Source: an uncultured Pseudomonadota bacterium (GTDB lineage Bacteria; Babelota; Babeliae; Babelales; JAUPTZ01). From it: 46,272 bases of DNA. The position numbers were made by a program, and so were the translations under genes. The DNA lies in NCBI GenBank assembly GCA_964429275.1, contig CAYSBJ010000002.1, positions 346,459 to 392,730 of the forward strand. Reading direction: 5' to 3'. Positions 1 through 46,272 of the stretch are shown here, in pieces. The notes beneath the pieces were generated by a model. It did not search any database. It had not been told where the DNA came from and saw only the letters and a program-made list of their open reading frames with translations. How positions within the stretch are numbered: the first letter of the stretch is position 1; each line of letters begins with the position of its first letter.

Positions 1-2
1 GC

Positions 3-2039
3 CAAGCAACCTATCGCAAGATAAGTAGCCAACGCGTTACCAACAATGCTCTCAAACGGAATGCCAACTTCACGGCAAACGCTTGCAAAGGTTCCTATAC
101 CTTCTCTGGAAAATGGTCCCTTGCTGATATAAATGCTGGTACTATTATGTTTGACGCAAGAGGACCTGGACCGTACCGCATTGCGTTTGACAACCGCATT
201 GAAACCGTAACAAAGCCGCTTTTTGAGATTATCTTTGGTTCCAAAGGAAACACCTGTACCGAACTTTATAAGGATGGAATGCTCGTGCAATCAATAAGCG
301 ACGCACGAGGAATGATCACAACGCCGGAGCATGCGAATCCATACTGGGTTATCTTTAACCGAGGTCACATCACTGTAGGTTCAGGATACAAGGCAGGGGC
401 AAAGACCTTTCTCGATTGGAAAGATTCTACCACTGCTAATGCCTCATATTTCAGCTTCAGTAGCGACACAAGCAAAGTGCTCTACTCCGCCATTCAAAGC
501 TTGCCCCCGACAAAGCAAGAGAAGGTAAACGAATACGTCATACCGGCAAATCGTGGTAAATACAAATTTGATCCAACGTGGTGCATTCCTACCCCAGATT
601 TTGGTGGCGTCATGATAAAAGCGCGTGGTGCTAACGATATTTGTATTGGGCTACACACCGGCACTACGGGGACCCCACGCTATGAAGTAGTTATAGGCGC
701 TGAAAAAAATACCTGTACTGTCATCAAATCAAACGGCACAGTCGTCGCCTCTATCGACAGCGACAGCGCGCGTATCCGCAACGCAAATATTATAGATGCG
801 TACTGGGTCCTCTGCGACCATGGCACTATCTGCGCTGGCCGAGGCGAAAAACCAGGCACAAACATACTGCTTTATTGGACCGATCCTACAATAACCAGCA
901 ATCAAGGCATTACTTATTACGGATTAGCCAGCAATGACCAAATGATTACTGTGGAGCAAATAAGCCCAAGTACCGGAATCCACTGGCCACCAAACACACT
1001 GTACAACTGCTTCAAAAAACAAGGTGCCCCAAATTGGAATTCCGCATGGAAGATTCGCGATGGGCAAACACTAACCTTTGACGTTACCGCACCAAACGGC
1101 GAAATATATGTGGGCTTTAACGATATTCCAAGCATGCTACCACAGTACACCGTCGTAATGGGGGGCTGGCAAAATACCGTATCGGCAGTCATGCAAAACA
1201 CCGAAATAGTGGGAAAGTATAACGTAACCACGAAGCCAATCACTAAATCTATGTGGATTACCTATACTAAAACACACATCAGCGTTGGCACCGGCGATCC
1301 GCACAGTAAAGAGCTCTTCTCTTGGAAAAATCCAAAGCCAGCCACACATGATACCATTGCCTATTTCTCTCTCAGTAGCGGAAACACGAGTGTTTTATAT
1401 GAAAATATAGCGGTTATTACTGCCGCACCAATCGCCAAACCAAAAACAAGCCCAACTGTGCCTGGGATCCAAATATCTAGTGTACCAAAACCGACTCCAA
1501 AACCGGATGATGAAGATGATGAACCTGTTTCCAATCCGACAGATCCGCGCTACTTGGCGCCGGCGGTGGCTGCCCTTATGGCCCCAACAAAAGATGAAGT
1601 AAGTATTGGAGCTGAAGACACCACCGCTGATGCTGATGAGGACCAGACTTCAGTCACAACAATCACAAAAACGCCAGCTCAAACACCTACACCAGCAGCA
1701 CCCGCAGAAGTGACCTCAGCCGTAACTGCTTTGGCAATAACAGCACTGCCATCGGCCGCCCCTCCGGCAAAAAGCGTCACTATCGTCACGAAGAAAGATG
1801 TAGTCGGCGACAGCACTGCTGCCTCCCCATCGGTTTCTGAGTTTCTGAACTCAATAAACCCGGCCGATATAACCGCGGTAAGCGCAAGCTCAATAGCCAG
1901 TGGCAACACACTCGATGCCATCATGAAACAAGTCCAGGCATCGACGACAAAAACGCCCGAAGCCATTGCTCAACCAACGCCTCAGATACCAGGACCACCA
2001 CCGCCTGCTCCGCAAGCACTTGCTGCTGCGGCAGCATAA
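3..2039 (+). CDS. 5'-truncated large protein with at least 3 tandem FAMeT-like (Methyltransf_FA-like) beta domains and a Pro/Thr/Ala-rich C-terminal tail
   Basis: Frame is open from position 3 through ATG 147 to the stop at 2039. Three repeats of F/IxARGxxD..YEVVIGxxxNT..YW/MWI..GTIxVGxG..LxWxD..YFSxSS, which resemble the FAMeT/CPAMD8 domain consensus as I recall it. Confidence 0.7.
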   Translation, partial: QATYRKISSQRVTNNALKRNANFTANACKGSYTFSGKWSLADINAGTIMFDARGPGPYRIAFDNRIETVTKPLFEIIFGSKGNTCTELYKDGMLVQSISDARGMITTPEHANPYWVIFNRGHITVGSGYKAGAKTFLDWKDSTTANASYFSFSSDTSKVLYSAIQSLPPTKQEKVNEYVIPANRGKYKFDPTWCIPTPDFGGVMIKARGANDICIGLHTGTTGTPRYEVVIGAEKNTCTVIKSNGTVVASIDSDSARIRNANIIDAYWVLCDHGTICAGRGEKPGTNILLYWTDPTITSNQGITYYGLASNDQMITVEQISPSTGIHWPPNTLYNCFKKQGAPNWNSAWKIRDGQTLTFDVTAPNGEIYVGFNDIPSMLPQYTVVMGGWQNTVSAVMQNTEIVGKYNVTTKPITKSMWITYTKTHISVGTGDPHSKELFSWKNPKPATHDTIAYFSLSSGNTSVLYENIAVITAAPIAKPKTSPTVPGIQISSVPKPTPKPDDEDDEPVSNPTDPRYLAPAVAALMAPTKDEVSIGAEDTTADADEDQTSVTTITKTPAQTPTPAAPAEVTSAVTALAITALPSAAPPAKSVTIVTKKDVVGDSTAASPSVSEFLNSINPADITAVSASSIASGNTLDAIMKQVQASTTKTPEAIAQPTPQIPGPPPPAPQALAAAAA

Positions 2040-2156
2040 CTTAAGGTTCCATGGAGAATATTGACAAAGCCCCTTTCCTAGAAAGAATGAAAGGGCAAAT
2101 CGATAACAAATCCCTGACTGGTGCGAGCTTTCTCCCCCAGGCCCCACAATTTCTGA

Positions 2157-2185
2157 TTGATTTAAGGCGCATTTACCTATAAAAT
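2157..2185 (+). promoter_or_regulatory. sigma70-type promoter for rpmH-rnpA-yidD
   Basis: TTGATT-17 nt-TAAAAT upstream of the rpmH RBS (AAGGAG 2215-2220). Confidence 0.55.
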
Positions 2186-2226
2186 ACCGTGACTTGCTTA
2201 TAAAATTTTCATTAAAGGAGCGCTCC

Positions 2227-2361
2227 ATGTCAGAGACATTCAAACCAAGTAAACGTAAACGTAAGAATAAACACGGTTTCCGCAAGCGTATGGCTACTCG
2301 TAATGGTCGTAAGATCATCAACCGCCGCCGAAGCAAAGGCCGCAAGCGTTTGTCTGCATAA
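2227..2361 (+). CDS. rpmH: 50S ribosomal protein L34 (missing from the ORF track)
   Basis: Manual translation [53 protein letters not shown]. Confidence 0.97.
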
Positions 2362-2381
2362 GCTGCTTTATAAAAATAACG

Positions 2382-2411
2382 AAAAGGGAATTGAAATTTC
2401 AATTCCCTTTT
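2382..2411 (+). terminator. Perfect 30-bp palindrome between rpmH and rnpA; probable intrinsic terminator/attenuator
   Basis: AAAAGGGAATTGAAA|TTTCAATTCCCTTTT. Confidence 0.6.
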
Positions 2412-2433
2412 ATCGTTTCACCAAAGAATCTTC

Positions 2434-2781
2434 ATGACCTCAAAGTTTTCTTCCCTGTTCAAACTCTCTTCCGGCCGCATCGCCACCGCTTTTACGGTAG
2501 CAGGCCGGGCCGGCAGTATTGATGGCATAAAACTTCTCAAAGCGCCGTCAGATAAAGGTTTGTTCATTATTGCGCTGACCAGAACTATTAAGGGAAGCGT
2601 CAATAGAAATCGGATCCGTCGCCGCATCAAAGCAGCACTCTATACTGCCATCAAAGAGTGTGGCCCTTTACCGCTTGGCGTTTTTTTGTGCGTCACCTAT
2701 TTATCAGCAGATCAATGGAATTACCATGATCTTGTCACATGGCTCAAGGCAACCATATGGCGACTCCCAAAAAAAAGCTAA
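2434..2781 (+). CDS. rnpA: Ribonuclease P protein component
   Basis: RNR motif (GSVNRNRIRRRIK), 115 aa basic protein directly after rpmH. Confidence 0.88.
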   Translation: MTSKFSSLFKLSSGRIATAFTVAGRAGSIDGIKLLKAPSDKGLFIIALTRTIKGSVNRNRIRRRIKAALYTAIKECGPLPLGVFLCVTYLSADQWNYHDLVTWLKATIWRLPKKS

Positions 2782-2993
2782 TTGTAGACCTTTTTAACGA
2801 CGCGATGCGGACGCTACGCCCTTGGCTAGGACCGGATAACATTTGCCTCTTTGCCCCGTATACCTGCACCCTTTTTGCCGCCGATCAACTAGAACATCAA
2901 TCGCTCTATAAGGCGGTTTTTGCAATCGCCTGGCGACTTCTCTCCTGCAATCCAATAAATGGATTCCTCCGGTGGTACTGGAAAAAAAGATAA
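2757..2993 (+). CDS. yidD: Membrane protein insertion efficiency factor YidD
   Basis: PWLGP..ICLFAPYTCT..WRLLSCNP three-Cys pattern; follows rnpA; start may be 2739 or 2757. Confidence 0.8.
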   Translation: MATPKKKLIVDLFNDAMRTLRPWLGPDNICLFAPYTCTLFAADQLEHQSLYKAVFAIAWRLLSCNPINGFLRWYWKKR

Positions 2994-3012
2994 TTCTACT
3001 GGGAGCAAAGCC

Positions 3013-6000
3013 CTAGTCTTCTTCAGTATTGTCAAACGGAAGCTCATCAATCGGTTCATCTATTCCCCGCTCTGTATTTTGTGTAACGCGACCAGCAACA
3101 ACCGATATGAAGCGGTCAGCGGAGATATAGACGCGAGCATAGTCATTTAGTTCGTCAAGCGTAAGATCGTATACGTACCGGAGCGCCTTGTCATAATAAT
3201 CGTACCCAATGCCCAAGATCTCGATGTTGGCAAACAATGAGGCAAGGGAGCGCACATCTGCCGCTGCATCAATCATTTCTTTGCTGTACATCTGACGAGC
3301 AGCTGCAAGTTCATCGGCCAAAAACGCCTCTTTGGTGACGGTAGCAAGCATGTTCAAAATCGCTGTCTGCGCGAAGGAAAGATTCTCCGGACTCACAATA
3401 GCACACACATAATCGTACCCGTGTTCCTGATGAATATCTGCTCCCCAGGCCCCAGAAGCGGTGTAGAAGAGACCGGTTCGTTCTCGCAATTCAAATAAAC
3501 GAGAGCCAAGTGAATTAAAACAAATATGGCTGAGCAAATCTAACGTAATATGTGCCGGTTCGTAGAGGGAGACCGAAGAAGTACGGCCAAATGCCAATAC
3601 GACTTGGTCTCGCAGCATTGGCACCACTACTTGCAATGTTGCCGGCGGTTGCTGTTCTGGATAGACCGGAGCCACGTGATGGCCTGCTGGCCAATCAGCA
3701 GTCATTTGCAGTGCTAATTGCTCCACAAACGCTGGTTCTACATCCCCTGCAACCGAAAGAACCACCTGTGATGGGCGAATATAATGCTCATGCAATCGGC
3801 TAATTTCGGCAAGTGTCAGGTTTTGGAGATACTGTATTGCGTCATCAAACGACCACCCGTACGGATGTTTTGGATACAGAAGCTGCTTCAATGTACGCAA
3901 TGCCATCTGTTTAGCTGAATCTTTTTTCTGCTGGTAAGAATGAATATAAATGTCACGAATCTTTTCAAAAGCTTGCTGCGTAAAGGCCGGATGACGGAGT
4001 ACGGTAAAGCCATGCGCAAAAACTCCAGCAAAACTGCTGGTTCCCACAAGCAAACTCATGCCACGACCGTTGTAGGCATACTGCGCACCATTCAAATCAA
4101 AAAATTCAACAATCTGTTGCTTTGTAAGGCCTTTACTTCCTTCAAGAAGCAATGACATCATTACATCAACCCCGACTCCTTCAAGAGCGCGAGCAATATA
4201 GGCTGAATCTTTGAATACCAGAGCGACGCTCACTAACGGCAAGCTGCGATCGGTATGAGAAATAACCGTTAAATCATTCCCCATTTGCCGCTCAATACGG
4301 GTTGGTTGGGGAAAGGTAAACATAAGCGGTTTTGCGGCTGGCAATGTATGCACATACGAAGCTTCGGCAAGCGGTTCAGTCCGCTTATGGCGCTCCAAGA
4401 GATACGCATAATACTCCTCCTCTTTGGCCTGTTCTTGTCCCCAAATTTCCCGCGCTGATTGCGGCAATGGGCAGAGCAAAATGGAGTGCATGTCGCGTGG
4501 TGTTAACCACTGCGCAGCAAATGCTTGTAGCTCTACAGGGGTAATTTTTGCATATTCGTTTGCTTCCTCAAAGAACGCAAGTTCATCGCGGGTCACAAAG
4601 TAAGAGCTAAGCCATTGGTAGACAAAATCGTGAAGGTTGTGCAGTGCCAACATGTGCTGACGTTGGCGATTCTTAACCATTTTGTACAACTCAACGTCAC
4701 TAAACCCGTCGTTGATAACCGTTTGCATTTGTTCTATGACTGCCGCTTTACACTCTTCAACTTTGCCTTGCTTCGGTTCAATAGAAATCAAAAAGAGCCC
4801 TGCATCAACCATTTGTTCTGCCGACACACGCACAGAAGAAGCAATTTGCTTTTCATCAACCAACAACCGATATAATCGGCTATCAAGACCACCACCGAGA
4901 ATATACTCAACCGCACTTGGCACTAAAAAGTTGCCTGCGTTTAAGCCAGGAATACGCCAATACAACCCCAACTGCTCATCATGTATCTCTTTGTACATGG
5001 TGGAAGAAGTCGCGGTTAAATTGTTATGAAGTGGAATAAAGGCTGGTGTGTGATCACTTGCGTTGCACACAATAGAAGCAAATGCGGCTTTGGCTTTGCT
5101 CAGTGCATCTTCAATATCAATGTCACCAACAATACACAATACCGCGCGGCTTGGGTGATAATACTTATCATAAAACGCTTTGAGGCGCGCACCAGAAAGA
5201 TCGGCCAAATCTTCTTTGTAGCCAATGATAGGGAAATGATATGGATGGTTAGCCGGGAAAAGTGTCGTAAAGGCATGTTCCAGCATCATGTGGAAATGGC
5301 TATCGCGATACATACGCAATTCTTGAATAACCGCTTTAACTTCTGAAGCCAAATGCTGATCATCAAAACGTGCATTTTGCATACAATCAGCAAGCACTGG
5401 CAGGAAATGTTCCCAATTTTGTGAATCGGCTTCAAAGAAGTAGCTTGTCATGTCGTTGCTGGTAAAAGCATTAAAGTCCGCGCCGTATTTACGCGCAATC
5501 GCATCAATATCCCCTTCGGTTAAAAGAGAGGTACCTTTGAAAATCATATGCTCCAACAAATGGGCAAGACCACGTTCACCGGCAGATTCAATTGCGGAGC
5601 CTACATCGTACCCAATTTGTACGAGAACTTTTGGCGCATTGCGCTGCTGACAGATAAGCACGGTAAGGCCATTATCAAGCACTACTTTTTTGATTTTTTC
5701 AGTCGCCACAGACACCACATCGTGAGCCGGCAAGTCGAAGAATTTGTTATTTTTTGCAACTTCCGCTGTGGTCGGAATGGAAGAGCTATATACAGCACGG
5801 TCTTCAAGGCCAAATTGGCGTTGGAAATAAAGCCAAGCAAGATAGAGAAGAATGCCGACTAAGGCCACCGCAATAAGCCCGCCGATAAGGCCAATAATCC
5901 CCCCAACAAGACTCAAAATCATACTCACCACACTAAAGAGGCTGGTAATAATACCGGCCGTCGCAGTGACCACGCTTTTTAGCATATCTAGTAGGCTCGT

Positions 6001-6021
6001 TACGATAGCAGTACTACTCAT
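3013..6021 (-). CDS. M16 family zinc protease (two-module PqqL/pitrilysin-like) with hydrophobic N-terminal extension
   Basis: GLAHLLEHMIFKGT (HxxEH), FNAFTS, HPY motifs in both halves, SRLFELRERTGLFY. Confidence 0.92.
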   Translation of the reverse strand: MSSTAIVTSLLDMLKSVVTATAGIITSLFSVVSMILSLVGGIIGLIGGLIAVALVGILLYLAWLYFQRQFGLEDRAVYSSSIPTTAEVAKNNKFFDLPAHDVVSVATEKIKKVVLDNGLTVLICQQRNAPKVLVQIGYDVGSAIESAGERGLAHLLEHMIFKGTSLLTEGDIDAIARKYGADFNAFTSNDMTSYFFEADSQNWEHFLPVLADCMQNARFDDQHLASEVKAVIQELRMYRDSHFHMMLEHAFTTLFPANHPYHFPIIGYKEDLADLSGARLKAFYDKYYHPSRAVLCIVGDIDIEDALSKAKAAFASIVCNASDHTPAFIPLHNNLTATSSTMYKEIHDEQLGLYWRIPGLNAGNFLVPSAVEYILGGGLDSRLYRLLVDEKQIASSVRVSAEQMVDAGLFLISIEPKQGKVEECKAAVIEQMQTVINDGFSDVELYKMVKNRQRQHMLALHNLHDFVYQWLSSYFVTRDELAFFEEANEYAKITPVELQAFAAQWLTPRDMHSILLCPLPQSAREIWGQEQAKEEEYYAYLLERHKRTEPLAEASYVHTLPAAKPLMFTFPQPTRIERQMGNDLTVISHTDRSLPLVSVALVFKDSAYIARALEGVGVDVMMSLLLEGSKGLTKQQIVEFFDLNGAQYAYNGRGMSLLVGTSSFAGVFAHGFTVLRHPAFTQQAFEKIRDIYIHSYQQKKDSAKQMALRTLKQLLYPKHPYGWSFDDAIQYLQNLTLAEISRLHEHYIRPSQVVLSVAGDVEPAFVEQLALQMTADWPAGHHVAPVYPEQQPPATLQVVVPMLRDQVVLAFGRTSSVSLYEPAHITLDLLSHICFNSLGSRLFELRERTGLFYTASGAWGADIHQEHGYDYVCAIVSPENLSFAQTAILNMLATVTKEAFLADELAAARQMYSKEMIDAAADVRSLASLFANIEILGIGYDYYDKALRYVYDLTLDELNDYARVYISADRFISVVAGRVTQNTERGIDEPIDELPFDNTEED

Positions 6022-6099
6022 GTTAACCTTTCTTCTCTGTATAATTCACAAGGTCGCACACTGTAACACAAAAGAAAGATTGGTTCTATGATATAACAA

Positions 6100-6199
6100 G
6101 AAAAAGCCCCACAGCTTTTAAGGGCCACAGAGCTTTTTCTCGTTTGATAAGTCCAACAACTTAGGGATGGAAATGCGTGACCGACCACCGGTCAACGCG
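6100..6199 (-). ncRNA. Candidate small RNA (or attenuator leader of the M16 protease gene)
   Basis: Upstream promoter; hairpin GCGTTGACCG/CGGTCACGC, single-stranded TTTCCATCCC, hairpin TAAGT/ACTTA, then a GU-containing hairpin with a U-tract. Confidence 0.5.
6101..6138 (-). terminator. Rho-independent terminator, minus strand
   Basis: Minus strand AAAAAGCTCTGTGGC-loop-GCTGTGGGGCTTTTT pairs fully only with G-U wobbles, which fixes the strand. Confidence 0.65.
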
Positions 6200-6204
6200 A
6201 AGTA

Positions 6205-6232
6205 ATCGTACCACGAAAAGAAGAGTTGTCAA
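6205..6232 (-). promoter_or_regulatory. Strong sigma70 promoter
   Basis: TTGACA-16 nt-TACGAT with TGn extended -10 and upstream A-tracts. Confidence 0.65.
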
Positions 6233-6521
6233 ACTTTTTTTATGGTTTTTTTGCAAAACAATAAAGTGATAGTAAAAAGACTCTAAAAGAGCGCTGCATG
6301 CCCAAATAACGGGAGCAAAAAAGAGTGCCGCTTCATCCCATCTCTAACATATCGCAAAAAGACAAAGCTCAAATTTCGTCGCATTTTTATGCACCTTTTC
6401 TAATCACACGATCTGGAGCTTTTTTTGGTAGCAGTCGTTTTTTTGATAAATTGTTTTCGATTGTTCCTTTTTCTCAAAAGTTCATGCTACTTTGACCAAA
6501 ATAATCTATCGGAGTATGTGC

Positions 6522-7808
6522 ATGACCCTCATTTATATCATCCTCTTCCTCCTCCCTGTTGGCATGGCACACGGGGTAACCACACTCAATTTGCCCGCCG
6601 CTCAAATAGCCGGTGTTACTGAACGCCCTTCACTTGAAGCTAGTCGTCAGTCCATTATCGTGAGCCAGAAAGATGAACAGCGACTTTTTGGAAAACTTTT
6701 CCCTCAAATTAGTGGCAGCGCCAATGCTCTGCTCGCCACCACATCCGTATCTGATGTCTCCTCCAGCAACGAAACCGCCTGCACACTCTCACTGCAGGGC
6801 TCACAAATTCTGTTTAATCTTCCTGGAAAAATACAAGGACAAATTGCGGCGCTCACCACACAGCGCTCCACGTACCAATACCAAGCAAGCTCACACGAGG
6901 TTCGCTACACCGTGAGTACACATTTTCTACAAGCATGGCTGCTACAAACAAAAGCGCCGCTCATCGCCGCCCTTGCAACCTACACCGATGAACTAGAAAA
7001 AAATAATAATAACTTGCGCCAACTCAACAACATCAACGCCATAACCTGGTCTGCCACCGCCGCAACCATTGCACAAAATCGGGCAACCATTGCTGGATAC
7101 CCACTGGCAGCAGCCTCCTCCCTTCAGATGTTACGCCAAAGTATGGGAGCAGGATATGTTCATACATCAGAGATTACCGAACTTTCCTATGACCTGACTC
7201 ACCCACTACCAGAGCGCAAAGAAATACAAAAGTATATCGACCTTGCTTACGCCAATCGCCCAGAACTCAAAGACAAAGATCTTGCGATGCAACAGCAAGA
7301 GCTCACCGCAAAGTCATATCGTGCTAATTACCTTCCCACTATCAGCATGCAAGGGAATTTAAGCACAACACCAACAGGCGCAAACGTTATGAAGGGACAA
7401 AGCGCTTCCATCGGTGTATCGCTACAATGGAACTTCTTTGACGGCACTCAATCTGTACGCTCAGCCGAAATTGCTGACGCCAATAAATTGCGTGTGTCAT
7501 TTGAAAAACAAGAGCTAAAAAACAACATTGCAACAGCCATTATAAACACCTACAACACACTTTGCACAAATGAAAAAATGGTAGAAGTCGCCCGCGCACG
7601 AGTCGCGGCACAAGAAGCGCTTTTTTCCCAAACAACTGCCGCTTTCGCCGCAGGAACTGTTGACGCACTCGTACTGGCAAAAGATGCGTACGATTATGCA
7701 GCAGCGCTCCATGATCTGCGTGCTCAACAAGTTACACTGCACACCAACTGGCAAACACTCGCCTGGCAGTGCGGTTACCCAACCTCAGGAGTTTTTAATG
7801 AATCGTAA
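6522..7808 (+). CDS. TolC family outer-membrane efflux protein
   Basis: Signal peptide; two OEP repeats (FPQISGSA, AYANRPEL..YLPTISMQG..LQWNFFDG); GGAG RBS before ATG 6522. Confidence 0.85.
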   Translation: MTLIYIILFLLPVGMAHGVTTLNLPAAQIAGVTERPSLEASRQSIIVSQKDEQRLFGKLFPQISGSANALLATTSVSDVSSSNETACTLSLQGSQILFNLPGKIQGQIAALTTQRSTYQYQASSHEVRYTVSTHFLQAWLLQTKAPLIAALATYTDELEKNNNNLRQLNNINAITWSATAATIAQNRATIAGYPLAAASSLQMLRQSMGAGYVHTSEITELSYDLTHPLPERKEIQKYIDLAYANRPELKDKDLAMQQQELTAKSYRANYLPTISMQGNLSTTPTGANVMKGQSASIGVSLQWNFFDGTQSVRSAEIADANKLRVSFEKQELKNNIATAIINTYNTLCTNEKMVEVARARVAAQEALFSQTTAAFAAGTVDALVLAKDAYDYAAALHDLRAQQVTLHTNWQTLAWQCGYPTSGVFNES

Positions 7809-8994
7809 AGCTACTCTCATAACACTTGCCGTTCTTCTCGCCTGCAGCATTACAGGCTATTATCTATGGTACAGGTTTAAGCCAGCTAAGCCAAAACAAA
7901 AGCCGTTCACCACAGCACAGCCAACTACCACGACCATCCGCCATCGAATCCATGCCAACGGCATCGTGAAAATAAAAGATAGCATTCGCGTCGGAAGCCT
8001 AGTCAGTGGATTGGTAAAAGAAATTTTGGCTGAAGAAAGCGACCACATTACAAAAAACCAGCTGCTTGCCGTTATCGAAAATGGGAAAAGCGACACCAGC
8101 ATTCGGATTGCACAAGGCGCCATGATGCAAGCCCAAGCAACCTTTGACTACGTCTCAGCTGTCTATGCACGCGAACAAGAATTGTATCGAAAGGGCTTAC
8201 GTTCGGACCAAGAAATTGAAGCATCACGGCAACAATACATGAGCGCACAAGGTGCACTCATGACAACACAAGCTCAATTAGATGTTGCTCGGATTGAATT
8301 TGAAAATTGCAACATTAAAGCACCGGAAGATGGCGTAATTGTGGCGATTGGCGTCAAAAAAGGAATGCGCATTACCACCGATCTGGACGCAACTGTTTTG
8401 TTTGAAATAGCTAAAGATTTAACCAAAATGGAGGCAGAATTTAGCCTCGAAGAAAGTGCAGCAGGGCACGTAAAACGTGGGCAGAAAATTTCTTTCACCG
8501 TCGACAATCATCCGTATAAAAAATTCAAAGCGATCATCAAAAATGTCAGCTATGCGCCAATGAAAACAAGCCACGGACTAATGTATCGCGCTACTGCAGA
8601 CATTGACAATAGCGCGCAGTTGCTGCGGCCAGGAATGACGTTGCATGCTACCATCAAAGTGGCCAAGAAAAAAGACGCTATCGGTGTTGAAAATGTAGCT
8701 TTCTACCTTGATCCACTCGTTGTCGCTACGGTAGCCAAGACGCTGGGCTACACAATCCGCCCAATCTCTGCTGCTGACAAGAAAGAACTCAATGCTGAGC
8801 ATCGCACCGTCAAATACGTATGGGTACATGACGGCAAAATGTTTATTGAAAAAGCAGTAGAAACAGGACTCTATGACGATCGCTATATCGAAACTCTCTC
8901 TGGTCTTGAGGCTACTGAGCACTACCTTGCTGACGTCTTCCAAGCAAACGTCATGGACGATCACTATAAAAAAATGTTCAAAGGAGCGCTGTAG
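7798..8994 (+). CDS. Efflux periplasmic adaptor (MacA/HlyD-like membrane fusion protein)
   Basis: N-terminal TM; VGSLVSGLV, IKAPEDGVIV, LRPGMT; AGGAG RBS before ATG 7798. Confidence 0.9.
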   Translation: MNRKATLITLAVLLACSITGYYLWYRFKPAKPKQKPFTTAQPTTTTIRHRIHANGIVKIKDSIRVGSLVSGLVKEILAEESDHITKNQLLAVIENGKSDTSIRIAQGAMMQAQATFDYVSAVYAREQELYRKGLRSDQEIEASRQQYMSAQGALMTTQAQLDVARIEFENCNIKAPEDGVIVAIGVKKGMRITTDLDATVLFEIAKDLTKMEAEFSLEESAAGHVKRGQKISFTVDNHPYKKFKAIIKNVSYAPMKTSHGLMYRATADIDNSAQLLRPGMTLHATIKVAKKKDAIGVENVAFYLDPLVVATVAKTLGYTIRPISAADKKELNAEHRTVKYVWVHDGKMFIEKAVETGLYDDRYIETLSGLEATEHYLADVFQANVMDDHYKKMFKGAL

Positions 8995-8998
8995 GGAA

Positions 8999-10222
8999 AT
9001 GTACATACGATCTTGGTTTTTACTCGAGACAGCGCTTTCTAGCTTGAGCCGCCATAAAGGCCGCTCGCTCCTTACTATACTAAGCATCATCATCGGCATC
9101 GCTACCGTTATTGCAACCCTTGCAATCGGACGTGGTGCACAAGAAAAGATACGGGACCGATTAGCCAATCTCGGCACCAACCTCCTCTCTGTTTATGCCG
9201 GCAGTCCAAACTTTGGCGGACCCAGCGCAAAAGAATTCATGCCGCTGACTACTCACGATGTCGATTTTTTTCGCTCTTTTGATCCACGTATTCGTGCAGT
9301 CTCCGGCGTCTGCCGCTATAAAGAAACTGACGTAACGTATCAAAACAAAAAAATCACTTCCTCCGTTGCTGGCGTTGAGCCGACCGCCCTTCACATTAAC
9401 AACCGACAATTAAACAAAGGGCGAAATTTTTTAGTGGCCGATATGCAAACCTATGCCTCCCACGTTATTGTAGGGTCTGAAGTCGCGCGCACGTTGTTTG
9501 GCTGCTCCAATCCACTAGGCAAAGTAATAACCATCGAGGAAAAAAAGTTTACCATAATTGGCGTACTCGAAGAAAAAGAAAGTCCGTATACTTTTCACAA
9601 CATTAATAAAGAAGTATTTCTCCCCCTTACCACCTGCAAACGTCTTATGGGAAGACAGAACAACGTTGTGCACTCCATTATCATGTCGATCGATGATAAA
9701 GCAGATATCACCCAAGTAGAGCGCCTTCTCAAACGTGCCTTACGCGCTCGTCATCGCATTGATACTAAGAACCCAGATGACTTTACGATTTGGAATCAAT
9801 CCAGCATGATGGCCGCCGCCAAACAATCGTCACAAACATTTAACCTCTTTCTCCTTATTGTCGCCTCACTCTCTTTGTTTGTTGGCGGGCTTGGTGTCAG
9901 CAATATCATGCTGGTCACCGTTACCGAGCGCACCAAAGAAATAGGCATACGCATGGCACTGGGTGCATCCCCAACCATTATTTTGGCACAGTTTCTTGTT
10001 GAATCAGTTATTCTCTGCCTGATTGGCGGCTTTATTGGCACGCTGCTCGGCATACTCGTCCCGCACATCGTGGCGCTTTTTACCGACTGGAACGTTGTCG
10101 TATCATTAAGTTCTATTTTTTTAAGCGTAATTATCACTTCAATGATTGGACTTTTCTTTGGCTTTTGGCCAGCACGCCGCGCTTCACGCCTCACTATTGT
10201 TGACGCGCTAAACGACCAGTAG
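8999..10222 (+). CDS. MacB/FtsX-type ABC transporter permease
   Basis: RSLLTILSIIIG, GGLGVSNIMLVTVTERTKEIGIRMALGA, FFGFWPARRA. Confidence 0.93.
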   Translation: MYIRSWFLLETALSSLSRHKGRSLLTILSIIIGIATVIATLAIGRGAQEKIRDRLANLGTNLLSVYAGSPNFGGPSAKEFMPLTTHDVDFFRSFDPRIRAVSGVCRYKETDVTYQNKKITSSVAGVEPTALHINNRQLNKGRNFLVADMQTYASHVIVGSEVARTLFGCSNPLGKVITIEEKKFTIIGVLEEKESPYTFHNINKEVFLPLTTCKRLMGRQNNVVHSIIMSIDDKADITQVERLLKRALRARHRIDTKNPDDFTIWNQSSMMAAAKQSSQTFNLFLLIVASLSLFVGGLGVSNIMLVTVTERTKEIGIRMALGASPTIILAQFLVESVILCLIGGFIGTLLGILVPHIVALFTDWNVVVSLSSIFLSVIITSMIGLFFGFWPARRASRLTIVDALNDQ

Positions 10223-10230
10223 GAATCGCC

Positions 10231-10926
10231 ATGCACACAAAAAATGCTATTGAACTGGACTCCCTCACAAAGACATACCAAGTAGGCGGAGAACCATTAA
10301 CAGTACTTGATGTCCAAAAAATGATCATCGCTCAACGGGAATGGGTGAGTATTACAGGGCAATCTGGTTCGGGCAAAACAACCCTTCTACATATCTTGGG
10401 ATGCCTTGACCTCCCCACAACCGGGACCTACTTCCTCAACGGTGTAGATACCACCCATCTAACGCCAATCGCTCTCAGTAAGATACGAAATAGCACTATC
10501 GGCTTTATCTTCCAACGGTTCAATCTGCTCGCCACACTAACTGCTGCGGAAAACATTGCGCTTCCATTACGGTATGCTGGTTTTGCCCCACAAACCATCG
10601 CCGAGCGCCTTGACGAAATGTTTACCCTTATCGGCCTCAGCGAACGGCGCAATCATTATCCCCACCAACTCTCCGGAGGTCAACAACAGCGCATCGCCAT
10701 TGCACGGGCCCTTATTACAAGACCAAGCCTCATTTTGGCGGATGAACCGACTGGCAGCCTTGATTCCACAACCGGCAAAGAGATACTAAAATTTCTTAAA
10801 ATGCTGCACACAGCCTACTCCATTACTATTGTACTAATCACCCATGACCCAGACGTTGCAGCCCACGGCACGCGCGTGATACACATAAAAGATGGCCGCA
10901 TCTTTTCAGATACGGCCAATTTCTAG
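10231..10926 (+). CDS. ABC transporter ATP-binding subunit (MacB/LolD-like)
   Basis: Walker [25 protein letters not shown]. Confidence 0.95.
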
Positions 10927-11013
10927 CCAACGCAATTTAACTTAATAGACGAGGAAGCACCGGAGATATGGCGGCAGATGACGGCGGCAAGCACCGTCTA
11001 TAAACGCGTCAAG

Positions 11014-12093
11014 CTATACCGCTTTTTCGTACACCATGCCATGTTCCATAAGATACAGAATTGTCGGATCAACAAGCTTTAATAGTCCTTGTTTCTTCGC
11101 ATTTTCTATATTGATACCAATCCTTAAGGAATCAACACTAATTGGTAAAACCGGCATTGAACGTATTGGCTCTTTTTTTTCCAAAATACGCACCGCATAA
11201 CCACCAACGTCGCGACCAACATCGAACAAACTATACCCAAACGCCAGCGCAGCCCCTTGGCCCAATTTGTTGAGATTCATCGTAACATAAGAAAACTTTT
11301 GATGCTGGGTACATAATTTGGCAATGCCCTCTAGGGCTTCAAGAGTAGACGCATCAGGAAGCAACCACACCATGTCGATATCTTCCATAAATGGAGTCAT
11401 TCGCTCTACCACCTCATTTGGACTATACACTTTCAGGTCAGTCACTAGATACCCACGTTTTTCTAATTCATTTCCTATGTAAATACGGTACTCTTCAAGC
11501 GTCCCCCCCAACATAGTTGGGTTATACGGCATAAAAATCCTTTTAACATTCGGTGCAAAAAGCGGTAGCTGATCAATCATCGGCTCAACAAAGTCAAAAC
11601 CAAAAACACCAAATCCCGTAATATTTTCCCCGGGAACACCGGCCTCGTCAACCAATCCAACTTTTACTGGATCACCAATACCGCAAAAGACGATCGGTAC
11701 TTTGCTCCCACGCTTTTCTGCAGTCTCTTTGATACACTGAGCAGCGAGAGAACCAAACGGAATAATGAGATCAAAATCATCAGTAATTGCCTTATCTGCT
11801 AGTGCATGAAGCTTAATCTTGTCTGCGTTGGCATCCAGAACAGTAAGTTGATAAGAATATTCTGAGGAGGTCGATTGTTCAGTAATCGCCTGCATGATTC
11901 CAGACCGCGTCAACTCGGCACTGTCCATCTCAAAGAGTTCAAGAAAGGCAATCTTAAATGGCGGCTTCTTTTCCTTTGGCACCACTTCTTGCACCGGACC
12001 ACGGGCCGTAAAAAGAAAGTAAAGAAGAATCGCACCTAAAATAACATTTAAGCTTATGCCGACAAGGGTTGTCTTGGAGAAACTGGCCATCAT
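11014..12093 (-). CDS. Orphan ABC substrate-binding protein (ABC_sub_bind family) with N-terminal membrane anchor
   Basis: VPIVFCGIGDPVKVGLV..PGENITG..PNVKRI..YNP motif. Confidence 0.85.
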   Translation of the reverse strand: MMASFSKTTLVGISLNVILGAILLYFLFTARGPVQEVVPKEKKPPFKIAFLELFEMDSAELTRSGIMQAITEQSTSSEYSYQLTVLDANADKIKLHALADKAITDDFDLIIPFGSLAAQCIKETAEKRGSKVPIVFCGIGDPVKVGLVDEAGVPGENITGFGVFGFDFVEPMIDQLPLFAPNVKRIFMPYNPTMLGGTLEEYRIYIGNELEKRGYLVTDLKVYSPNEVVERMTPFMEDIDMVWLLPDASTLEALEGIAKLCTQHQKFSYVTMNLNKLGQGAALAFGYSLFDVGRDVGGYAVRILEKKEPIRSMPVLPISVDSLRIGINIENAKKQGLLKLVDPTILYLMEHGMVYEKAV

Positions 12094-12146
12094 AATAAGT
12101 ACCTTTATGTATGAGTGAAGGGAATAAACTATACGTCAGCCAGCTC

Positions 12147-12824
12147 CTATTCTACGGGCCTTTTCAAAAAAATCAACCGCCGTTTACGGCTTCCAACTTT
12201 ATATGGACGGTCGGCTGTAATATACTGAGACACGCCTTCTTCAGGTACCCAAAGCTCACTTGCCCAATACACCAGCGTTGCCGTGTTATACGCTGATGAC
12301 GGTTTGAACATACGACATAATTCTTCTACCGGCAATGCAGCTCGAGAAACAAAAAGATCTAGTTCGCCCTCAGTAGTTCGGACGAAGGTCCGCCAGTCAT
12401 TAGAAAAAGTCTGGACATCCTCAAGCCTCAACTCCTCTACCACCATCTCTAAAAAGCGGCGCTTCTTACCATTAGGCTCGATAAGCAACATTGGCAGCTG
12501 CGGATACATAATTTTAAGCGGTAATGCAGGAAAACCAGCACCGGTTCCCACATCAACCAACCCCTTTACAGCAGATAGATCAAACCACTGAGCAATCATA
12601 AGAGAATCAGTAAAGTGATGCTTAATAACCCCACGCGCCGAAACAATAGCGGTCAGGTTTACTTGCTTGTTATAGTACATCAAAAGATCGAAATAGCGCT
12701 CAAATTGCTCTGCTTGGCGCTCAGTAAGGGTATATTTGCTCCGAAAATCCCGCCATGCGACCTTGACATCTTCATGCGTTTCTTTTGACTGAAGAAATTC
12801 TTGCTTTTCTTTAAGCTCTGGCAT
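12147..12824 (-). CDS. rsmG: 16S rRNA m7G527 methyltransferase
   Basis: NLTAI..HFTDSL..DVGTGAGFPALPLKI..SRA. Confidence 0.93.
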   Translation of the reverse strand: MPELKEKQEFLQSKETHEDVKVAWRDFRSKYTLTERQAEQFERYFDLLMYYNKQVNLTAIVSARGVIKHHFTDSLMIAQWFDLSAVKGLVDVGTGAGFPALPLKIMYPQLPMLLIEPNGKKRRFLEMVVEELRLEDVQTFSNDWRTFVRTTEGELDLFVSRAALPVEELCRMFKPSSAYNTATLVYWASELWVPEEGVSQYITADRPYKVGSRKRRLIFLKRPVE

Positions 12825-12874
12825 TTTTAACTCTCTCTTTGTTACAATATGAATGAACTACACAGCACTCAGGG

Positions 12875-13744
12875 ATGCATATGTCACGTAAAAGCCGACT
12901 TACTATAACGTTTTTTGCAGTAATTTCCACTTTCAGTCCAATGCTCGATGCGGGCAACCCTATTATTGGGGGGTACCTTGTTCCTGCCCCACAAGAGGTT
13001 ATACAACCATTAAACCTGCCTACCCCGGTAGTCGGTGGGATTAAAATTACTTATTCCGGATATTCCGACTACACGAATCGTGATGGTTACTTTTCCTTTC
13101 CCAAACATCATACCGATCCGGAAATCCGCCTCATTGTCTGCGCTGAGACTGACTATGACTTGCTGAAAGAAACCGTATCGAAAGTCAAAATAAACTCTAA
13201 AGCCCAAAACCCGGCGATTGCGGTCTACCGCATTACCAAACAAAAAGAAACTTTTTCCGAAGACGTAAATGCACAAGGAATCGGAAAAAAAGATCAAACG
13301 CAGAAGGCCGCTCCCGAAACCCCCGGAGATGCAGACAAAGCAAAAGATGCGAACAAAGATGCTGACCCGAGCAAAAAAACCGACACGCCAAACAACAATG
13401 AAGTATGGTGTTACACAATTAAAGCAGAAGGGAACCTAGCCCCGACTGATGGTATACGATCAACTGATGTCATAATCCACTGTGATCCAGCAATGATATA
13501 TCTAAAAGATAAGTCATACTACTACGCAAGCACGGAGGAAACCTCTCACTTCATCCTGCCAACCGAGTGCATCTTTCTGCTTAAAACACCTGCAGCTCCA
13601 GATTTAGATCGGGCCGATATCATGACCGAATCAATTGAGTCTGAAATCCAGGTCGAAAATGTAGAAAATAAGAGTAGTGAAACTGATAGCATGGGCAACC
13701 CGCTGCCAGGTGTTGTTCGTTCAGCACGTTCAAATACTCAGTAA
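12875..13744 (+). CDS. Hypothetical secreted protein
   Basis: Signal peptide; TNRDGYFSF beta-sandwich-like motif; charged low-complexity loop; start 12875 or 12881. Confidence 0.7.
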   Translation: MHMSRKSRLTITFFAVISTFSPMLDAGNPIIGGYLVPAPQEVIQPLNLPTPVVGGIKITYSGYSDYTNRDGYFSFPKHHTDPEIRLIVCAETDYDLLKETVSKVKINSKAQNPAIAVYRITKQKETFSEDVNAQGIGKKDQTQKAAPETPGDADKAKDANKDADPSKKTDTPNNNEVWCYTIKAEGNLAPTDGIRSTDVIIHCDPAMIYLKDKSYYYASTEETSHFILPTECIFLLKTPAAPDLDRADIMTESIESEIQVENVENKSSETDSMGNPLPGVVRSARSNTQ

Positions 13745-13816
13745 TGTTGGGTGATTTTTCTCTATAACCTGATACACTATCGCTGTATTTACTTAACCGG
13801 TTATGAAAGAAGTCCC

Positions 13817-14455
13817 ATGGAATCCACAACATCTAAATTCCCTGCATACGACGTACGTGAAGAACTAAAGCCAGAAAACCTTTTCGACATCTCAGCCGAG
13901 CAGATTGATGACCACTGGAATTTGTATAAAGGCTACGTAAAACAAGTAAACACCTTAAATGAAGAACTAGTCAAACTGCGCGATGCCGGTGAAGTCGGTG
14001 GGTTAGTGTACGCCGATCGCCGCCGCCGCTATGGCTTTGAATATAACGGCATGGTGCTTCATGAATACTATTTTGGCAATCTAAAAAACAATCAAAACGA
14101 TTTAGAAACCGGTGACTTGTTAACTGCCATGACACGCTCATTCGGTTCGTACAATACCTGGAAAAAAGATTTTGAAGCTGCAGCAAAATCCCGCGCTATC
14201 GGCTGGGCTATTTTGTATGCGGACACCACTACCGGCGCACTAACTAACCACTTTATCGCTGAACATGGCAACGGTAACGTCGCCGGTTTTTCACCAATCC
14301 TTGTGCTCGACGTATGGGAACATGCCTATATGGTCGACCACTTGGCTTCTGGACGGGGCGACTACATCGCTGCTTTTATGAAAAATATTGATTGGGATAA
14401 AGCCCAAGAACGGTATGAAGCAGTAAGAGCGGGAAAAATTACACCGCGATTTTAG
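13817..14455 (+). CDS. sod: Fe/Mn superoxide dismutase (ChrC/archaeal-like subtype)
   Basis: HWNLYKGYV, NGMVLHEYYF, DVWEHAY metal ligands. Confidence 0.92.
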   Translation: MESTTSKFPAYDVREELKPENLFDISAEQIDDHWNLYKGYVKQVNTLNEELVKLRDAGEVGGLVYADRRRRYGFEYNGMVLHEYYFGNLKNNQNDLETGDLLTAMTRSFGSYNTWKKDFEAAAKSRAIGWAILYADTTTGALTNHFIAEHGNGNVAGFSPILVLDVWEHAYMVDHLASGRGDYIAAFMKNIDWDKAQERYEAVRAGKITPRF

Positions 14456-14457
14456 TC

Positions 14458-16215
14458 TCAACTCTTCTTATGTTTCAGATCCTGAATTTTTGCCAGCGCC
14501 TCTATCTCCGCAACTTGGGTTGCTTGCGCGGCATCTTTATCAGGTCGATAGCCCATAATCCGTGGAAACCGCAATGCATAACCAGGCGCATGTGCTGTTT
14601 TTCCAGCGGCATGAATCGGTGAGCGAGTAATATCATCTGCCCGCACACTACATACAATACGCGGCGCTACCCACACATCGGGTGCAAGCCCCGGGGCACA
14701 TACCACGTTATGTGGTTGGCCATGAACCACCGCCTGGTCACAGCGACCACGAAGCTCTTTCCACTGTTCATCAGAAAGACCAGTTCCAATTTTTGCTATT
14801 GTTTCAAAGGCATCAGTTAATGGGTTATACACCCCTACCAAAAATGCCCCGATACCAAACAAGGCCCGCTTACCAGCGCCAGCGTAATAACCCAAAATAA
14901 CGCAATCGATCGTATCCGCAAGTTCGCCACGCTCTTGGCGTTTGAGCTTAATCCAATTACTATTTCGCTTACCCGGCTGATAGCAAGCCTGGTTGTTTTT
15001 TACCACAATGCCTTCAAGGCCAATGCTCATCGCATGCTCAAAATAGAGCGCTAACTGATCAGCACTGGTAATAACTTCTTCTTCAATTACACGTACTTGA
15101 CCATCGCGTGGCAACAATGCGCATAATCGCTCGCGGCGCTGAGCATGTGTATGATTCAGCATACTTTCACCGTTAATCTGCAAAAGATCAAAAACATAGA
15201 GCGTTAACGGCAATTCTGCTGCTGCCTCTTCAATGCCATGTTTACGCTTACGCTTTACCGTATCCTGAAACGGCATAAAACTCCCCGTTACCGCATCATG
15301 CACAATCGCCTCTCCCTCCATGATAAGTGATGTTACATCGAGCGGCTGCAATGCTGTTACCAAGTCGGGAAACATCGCCGACATGTCGTGCAAATTACGA
15401 GAGAAAAAGCGTGTTTGCTGCGTACCATGCTCATCAATCCAACGATGAATTTGCAAGCGAAAGCCATCTAACTTTGGCTGAGCGACACAGAACCCCAACT
15501 TATCAAATATAGCCTGCGAATCTGCAAGTCGATCGGCTGCTGCGGGGCGGACTGGGATGCCAGGAATCATCGTTGCAGCACGCATTTGATCCATGCCGAT
15601 AGTTTTCAGCAGATACAGCACGTGACCAATATCTGCGGAAACATTAAAGCAATGCTCCAGTACCGGTTTCAATTTCTTATCCCCCCCCATCATCCAGGAG
15701 TAGGCATCAATCATCGTCATTTCAGAAAAACCCAGCCGCAATGCCCCTACGACACTGCGCACGACAAAGCAAGCCTCTGTGGGAGAAAGACGACTCAGTA
15801 GTTCAGCAAGCAACTGCTCTTTCAGCTCTTGAGAGCCCGCTCCAGAAGCATCAAGGATGGCATGTAATGCCATTTTAACCTCGTTAATGGAAAGATGCTC
15901 TGCCGTTTCTTCAGACGTTTGCCGCGCCTGCAACACATAACTTCCAATATCCCCGAGTATTTTTACGTTGTCAGCAACAACCACTACCGACTCTTGGAGC
16001 GACAGCGCTACGGCACGAATGGCAGTTTTTTCTGCAATATTCATATTTTTGTTGTAGTAAGACGGATACAACTCACCCAAGCAAAAATGGGCCAAAAAAG
16101 AAGCCTCTTCCGCCGACACCTGCGTAAACAGGGCGGCAAGTATTTCGGTGATAGCATTTCGAGAAGATTCTTGTTCAATGCGAGAAAAAGCCTTCGCAAC
16201 CAAAGCAAATTTCAT
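14458..16215 (-). CDS. lig: ATP-dependent DNA ligase with N-terminal DNA-binding domain
   Basis: KLDGFRLQIH (motif I), EGIVVK, WIKLK, ALRFPR. Confidence 0.95.
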   Translation of the reverse strand: MKFALVAKAFSRIEQESSRNAITEILAALFTQVSAEEASFLAHFCLGELYPSYYNKNMNIAEKTAIRAVALSLQESVVVVADNVKILGDIGSYVLQARQTSEETAEHLSINEVKMALHAILDASGAGSQELKEQLLAELLSRLSPTEACFVVRSVVGALRLGFSEMTMIDAYSWMMGGDKKLKPVLEHCFNVSADIGHVLYLLKTIGMDQMRAATMIPGIPVRPAAADRLADSQAIFDKLGFCVAQPKLDGFRLQIHRWIDEHGTQQTRFFSRNLHDMSAMFPDLVTALQPLDVTSLIMEGEAIVHDAVTGSFMPFQDTVKRKRKHGIEEAAAELPLTLYVFDLLQINGESMLNHTHAQRRERLCALLPRDGQVRVIEEEVITSADQLALYFEHAMSIGLEGIVVKNNQACYQPGKRNSNWIKLKRQERGELADTIDCVILGYYAGAGKRALFGIGAFLVGVYNPLTDAFETIAKIGTGLSDEQWKELRGRCDQAVVHGQPHNVVCAPGLAPDVWVAPRIVCSVRADDITRSPIHAAGKTAHAPGYALRFPRIMGYRPDKDAAQATQVAEIEALAKIQDLKHKKS

Positions 16216-16216
16216 A

Positions 16217-16795
16217 TTACGCCCGCCTTCTCATCAGTGAAATAATATTGTCACGATGCCGCATCCAAATCCACACGGCAATTGCCAAGGCTACCAAGAC
16301 CGTGTGCGCACCATACCCAGTAATAAATAATAAAGCCGGAGCCAGAGCCGAAGCACCCAGTGAGGCAACATCAACTCGCTGCATGCGAGAGGCAATAACA
16401 ATAAATGCCAGAGCACAAGCCAAAAATAACCAAAAAGGAAACAGATAGAGCATGATGCCCACCGTTGTCGCCACCCCTTTACCACCCGCAAAGCCAATGA
16501 AAGGGGAATACGCATTACCAAAATATACCGCAGCGGTTGCGCACAACATTGTGGTCGGCTCATGACCACAGAATAAGGCGGTCAAAAACAGCGCAAGAAA
16601 AGCTTTTAGCGCATCTATGATCAAAACGAATACAAATCCACCACTTCCTAAAAACCGTCCGGTGTTTGTTGCACCGCTATTGCCAGAACCCATCATGCGG
16701 ATATCTTTTCCCAGCATAAACCGCACCAGCAGATAACTGGTTGGCAACGCACCAACAATGTAGCAAAATGTAATAAGAAGTAGACTGAGCACCAT
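16217..16795 (-). CDS. plsY: Glycerol-3-phosphate acyltransferase
   Basis: DIRMMGSGNSGATN, DALK, FAGGKGVAT, RHRDNI; GGAGG RBS. Confidence 0.93.
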   Translation of the reverse strand: MVLSLLLITFCYIVGALPTSYLLVRFMLGKDIRMMGSGNSGATNTGRFLGSGGFVFVLIIDALKAFLALFLTALFCGHEPTTMLCATAAVYFGNAYSPFIGFAGGKGVATTVGIMLYLFPFWLFLACALAFIVIASRMQRVDVASLGASALAPALLFITGYGAHTVLVALAIAVWIWMRHRDNIISLMRRRA

Positions 16796-16822
16796 GCAAT
16801 CCTCCAAGATAAAATCGAGAGG

Positions 16823-16863
16823 AGCGCACTGTAGCACGATTTAAGAAATTACTTAAGCGAGCT
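16823..16863. repeat. Direct repeat copy 1 (41 bp)
   Basis: AGCGCACTGTAGCACGATTTAAGAAATTACTTAAGCGAGCT; 2 mismatches to 17341-17381. Confidence 0.9.
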
Positions 16864-17289
16864 CTGCTTCTTCTCTTCGGCTTCGAGCCAATCTCGTATT
16901 TTCATTAAAGCCTTGAGGGCATGCTCTGATATCTCATAACACCCTTTTGCAAGGGCGGTAACAATCGGGTCGGTCTCTTCCTGATACTGCTTAATTTTCG
17001 CTATCTCAGCAAGTATCTGCTCTTTTAACAAAGGAATTGGCAGCTCGTGTTTCAAAAAAAATCCATGCGCAGCATCAAAGCGCTCCAAGATATCGGCATT
17101 TACACGTATTTGCGGGGCATAATGCACATGCCATTTATAAAAATCAATAAGAAGACGTCTCACTTCGCGAAAACACTGATTCGGAAAGGTGTAATGCCTC
17201 GAAGCAGATTTCCCCTTAAAAAAACGGCCTTTCACTGCCACAAACCCAGACCCCAACAACAAAGATATCAATAAAGCTTCCTTTAGCAT
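16849..17289 (-). CDS. Hypothetical exported helical protein, paralogue of 17381..17842
   Basis: MLKEALLISLLLGSGFVA; FDAAH..F; C-terminal AEEKK shared with the neighbour. Confidence 0.7.
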   Translation of the reverse strand: MLKEALLISLLLGSGFVAVKGRFFKGKSASRHYTFPNQCFREVRRLLIDFYKWHVHYAPQIRVNADILERFDAAHGFFLKHELPIPLLKEQILAEIAKIKQYQEETDPIVTALAKGCYEISEHALKALMKIRDWLEAEEKKQSSLK

Positions 17290-17340
17290 TACCATTCCCT
17301 TTACATAAATTATTGCCACTCACTGTTATCGTTCAAAAGA

Positions 17341-17381
17341 AGCGCACTGTAGAACGATTTAAGAAATTGCTTAAGCGAGCT
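17341..17381. repeat. Direct repeat copy 2 (41 bp)
   Basis: AGCGCACTGTAGAACGATTTAAGAAATTGCTTAAGCGAGCT. Confidence 0.9.
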
Positions 17382-17842
17382 TATTTCTTCTCTTCAGCGA
17401 TTGGCTCCCAACGTGTCTTTAACTGCCCTAGAACCTCTTGAATTTTTTTGCTCAAGCCAAAAATGCGGGAGAAGAGCACAGTAAAGGCTTCAGCTTCGTC
17501 AGAATTTTTCTGCTGAGAAGTCAAAAATCGCTCTGAAAAAGCAGCTGCATAAAACGATGCATACTTCTTTTGAAAGCTATCTATACTTGCTAAACCTTCC
17601 TCAATAGTCTCAAAAAAACAACCAGAGGACATAACGAACTTATTATGAGCATCATCAAAGTCATACCCAAATTGAAGTAGCAAAGGGCTTCCGAAATTGA
17701 ATAGGCCAGATTTTATCCGATCAGTCCTTAATATATCCCATGATTCTTTGCACTCCTGTATCTCCCTATCTAGCGCCACCACATCCGCTGCCACGAGCCC
17801 TGATCCCATTAACAAAAATCCCAACATCACATGCTTAAACAT
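17381..17842 (-). CDS. Hypothetical exported helical protein
   Basis: MFKHVMLGFLLMGSGLVAA signal; GGAGG RBS; FDDAH..F; ends AEEKK. Confidence 0.75.
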   Translation of the reverse strand: MFKHVMLGFLLMGSGLVAADVVALDREIQECKESWDILRTDRIKSGLFNFGSPLLLQFGYDFDDAHNKFVMSSGCFFETIEEGLASIDSFQKKYASFYAAAFSERFLTSQQKNSDEAEAFTVLFSRIFGLSKKIQEVLGQLKTRWEPIAEEKK

Positions 17843-17909
17843 CGCCTTATTCCTCCGTATTGGTTATTAACGCGGCAGAGAATAGTACTTTAAGGAAACT
17901 GAAGGCAAC

Positions 17910-17940
17910 AAAAAAGGCTCCCACAAGGAGAGCCTTTTTT
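17910..17940 (-). terminator. Intrinsic terminator after secD-tRNA-Met
   Basis: AAAAAAGGCTC...GAGCCTTTTTT inverted repeat. Confidence 0.8.
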
Positions 17941-17945
17941 GATTC

Positions 17946-18022
17946 TGGTAGCGGCGCAGGGATTCGAACCCCGGACCTACGGATTATGATTCCGCCGCTC
18001 TAACCGACTGAGCTACGCCGCC
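17946..18022 (-). tRNA. tRNA-Met (CAT), elongator type
   Basis: GGCGGCGTAGCTCAGTCGGTTAGAGCG-GCGGA-ATCATAA-TCCGT-AGGTCCGGGGTTCGAATCCCTGCGCCGCTACCA; 77 nt, encoded CCA, paired G1-U72, no initiator GGG/CCC. Confidence 0.92.
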
Positions 18023-18032
18023 AAAAAGTTAT

Positions 18033-19655
18033 TTAGAAGTTAATAGTTTTACCACCACGAAGATCGGTAACCCACATAATAATCGAACGCAAAAAGAAAA
18101 TGCCTGCGATTAATGTGGCTATTATACCAGCCATTAACGTAACTGCAAAGCCTTTTACTGCAGGACCACCAAATTTAAATAAAATTAATCCACCAAGGAA
18201 GGTTGTAATGTTAGAATCCAGGATCACAGTCGTTGCACCATTAAACCCACCTTCAACTGCTTGACGAAATGAAACTCCCTGCTTCAAGTCTTCACGAATA
18301 CCTTCATAGATAAGAATAGAAGAGTCAATCGCCATACCAATCGTCAACACCATTCCCGCAATACCAGGCAATGTGAGCGTTGATTCAAAGTAGGAAAGGA
18401 ACAACATAATCAAAAACATATTGTAAGCAAGTGCCAAAGTAGCCAAAAGGCCCAACAAGCGATAGTAAAATACGCTGAATAACAGCACTAACAATAAACC
18501 AACAAGGCAAGCCAGAAGTCCGCGGTCAATTGAATCTTGTCCTAACGAAGCACCAACACGGTTTTCCTGCTCAAAATTGAGCGGGGCCATAAGCGAACCG
18601 GAGCGGAGTACCAATGCCAGGTCACGAGCTTCTTCAGCGCTGTACTGGCCGGTAATGTAGCCGCTTGAGCCGATAGCACCTTCGATACTCGGCGCGCTGT
18701 ACATAACATCGTCAATCACGATACCAAGTTGACGACCGATGTTATCACCAGTCAAACGCTTAAATTGAGATGCACCGCTGCTATCAAGAGAAAAATCTAC
18801 TTTCATGCGACCCATTTCATTGTAGCCAACACGAGCATCAACAATATGATCACCAGTTACATCAGGATAGGCTGAGACCAAGTACCATCCACCTTCATCG
18901 CCTTTGCGGCCAGGAATAACCATTTTATCGCTCGGCAAATCACCATCAAATTCATCAAGAAGCGCATCCTTACTGCCTGCCGTCTTTTGCACAATCTTAA
19001 ACTCAAGCATCGCCGTTTGCGTAATCAACGCTTTCACGCGAGCCGGGTCATTTACGCCAGGAAGCTGTACTACAATCTGGTGATCGCCGTGACGCTGTAC
19101 AATAAGACCGGCTACGCCAAAACCGTTCAAACGGTTGCTCAACACGCTTACGGCTTGATCAACCACAGAGTTACGCATTGTTTGTTCTTCGGCGGTATTC
19201 AAACCAATAATTACCGCTGTATCCGCTTGTGTTACGGTGTTGCCAGGGTTGTGTTTTTTTACAAGATAGAAGCATTCATTCGCTGCAGTGTCATTCTCAA
19301 ATACATAGTGAAGCTTGCCACCTTCAAGACGAGACTTGATCGGATCATGCTTTAACTCTTTTTTAAACAACGCATCAAGATCACGCTGCTCTCTGCCAAG
19401 TTTGTTTTCGATCGCTTTTTCTACGCCAACGCTTAATACAAAATAGGTGCCGCCTTGAAGATCAATACCAAGCTTGATTCGAGGCATATAGAGAGATTTG
19501 AAAAATGTTTTGAAATCACCACGCATCAGAGAGGCATAGCGCGCCTGGCCGGTTTCGGTAGTACGAATTGAGACGAGGAAATAGGTGCCAACAACAGCAG
19601 CTAAAACCCAGGCCATGAATTTAGATACAATCAAACGACTCAAACTGGTATTCAT
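18033..19655 (-). CDS. secD: Protein translocase subunit SecD
   Basis: LGIDLQGG, IVVQLPG, LALVLRSGSL, LTLPGIAGMVLTIGMAIDS, VKGFAVTL; AAGGAG RBS before ATG 19655. Confidence 0.95.
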   Translation of the reverse strand: MNTSLSRLIVSKFMAWVLAAVVGTYFLVSIRTTETGQARYASLMRGDFKTFFKSLYMPRIKLGIDLQGGTYFVLSVGVEKAIENKLGREQRDLDALFKKELKHDPIKSRLEGGKLHYVFENDTAANECFYLVKKHNPGNTVTQADTAVIIGLNTAEEQTMRNSVVDQAVSVLSNRLNGFGVAGLIVQRHGDHQIVVQLPGVNDPARVKALITQTAMLEFKIVQKTAGSKDALLDEFDGDLPSDKMVIPGRKGDEGGWYLVSAYPDVTGDHIVDARVGYNEMGRMKVDFSLDSSGASQFKRLTGDNIGRQLGIVIDDVMYSAPSIEGAIGSSGYITGQYSAEEARDLALVLRSGSLMAPLNFEQENRVGASLGQDSIDRGLLACLVGLLLVLLFSVFYYRLLGLLATLALAYNMFLIMLFLSYFESTLTLPGIAGMVLTIGMAIDSSILIYEGIREDLKQGVSFRQAVEGGFNGATTVILDSNITTFLGGLILFKFGGPAVKGFAVTLMAGIIATLIAGIFFLRSIIMWVTDLRGGKTINF

Positions 19656-19794
19656 ACTATCTCCTTGTGTGATTATTTGTACAAACTCGTGCAACGAAAC
19701 TTTACTCCGTTCTACAGCAGCGCATTTGTACACAAAAAATACTGAATTGCCCAGAGTCTACAAAATTATTTTTCATATGCAAACGAGGATGAGA

Positions 19795-19989
19795 GAAAAA
19801 GAGAATATCGCAACTGGATTATTGGTCCGCTGTCGCCCCTAACGGGGTCTATGGCGTGACACTTGCTTTGCACTTGCCCTGCGGGCTGCGTTACACACTG
19901 GCGGTTATACTACGGCTTTTTTGAAAGCTCTACTACACCGTAGTAACATCTCGTGCGTTTTATGCGCACGCAGCGTCTCCGAAGACGAG
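19795..19989 (-). other. Hairpin-dense non-coding element downstream of tRNA-Leu (possible ncRNA or REP-like cluster)
   Basis: Stems CGTCT/AGACG, CGTGCG/CGCACG, TACTACGG/CCGTAGTA, GCCC/GGGC, CCCC/GGGG, CCGC/GCGG. Confidence 0.35.
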
Positions 19990-20074
19990 TGGTGCCGAGA
20001 GTCGGACTCGAACCGACATGAGTAACCTCGCTGCCCCCTTAAAGCAGTGCGTCTACCAATTTCGCCATCTCGGC
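19990..20074 (-). tRNA. tRNA-Leu with anticodon AAG
   Basis: GCCGAGATGGCGAAATTGGTAGACGCA-CTGCT-TTAAGGG-GGCAG-CGAGGTTACTCATGTCGGTTCGAGTCCGACTCTCGGCACCA; 85 nt, long variable arm, A73, CCA. Confidence 0.92.
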
Positions 20075-20100
20075 ATGTATGTCAAATAAAACGAGGCCAG

Positions 20101-20129
20101 AATGTAGCAGACAACAGAAGGGATTGCAA
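20101..20129 (-). promoter_or_regulatory. sigma70 promoter for tRNA-Leu
   Basis: TTGCAA-17 nt-TACATT with TGn extension. Confidence 0.6.
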
Positions 20130-20157
20130 ATTTTCTGTACAAAAAAACGCCTTAATC

Positions 20158-21978
20158 TTATTTTTTATGTTCAGTATTTTTTAATAGTGCTCCATCGAGC
20201 GGCACCTCCGGCTCCTTTTTCTCTATGCCACGCCCCGCAGATGCACCAGAACGCCTCTGTCTCACTTCTTTCCCTTGCCACCAGGCAGTAGTTTTAGAAA
20301 TAACACGCCGCACAGCCGCATACGATTTCCATGCAAACCGCTTAAAGAGCTCAAACCAGCTTAATTCTCGCTCATTTCGTTCATAAGCCCGAGTAATTTC
20401 TTCTTTTAGTCTTTCCTTGGTATCGAGCTGCATAACGCGCTCAGCTTCCAACCGATCCAAGAGAGCCTCCTTCATATCGATGATCTCTCGTTGAGCTATC
20501 AACTCTTGAACCTTTTCGTACGATTGGTTCCGCTCATGTTTAATACGTTCCAACACGGGATCATCTTCGACAAGGCTTGCCGGAATATCTGGTAACCTCA
20601 AAGGATCATCAGCGCCAATAACATGCCTAAACCAATCACGGGCTCCGACCCAAAAGCAATACAAAATATGCGTAACCGGAGCACAAACATCAGAAATCAT
20701 CGCGTAAACAGCAGAAATAATATCATAAGGCACCTCAAAAACTGTCCCTTGCACCATATTTTGCATAGAGTTTGAGGTTACGCCTTGTTTTTTACTTTTT
20801 TTTTTACTCTCGTCGTCAGAGTCATTATCAAGTACGTCCTCATCATCTTGAGCAGGAGTCACAGCATTCTTATCTGCAACTGAAGTATCAACGCCGGTTT
20901 CCTTCTCCGCTTTTGGTTCAGCGATAGGCGGAAGTTTCTTAATAATAGCAGACAAATCACTTTGTTTTTTGCTCAAATTATCAAGTATGCCCTTAACCAC
21001 CACTATTTGCTTCTTGGCGGCATCTAACGCATCGTCGACAGCCTTTGCCTGACCAGATGTGCCAACAATTGATCCTTGTGCGGCTACAAGCTTTTGGGAC
21101 TCAGCCTGGATGTCTTTGTATATACTTGCTGCTACTGTCGGCTCAAGCACTGTATTCAACTCATTCCGTTTTGAGCTTATTTTTACTACCAAATCCCCAA
21201 GCTCAAGAACATAATCAGATAAAGCCTGACTAGCGTCAAGCAGAGCTTTCTCTTTCTCCTGAAGGGCTTTCTTTTCAGTTTCAAGCTTATCAATAAGTGT
21301 GGACAGCTCAACAATCAATGCGCTCGCAGAAATATCAGCTACCGCCTTTGAGTGGATACCTCCAGCTATATGATCTTTTGCTTCGCGCAACTGTTCAGAT
21401 GCATCGCCTTGAATCAATCCGGCGGCGCCATACACAGAGTTCAATTCGCCGTTAAAGGTCAAATACGTAACCTGGCGATCAGACTTCATTTTTTCTAATG
21501 CGGTCAAAGCCTCTTGCGCTTTTGATTCATCATCCGCAGACTTTTCATATAGATCTTTCTGCTCGGCAGCTCCTTGAACAGTGGACGGTGCAAACAGCGG
21601 CGCAGCATCAATGGATTGCACCTTTATATCTTCTGGCTCTGCGTTTTTAGCTTCGGGAGCTGGCACTGCCGAAGGAGGAGTTGCAGGAGCTGGAGTAGCT
21701 GTTGATCCGGAAGACACGGCCGTAGTTGCCGTACCATGAACTACTGAAGCTGGCGGGCCTACGGTAACTGAAGGAGTAGGAGCTGGTACCGACGCCGGAG
21801 AAACACTTGCAGTTGCTGCGGTGCTTGTCGATGCTATCGGCATCAAGGAAGACGTAGAAGAAGTTGCCGTTGCTGGCACCTCAGTATTAGGCGGCACCGG
21901 AGATGCCGTAGCCCCTCTCATCTCTACCGATACAACACTGGCTAATCCAGCAACCAAAACCATCAACATGACGTTCAT
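20158..21978 (-). CDS. Hypothetical secreted coiled-coil protein with Pro/Ser/Thr/Ala-rich linker
   Basis: Signal peptide, low-complexity N-region, long heptad helices, acidic patch, amphipathic Trp-rich helices. Confidence 0.8.
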   Translation of the reverse strand: MNVMLMVLVAGLASVVSVEMRGATASPVPPNTEVPATATSSTSSLMPIASTSTAATASVSPASVPAPTPSVTVGPPASVVHGTATTAVSSGSTATPAPATPPSAVPAPEAKNAEPEDIKVQSIDAAPLFAPSTVQGAAEQKDLYEKSADDESKAQEALTALEKMKSDRQVTYLTFNGELNSVYGAAGLIQGDASEQLREAKDHIAGGIHSKAVADISASALIVELSTLIDKLETEKKALQEKEKALLDASQALSDYVLELGDLVVKISSKRNELNTVLEPTVAASIYKDIQAESQKLVAAQGSIVGTSGQAKAVDDALDAAKKQIVVVKGILDNLSKKQSDLSAIIKKLPPIAEPKAEKETGVDTSVADKNAVTPAQDDEDVLDNDSDDESKKKSKKQGVTSNSMQNMVQGTVFEVPYDIISAVYAMISDVCAPVTHILYCFWVGARDWFRHVIGADDPLRLPDIPASLVEDDPVLERIKHERNQSYEKVQELIAQREIIDMKEALLDRLEAERVMQLDTKERLKEEITRAYERNERELSWFELFKRFAWKSYAAVRRVISKTTAWWQGKEVRQRRSGASAGRGIEKKEPEVPLDGALLKNTEHKK

Positions 21979-22005
21979 ACGTTCTCCAAGCTTTACTGCG
22001 TTATT

Positions 22006-23181
22006 TTATTTAGCTTCTTCGGGCGCAGGCCCTTTTACTACAACTGGTTTTGATTCATGCCCTACCAAAAGATTTTGAATGGGGGATAAAACCCAATTTC
22101 TTATTACTTGACCCGCATGCGACAAAGCATGCATTAACGGATACGTAAACTGGCCAAATGATGAGGCGCTCTCAGTAGATTTTGCTTCAGCAGCAGCTTT
22201 TTCAAGTTTTTCAACACGAGCAGCAAGCAATGACAATTCACTTTTCATTTTATCGACTACTATTTTTAAAGCCTCCAGATCTTTCGTTAGTTTATTGGTA
22301 GCTGCCACAGATTCGGAGCTTGTTGCATCAGATACCACCGGCGTAGATTTTTTTATAACCACTGGCTTTTCAACCTCATCGTTTCCATCTACTTCACTGT
22401 CAGTTGCCTTATTATCCACCACCTTGCCAAGATCTTTCGTAGACTCATTAATCTTATCAAGCTCTTTAGACACTTCCGCCAATGGATCCAATTTTTCTAC
22501 TTTTGGCATAGGTGCCAGTACTTCTGGCTCTGGCTTAATAGTATTTTCACTCAAGCTTGCATCAAGCGCCGCTAACTTCACTTTATTTTCTGTAGAAATA
22601 GCGGGAGGCCCTGCTACAACAGCAGGTTTGACCTCTGGCTTTACGACAGCTGACGCGGGTAAATCATTTGTAACAATTGGCTTGGCAGCAACAGGCGGCA
22701 GCGATTTTGTGGCAAGAGTTGAAGTCGATACCGGCAACACTGGAGCTGCAACAGAAGCTGGCTTCACTATGTCAGGAGTTGGCGTTGCTACTACAGGATC
22801 TACCGCTACCGAAGAATCATTTTGTGCAAAAAGGTCCTCGCCCACACCAACTGCTGCTGACGTTGATGGAGTCACTGGTAAAGAAACTGCTGCCGGCTTT
22901 GAAATGGCAACTGGAGCTGACGCAGGAGAAATCGGTGTAGAAACTACTGGCGGAACTACAACTGGTGCCGCTTTTGAAGCAATGGGAGTATTCGCCACAG
23001 CCGCTACTGGAGCCGACTGCGGAGCAATATCTTTATTATTTTGTAAAAAAAGATCTGCACCCATACCAGAAATGGCCGAGGATTGCGCAGAAGCTTGAGT
23101 ATCTTGCCCAGATAATTGCGAAGATATAACGGCACAAACAATAAAAAGTGCAAACCGCACCCCAAGATTTATTAACATCAT
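22006..23181 (-). CDS. Hypothetical secreted Pro/Ala/Val-rich protein with C-terminal coiled coil
   Basis: Signal peptide; repeated GADLFLQN/GEDLFAQN; LTKDLEALKIVVDKMKSELSLLAARVEKLE. Confidence 0.75.
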   Translation of the reverse strand: MMLINLGVRFALFIVCAVISSQLSGQDTQASAQSSAISGMGADLFLQNNKDIAPQSAPVAAVANTPIASKAAPVVVPPVVSTPISPASAPVAISKPAAVSLPVTPSTSAAVGVGEDLFAQNDSSVAVDPVVATPTPDIVKPASVAAPVLPVSTSTLATKSLPPVAAKPIVTNDLPASAVVKPEVKPAVVAGPPAISTENKVKLAALDASLSENTIKPEPEVLAPMPKVEKLDPLAEVSKELDKINESTKDLGKVVDNKATDSEVDGNDEVEKPVVIKKSTPVVSDATSSESVAATNKLTKDLEALKIVVDKMKSELSLLAARVEKLEKAAAEAKSTESASSFGQFTYPLMHALSHAGQVIRNWVLSPIQNLLVGHESKPVVVKGPAPEEAK

Positions 23182-23259
23182 AATGGTCTCCAGATATCGT
23201 AATTCAACCTAATAGCCGAGACCTTAACGCTACCGCACCTATAAATGCAATCTTTTTAT

Positions 23260-24474
23260 CTATTTTGCTGCCACTGATGGCGTTGCTGGAGCGGCTATCG
23301 ATGGCGGCGCACTTGGCACTAGCGCAGTGCTTACTGGGGACGTTACTGGGGCCGGCGCGTCATTTGGTGCTGAAGCTTCTTTTTTTGCGCTATCTCCGGT
23401 CTCATCTTGAAGGTGATCTTCTTCCAGCTGAGGCTGCGGGCGACGACGACGCGCCCTGACTGCTGGCGCTGGTTTCTGCCAAAAACCCATAACCCAGTCG
23501 ATAGGAGCCCACAACCATTGACTCAGGCTGCTCATAACCAGGCGAGGAAACTCCATCACCAATTCAGTCCAGGACTTTTCTTTTTTAATTGGCTTACGGC
23601 GGCGCTTTACCGGCGCCTCCTCTGCTGCTTCCGCTGTTTCCTGCGTAACGGTCTCCAGAACATCTGGCTTTTCTTTTTTACTTAAACGCAACGTACGGTG
23701 CGAAACAACAAGCCCGCGCTGCTCAAGCGCTTCTACTTGCTTATTAACTTGCTCAATTTGTTTTTCGATAGTAGCAATAACATTCTTAAAATCAGCGAAA
23801 AGCGTTTCATCCAAATACTTTTTGATAGAGGCTACTTTATCACCAAAACCTTGAATAACGTAATAAGCATCGCATGCCTTTTGGTCATCAACCATCCACC
23901 ACATCTCATTTAGCTTTTTAGTGCTTTGTACGGCCACATCACTCGCATCTTTGATCTGCTTGTCAACCGCCTTGAGCCGATCAGTAATCGAAGTATCAAG
24001 CTCGGCAATAGACTTCATATCAAGATTGAATTGTTCAAAATCACGATCAAGCCGTTTAACATCCTGCTCAATTGCCTCTATTTGAACGTCATAGAAATTA
24101 ATTGGTGCATCATCGCTTTCGCTGCGCTTGCGCGCTTGCGCAATACGACGATCTTTCTCTGCCTGCGCATCTGCCTTAAGATCGGCAATCAGTGTGCCTA
24201 GCTTGCCCCGGCCAAATCCTTTAGCACCGTAAAAGTCATTTACTTTTTTATCAATTTTTTCAAATTCGCTAAAGAACTGCGTGCGTGACTTCTTAACTGC
24301 CTGTGCATCTTTTTGTATTTGCTCATTAGCAAGTTGTGCTTCTTTAATCCACGCTCGCTTTTTTACCCAATTACCCCGTTCTCCCGGCGCAAGCTGAACC
24401 GGTTGCGCAGTCGAAGCGCAACCGATATCAGAAAAGGTACCAAACGCGAGAAGAAAAAATAATATATTCATCAT
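23260..24474 (-). CDS. Hypothetical secreted coiled-coil protein
   Basis: Signal peptide (possible lipoprotein Cys), GNWVKKRAW, long coiled coil, basic patches flanking a Trp-rich helix. Confidence 0.8.
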   Translation of the reverse strand: MMNILFFLLAFGTFSDIGCASTAQPVQLAPGERGNWVKKRAWIKEAQLANEQIQKDAQAVKKSRTQFFSEFEKIDKKVNDFYGAKGFGRGKLGTLIADLKADAQAEKDRRIAQARKRSESDDAPINFYDVQIEAIEQDVKRLDRDFEQFNLDMKSIAELDTSITDRLKAVDKQIKDASDVAVQSTKKLNEMWWMVDDQKACDAYYVIQGFGDKVASIKKYLDETLFADFKNVIATIEKQIEQVNKQVEALEQRGLVVSHRTLRLSKKEKPDVLETVTQETAEAAEEAPVKRRRKPIKKEKSWTELVMEFPRLVMSSLSQWLWAPIDWVMGFWQKPAPAVRARRRRPQPQLEEDHLQDETGDSAKKEASAPNDAPAPVTSPVSTALVPSAPPSIAAPATPSVAAK

Positions 24475-24505
24475 CGCTGTGTGTATTCCTCAATGAATAA
24501 TAACC

Positions 24506-24967
24506 TTACAGAGTGCGACCAAGTTCCCGCAACTCTTGAAAGATACTGTCAATAACATCTTGTGCATCGACCGAAGTAAACGACCACTGCACACCTTTGT
24601 CAACCCGCGTCAATACTGATTGATCACATTTAATATCAATAATATCAATACGGACCACATTCATCATCGGATGAACAAATGATGGCGCACGCACAACCCC
24701 GGCACGACCGAGTACACTGTACGCTATATTGTTATCGCCAAGGAAGGAAATCATTACTTTTTTTTGCCATACCATATTGTGATACCCGGTATGATCTTTG
24801 TGAATCGCCATCAACAAGCTTTCTCTTCCTTTTGGATACACACACTGTAGGGGTGTGGTATGGGGAACCCCTTTTTCAGAAAAAGTGGCCAGAATACCTA
24901 TCGCTTTTTCGCTCTTCAACAATGCATATAAATCGTCTGGAATTTTTACTCCAACATGTTTTGCCAT
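24506..24967 (-). CDS. Pyridoxamine-5'-phosphate oxidase-like FMN-binding split-barrel protein
   Basis: ILATFSEKGVPHTTP..GYHNM..YSVLGRA; GAGGA RBS. Confidence 0.7.
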   Translation of the reverse strand: MAKHVGVKIPDDLYALLKSEKAIGILATFSEKGVPHTTPLQCVYPKGRESLLMAIHKDHTGYHNMVWQKKVMISFLGDNNIAYSVLGRAGVVRAPSFVHPMMNVVRIDIIDIKCDQSVLTRVDKGVQWSFTSVDAQDVIDSIFQELRELGRTL

Positions 24968-24980
24968 TCAGCTATCCTCA

Positions 24981-26279
24981 CTATGCTTTTTGTGTTTCGT
25001 TCGTGTTTTGTCTTATTGGCCGTACGCAATTCTGGTGATCCCCTTCTAAGCCACCACACAATTGTACGACTACTTCGTTCTCAAAAATTTGTCCCTTTGG
25101 TGTCAAACGCAAGTGCGTTTGAGAGGCCTCAAGGTACCCATCGCCTACTAACCGCTGCCAGATCTCACGCAACACCTGAGACTGAAACAGGGGACATAAG
25201 TATACCATACGATGCAAGCCCACCCCTTCTCGCTGACGCAAACCAAGCATTAATTCTTCCAATACCTGCTGCTCGTGGGTCAATCGCTCACATGAGCCAT
25301 ACCACGAGAGAGGGTCGGCGGTCGGCGATGCAAAATGTTTCAGATACCCCGTTAATTTTTTTTTATTCACACAGCGGTACAACCCATCATAGGAGGCTGC
25401 GCCAATCCCAAATCCGTAGTACGGTATTTGGTTCCAATACCCACGGTTATGCTTGCTCTCAAACCCCGGCAAGGCAAAATTAGAAATTTCATACTGCGCC
25501 AGACCAGCCTGCGCATACCGGGCCACCGTCCAAGCATACTGGGAAAGCACCGCCTCATCTTGCGGGATAGTTATAGTCCCTGCCTTAACCCCATGATACA
25601 GAGGGGTATTTTCATGAATAGTTAAAAAATAAAGCGAGGCATGCTTAAGCGGCCAGGAAAGAGTCGTTTCCACTGTTTCCTGCCAACAAACATCATCTAC
25701 CCCCGGCAAGCCAATAATACAATCAGCTGAAAGATTTTGAATGTAGTACGGTGCTCGCTCAAAAAATGCCACGACTTCCGCTTTTTTTTGCGGACGGTTC
25801 AATTTTGCCAAAATAGCGTCATCAAGCACTTGTACCCCAACGCTCAGCCGATTAATGCCCACATCACGCCAAGTCTCAAAGTGTTCATCACTCTGCCCTC
25901 CAGGGTTAACCTCCAAGGAAATCTCTTCGACCCCAGAAAGGTCAAAAAGGCTTCGCAACAAGGAAAAAAGCTCTTTAAGCAATGGCAACGGATACAGGCT
26001 GGGTGTTCCCCCGCCTAAAAAGATTGTCTTAATGGACGCCCCCAACACATGCGGCCGAGCGGCTACAAAGGAACGAATCTCATTACAGAGGGCTTCGTGA
26101 TATTGCCGAGCAAAACCGTGGTGGTCCTGCATTGCGACAAAGTCACAGTAATGACATTTGGCTGCGCAGAACGGCCAATGAATATAGAGCATGAGAGGAG
26201 TAACGTGGGCGAAAGGATGAGGCATGCGTGCGTGAAACCGAGTTAAAATGGACTTAAAAGAAGCTGCAGTATAGTTCAT
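24981..26279 (-). CDS. hemW: Radical SAM heme chaperone (HemN-like)
   Basis: YIHWPFCAAKCHYCDF, GGGTPS, YEISNFA..HNRGYW (HNxxYW). Confidence 0.88.
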   Translation of the reverse strand: MNYTAASFKSILTRFHARMPHPFAHVTPLMLYIHWPFCAAKCHYCDFVAMQDHHGFARQYHEALCNEIRSFVAARPHVLGASIKTIFLGGGTPSLYPLPLLKELFSLLRSLFDLSGVEEISLEVNPGGQSDEHFETWRDVGINRLSVGVQVLDDAILAKLNRPQKKAEVVAFFERAPYYIQNLSADCIIGLPGVDDVCWQETVETTLSWPLKHASLYFLTIHENTPLYHGVKAGTITIPQDEAVLSQYAWTVARYAQAGLAQYEISNFALPGFESKHNRGYWNQIPYYGFGIGAASYDGLYRCVNKKKLTGYLKHFASPTADPLSWYGSCERLTHEQQVLEELMLGLRQREGVGLHRMVYLCPLFQSQVLREIWQRLVGDGYLEASQTHLRLTPKGQIFENEVVVQLCGGLEGDHQNCVRPIRQNTNETQKA

Positions 26280-26372
26280 TATCGTTTACTTGGCGAACAG
26301 AGGTCTCCGGTGTATTATGGGCCCTCTTCCATCAATTTCAAAGCCATCACCCTTTTAAGCAATTTGGTTCAT

Positions 26373-28430
26373 ATGCACAATACGCCAACCCAGACACCCG
26401 CTGAGCGCCTGTTCCGCGACATTATACAAGGCAAGCCACTCACGAGCATCGCACAAGCAGCAGCCCTCATTCCAGCCAACAACATTGCTGACACAGAAGC
26501 CTTTGTAACGATTACACTCGCCGAGGCAAGCACCCTGAAGCAAAACATCCTCTCAATTGCGCCTGAAGCACGAACATATGCCAATACCGTGGCTGCCTAT
26601 GACAAAATGATGGGGATTGTCAGTATAGCCCGTAGCATCACAGAGACCGTAGAAGCGATCGGCAGCGATGTTGAACATCGCCACGAACCGAACAGCAGAA
26701 TACAAAGAGAGTACGTTACATTGGATCGACGCTTCTTGCTCGATCTCAGTGACACCGGCCTGTATCGAGCATTTTGTGAGTACCGCGACAATGGCATGGC
26801 ACACGAAACGCTCAGCAATGAACAGCACTACTTCTTTACGGAAGTACTCAATGAGTTTCGTCGCGCAGGATGCAACAAGGATACCACGACATTCATCCAA
26901 GTTACTGACCTCATAAAAAAGATCTCTGAAACAGAAATCACTTTTAGCGGAAATATTAATAAAGATACAAGTCTTGTGACCTTTGAAGCTGAAGAATTAA
27001 CTGGCGTAGATACTGCATTTATCGCTGCACAGGCACGAGATGAGCTCGGACGAGTGATTCTATACTGCAATTACCCCACTACCAATGCGGTACTTCCTCA
27101 TTGCAGCAACCCAGTAGTGAGAAAAGCACTGGCAACCGCCAATGGACTCAGAGCATACCCACACAATGTGATTCCCTTACAAGAAATGCTGTCCTACAAA
27201 CAAAGATTAGCAGAAATGCTTGGATTTAAAAATGCTGCTGCATATGAGCTATCACCATACATGATTAAGACACCAGCCGCAGCACATGCCTTTTTACACA
27301 CGCTCCAAGCCGCATCACAGATCCTTGCACATGCTGATATCAGCATGTACCTCACAACAGCACCTAATGACGTTGTGCTCATTGATGGTAAGCTGCAATC
27401 GTGGGATGTTTCCTACGTAGAAACCACCTATAAAAAATTACATTTCAATATCGATCAGCGCATCATTGCCGAATACTTTCCGGTGAATAAAACGGTAACT
27501 GGTATTTTTGCAATCTATGAAAAATTCATGGGCGTATCTTTTGATTACCATGCAACAGTTGAGGGAGCGTGGGACCCATCTGTCAGCGGTATCACCGTTT
27601 ACACCAAAGATCGCTCACAGGTTCTTGGTTACATACTGCTTGATTTGTTTCCTCGCCCTAAAAAATATTCACACGCCTGTTGCGCTGGCATACTACCGCG
27701 CGTAGGCAATTCACCTGCTTCATGTATTGTCATTGCCAATTTCCCTCAGCCACAGGGAGACACTCCCGGCTTGCTCTTGCATTCAGATGTGACCACATTT
27801 TTCCATGAATTCGGGCATGCCATCCACTATGTCCTTGGGTATACAACGCACATGCAGACAAGTGGCTACAATGTAAAGCTTGATTTTGTTGAACTCCCCT
27901 CACAAATACTTGAAGCCTGGATGTGGGACAAAGAAATGCTTCGACTGGTAAGCAGTCATTACAAAACCGGAAAACCACTTTCAGACGAAATCATCGACAA
28001 CATGATCGCAGCACACAAAGTAGGCAAAGGCATGTTTGAAGCAGATCAAACATACAAGTCCCTCCTGTCTTTGTACTATTACGAAGCCCCCACCCCTGTT
28101 GACCTGGATGGCCTGCAAAAAAAAGCTTATTTAAACGCGATAAGTGGTATTGCTCCCAATCCAGAGAGCAAAATGTATGCCGCTTTTGGACACTTGGCTG
28201 GCTACGGACCTGGGTATTATGGCTACTCCCTCTCCCGGGCCTATGCGTATGACGTCTTTGCACGCATCAAGGAGTATGGATTATTAAACGAAGAAATTGG
28301 GGCGCGCTTTGTAGAATACATCCTGAAGCCAGGAGGCAGTAAAGATCCCAACGAGCTTTTACACGACTTTTTGGGACGCCCAGCTTCGAGCGAAGCATAC
28401 ATTGCCTGGCTAGCCACACCACAGGAGTAA
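26373..28430 (+). CDS. M3A oligopeptidase (thimet oligopeptidase/OpdA-like)
   Basis: LDLFPRPKKYSHA, FFHEFGHAIH, DFVELPSQILE, FGHLAGYGPGYYGY. Confidence 0.93.
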   Translation: MHNTPTQTPAERLFRDIIQGKPLTSIAQAAALIPANNIADTEAFVTITLAEASTLKQNILSIAPEARTYANTVAAYDKMMGIVSIARSITETVEAIGSDVEHRHEPNSRIQREYVTLDRRFLLDLSDTGLYRAFCEYRDNGMAHETLSNEQHYFFTEVLNEFRRAGCNKDTTTFIQVTDLIKKISETEITFSGNINKDTSLVTFEAEELTGVDTAFIAAQARDELGRVILYCNYPTTNAVLPHCSNPVVRKALATANGLRAYPHNVIPLQEMLSYKQRLAEMLGFKNAAAYELSPYMIKTPAAAHAFLHTLQAASQILAHADISMYLTTAPNDVVLIDGKLQSWDVSYVETTYKKLHFNIDQRIIAEYFPVNKTVTGIFAIYEKFMGVSFDYHATVEGAWDPSVSGITVYTKDRSQVLGYILLDLFPRPKKYSHACCAGILPRVGNSPASCIVIANFPQPQGDTPGLLLHSDVTTFFHEFGHAIHYVLGYTTHMQTSGYNVKLDFVELPSQILEAWMWDKEMLRLVSSHYKTGKPLSDEIIDNMIAAHKVGKGMFEADQTYKSLLSLYYYEAPTPVDLDGLQKKAYLNAISGIAPNPESKMYAAFGHLAGYGPGYYGYSLSRAYAYDVFARIKEYGLLNEEIGARFVEYILKPGGSKDPNELLHDFLGRPASSEAYIAWLATPQE

Positions 28431-28456
28431 ATGCTTCAAAATACTGGTCAAAGAGT

Positions 28457-28506
28457 GGTTTACCAGTATTTTAGTACATTGCAATGTCTCAAAATACTGG
28501 TAAACC
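28457..28506. terminator. Long inverted repeat between convergent genes (probable bidirectional terminator)
   Basis: GGTTTACCAGTATTTT..ACATTGCAATGT..AAAATACTGGTAAACC; extra half-copy at 28437-28448. Confidence 0.65.
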
Positions 28507-28514
28507 TTAATATC

Positions 28515-29066
28515 TCAGGCCTCCTTAAGCCCTGCGGCCGCATAAGCCGCCAGCATCCAATGCACCATATCAACCGTCATTTTCGGGCCAAGCTGCACAA
28601 TAACACCACACCGCTCAACGGCAAGCCGTATAACCCGTGAAATGAGCTCTACAATCATCTCCTGCTCTTTGGCAGAGCGCTTCTCAAAATCACGATATAC
28701 TAAAAGCCTTATAACTTCTGTGGCTTTTTTATTTTTTGCTGCAGAAGTACGGCTCATGCGCTTTCCATATGCCGTAAAACGCCTGCCCCAAGCAATACCC
28801 ACAGCACCTTGCGGCTCCACCCCTTCTTGCATCAATCGCTCAAGTTCTTCAAACAATTCTCGCTCCTCGCGCACCAGGTCCACAAACTGTTCATCCCGCC
28901 CAAGCGCCATATAATATTCAATAAGATCTTTCAGCTGATTTTCACTTAAAAGGGCTTCGTATTCATCTTTTCGTAACGCATCTACCGAGGACAGACCTAT
29001 AAATATCATATACGCAAGCAGTGGCCAGACCCACAGCGGAGGACCGAACAACGTTTTTGAAATCAT
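28515..29066 (-). CDS. Hypothetical membrane-anchored/exported protein, TipAS-like helical domain
   Basis: N-terminal hydrophobic segment; LLSENQLKD..GVEPQGAVGIAWGRR aligns by eye with MerR C-domain VMNEHQLKE..DKDPSSEFGMAIAKE. Confidence 0.6.
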   Translation of the reverse strand: MISKTLFGPPLWVWPLLAYMIFIGLSSVDALRKDEYEALLSENQLKDLIEYYMALGRDEQFVDLVREERELFEELERLMQEGVEPQGAVGIAWGRRFTAYGKRMSRTSAAKNKKATEVIRLLVYRDFEKRSAKEQEMIVELISRVIRLAVERCGVIVQLGPKMTVDMVHWMLAAYAAAGLKEA

Positions 29067-29095
29067 TACACTAACACCTTTCAAATCACCTTATA

Positions 29096-29293
29096 TACAG
29101 TCAATACAGTCCCAAATATTGGTTTAAAGACCCGACTTACGGGTCATTGCGAGGAACGTAGTGACGAAGCAATCCATATTATGCATATGTCAGGCAAGTT
29201 TCTGGATTGCCACCGGCCGCGCTACGCTCGCCGTCGCAATGACGTGCTGCTAGCACGTCTCTAAAATCAATATTTCAAAGTGTTTTGACTATA
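29096..29293. mobile_element. Putative MITE (~200 bp) with imperfect terminal inverted repeats and internal REP/RPE-like palindrome
   Basis: Left TACAGTCAATACAGTCCCAAATATTGGTTTAAAGAC vs reverse complement of right TATAGTCAAAACACTTTGAAATATTGATTTTAGAGAC; core GTCATTGCGAGG..GAAGCAATCC..GGATTGCC..TCGCAATGAC at 29143-29243. Confidence 0.65.
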
Positions 29294-29329
29294 AACTTAT
29301 ATTTTAGCGGCCGCCGCTGTTATTACCAT

Positions 29330-30262
29330 TTATGCCTTTGTAATCAGCTCCTGAAGGAACTTCTTACCGGCCGAGCTAAGCCGCGAATCACTCAATAACT
29401 CTCCGGCTATAGCCACCTGTCTCTCTTCAGCCCACATTTCAGCAATAATTTCATCCCATTGTGCTTTCACCTCAGCGAGCGGAAGAATCCCCGCCTCATT
29501 CGCAACCCCAATAAGTAGGAAATGGTAATATGCTTGTTTAGCTTTTTCATACCACTCAATAACAACTGGCTCAGCCCATTGAAAGTGCCCTTTTTTGTAC
29601 CCCTCTTGCCAGATTAGTTTGCGCAGAGCATGCCTCTTGCCATAAAGATTGTTAAGGATATCTATGCATTCTTTGGCAATTGCCATACCAAACTCACTTG
29701 ATGGATCCTTATCAAAGTTTTGGCGTATGCGGCTTGCAATCTCAGCCCACTTGGCTTCACCCGCGATTCTATCTTCCTCCGTAAATCGAGACTTAAGCTC
29801 TTTGGTAAACTCAGCATATTCTTTTAATTGATGTTCATTCATCACTTCACCAACCCAGCTTTTCTTCAATTCATTTGTCATATTATAGACCTCTATTAAT
29901 TTGATTATTGTTTCCCACGCAACCGTAGTGCCACCGCCCAGCTCAGCAAGCACATTCTTCAATGTAGTGCTCGCATCGATAAGCGATTGCGCTTTTTCTT
30001 CTAAAAAGCGTGACTGCAGCCTTAATTGCTCAGCCACGCCGACCCTACTTCCCAAAATCTGCTTGATGTGTGTTAACCCAAAACCAAACGACTTTAATGC
30101 CAAGATTTGCTGCAGTTTCATCAAATCAGATTCGGTGTACACCCGATATCCGTTATCCAACCGCATACTTGGCTTAAGCAACCCAATCGACTCATAGTGA
30201 TACAGGGTTTTGGTCGACACTCTCGTGAGCTTGCTTAATTTTTTTACATACCATTGTGCCAT
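29330..30262 (-). CDS. MerR family transcriptional regulator (TipA/Mta-like)
   Basis: VSTKTLYHYESIGLLKP..NGYRVY..LQQILALKSFGFGL; TipAS-like C-domain with DPSS. Confidence 0.92.
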   Translation of the reverse strand: MAQWYVKKLSKLTRVSTKTLYHYESIGLLKPSMRLDNGYRVYTESDLMKLQQILALKSFGFGLTHIKQILGSRVGVAEQLRLQSRFLEEKAQSLIDASTTLKNVLAELGGGTTVAWETIIKLIEVYNMTNELKKSWVGEVMNEHQLKEYAEFTKELKSRFTEEDRIAGEAKWAEIASRIRQNFDKDPSSEFGMAIAKECIDILNNLYGKRHALRKLIWQEGYKKGHFQWAEPVVIEWYEKAKQAYYHFLLIGVANEAGILPLAEVKAQWDEIIAEMWAEERQVAIAGELLSDSRLSSAGKKFLQELITKA

Positions 30263-30359
30263 TATCTTCTCGCTCTATTGTTTAACTGATCATAAATACT
30301 CTCTCATAGCCCGCTTTTGGCGGGTCTTAAAAACCAATATTTACCTATACTCACCACCC

Positions 30360-30390
30360 ATACTAAAGGTTGCCCTAAGGCCAAGGTCAA
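30360..30390 (-). promoter_or_regulatory. MerR-type promoter/operator (19-bp spacer with dyad)
   Basis: TTGACC-TTGGCCTTAGGGCAACCTT(19)-TAGTAT; dyad TTGnCCT-T-AGGnCAA. Confidence 0.8.
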
Positions 30391-30449
30391 GAAGATTTTT
30401 CCTGCGCGCCCCTTCTCAAAATTTGCCACTGTGATACCATGCTCGACCT

Positions 30450-32759
30450 ATGAACATGCAAATAGACAACCAACAACCATCCTTTTTGACGCAACTGAAT
30501 GACGCCCAACGGGACGCGGTAACCGCTCCTTTGGGAGTACAAATGATTATCGCCGGGGCGGGATCTGGTAAAACCCGTGTTATCGCCTCACGTATCGCCT
30601 ATCTTTTAAGTCACTACCAAGTACCAGCCTCAGCGGTCGTTGCCCTCACTTTTACCAATAAGGCTGGCAGCGAGATGAAAGAGCGAATAAAAAGCTACTT
30701 ACCGCACGTTACCCTTCCGTTTGTTGGCACCTTCCACTCATATTGCGTTCGACTACTCCGCCATTACAGTGGCCTGCTTCCGTTCAGTAATTTTTCGATC
30801 TTGGATACCGAAGACCAACGCTCCATGCTCAAAAAAATTATGGAGGCTCACGGCGTTGAAAAGCATATAACTCCTTCAAAAATGCAGGGGCTTATATCGC
30901 TGAGCAAGAACCATTTACCCGGCAAACAGCCGGTCGACATTCCAACGGCACCGTTCTTTAATGAAGTTCTGGCCGCTTATGAAAAAGAAAAATCACGCTC
31001 ACATGCGTATGACTTTGACGATTTGCTTATAGTCACTCTCGAACTTTTAAAGAAAAACCCTGCCGTTACAGCACACTTGCAAAGCAGCATTCGCCACCTG
31101 CTCGTAGACGAGTATCAAGATACCAACCAAATTCAGCATGAACTTCTTCGCTGTCTTGCCTTTAATCAAGAAAAAAAGATGGTGCTTGAGTCCATTTGCG
31201 CGGTGGGCGACCAAGATCAGTCAATCTACTCCTGGCGCGGGGCCCAAGCGGACAACATGCAGCGCTTTTGTGATGACTTTGCCCCCGTACGCATTACCAC
31301 CATCGAACAAAATTATCGCTCGGTAAAGCCAATTCTTGATGCCGCAAATAATGTCATCATGCACAACCGTGGCCGTATTGAAAAAAAATTATGGTCAGCG
31401 AAAGTTGCCTCCGATCGTTTATTAAGCGTCTACTGTCAAAGTGGTGGCCAAGAAGCCAATACCATCGCACAGGCAATCCAAATTGCTAAGCAAAAAATAC
31501 CACTCAACAACGTCGCCATTTTATATCGCACCCACCATCAGTCACGCAGCATAGAAGAAGCATTCATGTTAGCCGGCATTGCATATACCATCATTGGCGG
31601 TATTCGGTTTTACGAACGTAAAGAAGTAAAAGATCTTTTGGGCTATTTAAAACTACTTGTGAACCGCTTTGACCGCCCAAGTTTTTTACGTGTTATTAAC
31701 ACACCTACTCGTGGTATTGGTGACAAGTGCATAGAACTTGCCCTTGCAACCTGGGAACAACACCCTTCTCTGAACAGCTTAGAGCTTCTCACCACAGTAA
31801 AAGATGATCAAGAAAATGGTCTTAACAAGGCGCAGCGCGCAGGCTTTGTGCAACTCCATCACCTCTTGTCATTCAATCACACAACGACTGCCGCAAGCAC
31901 ATTGCTGGATAAAATCGTCCATGCAACCGACTACATGGGCTACTTGCGCAAAAATTATACCGACCAAGAACTGACTTCCAAGTTAGAAAACGTGCAAGAG
32001 CTGCTCTCTGCAGTGCGCAATTTTGAACAGGAACACCCAAGCGCCACACTACCAGAGTTTCTTGAACACGTTATGTTAATGCAAGAGCAAGAAAACTCAG
32101 ACGACAAAACACCAAAACAACAAGTCAAAATGATGACGCTTCACAGCGCCAAAGGGCTTGAATTTGATTTTGTAGTACTCTGTGGGATGGAAGAGCAGCT
32201 CTTTCCAAGCGCACGCGCTCTCTATTCCAATAACGATATGGAGGAAGAGCGACGGCTTATGTACGTAGGCCTCACTCGTGCTCGAGAGTATGTACTTCTC
32301 ACGCACAGTGAAATGCGTACCACCTACGGAACCTCTACGCACCAAGAAGCTTCTCGTTTTATTAGCGAAATTCCAGCCACGTTACTTACGATACATGACA
32401 CCCGACAAGAATCACCATTTGCTCGCACACAAAGATTGTCGCAGTGGCTCGGCCTAACGACGCCAGTTGCAAGCGTACAAACATACGGCAAACAAACTGT
32501 TAATATGCCAACTTCCTCATTCAGGCCACGCCCAGGATTAGCACTTCGCACCGTGCCACCGCATAAGCCGAAATCACCGCCGGCTCAGCCAATTACTACG
32601 CGTAGCCCTTGGCTTGTTCGCATGCCGGTTCGTCATGAAACGTTTGGTATTGGGCTCATTCAAGAAATAGAATTCAAAGGAAATGATGAATATTTCTTAA
32701 CTATCTCGTTCAAAAGTGGCGTAAAAAAACTTTCGTCACGCTTCGTGACACGAAGCTGA
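30450..32759 (+). CDS. uvrD: ATP-dependent DNA helicase UvrD/PcrA
   Basis: AGAGSGKT, TFTNKA, DEYQD, QNYRS, TLHSAKGLEF, EERRLMYVGLTRA, C-terminal Tudor-like VRHETFGIG. Confidence 0.95.
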   Translation: MNMQIDNQQPSFLTQLNDAQRDAVTAPLGVQMIIAGAGSGKTRVIASRIAYLLSHYQVPASAVVALTFTNKAGSEMKERIKSYLPHVTLPFVGTFHSYCVRLLRHYSGLLPFSNFSILDTEDQRSMLKKIMEAHGVEKHITPSKMQGLISLSKNHLPGKQPVDIPTAPFFNEVLAAYEKEKSRSHAYDFDDLLIVTLELLKKNPAVTAHLQSSIRHLLVDEYQDTNQIQHELLRCLAFNQEKKMVLESICAVGDQDQSIYSWRGAQADNMQRFCDDFAPVRITTIEQNYRSVKPILDAANNVIMHNRGRIEKKLWSAKVASDRLLSVYCQSGGQEANTIAQAIQIAKQKIPLNNVAILYRTHHQSRSIEEAFMLAGIAYTIIGGIRFYERKEVKDLLGYLKLLVNRFDRPSFLRVINTPTRGIGDKCIELALATWEQHPSLNSLELLTTVKDDQENGLNKAQRAGFVQLHHLLSFNHTTTAASTLLDKIVHATDYMGYLRKNYTDQELTSKLENVQELLSAVRNFEQEHPSATLPEFLEHVMLMQEQENSDDKTPKQQVKMMTLHSAKGLEFDFVVLCGMEEQLFPSARALYSNNDMEEERRLMYVGLTRAREYVLLTHSEMRTTYGTSTHQEASRFISEIPATLLTIHDTRQESPFARTQRLSQWLGLTTPVASVQTYGKQTVNMPTSSFRPRPGLALRTVPPHKPKSPPAQPITTRSPWLVRMPVRHETFGIGLIQEIEFKGNDEYFLTISFKSGVKKLSSRFVTRS

Positions 32760-33413
32760 TGCGTCAGGATTCCGCGCTGCCACGCTCAATGCAGTCATAA
32801 ACTCATTCAGAAGCGATCTTTTTTCCCTTGTGAAAGCTAGAGCGGGTATAAATTTCCGAACAAGCGGCTCTCCCTGATGTGACAACGGACCATCATCAGT
32901 AGCCATTGCCTCTACATCACTTTGCCAATCCCATACAATGTTAGTCCCCAGTTGCATGCCATTCGGCAATCGTACCCCATATGATGGGGCCACAAAAAGC
33001 CCATGCTCTGTAGACAACAATACATAGGGGCGCCCGTCAACTACCGGCACTGTTTTGAGATATGGCCCCCGCCAGGAAGCGTACGTCCTTTGCACGGTAA
33101 GGCCTGCGAGTTTGTCCACATCAGCATATGGCAAAGTTAAAAACTCTAGTGAATAAATGCCAGGCAACACTTTTTGTAAGCCACAATCGGCATCAAACCT
33201 CGATAGTGCGTCGGCTATATTATTTAAATCAGCCCGAATAACACCGGTACTCCAGGCACTCCCATTTACTACAAAATGCGCCGTACATATCGCAAGCATC
33301 GCAATACTCACCAACGATATTGCATACCGCCCAATACGAATCAAAAAAAGCGTACCCGTATCGCCAAGCAATCCATCTATAAAATTATCTAAACGTTCAA
33401 AAGAGTTCTTCAT
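32736..33413 (-). CDS. Membrane-anchored protein with GspG-like pseudopilin head
   Basis: Single TM; DLNNIADALSRFDADCG..WRGPYLKTVP..GRPYVL; no G|FTLIE prepilin motif. Confidence 0.55.
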   Translation of the reverse strand: MKNSFERLDNFIDGLLGDTGTLFLIRIGRYAISLVSIAMLAICTAHFVVNGSAWSTGVIRADLNNIADALSRFDADCGLQKVLPGIYSLEFLTLPYADVDKLAGLTVQRTYASWRGPYLKTVPVVDGRPYVLLSTEHGLFVAPSYGVRLPNGMQLGTNIVWDWQSDVEAMATDDGPLSHQGEPLVRKFIPALAFTREKRSLLNEFMTALSVAARNPDASASCHEA

Positions 33414-33549
33414 ATATTCCCCCGGGCTCAATAAAGGTGAACGGTAGCATAACTGCACACATGAAAAAAATAGTTCAGCTAAAGAAAAAAGTTACTTCCG
33501 TATCAACACAATCCTCTCTATACTGCCCAATCGCAAGAAGGAGAGAGCT

Positions 33550-34887
33550 ATGCAAACATTTTTTGGCACTGACGGCATTCGAGGGTCAGTTATCACCAAC
33601 CCGTATTTATCCGCCCCTTTTTTACATCGCCTTGGTATGTCCCTGGCTCAATGGGCACAACAAAAACATGGTACAACACCGCTCTTTGTTGTGGGAGCAG
33701 ACACACGTGGTTCAGCACACACCATCATTAATGCTATTGCATATGGCATTATGAAAGGCGGCGGCCTCTGTTTTAATGCCGGTATTTTACCAACACCTGC
33801 ACTTCAACATATGGTTACTACGCAAGCTCATTACTATCATTTCGGCATTATGATTACGGCATCGCATAATGAAGCAAGTGATAATGGCGTAAAAATAATT
33901 GCACCCTACGGTAAACTTCTTGCGAGCGACCAAGAAATTATTACGGAATTTATCGCGCATACTCCTTCATTTAGCCAATGTCCTGCCTCATTAACAATAC
34001 CGCCAATTCAACCGCACCATGCGAGCAGTTATTTGATGCATTTTTCAACCATATTTCCAGCCCATCTCCTACAAGGAATGCACGTCGTACTTGACTGTGG
34101 CCAAGGAGCCACTTATCGAATAGCACCTATCGTGTTCCAAAGCTGTGGCGCAAAAGTAACAGTAATCGGCAACGAACCTGATGGTGAGAATATCAATGGT
34201 GGGTATGGAAGTACTGCCCCTCAAATGCTACAAAAAAAGGTCGTCGAGATAGGAGCCGATATTGGTTTTGCATTTGACGGCGATGGCGATCGGGTTGTTG
34301 CGGTCAATTACCGCGGCGAACTCTTTGACGGCGACGATATTCTCGCGCTACTTTCTACGCACCCACGCTTTTCAACAGAACATACTATTGTTGGCACCGT
34401 CATGACAAATAGCGGTCTTTCATCTTGGCTCAATGGACAGCGCAAAAAACTAGTCCGCAGCCCGGTGGGAGATGCACATATCGAACGGATTCTGCGTGCA
34501 CATAAAGCAGAACTAGGCGGGGAGCCGTGCGGTCATATCATCATTCGCTCTCATCTTCCGACAGCAGATGGCCTGTTTGCAGCTCTGTGCGTAGCGCATA
34601 CCGCTTTGCTAACAGGCAATCGCTTGCTCAAAACTTTTACCCACCTGGCACAATCCACTATTAACTTACCCGCAAAGCATACCCAAAACTTGACTGAGGA
34701 GCCATTTGCAAGCATTATACGGCTGCATGAGCAATCACTACTTCCGGGTCGCAGTGTCGTTCGCTACTCCGGTACCGAGCCATTGCTACGCATTATGACT
34801 GAACACCCGGACCAAGAAATTGCCGAGCAAGCATCACAGGCACTTGCCAAGCAATTAAAACCTTATATGTATGATCTAGGAGCATAA
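33550..34887 (+). CDS. glmM: Phosphoglucosamine mutase
   Basis: FGTDGIRG, ITASHN, FDGDGDR, RYSGTEPLLR. Confidence 0.93.
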   Translation: MQTFFGTDGIRGSVITNPYLSAPFLHRLGMSLAQWAQQKHGTTPLFVVGADTRGSAHTIINAIAYGIMKGGGLCFNAGILPTPALQHMVTTQAHYYHFGIMITASHNEASDNGVKIIAPYGKLLASDQEIITEFIAHTPSFSQCPASLTIPPIQPHHASSYLMHFSTIFPAHLLQGMHVVLDCGQGATYRIAPIVFQSCGAKVTVIGNEPDGENINGGYGSTAPQMLQKKVVEIGADIGFAFDGDGDRVVAVNYRGELFDGDDILALLSTHPRFSTEHTIVGTVMTNSGLSSWLNGQRKKLVRSPVGDAHIERILRAHKAELGGEPCGHIIIRSHLPTADGLFAALCVAHTALLTGNRLLKTFTHLAQSTINLPAKHTQNLTEEPFASIIRLHEQSLLPGRSVVRYSGTEPLLRIMTEHPDQEIAEQASQALAKQLKPYMYDLGA

Positions 34888-34888
34888 T

Positions 34889-35575
34889 ATGATTCTCGCC
34901 ATCTTTCGCAAGCTAAAATCATTGTTTTTCCACGGTCTTTTCACTATTTTCCCAATAGCGGCAACCATTGTTGTCGTCCACTTTTGCTACAATATTGTCG
35001 CCCGCTGGATTGCACCACTGCGGCATATAGCCCCACCCTACCTACGGCACATCCCTGGCGTAGAGTTTGTCATGGTACTGAGCGCAATTATCCTCGTTGG
35101 TGCTCTCTTACGTATCTTCATCTTTGGCCCTGTCATCCAACGCTTTGAAAAGCTCATCAAAAAAATACCGCTCATCCGCATTATTTACTCTTCTTCTAAA
35201 ATTTTGGTCGACTTTTTTAATGTCCCTACCGCTGGCAATCGAGAAAAAACATCAGAAAAAAAAGTAGTTCTTATCGAATTTCCGCGAAAAGGCTGCTACA
35301 ACATTGCTTTTCTTCTTGACTCGGCCGAAAACTCATTCGGCCCCCTTCTGCCTCCGAATGAAAATGGCTTTGTAAAAGTTTTCATGCCAAATTCGCCAAA
35401 CCCAACATCTGGGTTCTTCTTCATCGTACCCCGCAACGAAATCATCGATACTCCTATTAATTTTGAGGACGCCATAAAGACAATCGTTTCTTGTGGGATC
35501 CACACTCCTGAGTCACTGCATGAAGCAATACAAGAACAAAGAGAGCGATCCCCTCTTGAAAAAGCAGGCCACTAA
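34889..35575 (+). CDS. DUF502 (COV1-like) membrane protein
   Basis: Two TMs, IPLIRIIYS, VLIEFPR, VFMPNSPNPTSGF. Confidence 0.88.
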   Translation: MILAIFRKLKSLFFHGLFTIFPIAATIVVVHFCYNIVARWIAPLRHIAPPYLRHIPGVEFVMVLSAIILVGALLRIFIFGPVIQRFEKLIKKIPLIRIIYSSSKILVDFFNVPTAGNREKTSEKKVVLIEFPRKGCYNIAFLLDSAENSFGPLLPPNENGFVKVFMPNSPNPTSGFFFIVPRNEIIDTPINFEDAIKTIVSCGIHTPESLHEAIQEQRERSPLEKAGH

Positions 35576-35629
35576 CGTATACTAACGCTGCTTTATTACA
35601 GTTTATGCTAAGTGTACAAGGAGTCTTCT

Positions 35630-36796
35630 ATGACCATGTTAAAACGATTAGTGCTTTCTTCTCTAGTGATGTGCCCTGCACTGCCGCTTGTTTCAGCACC
35701 AAAACCAACGGTTGACGAGATCAATGCTAAAGTAAATGCTATCAATTCAGAAATCGCAACCCTTAAGAACGGCACCGGCAAGCTCGATGTCGTCACGCGC
35801 GATATGATTGCTCTTGGCGCCGCGATGGGTACCTACGGTACAACACCGGCTCCTGTTAATCCTGCCGTTCAGCCATTTTTTACCCTGAGCGTGCCGCAAG
35901 AAGCGCAAGACATGGCCATCGCTCTTGGCACCATTACTTTCATGAAATGGACCGCTAAAGACGTTACTGTTTGCCGTAGCAGCGCCATCAATGGCTCCGC
36001 TCACGCAAGCAAGTATGTAAAACTAAATGGTGCTCTTACTCAAGTAAAGTCAGAAGAGTACTTTGGCCGTGCTGATGGTTTCACAAAATGCGTTCATAAA
36101 GGTTACAATGCTCGCGCCGCAGTGCCGTTGGCTGAAACCACCGCACGTATCTTGCAAGCAACAGCAAGCCCAACTGATATGACACAAGTAAAGTTCATTG
36201 ACCTGTACAACCACTACACACCAATTTGGCTCCAAGCAAAGAGCGCAAACGAAGTGCGTGAGTTCGTTGAAATGGCACAAATGGATCTTATGAGTGCCAC
36301 TGTTGATCCAACAGTCCGTCCAAAAGACTACCGCCAAGCACTTATCATCACCATCGAAAACGATCCGTTGCTAAGTTCACTTGATGAAAACTTAATAAAT
36401 GAACTTGGCGATATCTTCAGCGTTGGTAGCATGGCAAACAACACTCTCCGTGAGTTCATCTCAGAGGAAAAGGCGGCATTGATTGAATTGCTTGCTGAAA
36501 ACAAAAAAGCTCTAGACATTAACCCATCATTCCTAGAAGGCTTGTTCGAAGACCTTAATGAACAAAACTTCTACTTCAATCCAAAGCTCATGGCACGCGA
36601 TGTGTTGAAAAACATCTTTACGTTAAAGCACATTTCACAAAAGCTTACCGGATTTGGTCTTGGACTGCTTGCTGTGTACATGTGGAAGAAGTGGACTGAA
36701 AAGAAAAAAGAAGAAGGTCCTGAAAAGCTTTCAGAACAAAATAAACTTCTTGTTGCAGCACTCTCAGAAGCAATTAAAAAGCCTGCGACAGCATAA
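35630..36796 (+). CDS. Hypothetical exported protein with C-terminal membrane anchor
   Basis: AAGGAG RBS, signal peptide, short coiled coil, C-terminal TM then Lys-rich tail. Confidence 0.82.
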   Translation: MTMLKRLVLSSLVMCPALPLVSAPKPTVDEINAKVNAINSEIATLKNGTGKLDVVTRDMIALGAAMGTYGTTPAPVNPAVQPFFTLSVPQEAQDMAIALGTITFMKWTAKDVTVCRSSAINGSAHASKYVKLNGALTQVKSEEYFGRADGFTKCVHKGYNARAAVPLAETTARILQATASPTDMTQVKFIDLYNHYTPIWLQAKSANEVREFVEMAQMDLMSATVDPTVRPKDYRQALIITIENDPLLSSLDENLINELGDIFSVGSMANNTLREFISEEKAALIELLAENKKALDINPSFLEGLFEDLNEQNFYFNPKLMARDVLKNIFTLKHISQKLTGFGLGLLAVYMWKKWTEKKKEEGPEKLSEQNKLLVAALSEAIKKPATA

Positions 36797-36805
36797 CTTC
36801 ACTCA

Positions 36806-36853
36806 AAACAAAAAAAAGGCCGGGTATCTATTGCCCCGGCCTTTTTTTTGTTT
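36806..36853. terminator. Bidirectional intrinsic terminator
   Basis: AAACAAAAAAAAGGCCGGG-loop-CCCGGCCTTTTTTTTGTTT between convergent genes. Confidence 0.88.
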
Positions 36854-36855
36854 AA

Positions 36856-37602
36856 TTAATCTACTCTCTTAAAGAACGCTAAAAATTCCACATTCCCACT
36901 CGTTGCTCCCGGCAACGGCGATGGAATTACTTCTGTAATAAGCTTAAGGCCTAAAATACCGCAGCCTTTTACAACTTTATCAATGACCTCTTGATGTACC
37001 ACTGGATCCTCAATGAGGCCACCGCGGCGAACCTGATGCCTACCTGCCTCGAACTGTGGTTTAATCAAACAGATAACGCGCGCATCAGGAGCCAAGCAAG
37101 AAATAACTGCCGGCATCACGGTAAGGAGAGAGATAAAAGAAACATCCAAGGTTGCCAGGTCAATTTTGTCTGGCAAACCCATAACATACCGAAGATTCGT
37201 TTTTTCCATAACGACAACCCGCGGATCAGCTGCAATTTTTTCATGCACCTGGCCATGACCAACATCAATACCATAAATTTTCTTGGCGCCACGCTGCAGC
37301 ATACAGTCGGTAAAACCACCAGTTGAAAGCCCTGCGTCCAAAATAGTAAGGCCGGTAACATCTACGTTAAAATGCTCAAGGGCTGCTTCAAGCTTTGCGC
37401 CAGCACGACATACATACTTTGGCTGTTCGTCCTGTACCACTAGTTCCGCGTCCATCGGCAACGCGGTCCCGGGCTTCGTAATCGGCTGCCCGCTATGCAA
37501 AACCTTGCCCTGCATAATAATGCTATGAATATAGGAGCGTGAAAAATGTGGGTATCGTTGAACTAAAATCAGGTCTAATCGTTCTTTTTTTTGCTTTACC
37601 AC
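36856..37602 (-). CDS. tlyA: TlyA rRNA 2'-O-methyltransferase
   Basis: S4 domain ERLD, YVCRAGAKL, STGGFTD, DVSFISL, IKPQFE, GNVEFL; likely GTG start after AAGGA. Confidence 0.94.
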   Translation of the reverse strand: MVKQKKERLDLILVQRYPHFSRSYIHSIIMQGKVLHSGQPITKPGTALPMDAELVVQDEQPKYVCRAGAKLEAALEHFNVDVTGLTILDAGLSTGGFTDCMLQRGAKKIYGIDVGHGQVHEKIAADPRVVVMEKTNLRYVMGLPDKIDLATLDVSFISLLTVMPAVISCLAPDARVICLIKPQFEAGRHQVRRGGLIEDPVVHQEVIDKVVKGCGILGLKLITEVIPSPLPGATSGNVEFLAFFKRVD

Positions 37603-37734
37603 TTCATTCCTTGTCGTAACCTTCTGCATAAGGCAGCGATTATACATCATTTAAGCCAACTGTGAATCGCTAAGCAACCTCAGCATTTTTATACGTGTCG
37701 CGAAATGCGCATAACCTGCAAGCATCATACCATG

Positions 37735-39894
37735 CTACGCGTGGAGACCGTTCGTTGTAATATCTTTTAATATATCTTTAGCACGGTCAACAATCTCACC
37801 ATCAACCCCCTCTTCTCCAAGCATATCAAGTGCGACGTGCTGGTCAGCAATACCGTCATGGAGACGATATGTTCTGGTATAGCCACTGCCATCAGCAGCA
37901 TGATCAATGCGTACGCACTTATTCGCAACCGAGTCATGATACTGCGATAATTGAGTTACATACATAAAGTGGGTAGCGATGCAGCTCAGAATATTTGGGG
38001 TCTTGGCTATATAATCAGCCACTGAATAGGCACAACTTACCCCTTCATGTGGTGTCGTACCGCTAAACATTTCGTCAAAAATAAAAAGTACTGGCTTACT
38101 CTGTGCATCAGCTGCGCGCTTCAACAATTCTGCCGCACGCATAACCTCTTTTTTAAAGAGAGAATGCCCTTGTGCCACGTCATCTGAGATATTAAGATAG
38201 GTCTCGATCACCGAAAAAACACTTATGTGACAGGATTTTGCAGGGACAATTCCAGCCGTTTGCGCCATAAGAGCGCCAAGAGCAACCGCTTTTAGCAGAG
38301 TTGATTTACCGCCAGCATTCAGCCCAGTTACCAAATAATTACGTACTTTGCCAGCTCCACCGAGAGAAATAGAGCTCGGCACCGCGACATCAGCTGCAAG
38401 AAAAGGATTCCAGAGCCCATCGGCCTGATACACCGGTAATTCATCCGCTGCGGCATACGTTGGAAATATATACCCATTTTTCGTATCCGCTGGCTGAGAC
38501 ATTTTTTGCGCCAAGCCCAAATAGACCTCAACACGCCCTACCCCCACCGCAAGATCGGCAAGCAATACATTTTTCGTTTTTAATAACTCATATGCCCGCT
38601 CTACATGGCCCAACCAGAGAGAAGACCCGGCACTAAGGTCAAGTGGAAACCCTTCAAATAAAGAACAAAGCTCAGCAAGCTCTTTATCTTCCTTGATAGT
38701 TTTCTCAAAAAAATCAAAAACTGGCGCGCAGTCTGGCAAGGCCCGAATTTCTGGAATATTCACTGTTTCTTCGTAAACGCGTCGCATAAGGCCATATCCA
38801 GAGCTCACTTGGGCCAATCCGTACCAACGAAGTTTGCGGGACAAAAAGCCACCGCGAATCCAGTCGAGTTGATGGTACGCCCACCAAACACACAGGCCAG
38901 ACATTGCAGCAGCAACTATTCCATGTACATACGGGTTGTCTGGAAATAGTGAAAAAGCCGCCTTTGCATCCCAGGTAGCCATCCATGTTTGAGGATCAGT
39001 TATCTGCGATGCCGATTTTTTTGATAAGTATTCGCCAGTCGAATCAGCGCCAGTCGTACCATTTTTCAAAGAATACGCACTATATGCCGCCAATTTATAG
39101 GAAGCGTATGAAATCATAAAAAACCACAAAATGCTGCCAATAGTCGTTCGATAAGTCTCGTTAACTGTTGCTACCCAGGGATTTTTTTGAAGTTTTCGAA
39201 TTCCCGGAATTTCAAGAATCAATAACCCAAGATTAAAATTGCGGTTCTCAAACGCGCGGTCGGCGTTCAAAACCGGTAACATATATCGCTCTCGTACCGC
39301 CAAATCAGCATAAATAGCCGCAAGTTTTTCCTGTTTTTCGATCGCAACACTCAACGCTCGAATAGCTTCTTGGCGCTGGAGTAGCACGCTAACATCTGAC
39401 TCTGGCTGTGCCAAAAGAAGTGCCGCGCTCACTTTACCAAAAGTAGACCGGGCAAGCTCCAGCTTACTAGCTAAGTAGATAGTGTCGCTTCCTGGCTTAC
39501 CGGCCATAACATCAAGGTCCTGGAGCAACTGAGTACCACTACAAACAGGAAACGCTTTTGGCGTACACTGCTCAGCAACCCAAGCACTTTTACCAAATAC
39601 ATCGATGGCGTCACGGTGCAAGTTAATTGCCGCACGCTGTTCAAGCATGCGCGTCGTTTCTTTAATATGCTCACGGAACGTCTTAATTTTTTTGTCATAT
39701 TTTAAGCTAAAGTCTTCTGGAACCCCTGATCGATGAATTTTGAGGAGCGCATCAAGCTGTTTTTCGCCCGGCGTTTTCTCTTTGACCTCGCTAATCAGAG
39801 AGTCCTGTGCTTCCGCTTGAAGTCCGAACGATGCGCTCAAAAGAATCGAAAAGAGAACGGTGAGACCAGAGAGCCTCCCTGAGAAAATATCCAT
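37735..39894 (-). CDS. MutS domain V ATPase-related protein with signal peptide and TM segments (no mismatch-binding domain)
   Basis: TGLNAGGKST, LMAQTAG, SDDVAQGHSLF, IFDEMFSGT..EG, ATHF. Confidence 0.88.
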   Translation of the reverse strand: MDIFSGRLSGLTVLFSILLSASFGLQAEAQDSLISEVKEKTPGEKQLDALLKIHRSGVPEDFSLKYDKKIKTFREHIKETTRMLEQRAAINLHRDAIDVFGKSAWVAEQCTPKAFPVCSGTQLLQDLDVMAGKPGSDTIYLASKLELARSTFGKVSAALLLAQPESDVSVLLQRQEAIRALSVAIEKQEKLAAIYADLAVRERYMLPVLNADRAFENRNFNLGLLILEIPGIRKLQKNPWVATVNETYRTTIGSILWFFMISYASYKLAAYSAYSLKNGTTGADSTGEYLSKKSASQITDPQTWMATWDAKAAFSLFPDNPYVHGIVAAAMSGLCVWWAYHQLDWIRGGFLSRKLRWYGLAQVSSGYGLMRRVYEETVNIPEIRALPDCAPVFDFFEKTIKEDKELAELCSLFEGFPLDLSAGSSLWLGHVERAYELLKTKNVLLADLAVGVGRVEVYLGLAQKMSQPADTKNGYIFPTYAAADELPVYQADGLWNPFLAADVAVPSSISLGGAGKVRNYLVTGLNAGGKSTLLKAVALGALMAQTAGIVPAKSCHISVFSVIETYLNISDDVAQGHSLFKKEVMRAAELLKRAADAQSKPVLFIFDEMFSGTTPHEGVSCAYSVADYIAKTPNILSCIATHFMYVTQLSQYHDSVANKCVRIDHAADGSGYTRTYRLHDGIADQHVALDMLGEEGVDGEIVDRAKDILKDITTNGLHA

Positions 39895-40038
39895 GCAAAA
39901 GTCCTTTATGAAAGAAAGTACGGCTAGACACCGCTAAATTAGTCTAACCGATTAGACTTTTAAAGCAAGTCTCGGCCTTCCAATCAAGGCTCATGCCTCC
40001 TCCGCATAACTAGACTAAAGGATCACACTCCGTGAAGA

Positions 40039-41697
40039 TCAATGAGAAATAGCTCTAACTCCCAACGCTTTCACCAATGCTGACACCTTGTATCCATTTT
40101 GCTTGGCAAGCGCAGCCTCTTTTTGGCGAATTTCGTCGTACGGCACTACAACAAATCGATAGTCAAACTGGGTGGTCATCGTAAGAAACTTATCTTTTTT
40201 ATGCCGCAACACAGCCAAACGAAAGTCGTTTAAAGTACGCACTTTATGATCATTGATAGTGTCGATAATAAGTCCTGGAGCGATGAGTTTTGCGTCTTTT
40301 GCCGGCGAGTCAGGGCAAAGATGCGTAACGATAAGGGCTTCTTCATATTGCGTATCAGCCCGCGCATACCGGGTCAATACTGCCGCAAGAGAACCATCAT
40401 ACTCAAGTAGAGCATTAATAACATTAATACTCAATGGCATAACCACCATGCCCCCAAATATTTCATACTCAATTTTTTCAAAATCCGGGAACAATTGCCG
40501 AACGGGAAGTACAAAACTATCATCCAAAAGTATGTTGAATTCCTTGCGATCGCCATGCCTATAGATAACAAGATGAAGAGAATCACCAATTTTATAGCGG
40601 TTCAAAAGATCCTGCATTGAAACACGCGCATCAGTCGCCCAGGAAACCTCTACTTCCCCATAACAATCAAGCTCGTGACCGTTCACCTCATACAAAACAT
40701 CTCCCGATTGTATGCCGGCTCGGTCAAGTAGAGTGTCCTTATACACATGCGTCATATACCAACCACCCCCCGGAGGATTGCCCAAATGCTCACGCAAGGC
40801 ATCAAGATACACAGAAAAATTTCCGCCAAGTACCGGCTTACGCAGCAATGGGGTTGTGTACAGATCAGCCAAAATATGGCGCACTTCGTTGATTGGAATA
40901 AAAAAGCCAGTATTTTGAGCGCTCGGCACATTGGCCGAGTTAATCCCAATAACTTCTCCCCGATTATTCACCGTCGGCCCCCCAGAGTTGCCAGGGTTTA
41001 TTGGAGAGGTTAATTGAATGAGCGACTGACCACCAAAATGCTCCCAGCCACTAATATTGCCGATGGTACTCTTCAAGCTCGTCCGCCCGAGAGGAAACCC
41101 AATCGCCATAACTTCCTGCGTTCTACCAACTTGGTCAGAATCCCCAAACATCATGGGTGATATACGCCCAATCTTTCGTTCAATTTCTTCTCGAGCCTTG
41201 TCTACCAACCGTAACAACGCCACATCGCGTTCGGGACATGCCCCAATGACTTCTGCGCGAAACTGCAACTGGCCAAGGCGCGGCAAGCGAACCATAATCG
41301 AAGAGGCCTGGCTTACCACATGATAATTAGTAAGCATGTCTCCTTTTTCATTGATAAAGAAGGCACTTCCACAGGTCAAGGCTTCATCCGGAGTACGATA
41401 TGGCCGTAGCCAATTTATACGCGCAACTGAGCTAAAAACCTGCACAACCCCATGCTCAACATCTTTTTGTACGCGAAGCCAATTAGAGGAGGCCACTGGC
41501 GCACTGGCAGCTTCATGTCGCACTTCTTGCTGAACGCTCAAAAGCTGGCCCCGCGTGGTTGCAAGCTCTTTATTGAGAACTTGGTACCGCTGAAACTGCT
41601 GTTGAAGCTGTTGATACACAAAATAGCCACCAATTGTGCCACCAATAAACAGCACAATAATGCCGCTCCCTACACCAATCATCAATTTATTACGCAT
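40039..41697 (-). CDS. Trypsin-like serine protease with PDZ domains (HtrA/Deg2-like)
   Basis: TNYHVV, DVALL, INPGNSGGP; N-terminal TM plus coiled coil; two PDZ-like domains. Confidence 0.92.
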   Translation of the reverse strand: MRNKLMIGVGSGIIVLFIGGTIGGYFVYQQLQQQFQRYQVLNKELATTRGQLLSVQQEVRHEAASAPVASSNWLRVQKDVEHGVVQVFSSVARINWLRPYRTPDEALTCGSAFFINEKGDMLTNYHVVSQASSIMVRLPRLGQLQFRAEVIGACPERDVALLRLVDKAREEIERKIGRISPMMFGDSDQVGRTQEVMAIGFPLGRTSLKSTIGNISGWEHFGGQSLIQLTSPINPGNSGGPTVNNRGEVIGINSANVPSAQNTGFFIPINEVRHILADLYTTPLLRKPVLGGNFSVYLDALREHLGNPPGGGWYMTHVYKDTLLDRAGIQSGDVLYEVNGHELDCYGEVEVSWATDARVSMQDLLNRYKIGDSLHLVIYRHGDRKEFNILLDDSFVLPVRQLFPDFEKIEYEIFGGMVVMPLSINVINALLEYDGSLAAVLTRYARADTQYEEALIVTHLCPDSPAKDAKLIAPGLIIDTINDHKVRTLNDFRLAVLRHKKDKFLTMTTQFDYRFVVVPYDEIRQKEAALAKQNGYKVSALVKALGVRAISH

Positions 41698-41764
41698 CCT
41701 ACCCTCGCTCTGTAATGACAACGAAAGTGGCACTATAAAGAAGTCAGGTAAAAAACGCTATAAA

Positions 41765-42304
41765 CTACGCAGCAACACTTACTTTGGCATGACGAATAAC
41801 AGAACCTTTATAGGTATACCCACGACTGAAGGTCTGGAGTATGGTACCGCTCTCGGTACCTTCAACAGCCGATTGCATAAGTGCTTCATGCATGTGCGGA
41901 TCAAACTGGCCATTCGTAGCTACTTCTTGTACGCCAAGCTCATCCAACACTTTACGCATATTCTTTTCTACAAAGGAAAGACCTTCTAACGTGGACTTCA
42001 GCCCGGCATGGTCATTATTTCCACTTGCAGCTGCCGCTTTAGCTGCCTCAAATGCACGCTCAATATCATCAAGCAACGGCAAAAAAGCTTTTACGATAGC
42101 TACTTGACCAATTTGCACCAACTCTGAACGCTCTTTTTCCATACGACGGCGATAATTTAAAAAATCAGCGCTCATGCGTAAAAACTGATTTTTATAACTT
42201 TCTTCTTCTTTTTTAACCGCATCTCCAATCGTCGGCTCTATTACTTCGCTCTCGCTAATCGTTGATTCTTCGTGCTGCGGACCTTTTTTGTGTGTATCAT
42301 CCAT
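41765..42304 (-). CDS. grpE: Nucleotide exchange factor GrpE
   Basis: ADFLNYRRR, LPLLDDIERA, FDPHMHEA, GY..VIRHAKVSV. Confidence 0.95.
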   Translation of the reverse strand: MDDTHKKGPQHEESTISESEVIEPTIGDAVKKEEESYKNQFLRMSADFLNYRRRMEKERSELVQIGQVAIVKAFLPLLDDIERAFEAAKAAAASGNNDHAGLKSTLEGLSFVEKNMRKVLDELGVQEVATNGQFDPHMHEALMQSAVEGTESGTILQTFSRGYTYKGSVIRHAKVSVAA

Positions 42305-42436
42305 GACAAACTCTGCAAATAAAATTGTTTGAGGTACAAAAGCAATGCGCCGGACTATAGCCCAGCGCATTGCCACTACTGACAGCGGTCAGTATATCGT
42401 ATGAAAGAAAAAGCGTCACGCGCTAATCTATAGCTT

Positions 42437-43240
42437 CTAACGAGGGGACCCGGATGAGCTACTACCACCACTTGCGGTATGAGGGCTTATTGCGCCACTC
42501 AGTTCAGCACGTATTACCCCTATTTCTTTTACCGTATGAAATAATATATCAGACTTACCCATGCGAAACTCATGAAGAGATATCGGACGAGCACTCATCA
42601 AATGCTCACGTTTCACCATAGATTCAACTTTGCATACTTCAATACACATAAAAACAGAAGAGAAACCTGGCACACTCTCTGTGTATTCGGAATACGCTTT
42701 TTGAACATCTGGGCATGGAGCCAGCGCTTTGGCTATCTCCTGTGCCCTCTGAACTTGAGGACTAAGCAAGGACTCAACAAGTTCAGCGGTAATAAATTGC
42801 GTCCACTCACTATGCCCACGCTTTTTAATCTCATCTTCCAGCAATGCTTCTAAGTCAAATGTCGAAAAGTTTTCTGCTTCTTCACGAGAAAAAGAAGCTA
42901 TACTTCTGGATGATTTCTGTGAACAGATTGTTTCAACAACTTCTCTGTTCAACAAAGCAACCTCCTCTTTAGACACAGAAGGAAATGTGTAGCTAGCAAG
43001 CTCGTCAACGTAATCATATATCTTCTTAGAAAGGCATTCAGTCCGACCAGCCGCCTTGGCCTCATACCACGCTGCAGCTAAAGCGGTATGCCTCACTCTC
43101 ATTTCATTAAACAATTCATGCGTTGCATCAAGAGTGACATCAAAAATGGCATCGGCTCCTAAGCAGGTACTACTTGACAGCCATAAGCCTATACATGCAA
43201 AGCCCAACACACGGTTAAACGATTTTTTATGAACATACAT
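42437..43240 (-). CDS. Hypothetical secreted protein
   Basis: AAGGAG RBS, signal peptide, 267-aa ORF. Confidence 0.72.
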   Translation of the reverse strand: MYVHKKSFNRVLGFACIGLWLSSSTCLGADAIFDVTLDATHELFNEMRVRHTALAAAWYEAKAAGRTECLSKKIYDYVDELASYTFPSVSKEEVALLNREVVETICSQKSSRSIASFSREEAENFSTFDLEALLEDEIKKRGHSEWTQFITAELVESLLSPQVQRAQEIAKALAPCPDVQKAYSEYTESVPGFSSVFMCIEVCKVESMVKREHLMSARPISLHEFRMGKSDILFHTVKEIGVIRAELSGAISPHTASGGSSSSGSPR

Positions 43241-43419
43241 ATGGATACTCCTTAAGACACTGTGATTTAATAAAGTGCTTATTACAGCACAATGAGGCTA
43301 GACCAGATTGAGGGCTTTAGCAAAAAAAAATATATCCCTTTTTTTTACGTCAGAAGAAAATATGTACGAAGACGGGGCAAATATGTTGGCACAGTACATA
43401 TAATTACGATTATCGCAAT

Positions 43420-45040
43420 TTAGCTGGATATGCCCTCTCGCTCGACATCACGGAGCACTGCACGAGCCCGCTGGACAATGTCATTCTTGATTCCTTGTTC
43501 GCCCAACATATCAAGCGCAACGTGCTGGTCAGAGACACCATCTTCCAAAATAAAACTCCTCAAATATTTCATGCTGCCACGAACAGGTTCAAGACGAACG
43601 CATTTATTCACGATTGAGGGATGCTGGGCCGGCAGTCGCGTGAGGTATTTAAAAGGTGTACTGGTTTTCATTCGGGGCAGTACGTGATCGCAGCATAAGT
43701 TTTGCCAGCCCTAAATAGACCTCTATCCGCCCGATGCCAACCGCAAGATCGGCAACCATACGGGCTTTCTTTTTTAAAAGCTCTTGTGCACGGTTTACGT
43801 ACCCAGAAAAGAGCGCTGACCCCGTTTGCTTATTCAGCGGTAAACTTTCAAATAACCCAAACAATTCTGCAAGTTCGGCATCCTCTTTCAGTTGACGCTC
43901 AAAAAAGTCATAAACTATGGCACAGTCAGGCAAGGCACGAAATGCCTCAACATGTGCAGTTGCTGTATAGATTTCACGCATCAAAGCAAAGCCACGAGAA
44001 GCCTTCGTCAAGCACTCCCAACTAAATTTACGCCACTTGTAGTCATCAATGCGCCACTTAATCTGCTGATAAAGACTCTTAATACCGTACCCCACAGCCA
44101 AAGCAGCCAAAAATGCATGGGCTTTATTATTACTAATCCTATCCCATAAAAAAGCCACATCAGGCTGCATCAAATTCTTACTTTTGGTAATCACCACTGA
44201 ATCATCATGTGAAAGCCCTGGCCCAGTAATTTGACCACTCTGCCGAGAAGATTTACGCGCATAATACGCATACAGAAGGAGCATACAAAGCCCAAAGCCA
44301 GTACGCTTGTACGAAGAAATCATGGTAATTTCACGATACACATCATCCACAGTGCGCACCGCCGGCGATCGGTATAACTTTCTTATGACTGGTATTTGGA
44401 GAATAAGCATTTCAGGCCCTATTTCTCGCTCATTACCATAGTGACGCGTCACCCGCACCGTCGGTAAAAAATAACGCTCAGTCTGAACAAATTCGCCATA
44501 CAACCCGGTTAAATCAGCATAGAGCTGCTCATCATCACACAATTTTTTCACCACCTCTTGGCGCGGCAGCAATACAGCACTCGTTGATTGTGGATCGGCC
44601 ACCAATAAAGCAGCGCTCACTTTACCAAATGCTGACTGCGCAAGTCCCAACGTATCGGTCAAATAAGAAGCTTTATTACCCAACTTGCCGGCAACAACTT
44701 CAAGACCTTCTAAAAGCTGCATTCCACGACATATCGGCTCAGACGAAGAAAAGAATTGCTGTTCAAGCCACTTACTCCCCCGAAAGATAGCTATCGCATC
44801 ATAATGCAAGTTAATAGCCGGCATATTTTCAATCAAGTGACGCTCATATGCCACACGTGAAAATGGCTTACTCCAGTCATAATTATATATGCTGTCGTCA
44901 TACACAACACCAGAACAATGAAGATCCAAGAGCATACCCAGCCGCTGCGCTCCCGCATTCTCCGATACAGAGATGGCCGAATGTGCCATAACATGTAAAC
45001 CAAAACCAGACAACCCAAAAACAAGGAGCAACTTCTTCAT
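43420..45040 (-). pseudogene. Second MutS-V-related paralogue; ATPase core deleted and C-terminus out of frame (ORFs 43649..45040 and 43420..~43653)
   Basis: N-part shares AINLH.DAI, FGKVSAALL, DLAVG.GR.EVYLGLA with 37735..39894; C-part shares NKCVR..DG..DQHVALDMLGE; Walker A/B region absent. Confidence 0.8.
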
Positions 45041-45055
45041 ACACCCTCAAATGCA

Positions 45056-45094
45056 AATGCGGTACTGATACTTTAAAAGTATCAGTACCGCATT
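45056..45094. repeat. Perfect inverted repeat, 19-bp arms
   Basis: AATGCGGTACTGATACTTT-A-AAAGTATCAGTACCGCATT. Confidence 0.9.
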
Positions 45095-45148
45095 ATCTAC
45101 TACCAGAAAAGGAAAATAAGCATTAAGTTGCGCCTAATCTACTTACCC

Positions 45149-45793
45149 TTAACGACTTTCCCAAAGATTAGCCACCTCGACAGTCAAAGTAACGCCAAAA
45201 GTGTTCCGCTGATTATGCCCTGTTTTGTATCCATAGACAAAGTAGAAATCCTGAAGAAATTCTTCTTTATCTACCTTATGTTCAATAAAATGCCTGGAAA
45301 AATCGCTATCACTGGAATTCAAATCTTCGTCATCCATACCAATAAAGATATCTATGTCTTCGTATGCATCCACAAACACCTTACTGTATTTACGTCTGAA
45401 AAGCCGCTGAGCCTGCTCATGCAATTCACGCGAAAGACGAAGGCATGTTCCTTTCTCTTCAGGAGTGCCAAATCTCTCCGACAGGGCTGCCAAATGTGCA
45501 TACGTAACTGTCAACATCAAGGCCGATCGAAAATCCTTTTCATCGCCGGAAAAAGTCTCACAACATGACTGGAAGACGCAGAGAGCTTGTTTATATGTGC
45601 GATATGCAACACGATCAGGATCTTGGCCAACGAAGGCTGGCTCTAGCTTGCCCTTGCTTGCCTCTTGTGCTTGCAAGAACAGCTCACGGCCACGCTTATA
45701 TTTCGCTTCAATAAAGGCCACATCAGCGCCAAACGCACACGGCGCCACACACAAGACCCACACTGCCGATAGCAGTATTTCTTTTGTATTCAT
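45149..45793 (-). CDS. Hypothetical secreted helical protein
   Basis: Signal peptide ending AFG-A; 214 aa. Confidence 0.7.
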   Translation of the reverse strand: MNTKEILLSAVWVLCVAPCAFGADVAFIEAKYKRGRELFLQAQEASKGKLEPAFVGQDPDRVAYRTYKQALCVFQSCCETFSGDEKDFRSALMLTVTYAHLAALSERFGTPEEKGTCLRLSRELHEQAQRLFRRKYSKVFVDAYEDIDIFIGMDDEDLNSSDSDFSRHFIEHKVDKEEFLQDFYFVYGYKTGHNQRNTFGVTLTVEVANLWESR

Positions 45794-45900
45794 AGTGTAT
45801 CTTTCTTAGATTTAAATTGAGGATAGAAAAAGTACTGCAATGGTAGCATTTTTATGCTTTTTTCTCAAGGAGAAAGACGGAACTTTGAGTGCACAGTATC

Positions 45901-46146
45901 TTACCGGAACGTCACAGAACGCACATAACCGCACAAATATTCATCAGCCGCTTTATACAAATCAGCATCTTCAATGTTCATTAACAGCACAGTCGCAACA
46001 TCCCGAGAGGGATAGTACGCAACTTGGGCACAACACCCCCGCAAAGCACCGGTCGATACAATCCGCAGCCTCTCGCCATCTTCTCTGCGACAGCCATATC
46101 CAACGCTACCAACCGTCAACCCAAAGAGTTTTTCTCGCAGCGACAT
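45901..46146 (-). pseudogene. Possible C-terminal remnant of a beta-lactamase-family serine hydrolase
   Basis: GYG..STGALRG..QVAYYPSRDVATVLLMN resembles the family C-terminus (YGYG..HxG..YxP..VVLxN); no SxxK region. Confidence 0.35.
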
Positions 46147-46272
46147 ATCGTTCTGCGGCGCAATAAAATACAGGCAAAAAAAAGACCAGCGATTAAGCTG
46201 GTCTAAAATTTTTATGTCTATGACATCAAGCAGAAAATAGAGGATTCAGTTTATTACTGAATTAATTGTCGT

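Follow-up and report, generated by a model that had tools for sequence, protein, structure and literature searches.

According to the excerpts of the literature consulted here, the cia-dependent small RNAs (csRNAs) of streptococci carry an anti-Shine-Dalgarno (anti-SD) sequence plus CAU, or an anti-GUG sequence, between two stem-loops (PMC3091779), with target pairing shown for comC (PMC4507080), while RsaE uses an unpaired UCCC without Hfq (PMC2790875); in bacteria lacking Hfq, as such excerpts also state, KhpA/B-type proteins are reported as RNA binders. A search of literature listings found no paper describing Dependentiae small RNAs, and the main text of bioRxiv 10.64898/2026.10.21.760802 contains 0 mentions of the phylum. 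Here, we report a conserved and, judging from its sequence, likely transcribed gene for a non-coding RNA of ~100 bases in a few related Dependentiae. This C-rich sRNA candidate is real, has a narrow distribution and is apparently undescribed. We hold with considerable confidence that a functional RNA gene lies at 6198-6098, and consider the chances about even that its product acts in trans against translation initiation.

The window, i.e. the whole stretch of 46,272 nucleotides that was analysed, belongs to genome G000, which is compared below with its nearest congener, G004, and with a more distant congener, G003. The features of the locus are as follows, in window coordinates.

3013..6021, minus strand: M16 peptidase of 1002 aa, the downstream neighbour
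6060..6088, minus strand: distinct promoter-like site assigned to the protease (TG-extended TAGAAY-17-TACAGT), with a function suggested by conservation (outside the promoter scan list)
6098..6198, minus strand: predicted small RNA of ~101 nt, with the start placed 6 nt past the -10 box and both ends predicted
6098..6138, minus strand: terminator-like hairpin with A-tract and U-tract, from folding; both changes in G004 keep or extend its pairing
6148..6163, minus strand: weak middle hairpin, from folding; G003 has another weak hairpin with UCCC in the loop
6161..6175, minus strand: C/U-rich linker CAU-UUCC-AUCCCU-AA, the predicted anti-start-codon and anti-SD seed
6175..6198, minus strand: 5' hairpin, identical in G004 and replaced in G003 by an unalignable hairpin
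6173..6205, plus strand: antisense frame of 10 codons behind AGGGA-N5-ATG, a rival reading of the motif
6205..6213, minus strand: extended -10 box TG-n-TACGAT, TACGAT itself at 6210-6205 (TG-n-TACCAT in G003)
6227..6232, minus strand: -35 box of the predicted promoter, TTGACA (TGGACA in G004, TAGACA in G003)
6317..6368, minus strand: decayed hairpin-terminator remnant with an intact counterpart in G004
6492..7808, plus strand: outer-membrane efflux (TolC-type) gene, the divergent neighbour and first gene of an efflux operon

The preliminary description of this DNA had proposed a minus-strand promoter, a 5' hairpin, an exposed linker followed by a small hairpin, and an intrinsic terminator, with no credible ORF. 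The promoter is present at 6232-6205, with a TG extension and a spacer of 16 nt between TTGACA and TACGAT; as a sigma-70-type promoter it scores 10/12, the best among the 4 promoter-like sites of the region 5400-7000 (shuffles would give 2.4). In a scan of 372 G000 intergenic regions, promoter-plus-terminator units numbered 6, versus 0.7 per dinucleotide shuffle (20 shuffles), and the highest promoter score of the scan was that of the present element, equalled in 0/20 shuffles. The same scan returned another promoter-hairpin-terminator unit of ~134 nt at G000:C1:205,533-206,077 (+). Both the 5' hairpin (6198-6175) and the terminator hairpin (6138-6098) are found in the sequence as described. 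The latter is absent from the list of a terminator scan of the window, probably because its U-tract pairs with its A-tract; flanked by these two tracts, it is predicted to be active on both strands. Folding of the 101-nt strand gives -37.2 kcal/mol (z -3.5, with 0/200 shuffles as good), a stability that is mostly that of the terminator, since the 5' 65 nt folded alone do no better than shuffles (z -1.3); the G003 homologue folds at z -5.5.

The exposed linker and the small hairpin are likewise present, the former containing the stretch UUUCCAUCCCU (6173-6163, minus strand), but the hairpin is weak and, in the best fold, hides the last U of UCCCU. The linker is unpaired in G000 and G004; in G003, the best fold leaves UCCC in a loop and CAU (partly) paired. 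A possible loop-linker pseudoknot was seen by eye, in registers that differ. The absence of a credible ORF is a fair description, except that the opposite strand holds the 10-codon frame with an SD sequence and ATG at 6173-6205, discussed below. At the sequence level, the element has its own predicted promoter and intrinsic terminator and no ORF on its strand, as is looked for in a trans-acting C-rich sRNA. Against Rfam, the whole window gave 2 tRNAs only at the gathering score, the G000 element gave only 8 chance-level matches at E<=10, and the G003 and G004 loci gave no match at E<=1. No second copy of the element was found within G000.

Comparison with G004 reveals 98 identical bases out of 101 in the RNA. 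The protease gene, in comparison, has changed at 88 of 316 four-fold sites, and just upstream of the promoter 78 of 121 aligned columns, with gaps, are identical (Fisher p 4e-9). The third difference within the RNA, beside the two in the terminator, turns CAU into CAC. A recent exchange of the whole block could still account for the likeness of G000 and G004. In G003, which differs at 199 of 336 four-fold sites, the same position harbors TAGACA-16-TACCAT, a 5' hairpin, a linker and a terminator, with stems that cannot be aligned to those of G000. Nine of the 13 linker positions are kept, namely those of CAU and AUCCCU, with four bases between them; between promoter and terminator, CAU-N4-AUCCCU is all that G000 and G003 plainly have in common. 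The stand-alone regulatory RNA of the preliminary description is supported, on sequence grounds, by selection and by a layout kept through stem replacement. Independent sequence versions of the element number only two.

The element is absent from G002 and from metagenome locus L037, and the contigs of G001 and G005 end inside the gene. A promoter-plus-motif pattern retrieved 3 of the 261 genomes of the order, namely its 3 source genomes, against 11 control matches, and a looser pattern applied to 5 genomes of the family returned only the present RNA, an order-wide RNA described below and one further site in G003. A sequence model (R2) searched against 151 genomes gave strong matches only in its 3 seeds; of its 17 weak matches, 16 were checked and all 16 overlap long ORFs. 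The element was also absent, by eye, upstream of M16 genes in other families (22 loci, with many paralogues among them); a metagenome scan yielded 1 locus (L037), without the element, and a search of viral contigs yielded nothing. A look-up of sequencing runs listed no RNA data set containing the element, which has no bearing on its expression. Because the pattern and model searches return only the 3 source copies, the RNA appears confined, as far as searched, to part of one genus.

The surroundings of the element vary. Its upstream side is rearranged, and the element has remained next to the protease through shifts of upstream genes. In G003 (L211), the efflux operon is separated from the element by a cassette of four genes, of which three encode ABC-type binding proteins; its G000 counterpart is found elsewhere (C1:200,300-204,800) in a different order. 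In G000, G003 and G004, one and the same gene is followed by a small ORF of 38-60 aa with a hydrophobic N-terminus. At least 27 paralogous ABC-type substrate-binding genes were detected by tblastn in G000 (1.2 Mb). In G004 (L035), two further hairpin-terminator units without Rfam match lie between an ABC-binding-protein gene and the element, one of them common to G003 (76% over 59 nt), the other being the intact form of the 6317-6368 remnant. On the downstream side, a long stretch of ~100 hydrophobic, Gly-rich residues extends the N-terminus of the M16 peptidase in all three genomes. Its promoter-like site follows the terminator in G000, G003 and G004, with the -10 part also found in G002 and L037; having its own conserved site, the protease is probably independent of read-through.

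The reverse complement of CAU-N4-AUCCCU (i.e. of CAU-N5-UCCCU) is AGGGA-N5-AUG. In G000, AGGA and AGGG most often start at -10 before ATG (40 and 20 of 532 genes, respectively), and AGG[AG] stands at -10 in 92 of 778 genes with SD-guided starts, the small contigs C4-C8 being left out of these statistics. Since AGGA and AGGG peak at -10, the geometry of the motif is that of the modal spacing between Shine-Dalgarno and start in G000. The anti-SD seed of the preliminary description is thereby supported, and sharpened by an anti-start triplet at this spacing. (In snippets, C4-C8 appear to have a far higher G+C content than the three main contigs, possibly through contamination.) CAY-N5-TCCCT, a motif chosen post hoc, is contained in 0.06% of 23-mers drawn at random from G000 intergenic DNA, and TCCCT alone in 1.3%. 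The 16S tail of G000 itself is unassembled and that of 3 of the 5 relatives searched is canonical, so that UCCCU does not replicate the anti-SD of the ribosome; it pairs imperfectly with AAGGAG, the SD seen most often, and suits the subclass with AGGG, found in 78 of 532 upstream windows. Near matches to the complement of the G003 linker numbered 27 in G003 versus 11 for the control, and 14 of the 27 sit at the start of an ORF of at least 100 aa. The anti-AUG part is less sure than the UCCC part, because CAU is paired in G003 and altered in G004.

These features suggest a working model. Transcription of the minus strand from ~6198 would yield a stand-alone RNA of ~100 nt acting in trans, in which the 5' hairpin and the terminator may form a stabilising frame only, and would hence be free to be replaced. 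Pairing with an mRNA would be nucleated by UCCC. On mRNAs with AGGG-type SD sequences, the linker would likely cover ribosome-binding site and start codon alike, thus blocking their translation. Searches of G000 (98% complete) for Hfq, ProQ and CsrA gave no match and a KhpA/B-family KH protein is present; the RNA may therefore act without the first three, perhaps with a KhpA-type protein.

The target search was negative for orthologous pairs that co-vary with the seed, between the two seed versions compared. The G000 linker prefers start over coding regions in a manner that 7 of 60 of its own composition shuffles reach as strongly, and its best duplex with a start region (-15.2) is weaker than that with a coding region (-19.0), no start region standing out. 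AGGGAT-N4-RTG is in no excess, whether in G000 (17 sites versus 8-19 at other gaps) or in G003 (11 versus 7 for the control). Among the long G003 ORFs with this site, two also have it in G000; one was rejected, its site being at an internal Met, and the other is the gene at window position 12881, with AGGGATGCAYATG in both genomes, which pairs well with the G000 seed and only weakly with the seed of G003 itself. Although this failed as a co-varying pair, the gene at 12881 is the best remaining lead. Also set aside were a site before a nifU-like gene (13/14 nt in G000, not kept in G003 or G004), nrdB (GGGA-N5-ATG kept, but no co-variation) and the small ORFs after the ABC-binding-protein gene, which fail against shuffles; antitoxin-style pairing of type I with neighbouring small ORFs was equalled by 33, 237 and 123 of 300 shuffled targets. 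AGGGAT-N4-ATG starts both ribonucleotide reductase subunit genes (G000:C1:263,649 and 266,178).

The lack of a base-pairing target is among the points that lend some weight to a different function of the linker, in which UCCCU(AA) would be a protein-binding or shared-partner motif and the present RNA a lineage-specific sibling, decoy or modulator of a second, order-wide C-rich RNA. This single-copy RNA lies at G000:C1:80,415-80,560 (+), L078:1416-1562, with G000:C1:80,450-80,560 as a narrower interval. Its model (R1) finds it in 136 of the 151 genomes of the order, once each (118 of 124 near-complete ones), with 100% of 440 cells paired and 3 pairs changed on both sides; 21 exact 21-mer matches were found in genome contigs. 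It has no match in Rfam, and the G000 RNAs gave no 6S match, with SRP located elsewhere. By eye, its 5' UCCCU could pair with a 3' AGGGA in many copies. The two RNAs share a genome and the order promoter, hairpin, UCCCUAA, hairpin, terminator, with UCCCUAA ~35 nt from the predicted start and just before a hairpin in both; UCCCUAA recurs in 26 of the 30 order-wide loci examined (the other 4 fall outside the search expression), and the KhpA/B-family protein of G000 could be concerned. They differ in that the order-wide RNA, found nearly everywhere in the order, keeps fixed stems and has a C7 tract, while the present one occurs in 3 genomes with replaced stems. Moreover, R1 gives no score for the present element at E<=10 with filters off, the order-wide RNA lacks CAU at the corresponding position, and G003 reads UCCCUUG, so that only the pentamer, with its 1.3% background, is common. 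The two RNAs are predicted to bind each other hardly at all (-0.7 to -2.4 kcal/mol), and a sponge of the order-wide RNA was rejected, an 11-nt complement occurring in the G003 5' loop only, with a cofold gain of -1.3. With R1 silent on the present element and no mutual binding predicted, the kinship of the two RNAs is putative at best; we regard this reading as possible though rather doubtful, and the pentamer they share leaves room for a partner or target class in common.

Selection may alternatively act on DNA signals with no functional RNA at all, namely a read-through promoter for the protease and a two-way terminator that insulates a rearrangement hotspot, the linker match being due to ancestry or chance. 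This is unlikely, yet several observations fit. The 76-nt spacer past the terminator is identical between G000 and G004 at 75 of 76 positions, as strongly conserved as the RNA, which makes the constraint only partly specific to the RNA; shuffles fold as well as the 5' 65 nt; and G002 and L037 do without the element, at a locus with a rearranged upstream side. However, the 60 nt between promoter and terminator differ from G004 at 1 position only, G003 has a new 5' hairpin in the equivalent place, and a strong promoter facing an unswitchable terminator would produce a short RNA by default.

It is less likely still that the motif serves the opposite strand, as the SD and start codon of a peptide of 10-12 residues, the minus-strand RNA then being its antisense partner, following type I toxin-antitoxin logic. 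The frames of G000 (10 codons) and G003 (12 codons) do share a terminal TAA, the SD is at the modal spacing, and the change in G004 replaces ATG by GTG, which can likewise serve as a start codon. Nevertheless, this TAA belongs to the -10 flank of the RNA promoter, the two peptides cannot be aligned, and no synonymous change separates G000 from G004 within 6173-6205; the plus strand of G003 has no promoter-like site, and the sole candidate in G000 (6063-6092) precedes the two-way terminator hairpin. Finally, the attenuator or riboswitch for the downstream protease that the preliminary description offered as an option is not supported and seems very unlikely: in the 3 genomes carrying it, the element does lie 77 nt upstream of the protease start and on its strand, and stayed beside it while upstream genes moved, but forbidding the terminator costs 19.5-22.2 kcal/mol in 3/3 homologues with no alternative helix, the stems are not conserved, no Rfam riboswitch matches, and the promoter-like site of the protease is kept, also in G002 and L037, which lack the element.

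A stand-alone RNA with an anti-initiation linker thus remains our preferred reading. If it holds, a csRNA-like anti-start RNA under strong constraint in a 1.2-Mb genome without Hfq, ProQ or CsrA would show that the design has an independent origin in a reduced parasite lineage, and would offer a clean case of an sRNA with wholly replaced stems and a kept seed; the narrow range and the lack of a target limit the weight of this case. More speculative, and improbable in our view, is a UCCCU-based, Hfq-free system of C-rich RNAs in Dependentiae, with an order-wide core and young, fast-remodelled siblings, in which the present RNA, with its additional anti-AUG at the modal spacing, would be a general brake on AGGG ribosome-binding sites instead of having a single target; such a brake could, for example, shut down translation while these parasites are outside their host.

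Three described groups bear comparison, as far as the cited excerpts go. The preliminary description had pointed to alphaproteobacterial MmgR, which with SisA-D belongs to alphaR8 and has a C/U-rich single-stranded stretch after a hairpin and an intrinsic terminator (PMC12559287), as does the present RNA. The defining single-stranded 10-mer UUUCCUCCCU was given correctly there; it is, however, interrupted by an extra A in G000 and absent in G003, which has no UUUCC. Membership in MmgR/alphaR8 was rejected on these grounds, with no alphaR8 match in Rfam at E<=10 and no Hfq found in G000, MmgR being Hfq-associated. RsaE/RoxS, the UCCC-motif sRNAs of Staphylococcus aureus, share with the present RNA a 5' hairpin, an unpaired UCCC, a terminator and an Hfq-independent setting (PMC2790875), and differ from it in having several motifs instead of one; the present RNA also has a narrow distribution and no Rfam match. 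The streptococcal csRNAs are similar in size, in their two flanking stem-loops and in the anti-SD plus CAU held between them (PMC3091779, PMC4507080); unlike these, the present RNA is single-copy, uses UCCCU as its anti-SD, belongs to another phylum and has no Rfam match. Most likely, it resembles the anti-initiation sRNAs of the csRNA and RsaE types in its working while being a member of none of these groups.

Follow-up and report, generated by a model that had tools for sequence, protein, structure and literature searches.

Repeated replacement of tRNA-Leu(GAG) by tRNA-Leu(AAG), a probable substrate of TadA, in the phylum Dependentiae

Introduction

The universal bacterial tRNA with adenosine at position 34 (A34) is tRNA-Arg(ACG), the natural substrate of TadA, which is converted to the inosine-containing ICG form. 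A tRNA-Leu(AAG) in place of tRNA-Leu(GAG) is established in Lactobacillales, and inosine at position 34 (I34) has been shown for it in Oenococcus, Streptococcus pyogenes and Streptococcus mutans (PMC13249217, PMC11472039, bioRxiv 10.64898/2026.05.15.725136). Editing of this tRNA to I34 by TadA is complete in S. pyogenes (PMC11472039) and in S. mutans (PMC13249217). The streptococcal enzyme acts on UAMG, with M standing for A or C, within the loop consensus YUAMGRA (positions 32-38), and the streptococcal tRNA-Leu(AAG) is not edited in vitro by the TadA of Escherichia coli (PMC11472039). Engineered A34 tRNAs for four-fold codon boxes are tolerated in unmodified form in E. coli (bioRxiv 10.64898/2026.05.15.725136). 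Beyond Lactobacillales, listings drawn from GtRNAdb place tRNA-Leu(AAG) in some Mycoplasma and Prochlorococcus (PMC13249217, PMC11472039, bioRxiv 10.64898/2026.05.15.725136), the only two groups that are named by a 2026 paper asking whether leucine recoding via tRNA-Leu(IAG) exceeds Lactobacillales (PMC13249217).

Here we describe a tRNA-Leu(AAG) gene in a 46,272-nucleotide stretch of DNA (hereafter, the window) from a metagenome-assembled genome (MAG) of Dependentiae/Babeliales. An original prediction, made from the letters of the window, had interpreted this gene as the product of a GAG-to-AAG switch, independent of that in Firmicutes, that was accompanied either by broadened TadA specificity or by wobbling of unmodified A34. 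On balance, we favor the reading that this tRNA replaced tRNA-Leu(GAG) in a Dependentiae lineage and that its A34 is deaminated to inosine by TadA.

Results

The tRNA-Leu(AAG) gene and the genome that carries it

The window lies in contig 2 (393 kb, with the genome's own composition) of an assembly that comprises 1,207,998 bases in 8 contigs and is rated 98% complete; hereinafter, G-numbers denote species genomes of the phylum, G000 being the window's genome, and f- and g-numbers denote families and genera. Among named genome records, the closest TadA loci, with 93, 77 and 71% identity, come from Candidatus Dependentiae and Candidatus Babeliales MAGs. The three large contigs have a G+C content of 46%. 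Contigs 4-7 of G000 are short (4-13 kb), contain 60-70% G+C against 46% elsewhere, carry no tRNA genes and are probably bin contamination. Given that the window encodes a TolC-like OEP protein, the lineage looks diderm, in agreement with the original prediction. Upstream of the tRNA gene, positions 20158-24474 of the minus strand hold consecutive open reading frames (ORFs) of 606, 391 and 404 amino acids, with signal-peptide-like starts, stretches rich in Ala, Pro, Ser and Thr, and coiled-coil-like regions; neither these three ORFs nor the 394-amino-acid ORF at 35612-36796 matched any Pfam family.

ARAGORN identified 36 tRNA genes in the genome, 2 of them in the window, and a leucine set that consists of CAA, UAA, UAG, CAG and AAG. 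Leu-GAG was not found in this 98%-complete genome either by ARAGORN or with strict and relaxed sequence patterns, and the only other A34 tRNA is Arg-ACG, such that the genome-wide tRNA check suggested with the original prediction came out in its favor. The rRNA-linked Ile-GAU and Ala-UGC genes are absent from the assembly, which is therefore not closed. In the arginine CGN box, Arg-ACG is accompanied by Arg-UCG, with no Arg-CCG, both in G000 (contigs 2 and 3, outside the window) and in G023; in G000, the two are close copies of one another.

The tRNA-Leu(AAG) gene occupies positions 19990..20074 of the minus strand, as called by ARAGORN and supported by Rfam family RF00005 and by orthologues in relatives, and encodes a class II tRNA of 85 nt, including an encoded CCA. 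RF00005 matches positions 19993-20074 over its full length (model positions 1-71 of 71) and scores 49.3 bits where 29 is the gathering score (E-value, 1.2e-07), with zero non-canonical pairs flagged. The acceptor stem consists of 7 perfect pairs out of 7, the discriminator base is A73, a leucine identity element, and the variable arm is long, about 13 nt; together with the leucine anticodon, these are the features of a class II tRNA-Leu. The anticodon stem is CUGCU/GGCAG, with a U.G pair at 31-39, and the loop UUAAGGG (U32 U33 A34 A35 G36 G37 G38; 20042-20036) contains the anticodon AAG at 20038..20040, where A34 is position 20040 (T on the plus strand). In orthologues from the same genus, the T-stem pairs vary in a compensatory fashion. 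The predicted stem, loop and anticodon thus coincide with the ARAGORN and Rfam readings, and the cloverleaf is intact as claimed.

Support for the base at 20040, the subject of another suggested check, comes from Logan contigs (not reads) of three further samples. The contig of run X2 (483 nt) covers 19850-20226 with 0 differences, that of run X7 covers 19990-20052, also with 0 differences, and that of run X10 covers 19990-20226 with 14 differences, all at or beyond 20098, that is, outside the tRNA; none of the three has an alternative letter at 20038-20040. A metagenome scan for the genus-specific form of this tRNA, with A or G permitted at position 34, returned three contigs only, all of them DNA from JGI metagenomes and all with AAG. 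Because the same base recurs in contigs of three further samples, AAG is not a sequencing error, and we consider the observation confirmed. No RNA runs matching positions 17000-23000 of the window were found.

The original prediction gave the tRNA its own promoter, a claim that stands in part. A consensus scan detected zero promoter-like sites on the minus strand upstream of the tRNA. By eye, a possible weak promoter, TTGCAA-17-TACATT, can be placed at 20101..20129 on the minus strand; it agrees with the consensus at 8 of 12 positions, below the scan threshold. The first hexamer, TTGCAA, does not vary across 5 congeners, and the second reads TACATT or TAAGTT; all 5 species of the genus keep about 60 nt of the sequence upstream of the tRNA, and the sequence farther upstream diverges. 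The 606-amino-acid ORF on the same strand ends 83 nt upstream of the tRNA gene, so that read-through transcription is possible as well. On the other side, a 3' trailer with a GC-rich hairpin (19955..19989, minus strand) recurs in the genome after further tRNA genes and after the tmRNA gene: about 40 nt right after the CCA are nearly identical behind Leu-AAG, Leu-CAG, Leu-CAA, Arg-UCU, Arg-CCU and the tmRNA gene (contigs 1-3 of G000). The shared trailer may serve as a terminator or as a 3' processing signal, or it may be a small repeat. Many other tRNA trailers in G000 start with a CCTTCGC-like word.

Distribution of AAG and GAG across Dependentiae

Among the 11 best orthologous loci from relatives, 10 have AAG and 1 has GAG, which makes 11 of 12 when the window's own locus is counted; the 10 AAG loci from relatives span five families, that of the window among them. 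We extended the comparison to 261 species genomes of the phylum, all from one order, using sequence patterns. The strict Leu-AAG pattern matched in 68 of the 261 genomes (48 of the 189 high-quality genomes and 41 of the 145 genera; 2 hits for the reversed-pattern control), and the strict Leu-GAG pattern in 88 (1 hit for the control). With the D arm relaxed and the T arm added to the pattern, 179 of the 261 genomes match for either AAG or GAG, and the reversed control gave none; this pattern adds Leu-AAG in G155 and G160, bringing the total to at least 70 of 261. Thus, about one in four known Dependentiae species has Leu-AAG, which occurs in 12 of the 21 families of the phylum. AAG is the sole state seen in f1, f4, f7, f8, f15, f17, f18 and f20, and is mixed with GAG in f3, f5, f12 and f19 and even within three genera, g42, g89 and g133.

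In the tables, which were read by hand, none of the 261 genomes matches both strict patterns. G169 contains, beside the usual Leu-AAG, a divergent tRNA-Leu(GAG)-like match to the relaxed pattern (contig 22, 13795-13847); it is the only bin with both states, and the GAG-like match, which is on another contig than Leu-AAG, may be located on a foreign one. The AAG and GAG genes share a common backbone and are one step apart at position 34, as in G163 compared with G161, G162 and G164. Accordingly, the predicted GAG-to-AAG switch is a real replacement, with no Leu-GAG left in the window's genome, and its proposed independence of Firmicutes is borne out by the backbone, which is that of the sister Dependentiae Leu-GAG with a single G34A step.

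Neither CUY-reading tRNA was found in some genomes. In the near-complete G189 (g102) and G045 (g33), the search recovered Leu CAA, CAG, UAA and UAG and neither GAG nor AAG, and in their genera, 0 of 8 (g102) and 0 of 6 (g33) genomes match the GAG or AAG patterns, strict or relaxed, such that both genera as a whole seem to have lost the CUY-reading tRNA. The full number of genomes with neither GAG nor AAG, about 50 by a hand tally, is an upper bound because the patterns miss some GAG genes, for example, the divergent one in G208 and the one in G023, which was caught by the relaxed pattern only. Leu-UAG is present in 247 of the 261 genomes. Judging from G189 and G045, tRNA-Leu(UAG) can apparently serve the CUY codons in this phylum, and I34 is therefore not needed to explain the use of CUC.

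A separate case is g74, in which 3 of the 4 genomes (G136, G137 and G138) show Leu CAA, UAA, AAG and CAG, and neither Leu-UAG nor Lys-CUU; CUA accounts for 0.11 of the leucine codons in G136. If true, this absence of Leu-UAG would mean that an inosine tRNA is paired with a C34 tRNA in the manner of Arg. The Lys-CUU and Leu-UAG genes are adjacent in G000, G135, G023 and G189; in G135, the pair is on a 3.2-kb contig, and the only homologue of a flanking gene in G136 is at a contig end. An assembly gap being as likely as a deletion, the loss of Leu-UAG in g74 was set aside as a proxy for the reading of CUA by inosine.

Number and direction of the switches

To place the two states on a phylogeny, we built a tree of RpoB for the window's genome and 30 others (IQ-TREE quick search, LG+G4, 1453 columns), which were picked to include mixed pairs and are not a random sample. 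A clade with 100% support unites f4, f15, f20, f7, f1, f8, f17 and f12. All its early branches have AAG, and its three GAG members are all inside f12, so that AAG is probably ancestral in this eight-family clade, with reversions to GAG. GAG prevails in the other clade, where AAG is seen in G009, G057, G022, G236, G241 and one subclade of f19. On this 31-genome tree, at least 10 G/A changes at position 34 are required, and the well-supported branches alone force 7. The switch is thus not private to the organism: AAG seems to be ancestral to the eight-family clade and has undergone at least 7 gains or losses within the phylum.

A34 was found in two tRNAs

Using a class I backbone pattern, which leaves the class II Ser tRNAs and the Pro tRNAs outside its range, we compared G34 and A34 tRNAs in the 261 genomes. 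The G34 version gave 839 matches in all 261 genomes, and among the 150 matches listed, almost all are Gly-GCC, Val-GAC, Thr-GGU and Ile-GAU. The A34 version gave 201 matches, and all of the 150 listed are Arg-ACG; once C was disallowed at position 35, it produced a single hit in the 261 genomes, inside a tmRNA gene. With the patterns used, A34 is therefore found solely in Arg-ACG and Leu-AAG, as dependence on TadA predicts, and the Leu-AAG anticodon departs from that of the natural TadA substrate, Arg-ACG, at position 35 alone.

The anticodon loops differ between the two states at position 38. All 48 Leu-AAG matches listed have a purine there (46 G and 2 A, the latter in G057 and G211), compared with U38 in about 60, by hand count, of the approximately 100 Leu-GAG matches listed. 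In G057, the Leu-AAG loop CUAAGGA equals the genome's own Arg-ACG loop CUACGGA save for position 35, and the Leu-GAG loop of its congener G056 is UUGAGGG. This pattern is suggestive of inosine and goes no further than that, as related genomes are not independent; there is possibly a decoding reason for purine 38. In the window's genome, the Arg-ACG loop CUACGAA and the Leu-AAG loop UUAAGGG differ at positions 32, 35, 37 and 38. Compared with the streptococcal consensus YUAMGRA, UUAAGGG fits at 32-37 and fails at 38, where it has G, although a consensus derived for streptococci (PMC11472039) may not suit the enzyme of another phylum.

Codon usage

By eye, the original prediction saw CTT as apparently the dominant leucine codon of a strongly biased gene that it placed at 35630..36796. 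CTT accounts for 18 of the 43 leucine codons of ORF 35612-36796, and it is the commonest leucine codon genome-wide, with 0.28 of the leucine codons in 692 ORFs of at least 200 amino acids. CUC is not avoided, making up 0.17 of the leucine codons in the window's genome. We compared the whole genome of the window with 20 others, which were represented by samples of mostly 40 kb (range, 11-43 kb). The ratio CTC/(CTC+CTT), normalized to other codon boxes, has a mean of about 0.78 in the 12 AAG genomes, compared with about 0.73 in the 9 GAG genomes; among these 21 genomes, there is no consistent CUU/CUC shift between the two states, and strand bias dominates within the window. In the long ORFs of the window, CTC is about equal to or above CTT on the plus strand, and CTT is 3-5 times as frequent as CTC on the minus strand. 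Because CTT/CTC follows the coding strand, mutation bias dominates in the window and may hide selection. Codon usage leaves the choice between inosine and unmodified A34 undecided.

TadA

The genome encodes one TadA homologue, a 187-amino-acid ORF on contig 3 that matches PF14437 with 113 bits. It aligns end to end with the solved bacterial TadA structures 7cph, 2b3j, 2nx8 and 1z3a, the first three being its best relatives, and in this sequence alignment, it has the zinc ligands of the CDA fold in the HAE and PCxxC motifs and the C-terminal helix. A homologue was found in all 28 further genomes searched, and TadA is intact in all 29. In an alignment of TadA from 17 AAG and 12 GAG genomes, no column separates the groups, and the best-scoring columns fall in variable loops; G162 (AAG) and G163 (GAG) have near-identical TadA. 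Hence no visible change in TadA is needed for the switch. The broadened TadA specificity envisaged in the original prediction, if real, would be a property of the whole phylum and not of this lineage.

Discussion

The gene at 19990..20074 would encode a functional tRNA-Leu that replaced tRNA-Leu(GAG). After transcription, the genome's TadA would turn its A34 into inosine, as is required for tRNA-Arg(ACG), and the mature tRNA-Leu(IAG) would read CUU and CUC and could also read CUA, with tRNA-Leu(UAG) and tRNA-Leu(CAG) covering CUA and CUG. Since G34 and I34 decode the same pair of codons ending in a pyrimidine, position 34 would be free to drift between G and A wherever the lineage's TadA accepts a UANG loop, and this equivalence would explain the repeated switches. 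We infer both the deamination itself and the acceptance of A35 and G38 by the Dependentiae TadA.

The strongest competitor of this reading, which we consider doubtful and nonetheless worth weighing, is that A34 remains unmodified. The tRNA would then read CUU well and the other CUN codons weakly, by four-way wobble, CUC, CUA and CUG would be read mainly by Leu(UAG) and Leu(CAG), and G34A would be nearly neutral, becoming fixed through AT-biased mutation and drift in small populations that depend on a host. Such a course of events fits the lack of any TadA residue that tracks the switch, the dispensability of the GAG/AAG tRNA in lineages such as those of G189 and G045, where it is wholly absent, the near-ubiquity of Leu-UAG (247 of 261 genomes), and codon usage that tracks strand bias rather than the tRNA set. 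It is also consistent with the failure of the E. coli TadA to edit Leu-AAG (PMC11472039), with the function of unmodified four-fold-box A34 tRNAs in E. coli (bioRxiv 10.64898/2026.05.15.725136), and with the loop G38, which is outside the streptococcal editing consensus. However, a tolerated unmodified A34 should recur in other four-fold boxes, and the 839 G34 class I matches have no A34 counterpart except for Arg-ACG. Furthermore, the AAG gene is nearly unchanged across eight families, which argues for selection, CUC is not depleted in comparison with the sister GAG genomes, and every bacterial Leu-AAG tested to date carries I34 (PMC11472039, PMC13249217). Should A34 stay unmodified after all, which seems to us a tentative proposition, Dependentiae would be the first large bacterial clade that routinely uses unmodified A34 for the leucine box, with position 34 toggling between G and A, and this would contradict the view that cells keep A34 only when it is masked as inosine.

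Much less probable is an artefact, in which sequencing or assembly went wrong, the contig was binned wrongly or the gene is a pseudogene in decay, with the real Leu-GAG left unassembled. Of the 8 contigs of the source MAG, four do have a foreign-looking G+C content of 60-70%, and the MAG lacks the rRNA-linked Ile and Ala tRNAs, but the same base is present in the contigs from three other samples and in the three metagenome contigs, none of the 68 genomes with the strict AAG pattern has the strict GAG pattern, relatives show compensatory changes in a cloverleaf that is intact here, and the tRNA is inside a 393-kb contig of the genome's own composition. Horizontal transfer of the tRNA from a eukaryotic host or from Lactobacillales is the least credible of all: Dependentiae do depend on eukaryotic hosts (PMC4776705), and eukaryotes do use tRNA-Leu(AAG) (bioRxiv 10.64898/2026.05.15.725136), but the D arm, anticodon stem and variable arm are those of the phylum's own Leu-GAG, one base apart (G163 against G161, G162 and G164), the CCA is encoded, and the trailer is common to other tRNA genes of the same genome.

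Returning to deamination by TadA as the preferred reading, the finding bears on the question of how widespread tRNA-Leu(IAG)-type decoding is, to which Dependentiae add a whole phylum. A search of the literature on Dependentiae together with tRNA anticodons or inosine did not reveal the trait within the coverage of that search, from which most subscription journals are excluded, and the word Dependentiae is absent from the accessible text of PMC13249217 and bioRxiv 10.64898/2026.05.15.725136. The pairs of species with different states within g42, g89 and g133 are natural replicates for asking whether a bacterial TadA must change to accept a second tRNA, and they bear as well on the effect of the switch on codon usage and on the viability of unmodified A34 in nature.

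Among the described systems, unmodified A34 tRNAs, namely Mycoplasma tRNA-Thr(AGU) and the engineered tRNA-ANN of E. coli, resemble the Dependentiae tRNA in combining A34 with a four-fold box and a reduced genome (bioRxiv 10.64898/2026.05.15.725136); in contrast to those systems, Dependentiae retain TadA and Arg-ACG, and no other four-fold box has A34. With tRNA-Arg(ACG), the Leu-AAG tRNA shares U33-A34-N35-G36-purine37, and among the matches listed, most Dependentiae Arg loops are CUACGGA, with the same G37; it differs in having A35 instead of C35 and, usually, U and G at positions 32 and 38 where Arg-ACG has C and A. The closest parallel is the tRNA-Leu(IAG) of Lactobacillales (Streptococcus, Lactococcus, Lactobacillus, Leuconostoc and Oenococcus). 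In both cases, AAG stands in place of GAG and not beside it, the genome encodes TadA and keeps Leu-UAG, and the loop at 33-37, U-A-A-G-G, fits YUAMGRA (PMC11472039, PMC13249217). Unlike Lactobacillales, Dependentiae belong to another phylum and look diderm, and their editing is deduced from genes. A diderm host is not unique to Dependentiae, given that Prochlorococcus is already listed in PMC13249217. Position 38 is G in 46 of the 48 Dependentiae AAG matches listed, in place of the A of the streptococcal consensus, and no CUU/CUC enrichment is seen in AAG compared with sister GAG genomes. Whereas the state is fixed by family in Lactobacillales, it toggles in Dependentiae, with 7-10 changes, including reversions, among 31 genomes. 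The replacement of Leu-GAG by Leu-AAG was thus already known, and what Dependentiae add to it is its occurrence in another phylum that is unrelated to the first, the many switches and reversions that took place independently, and the G38 of the loop.
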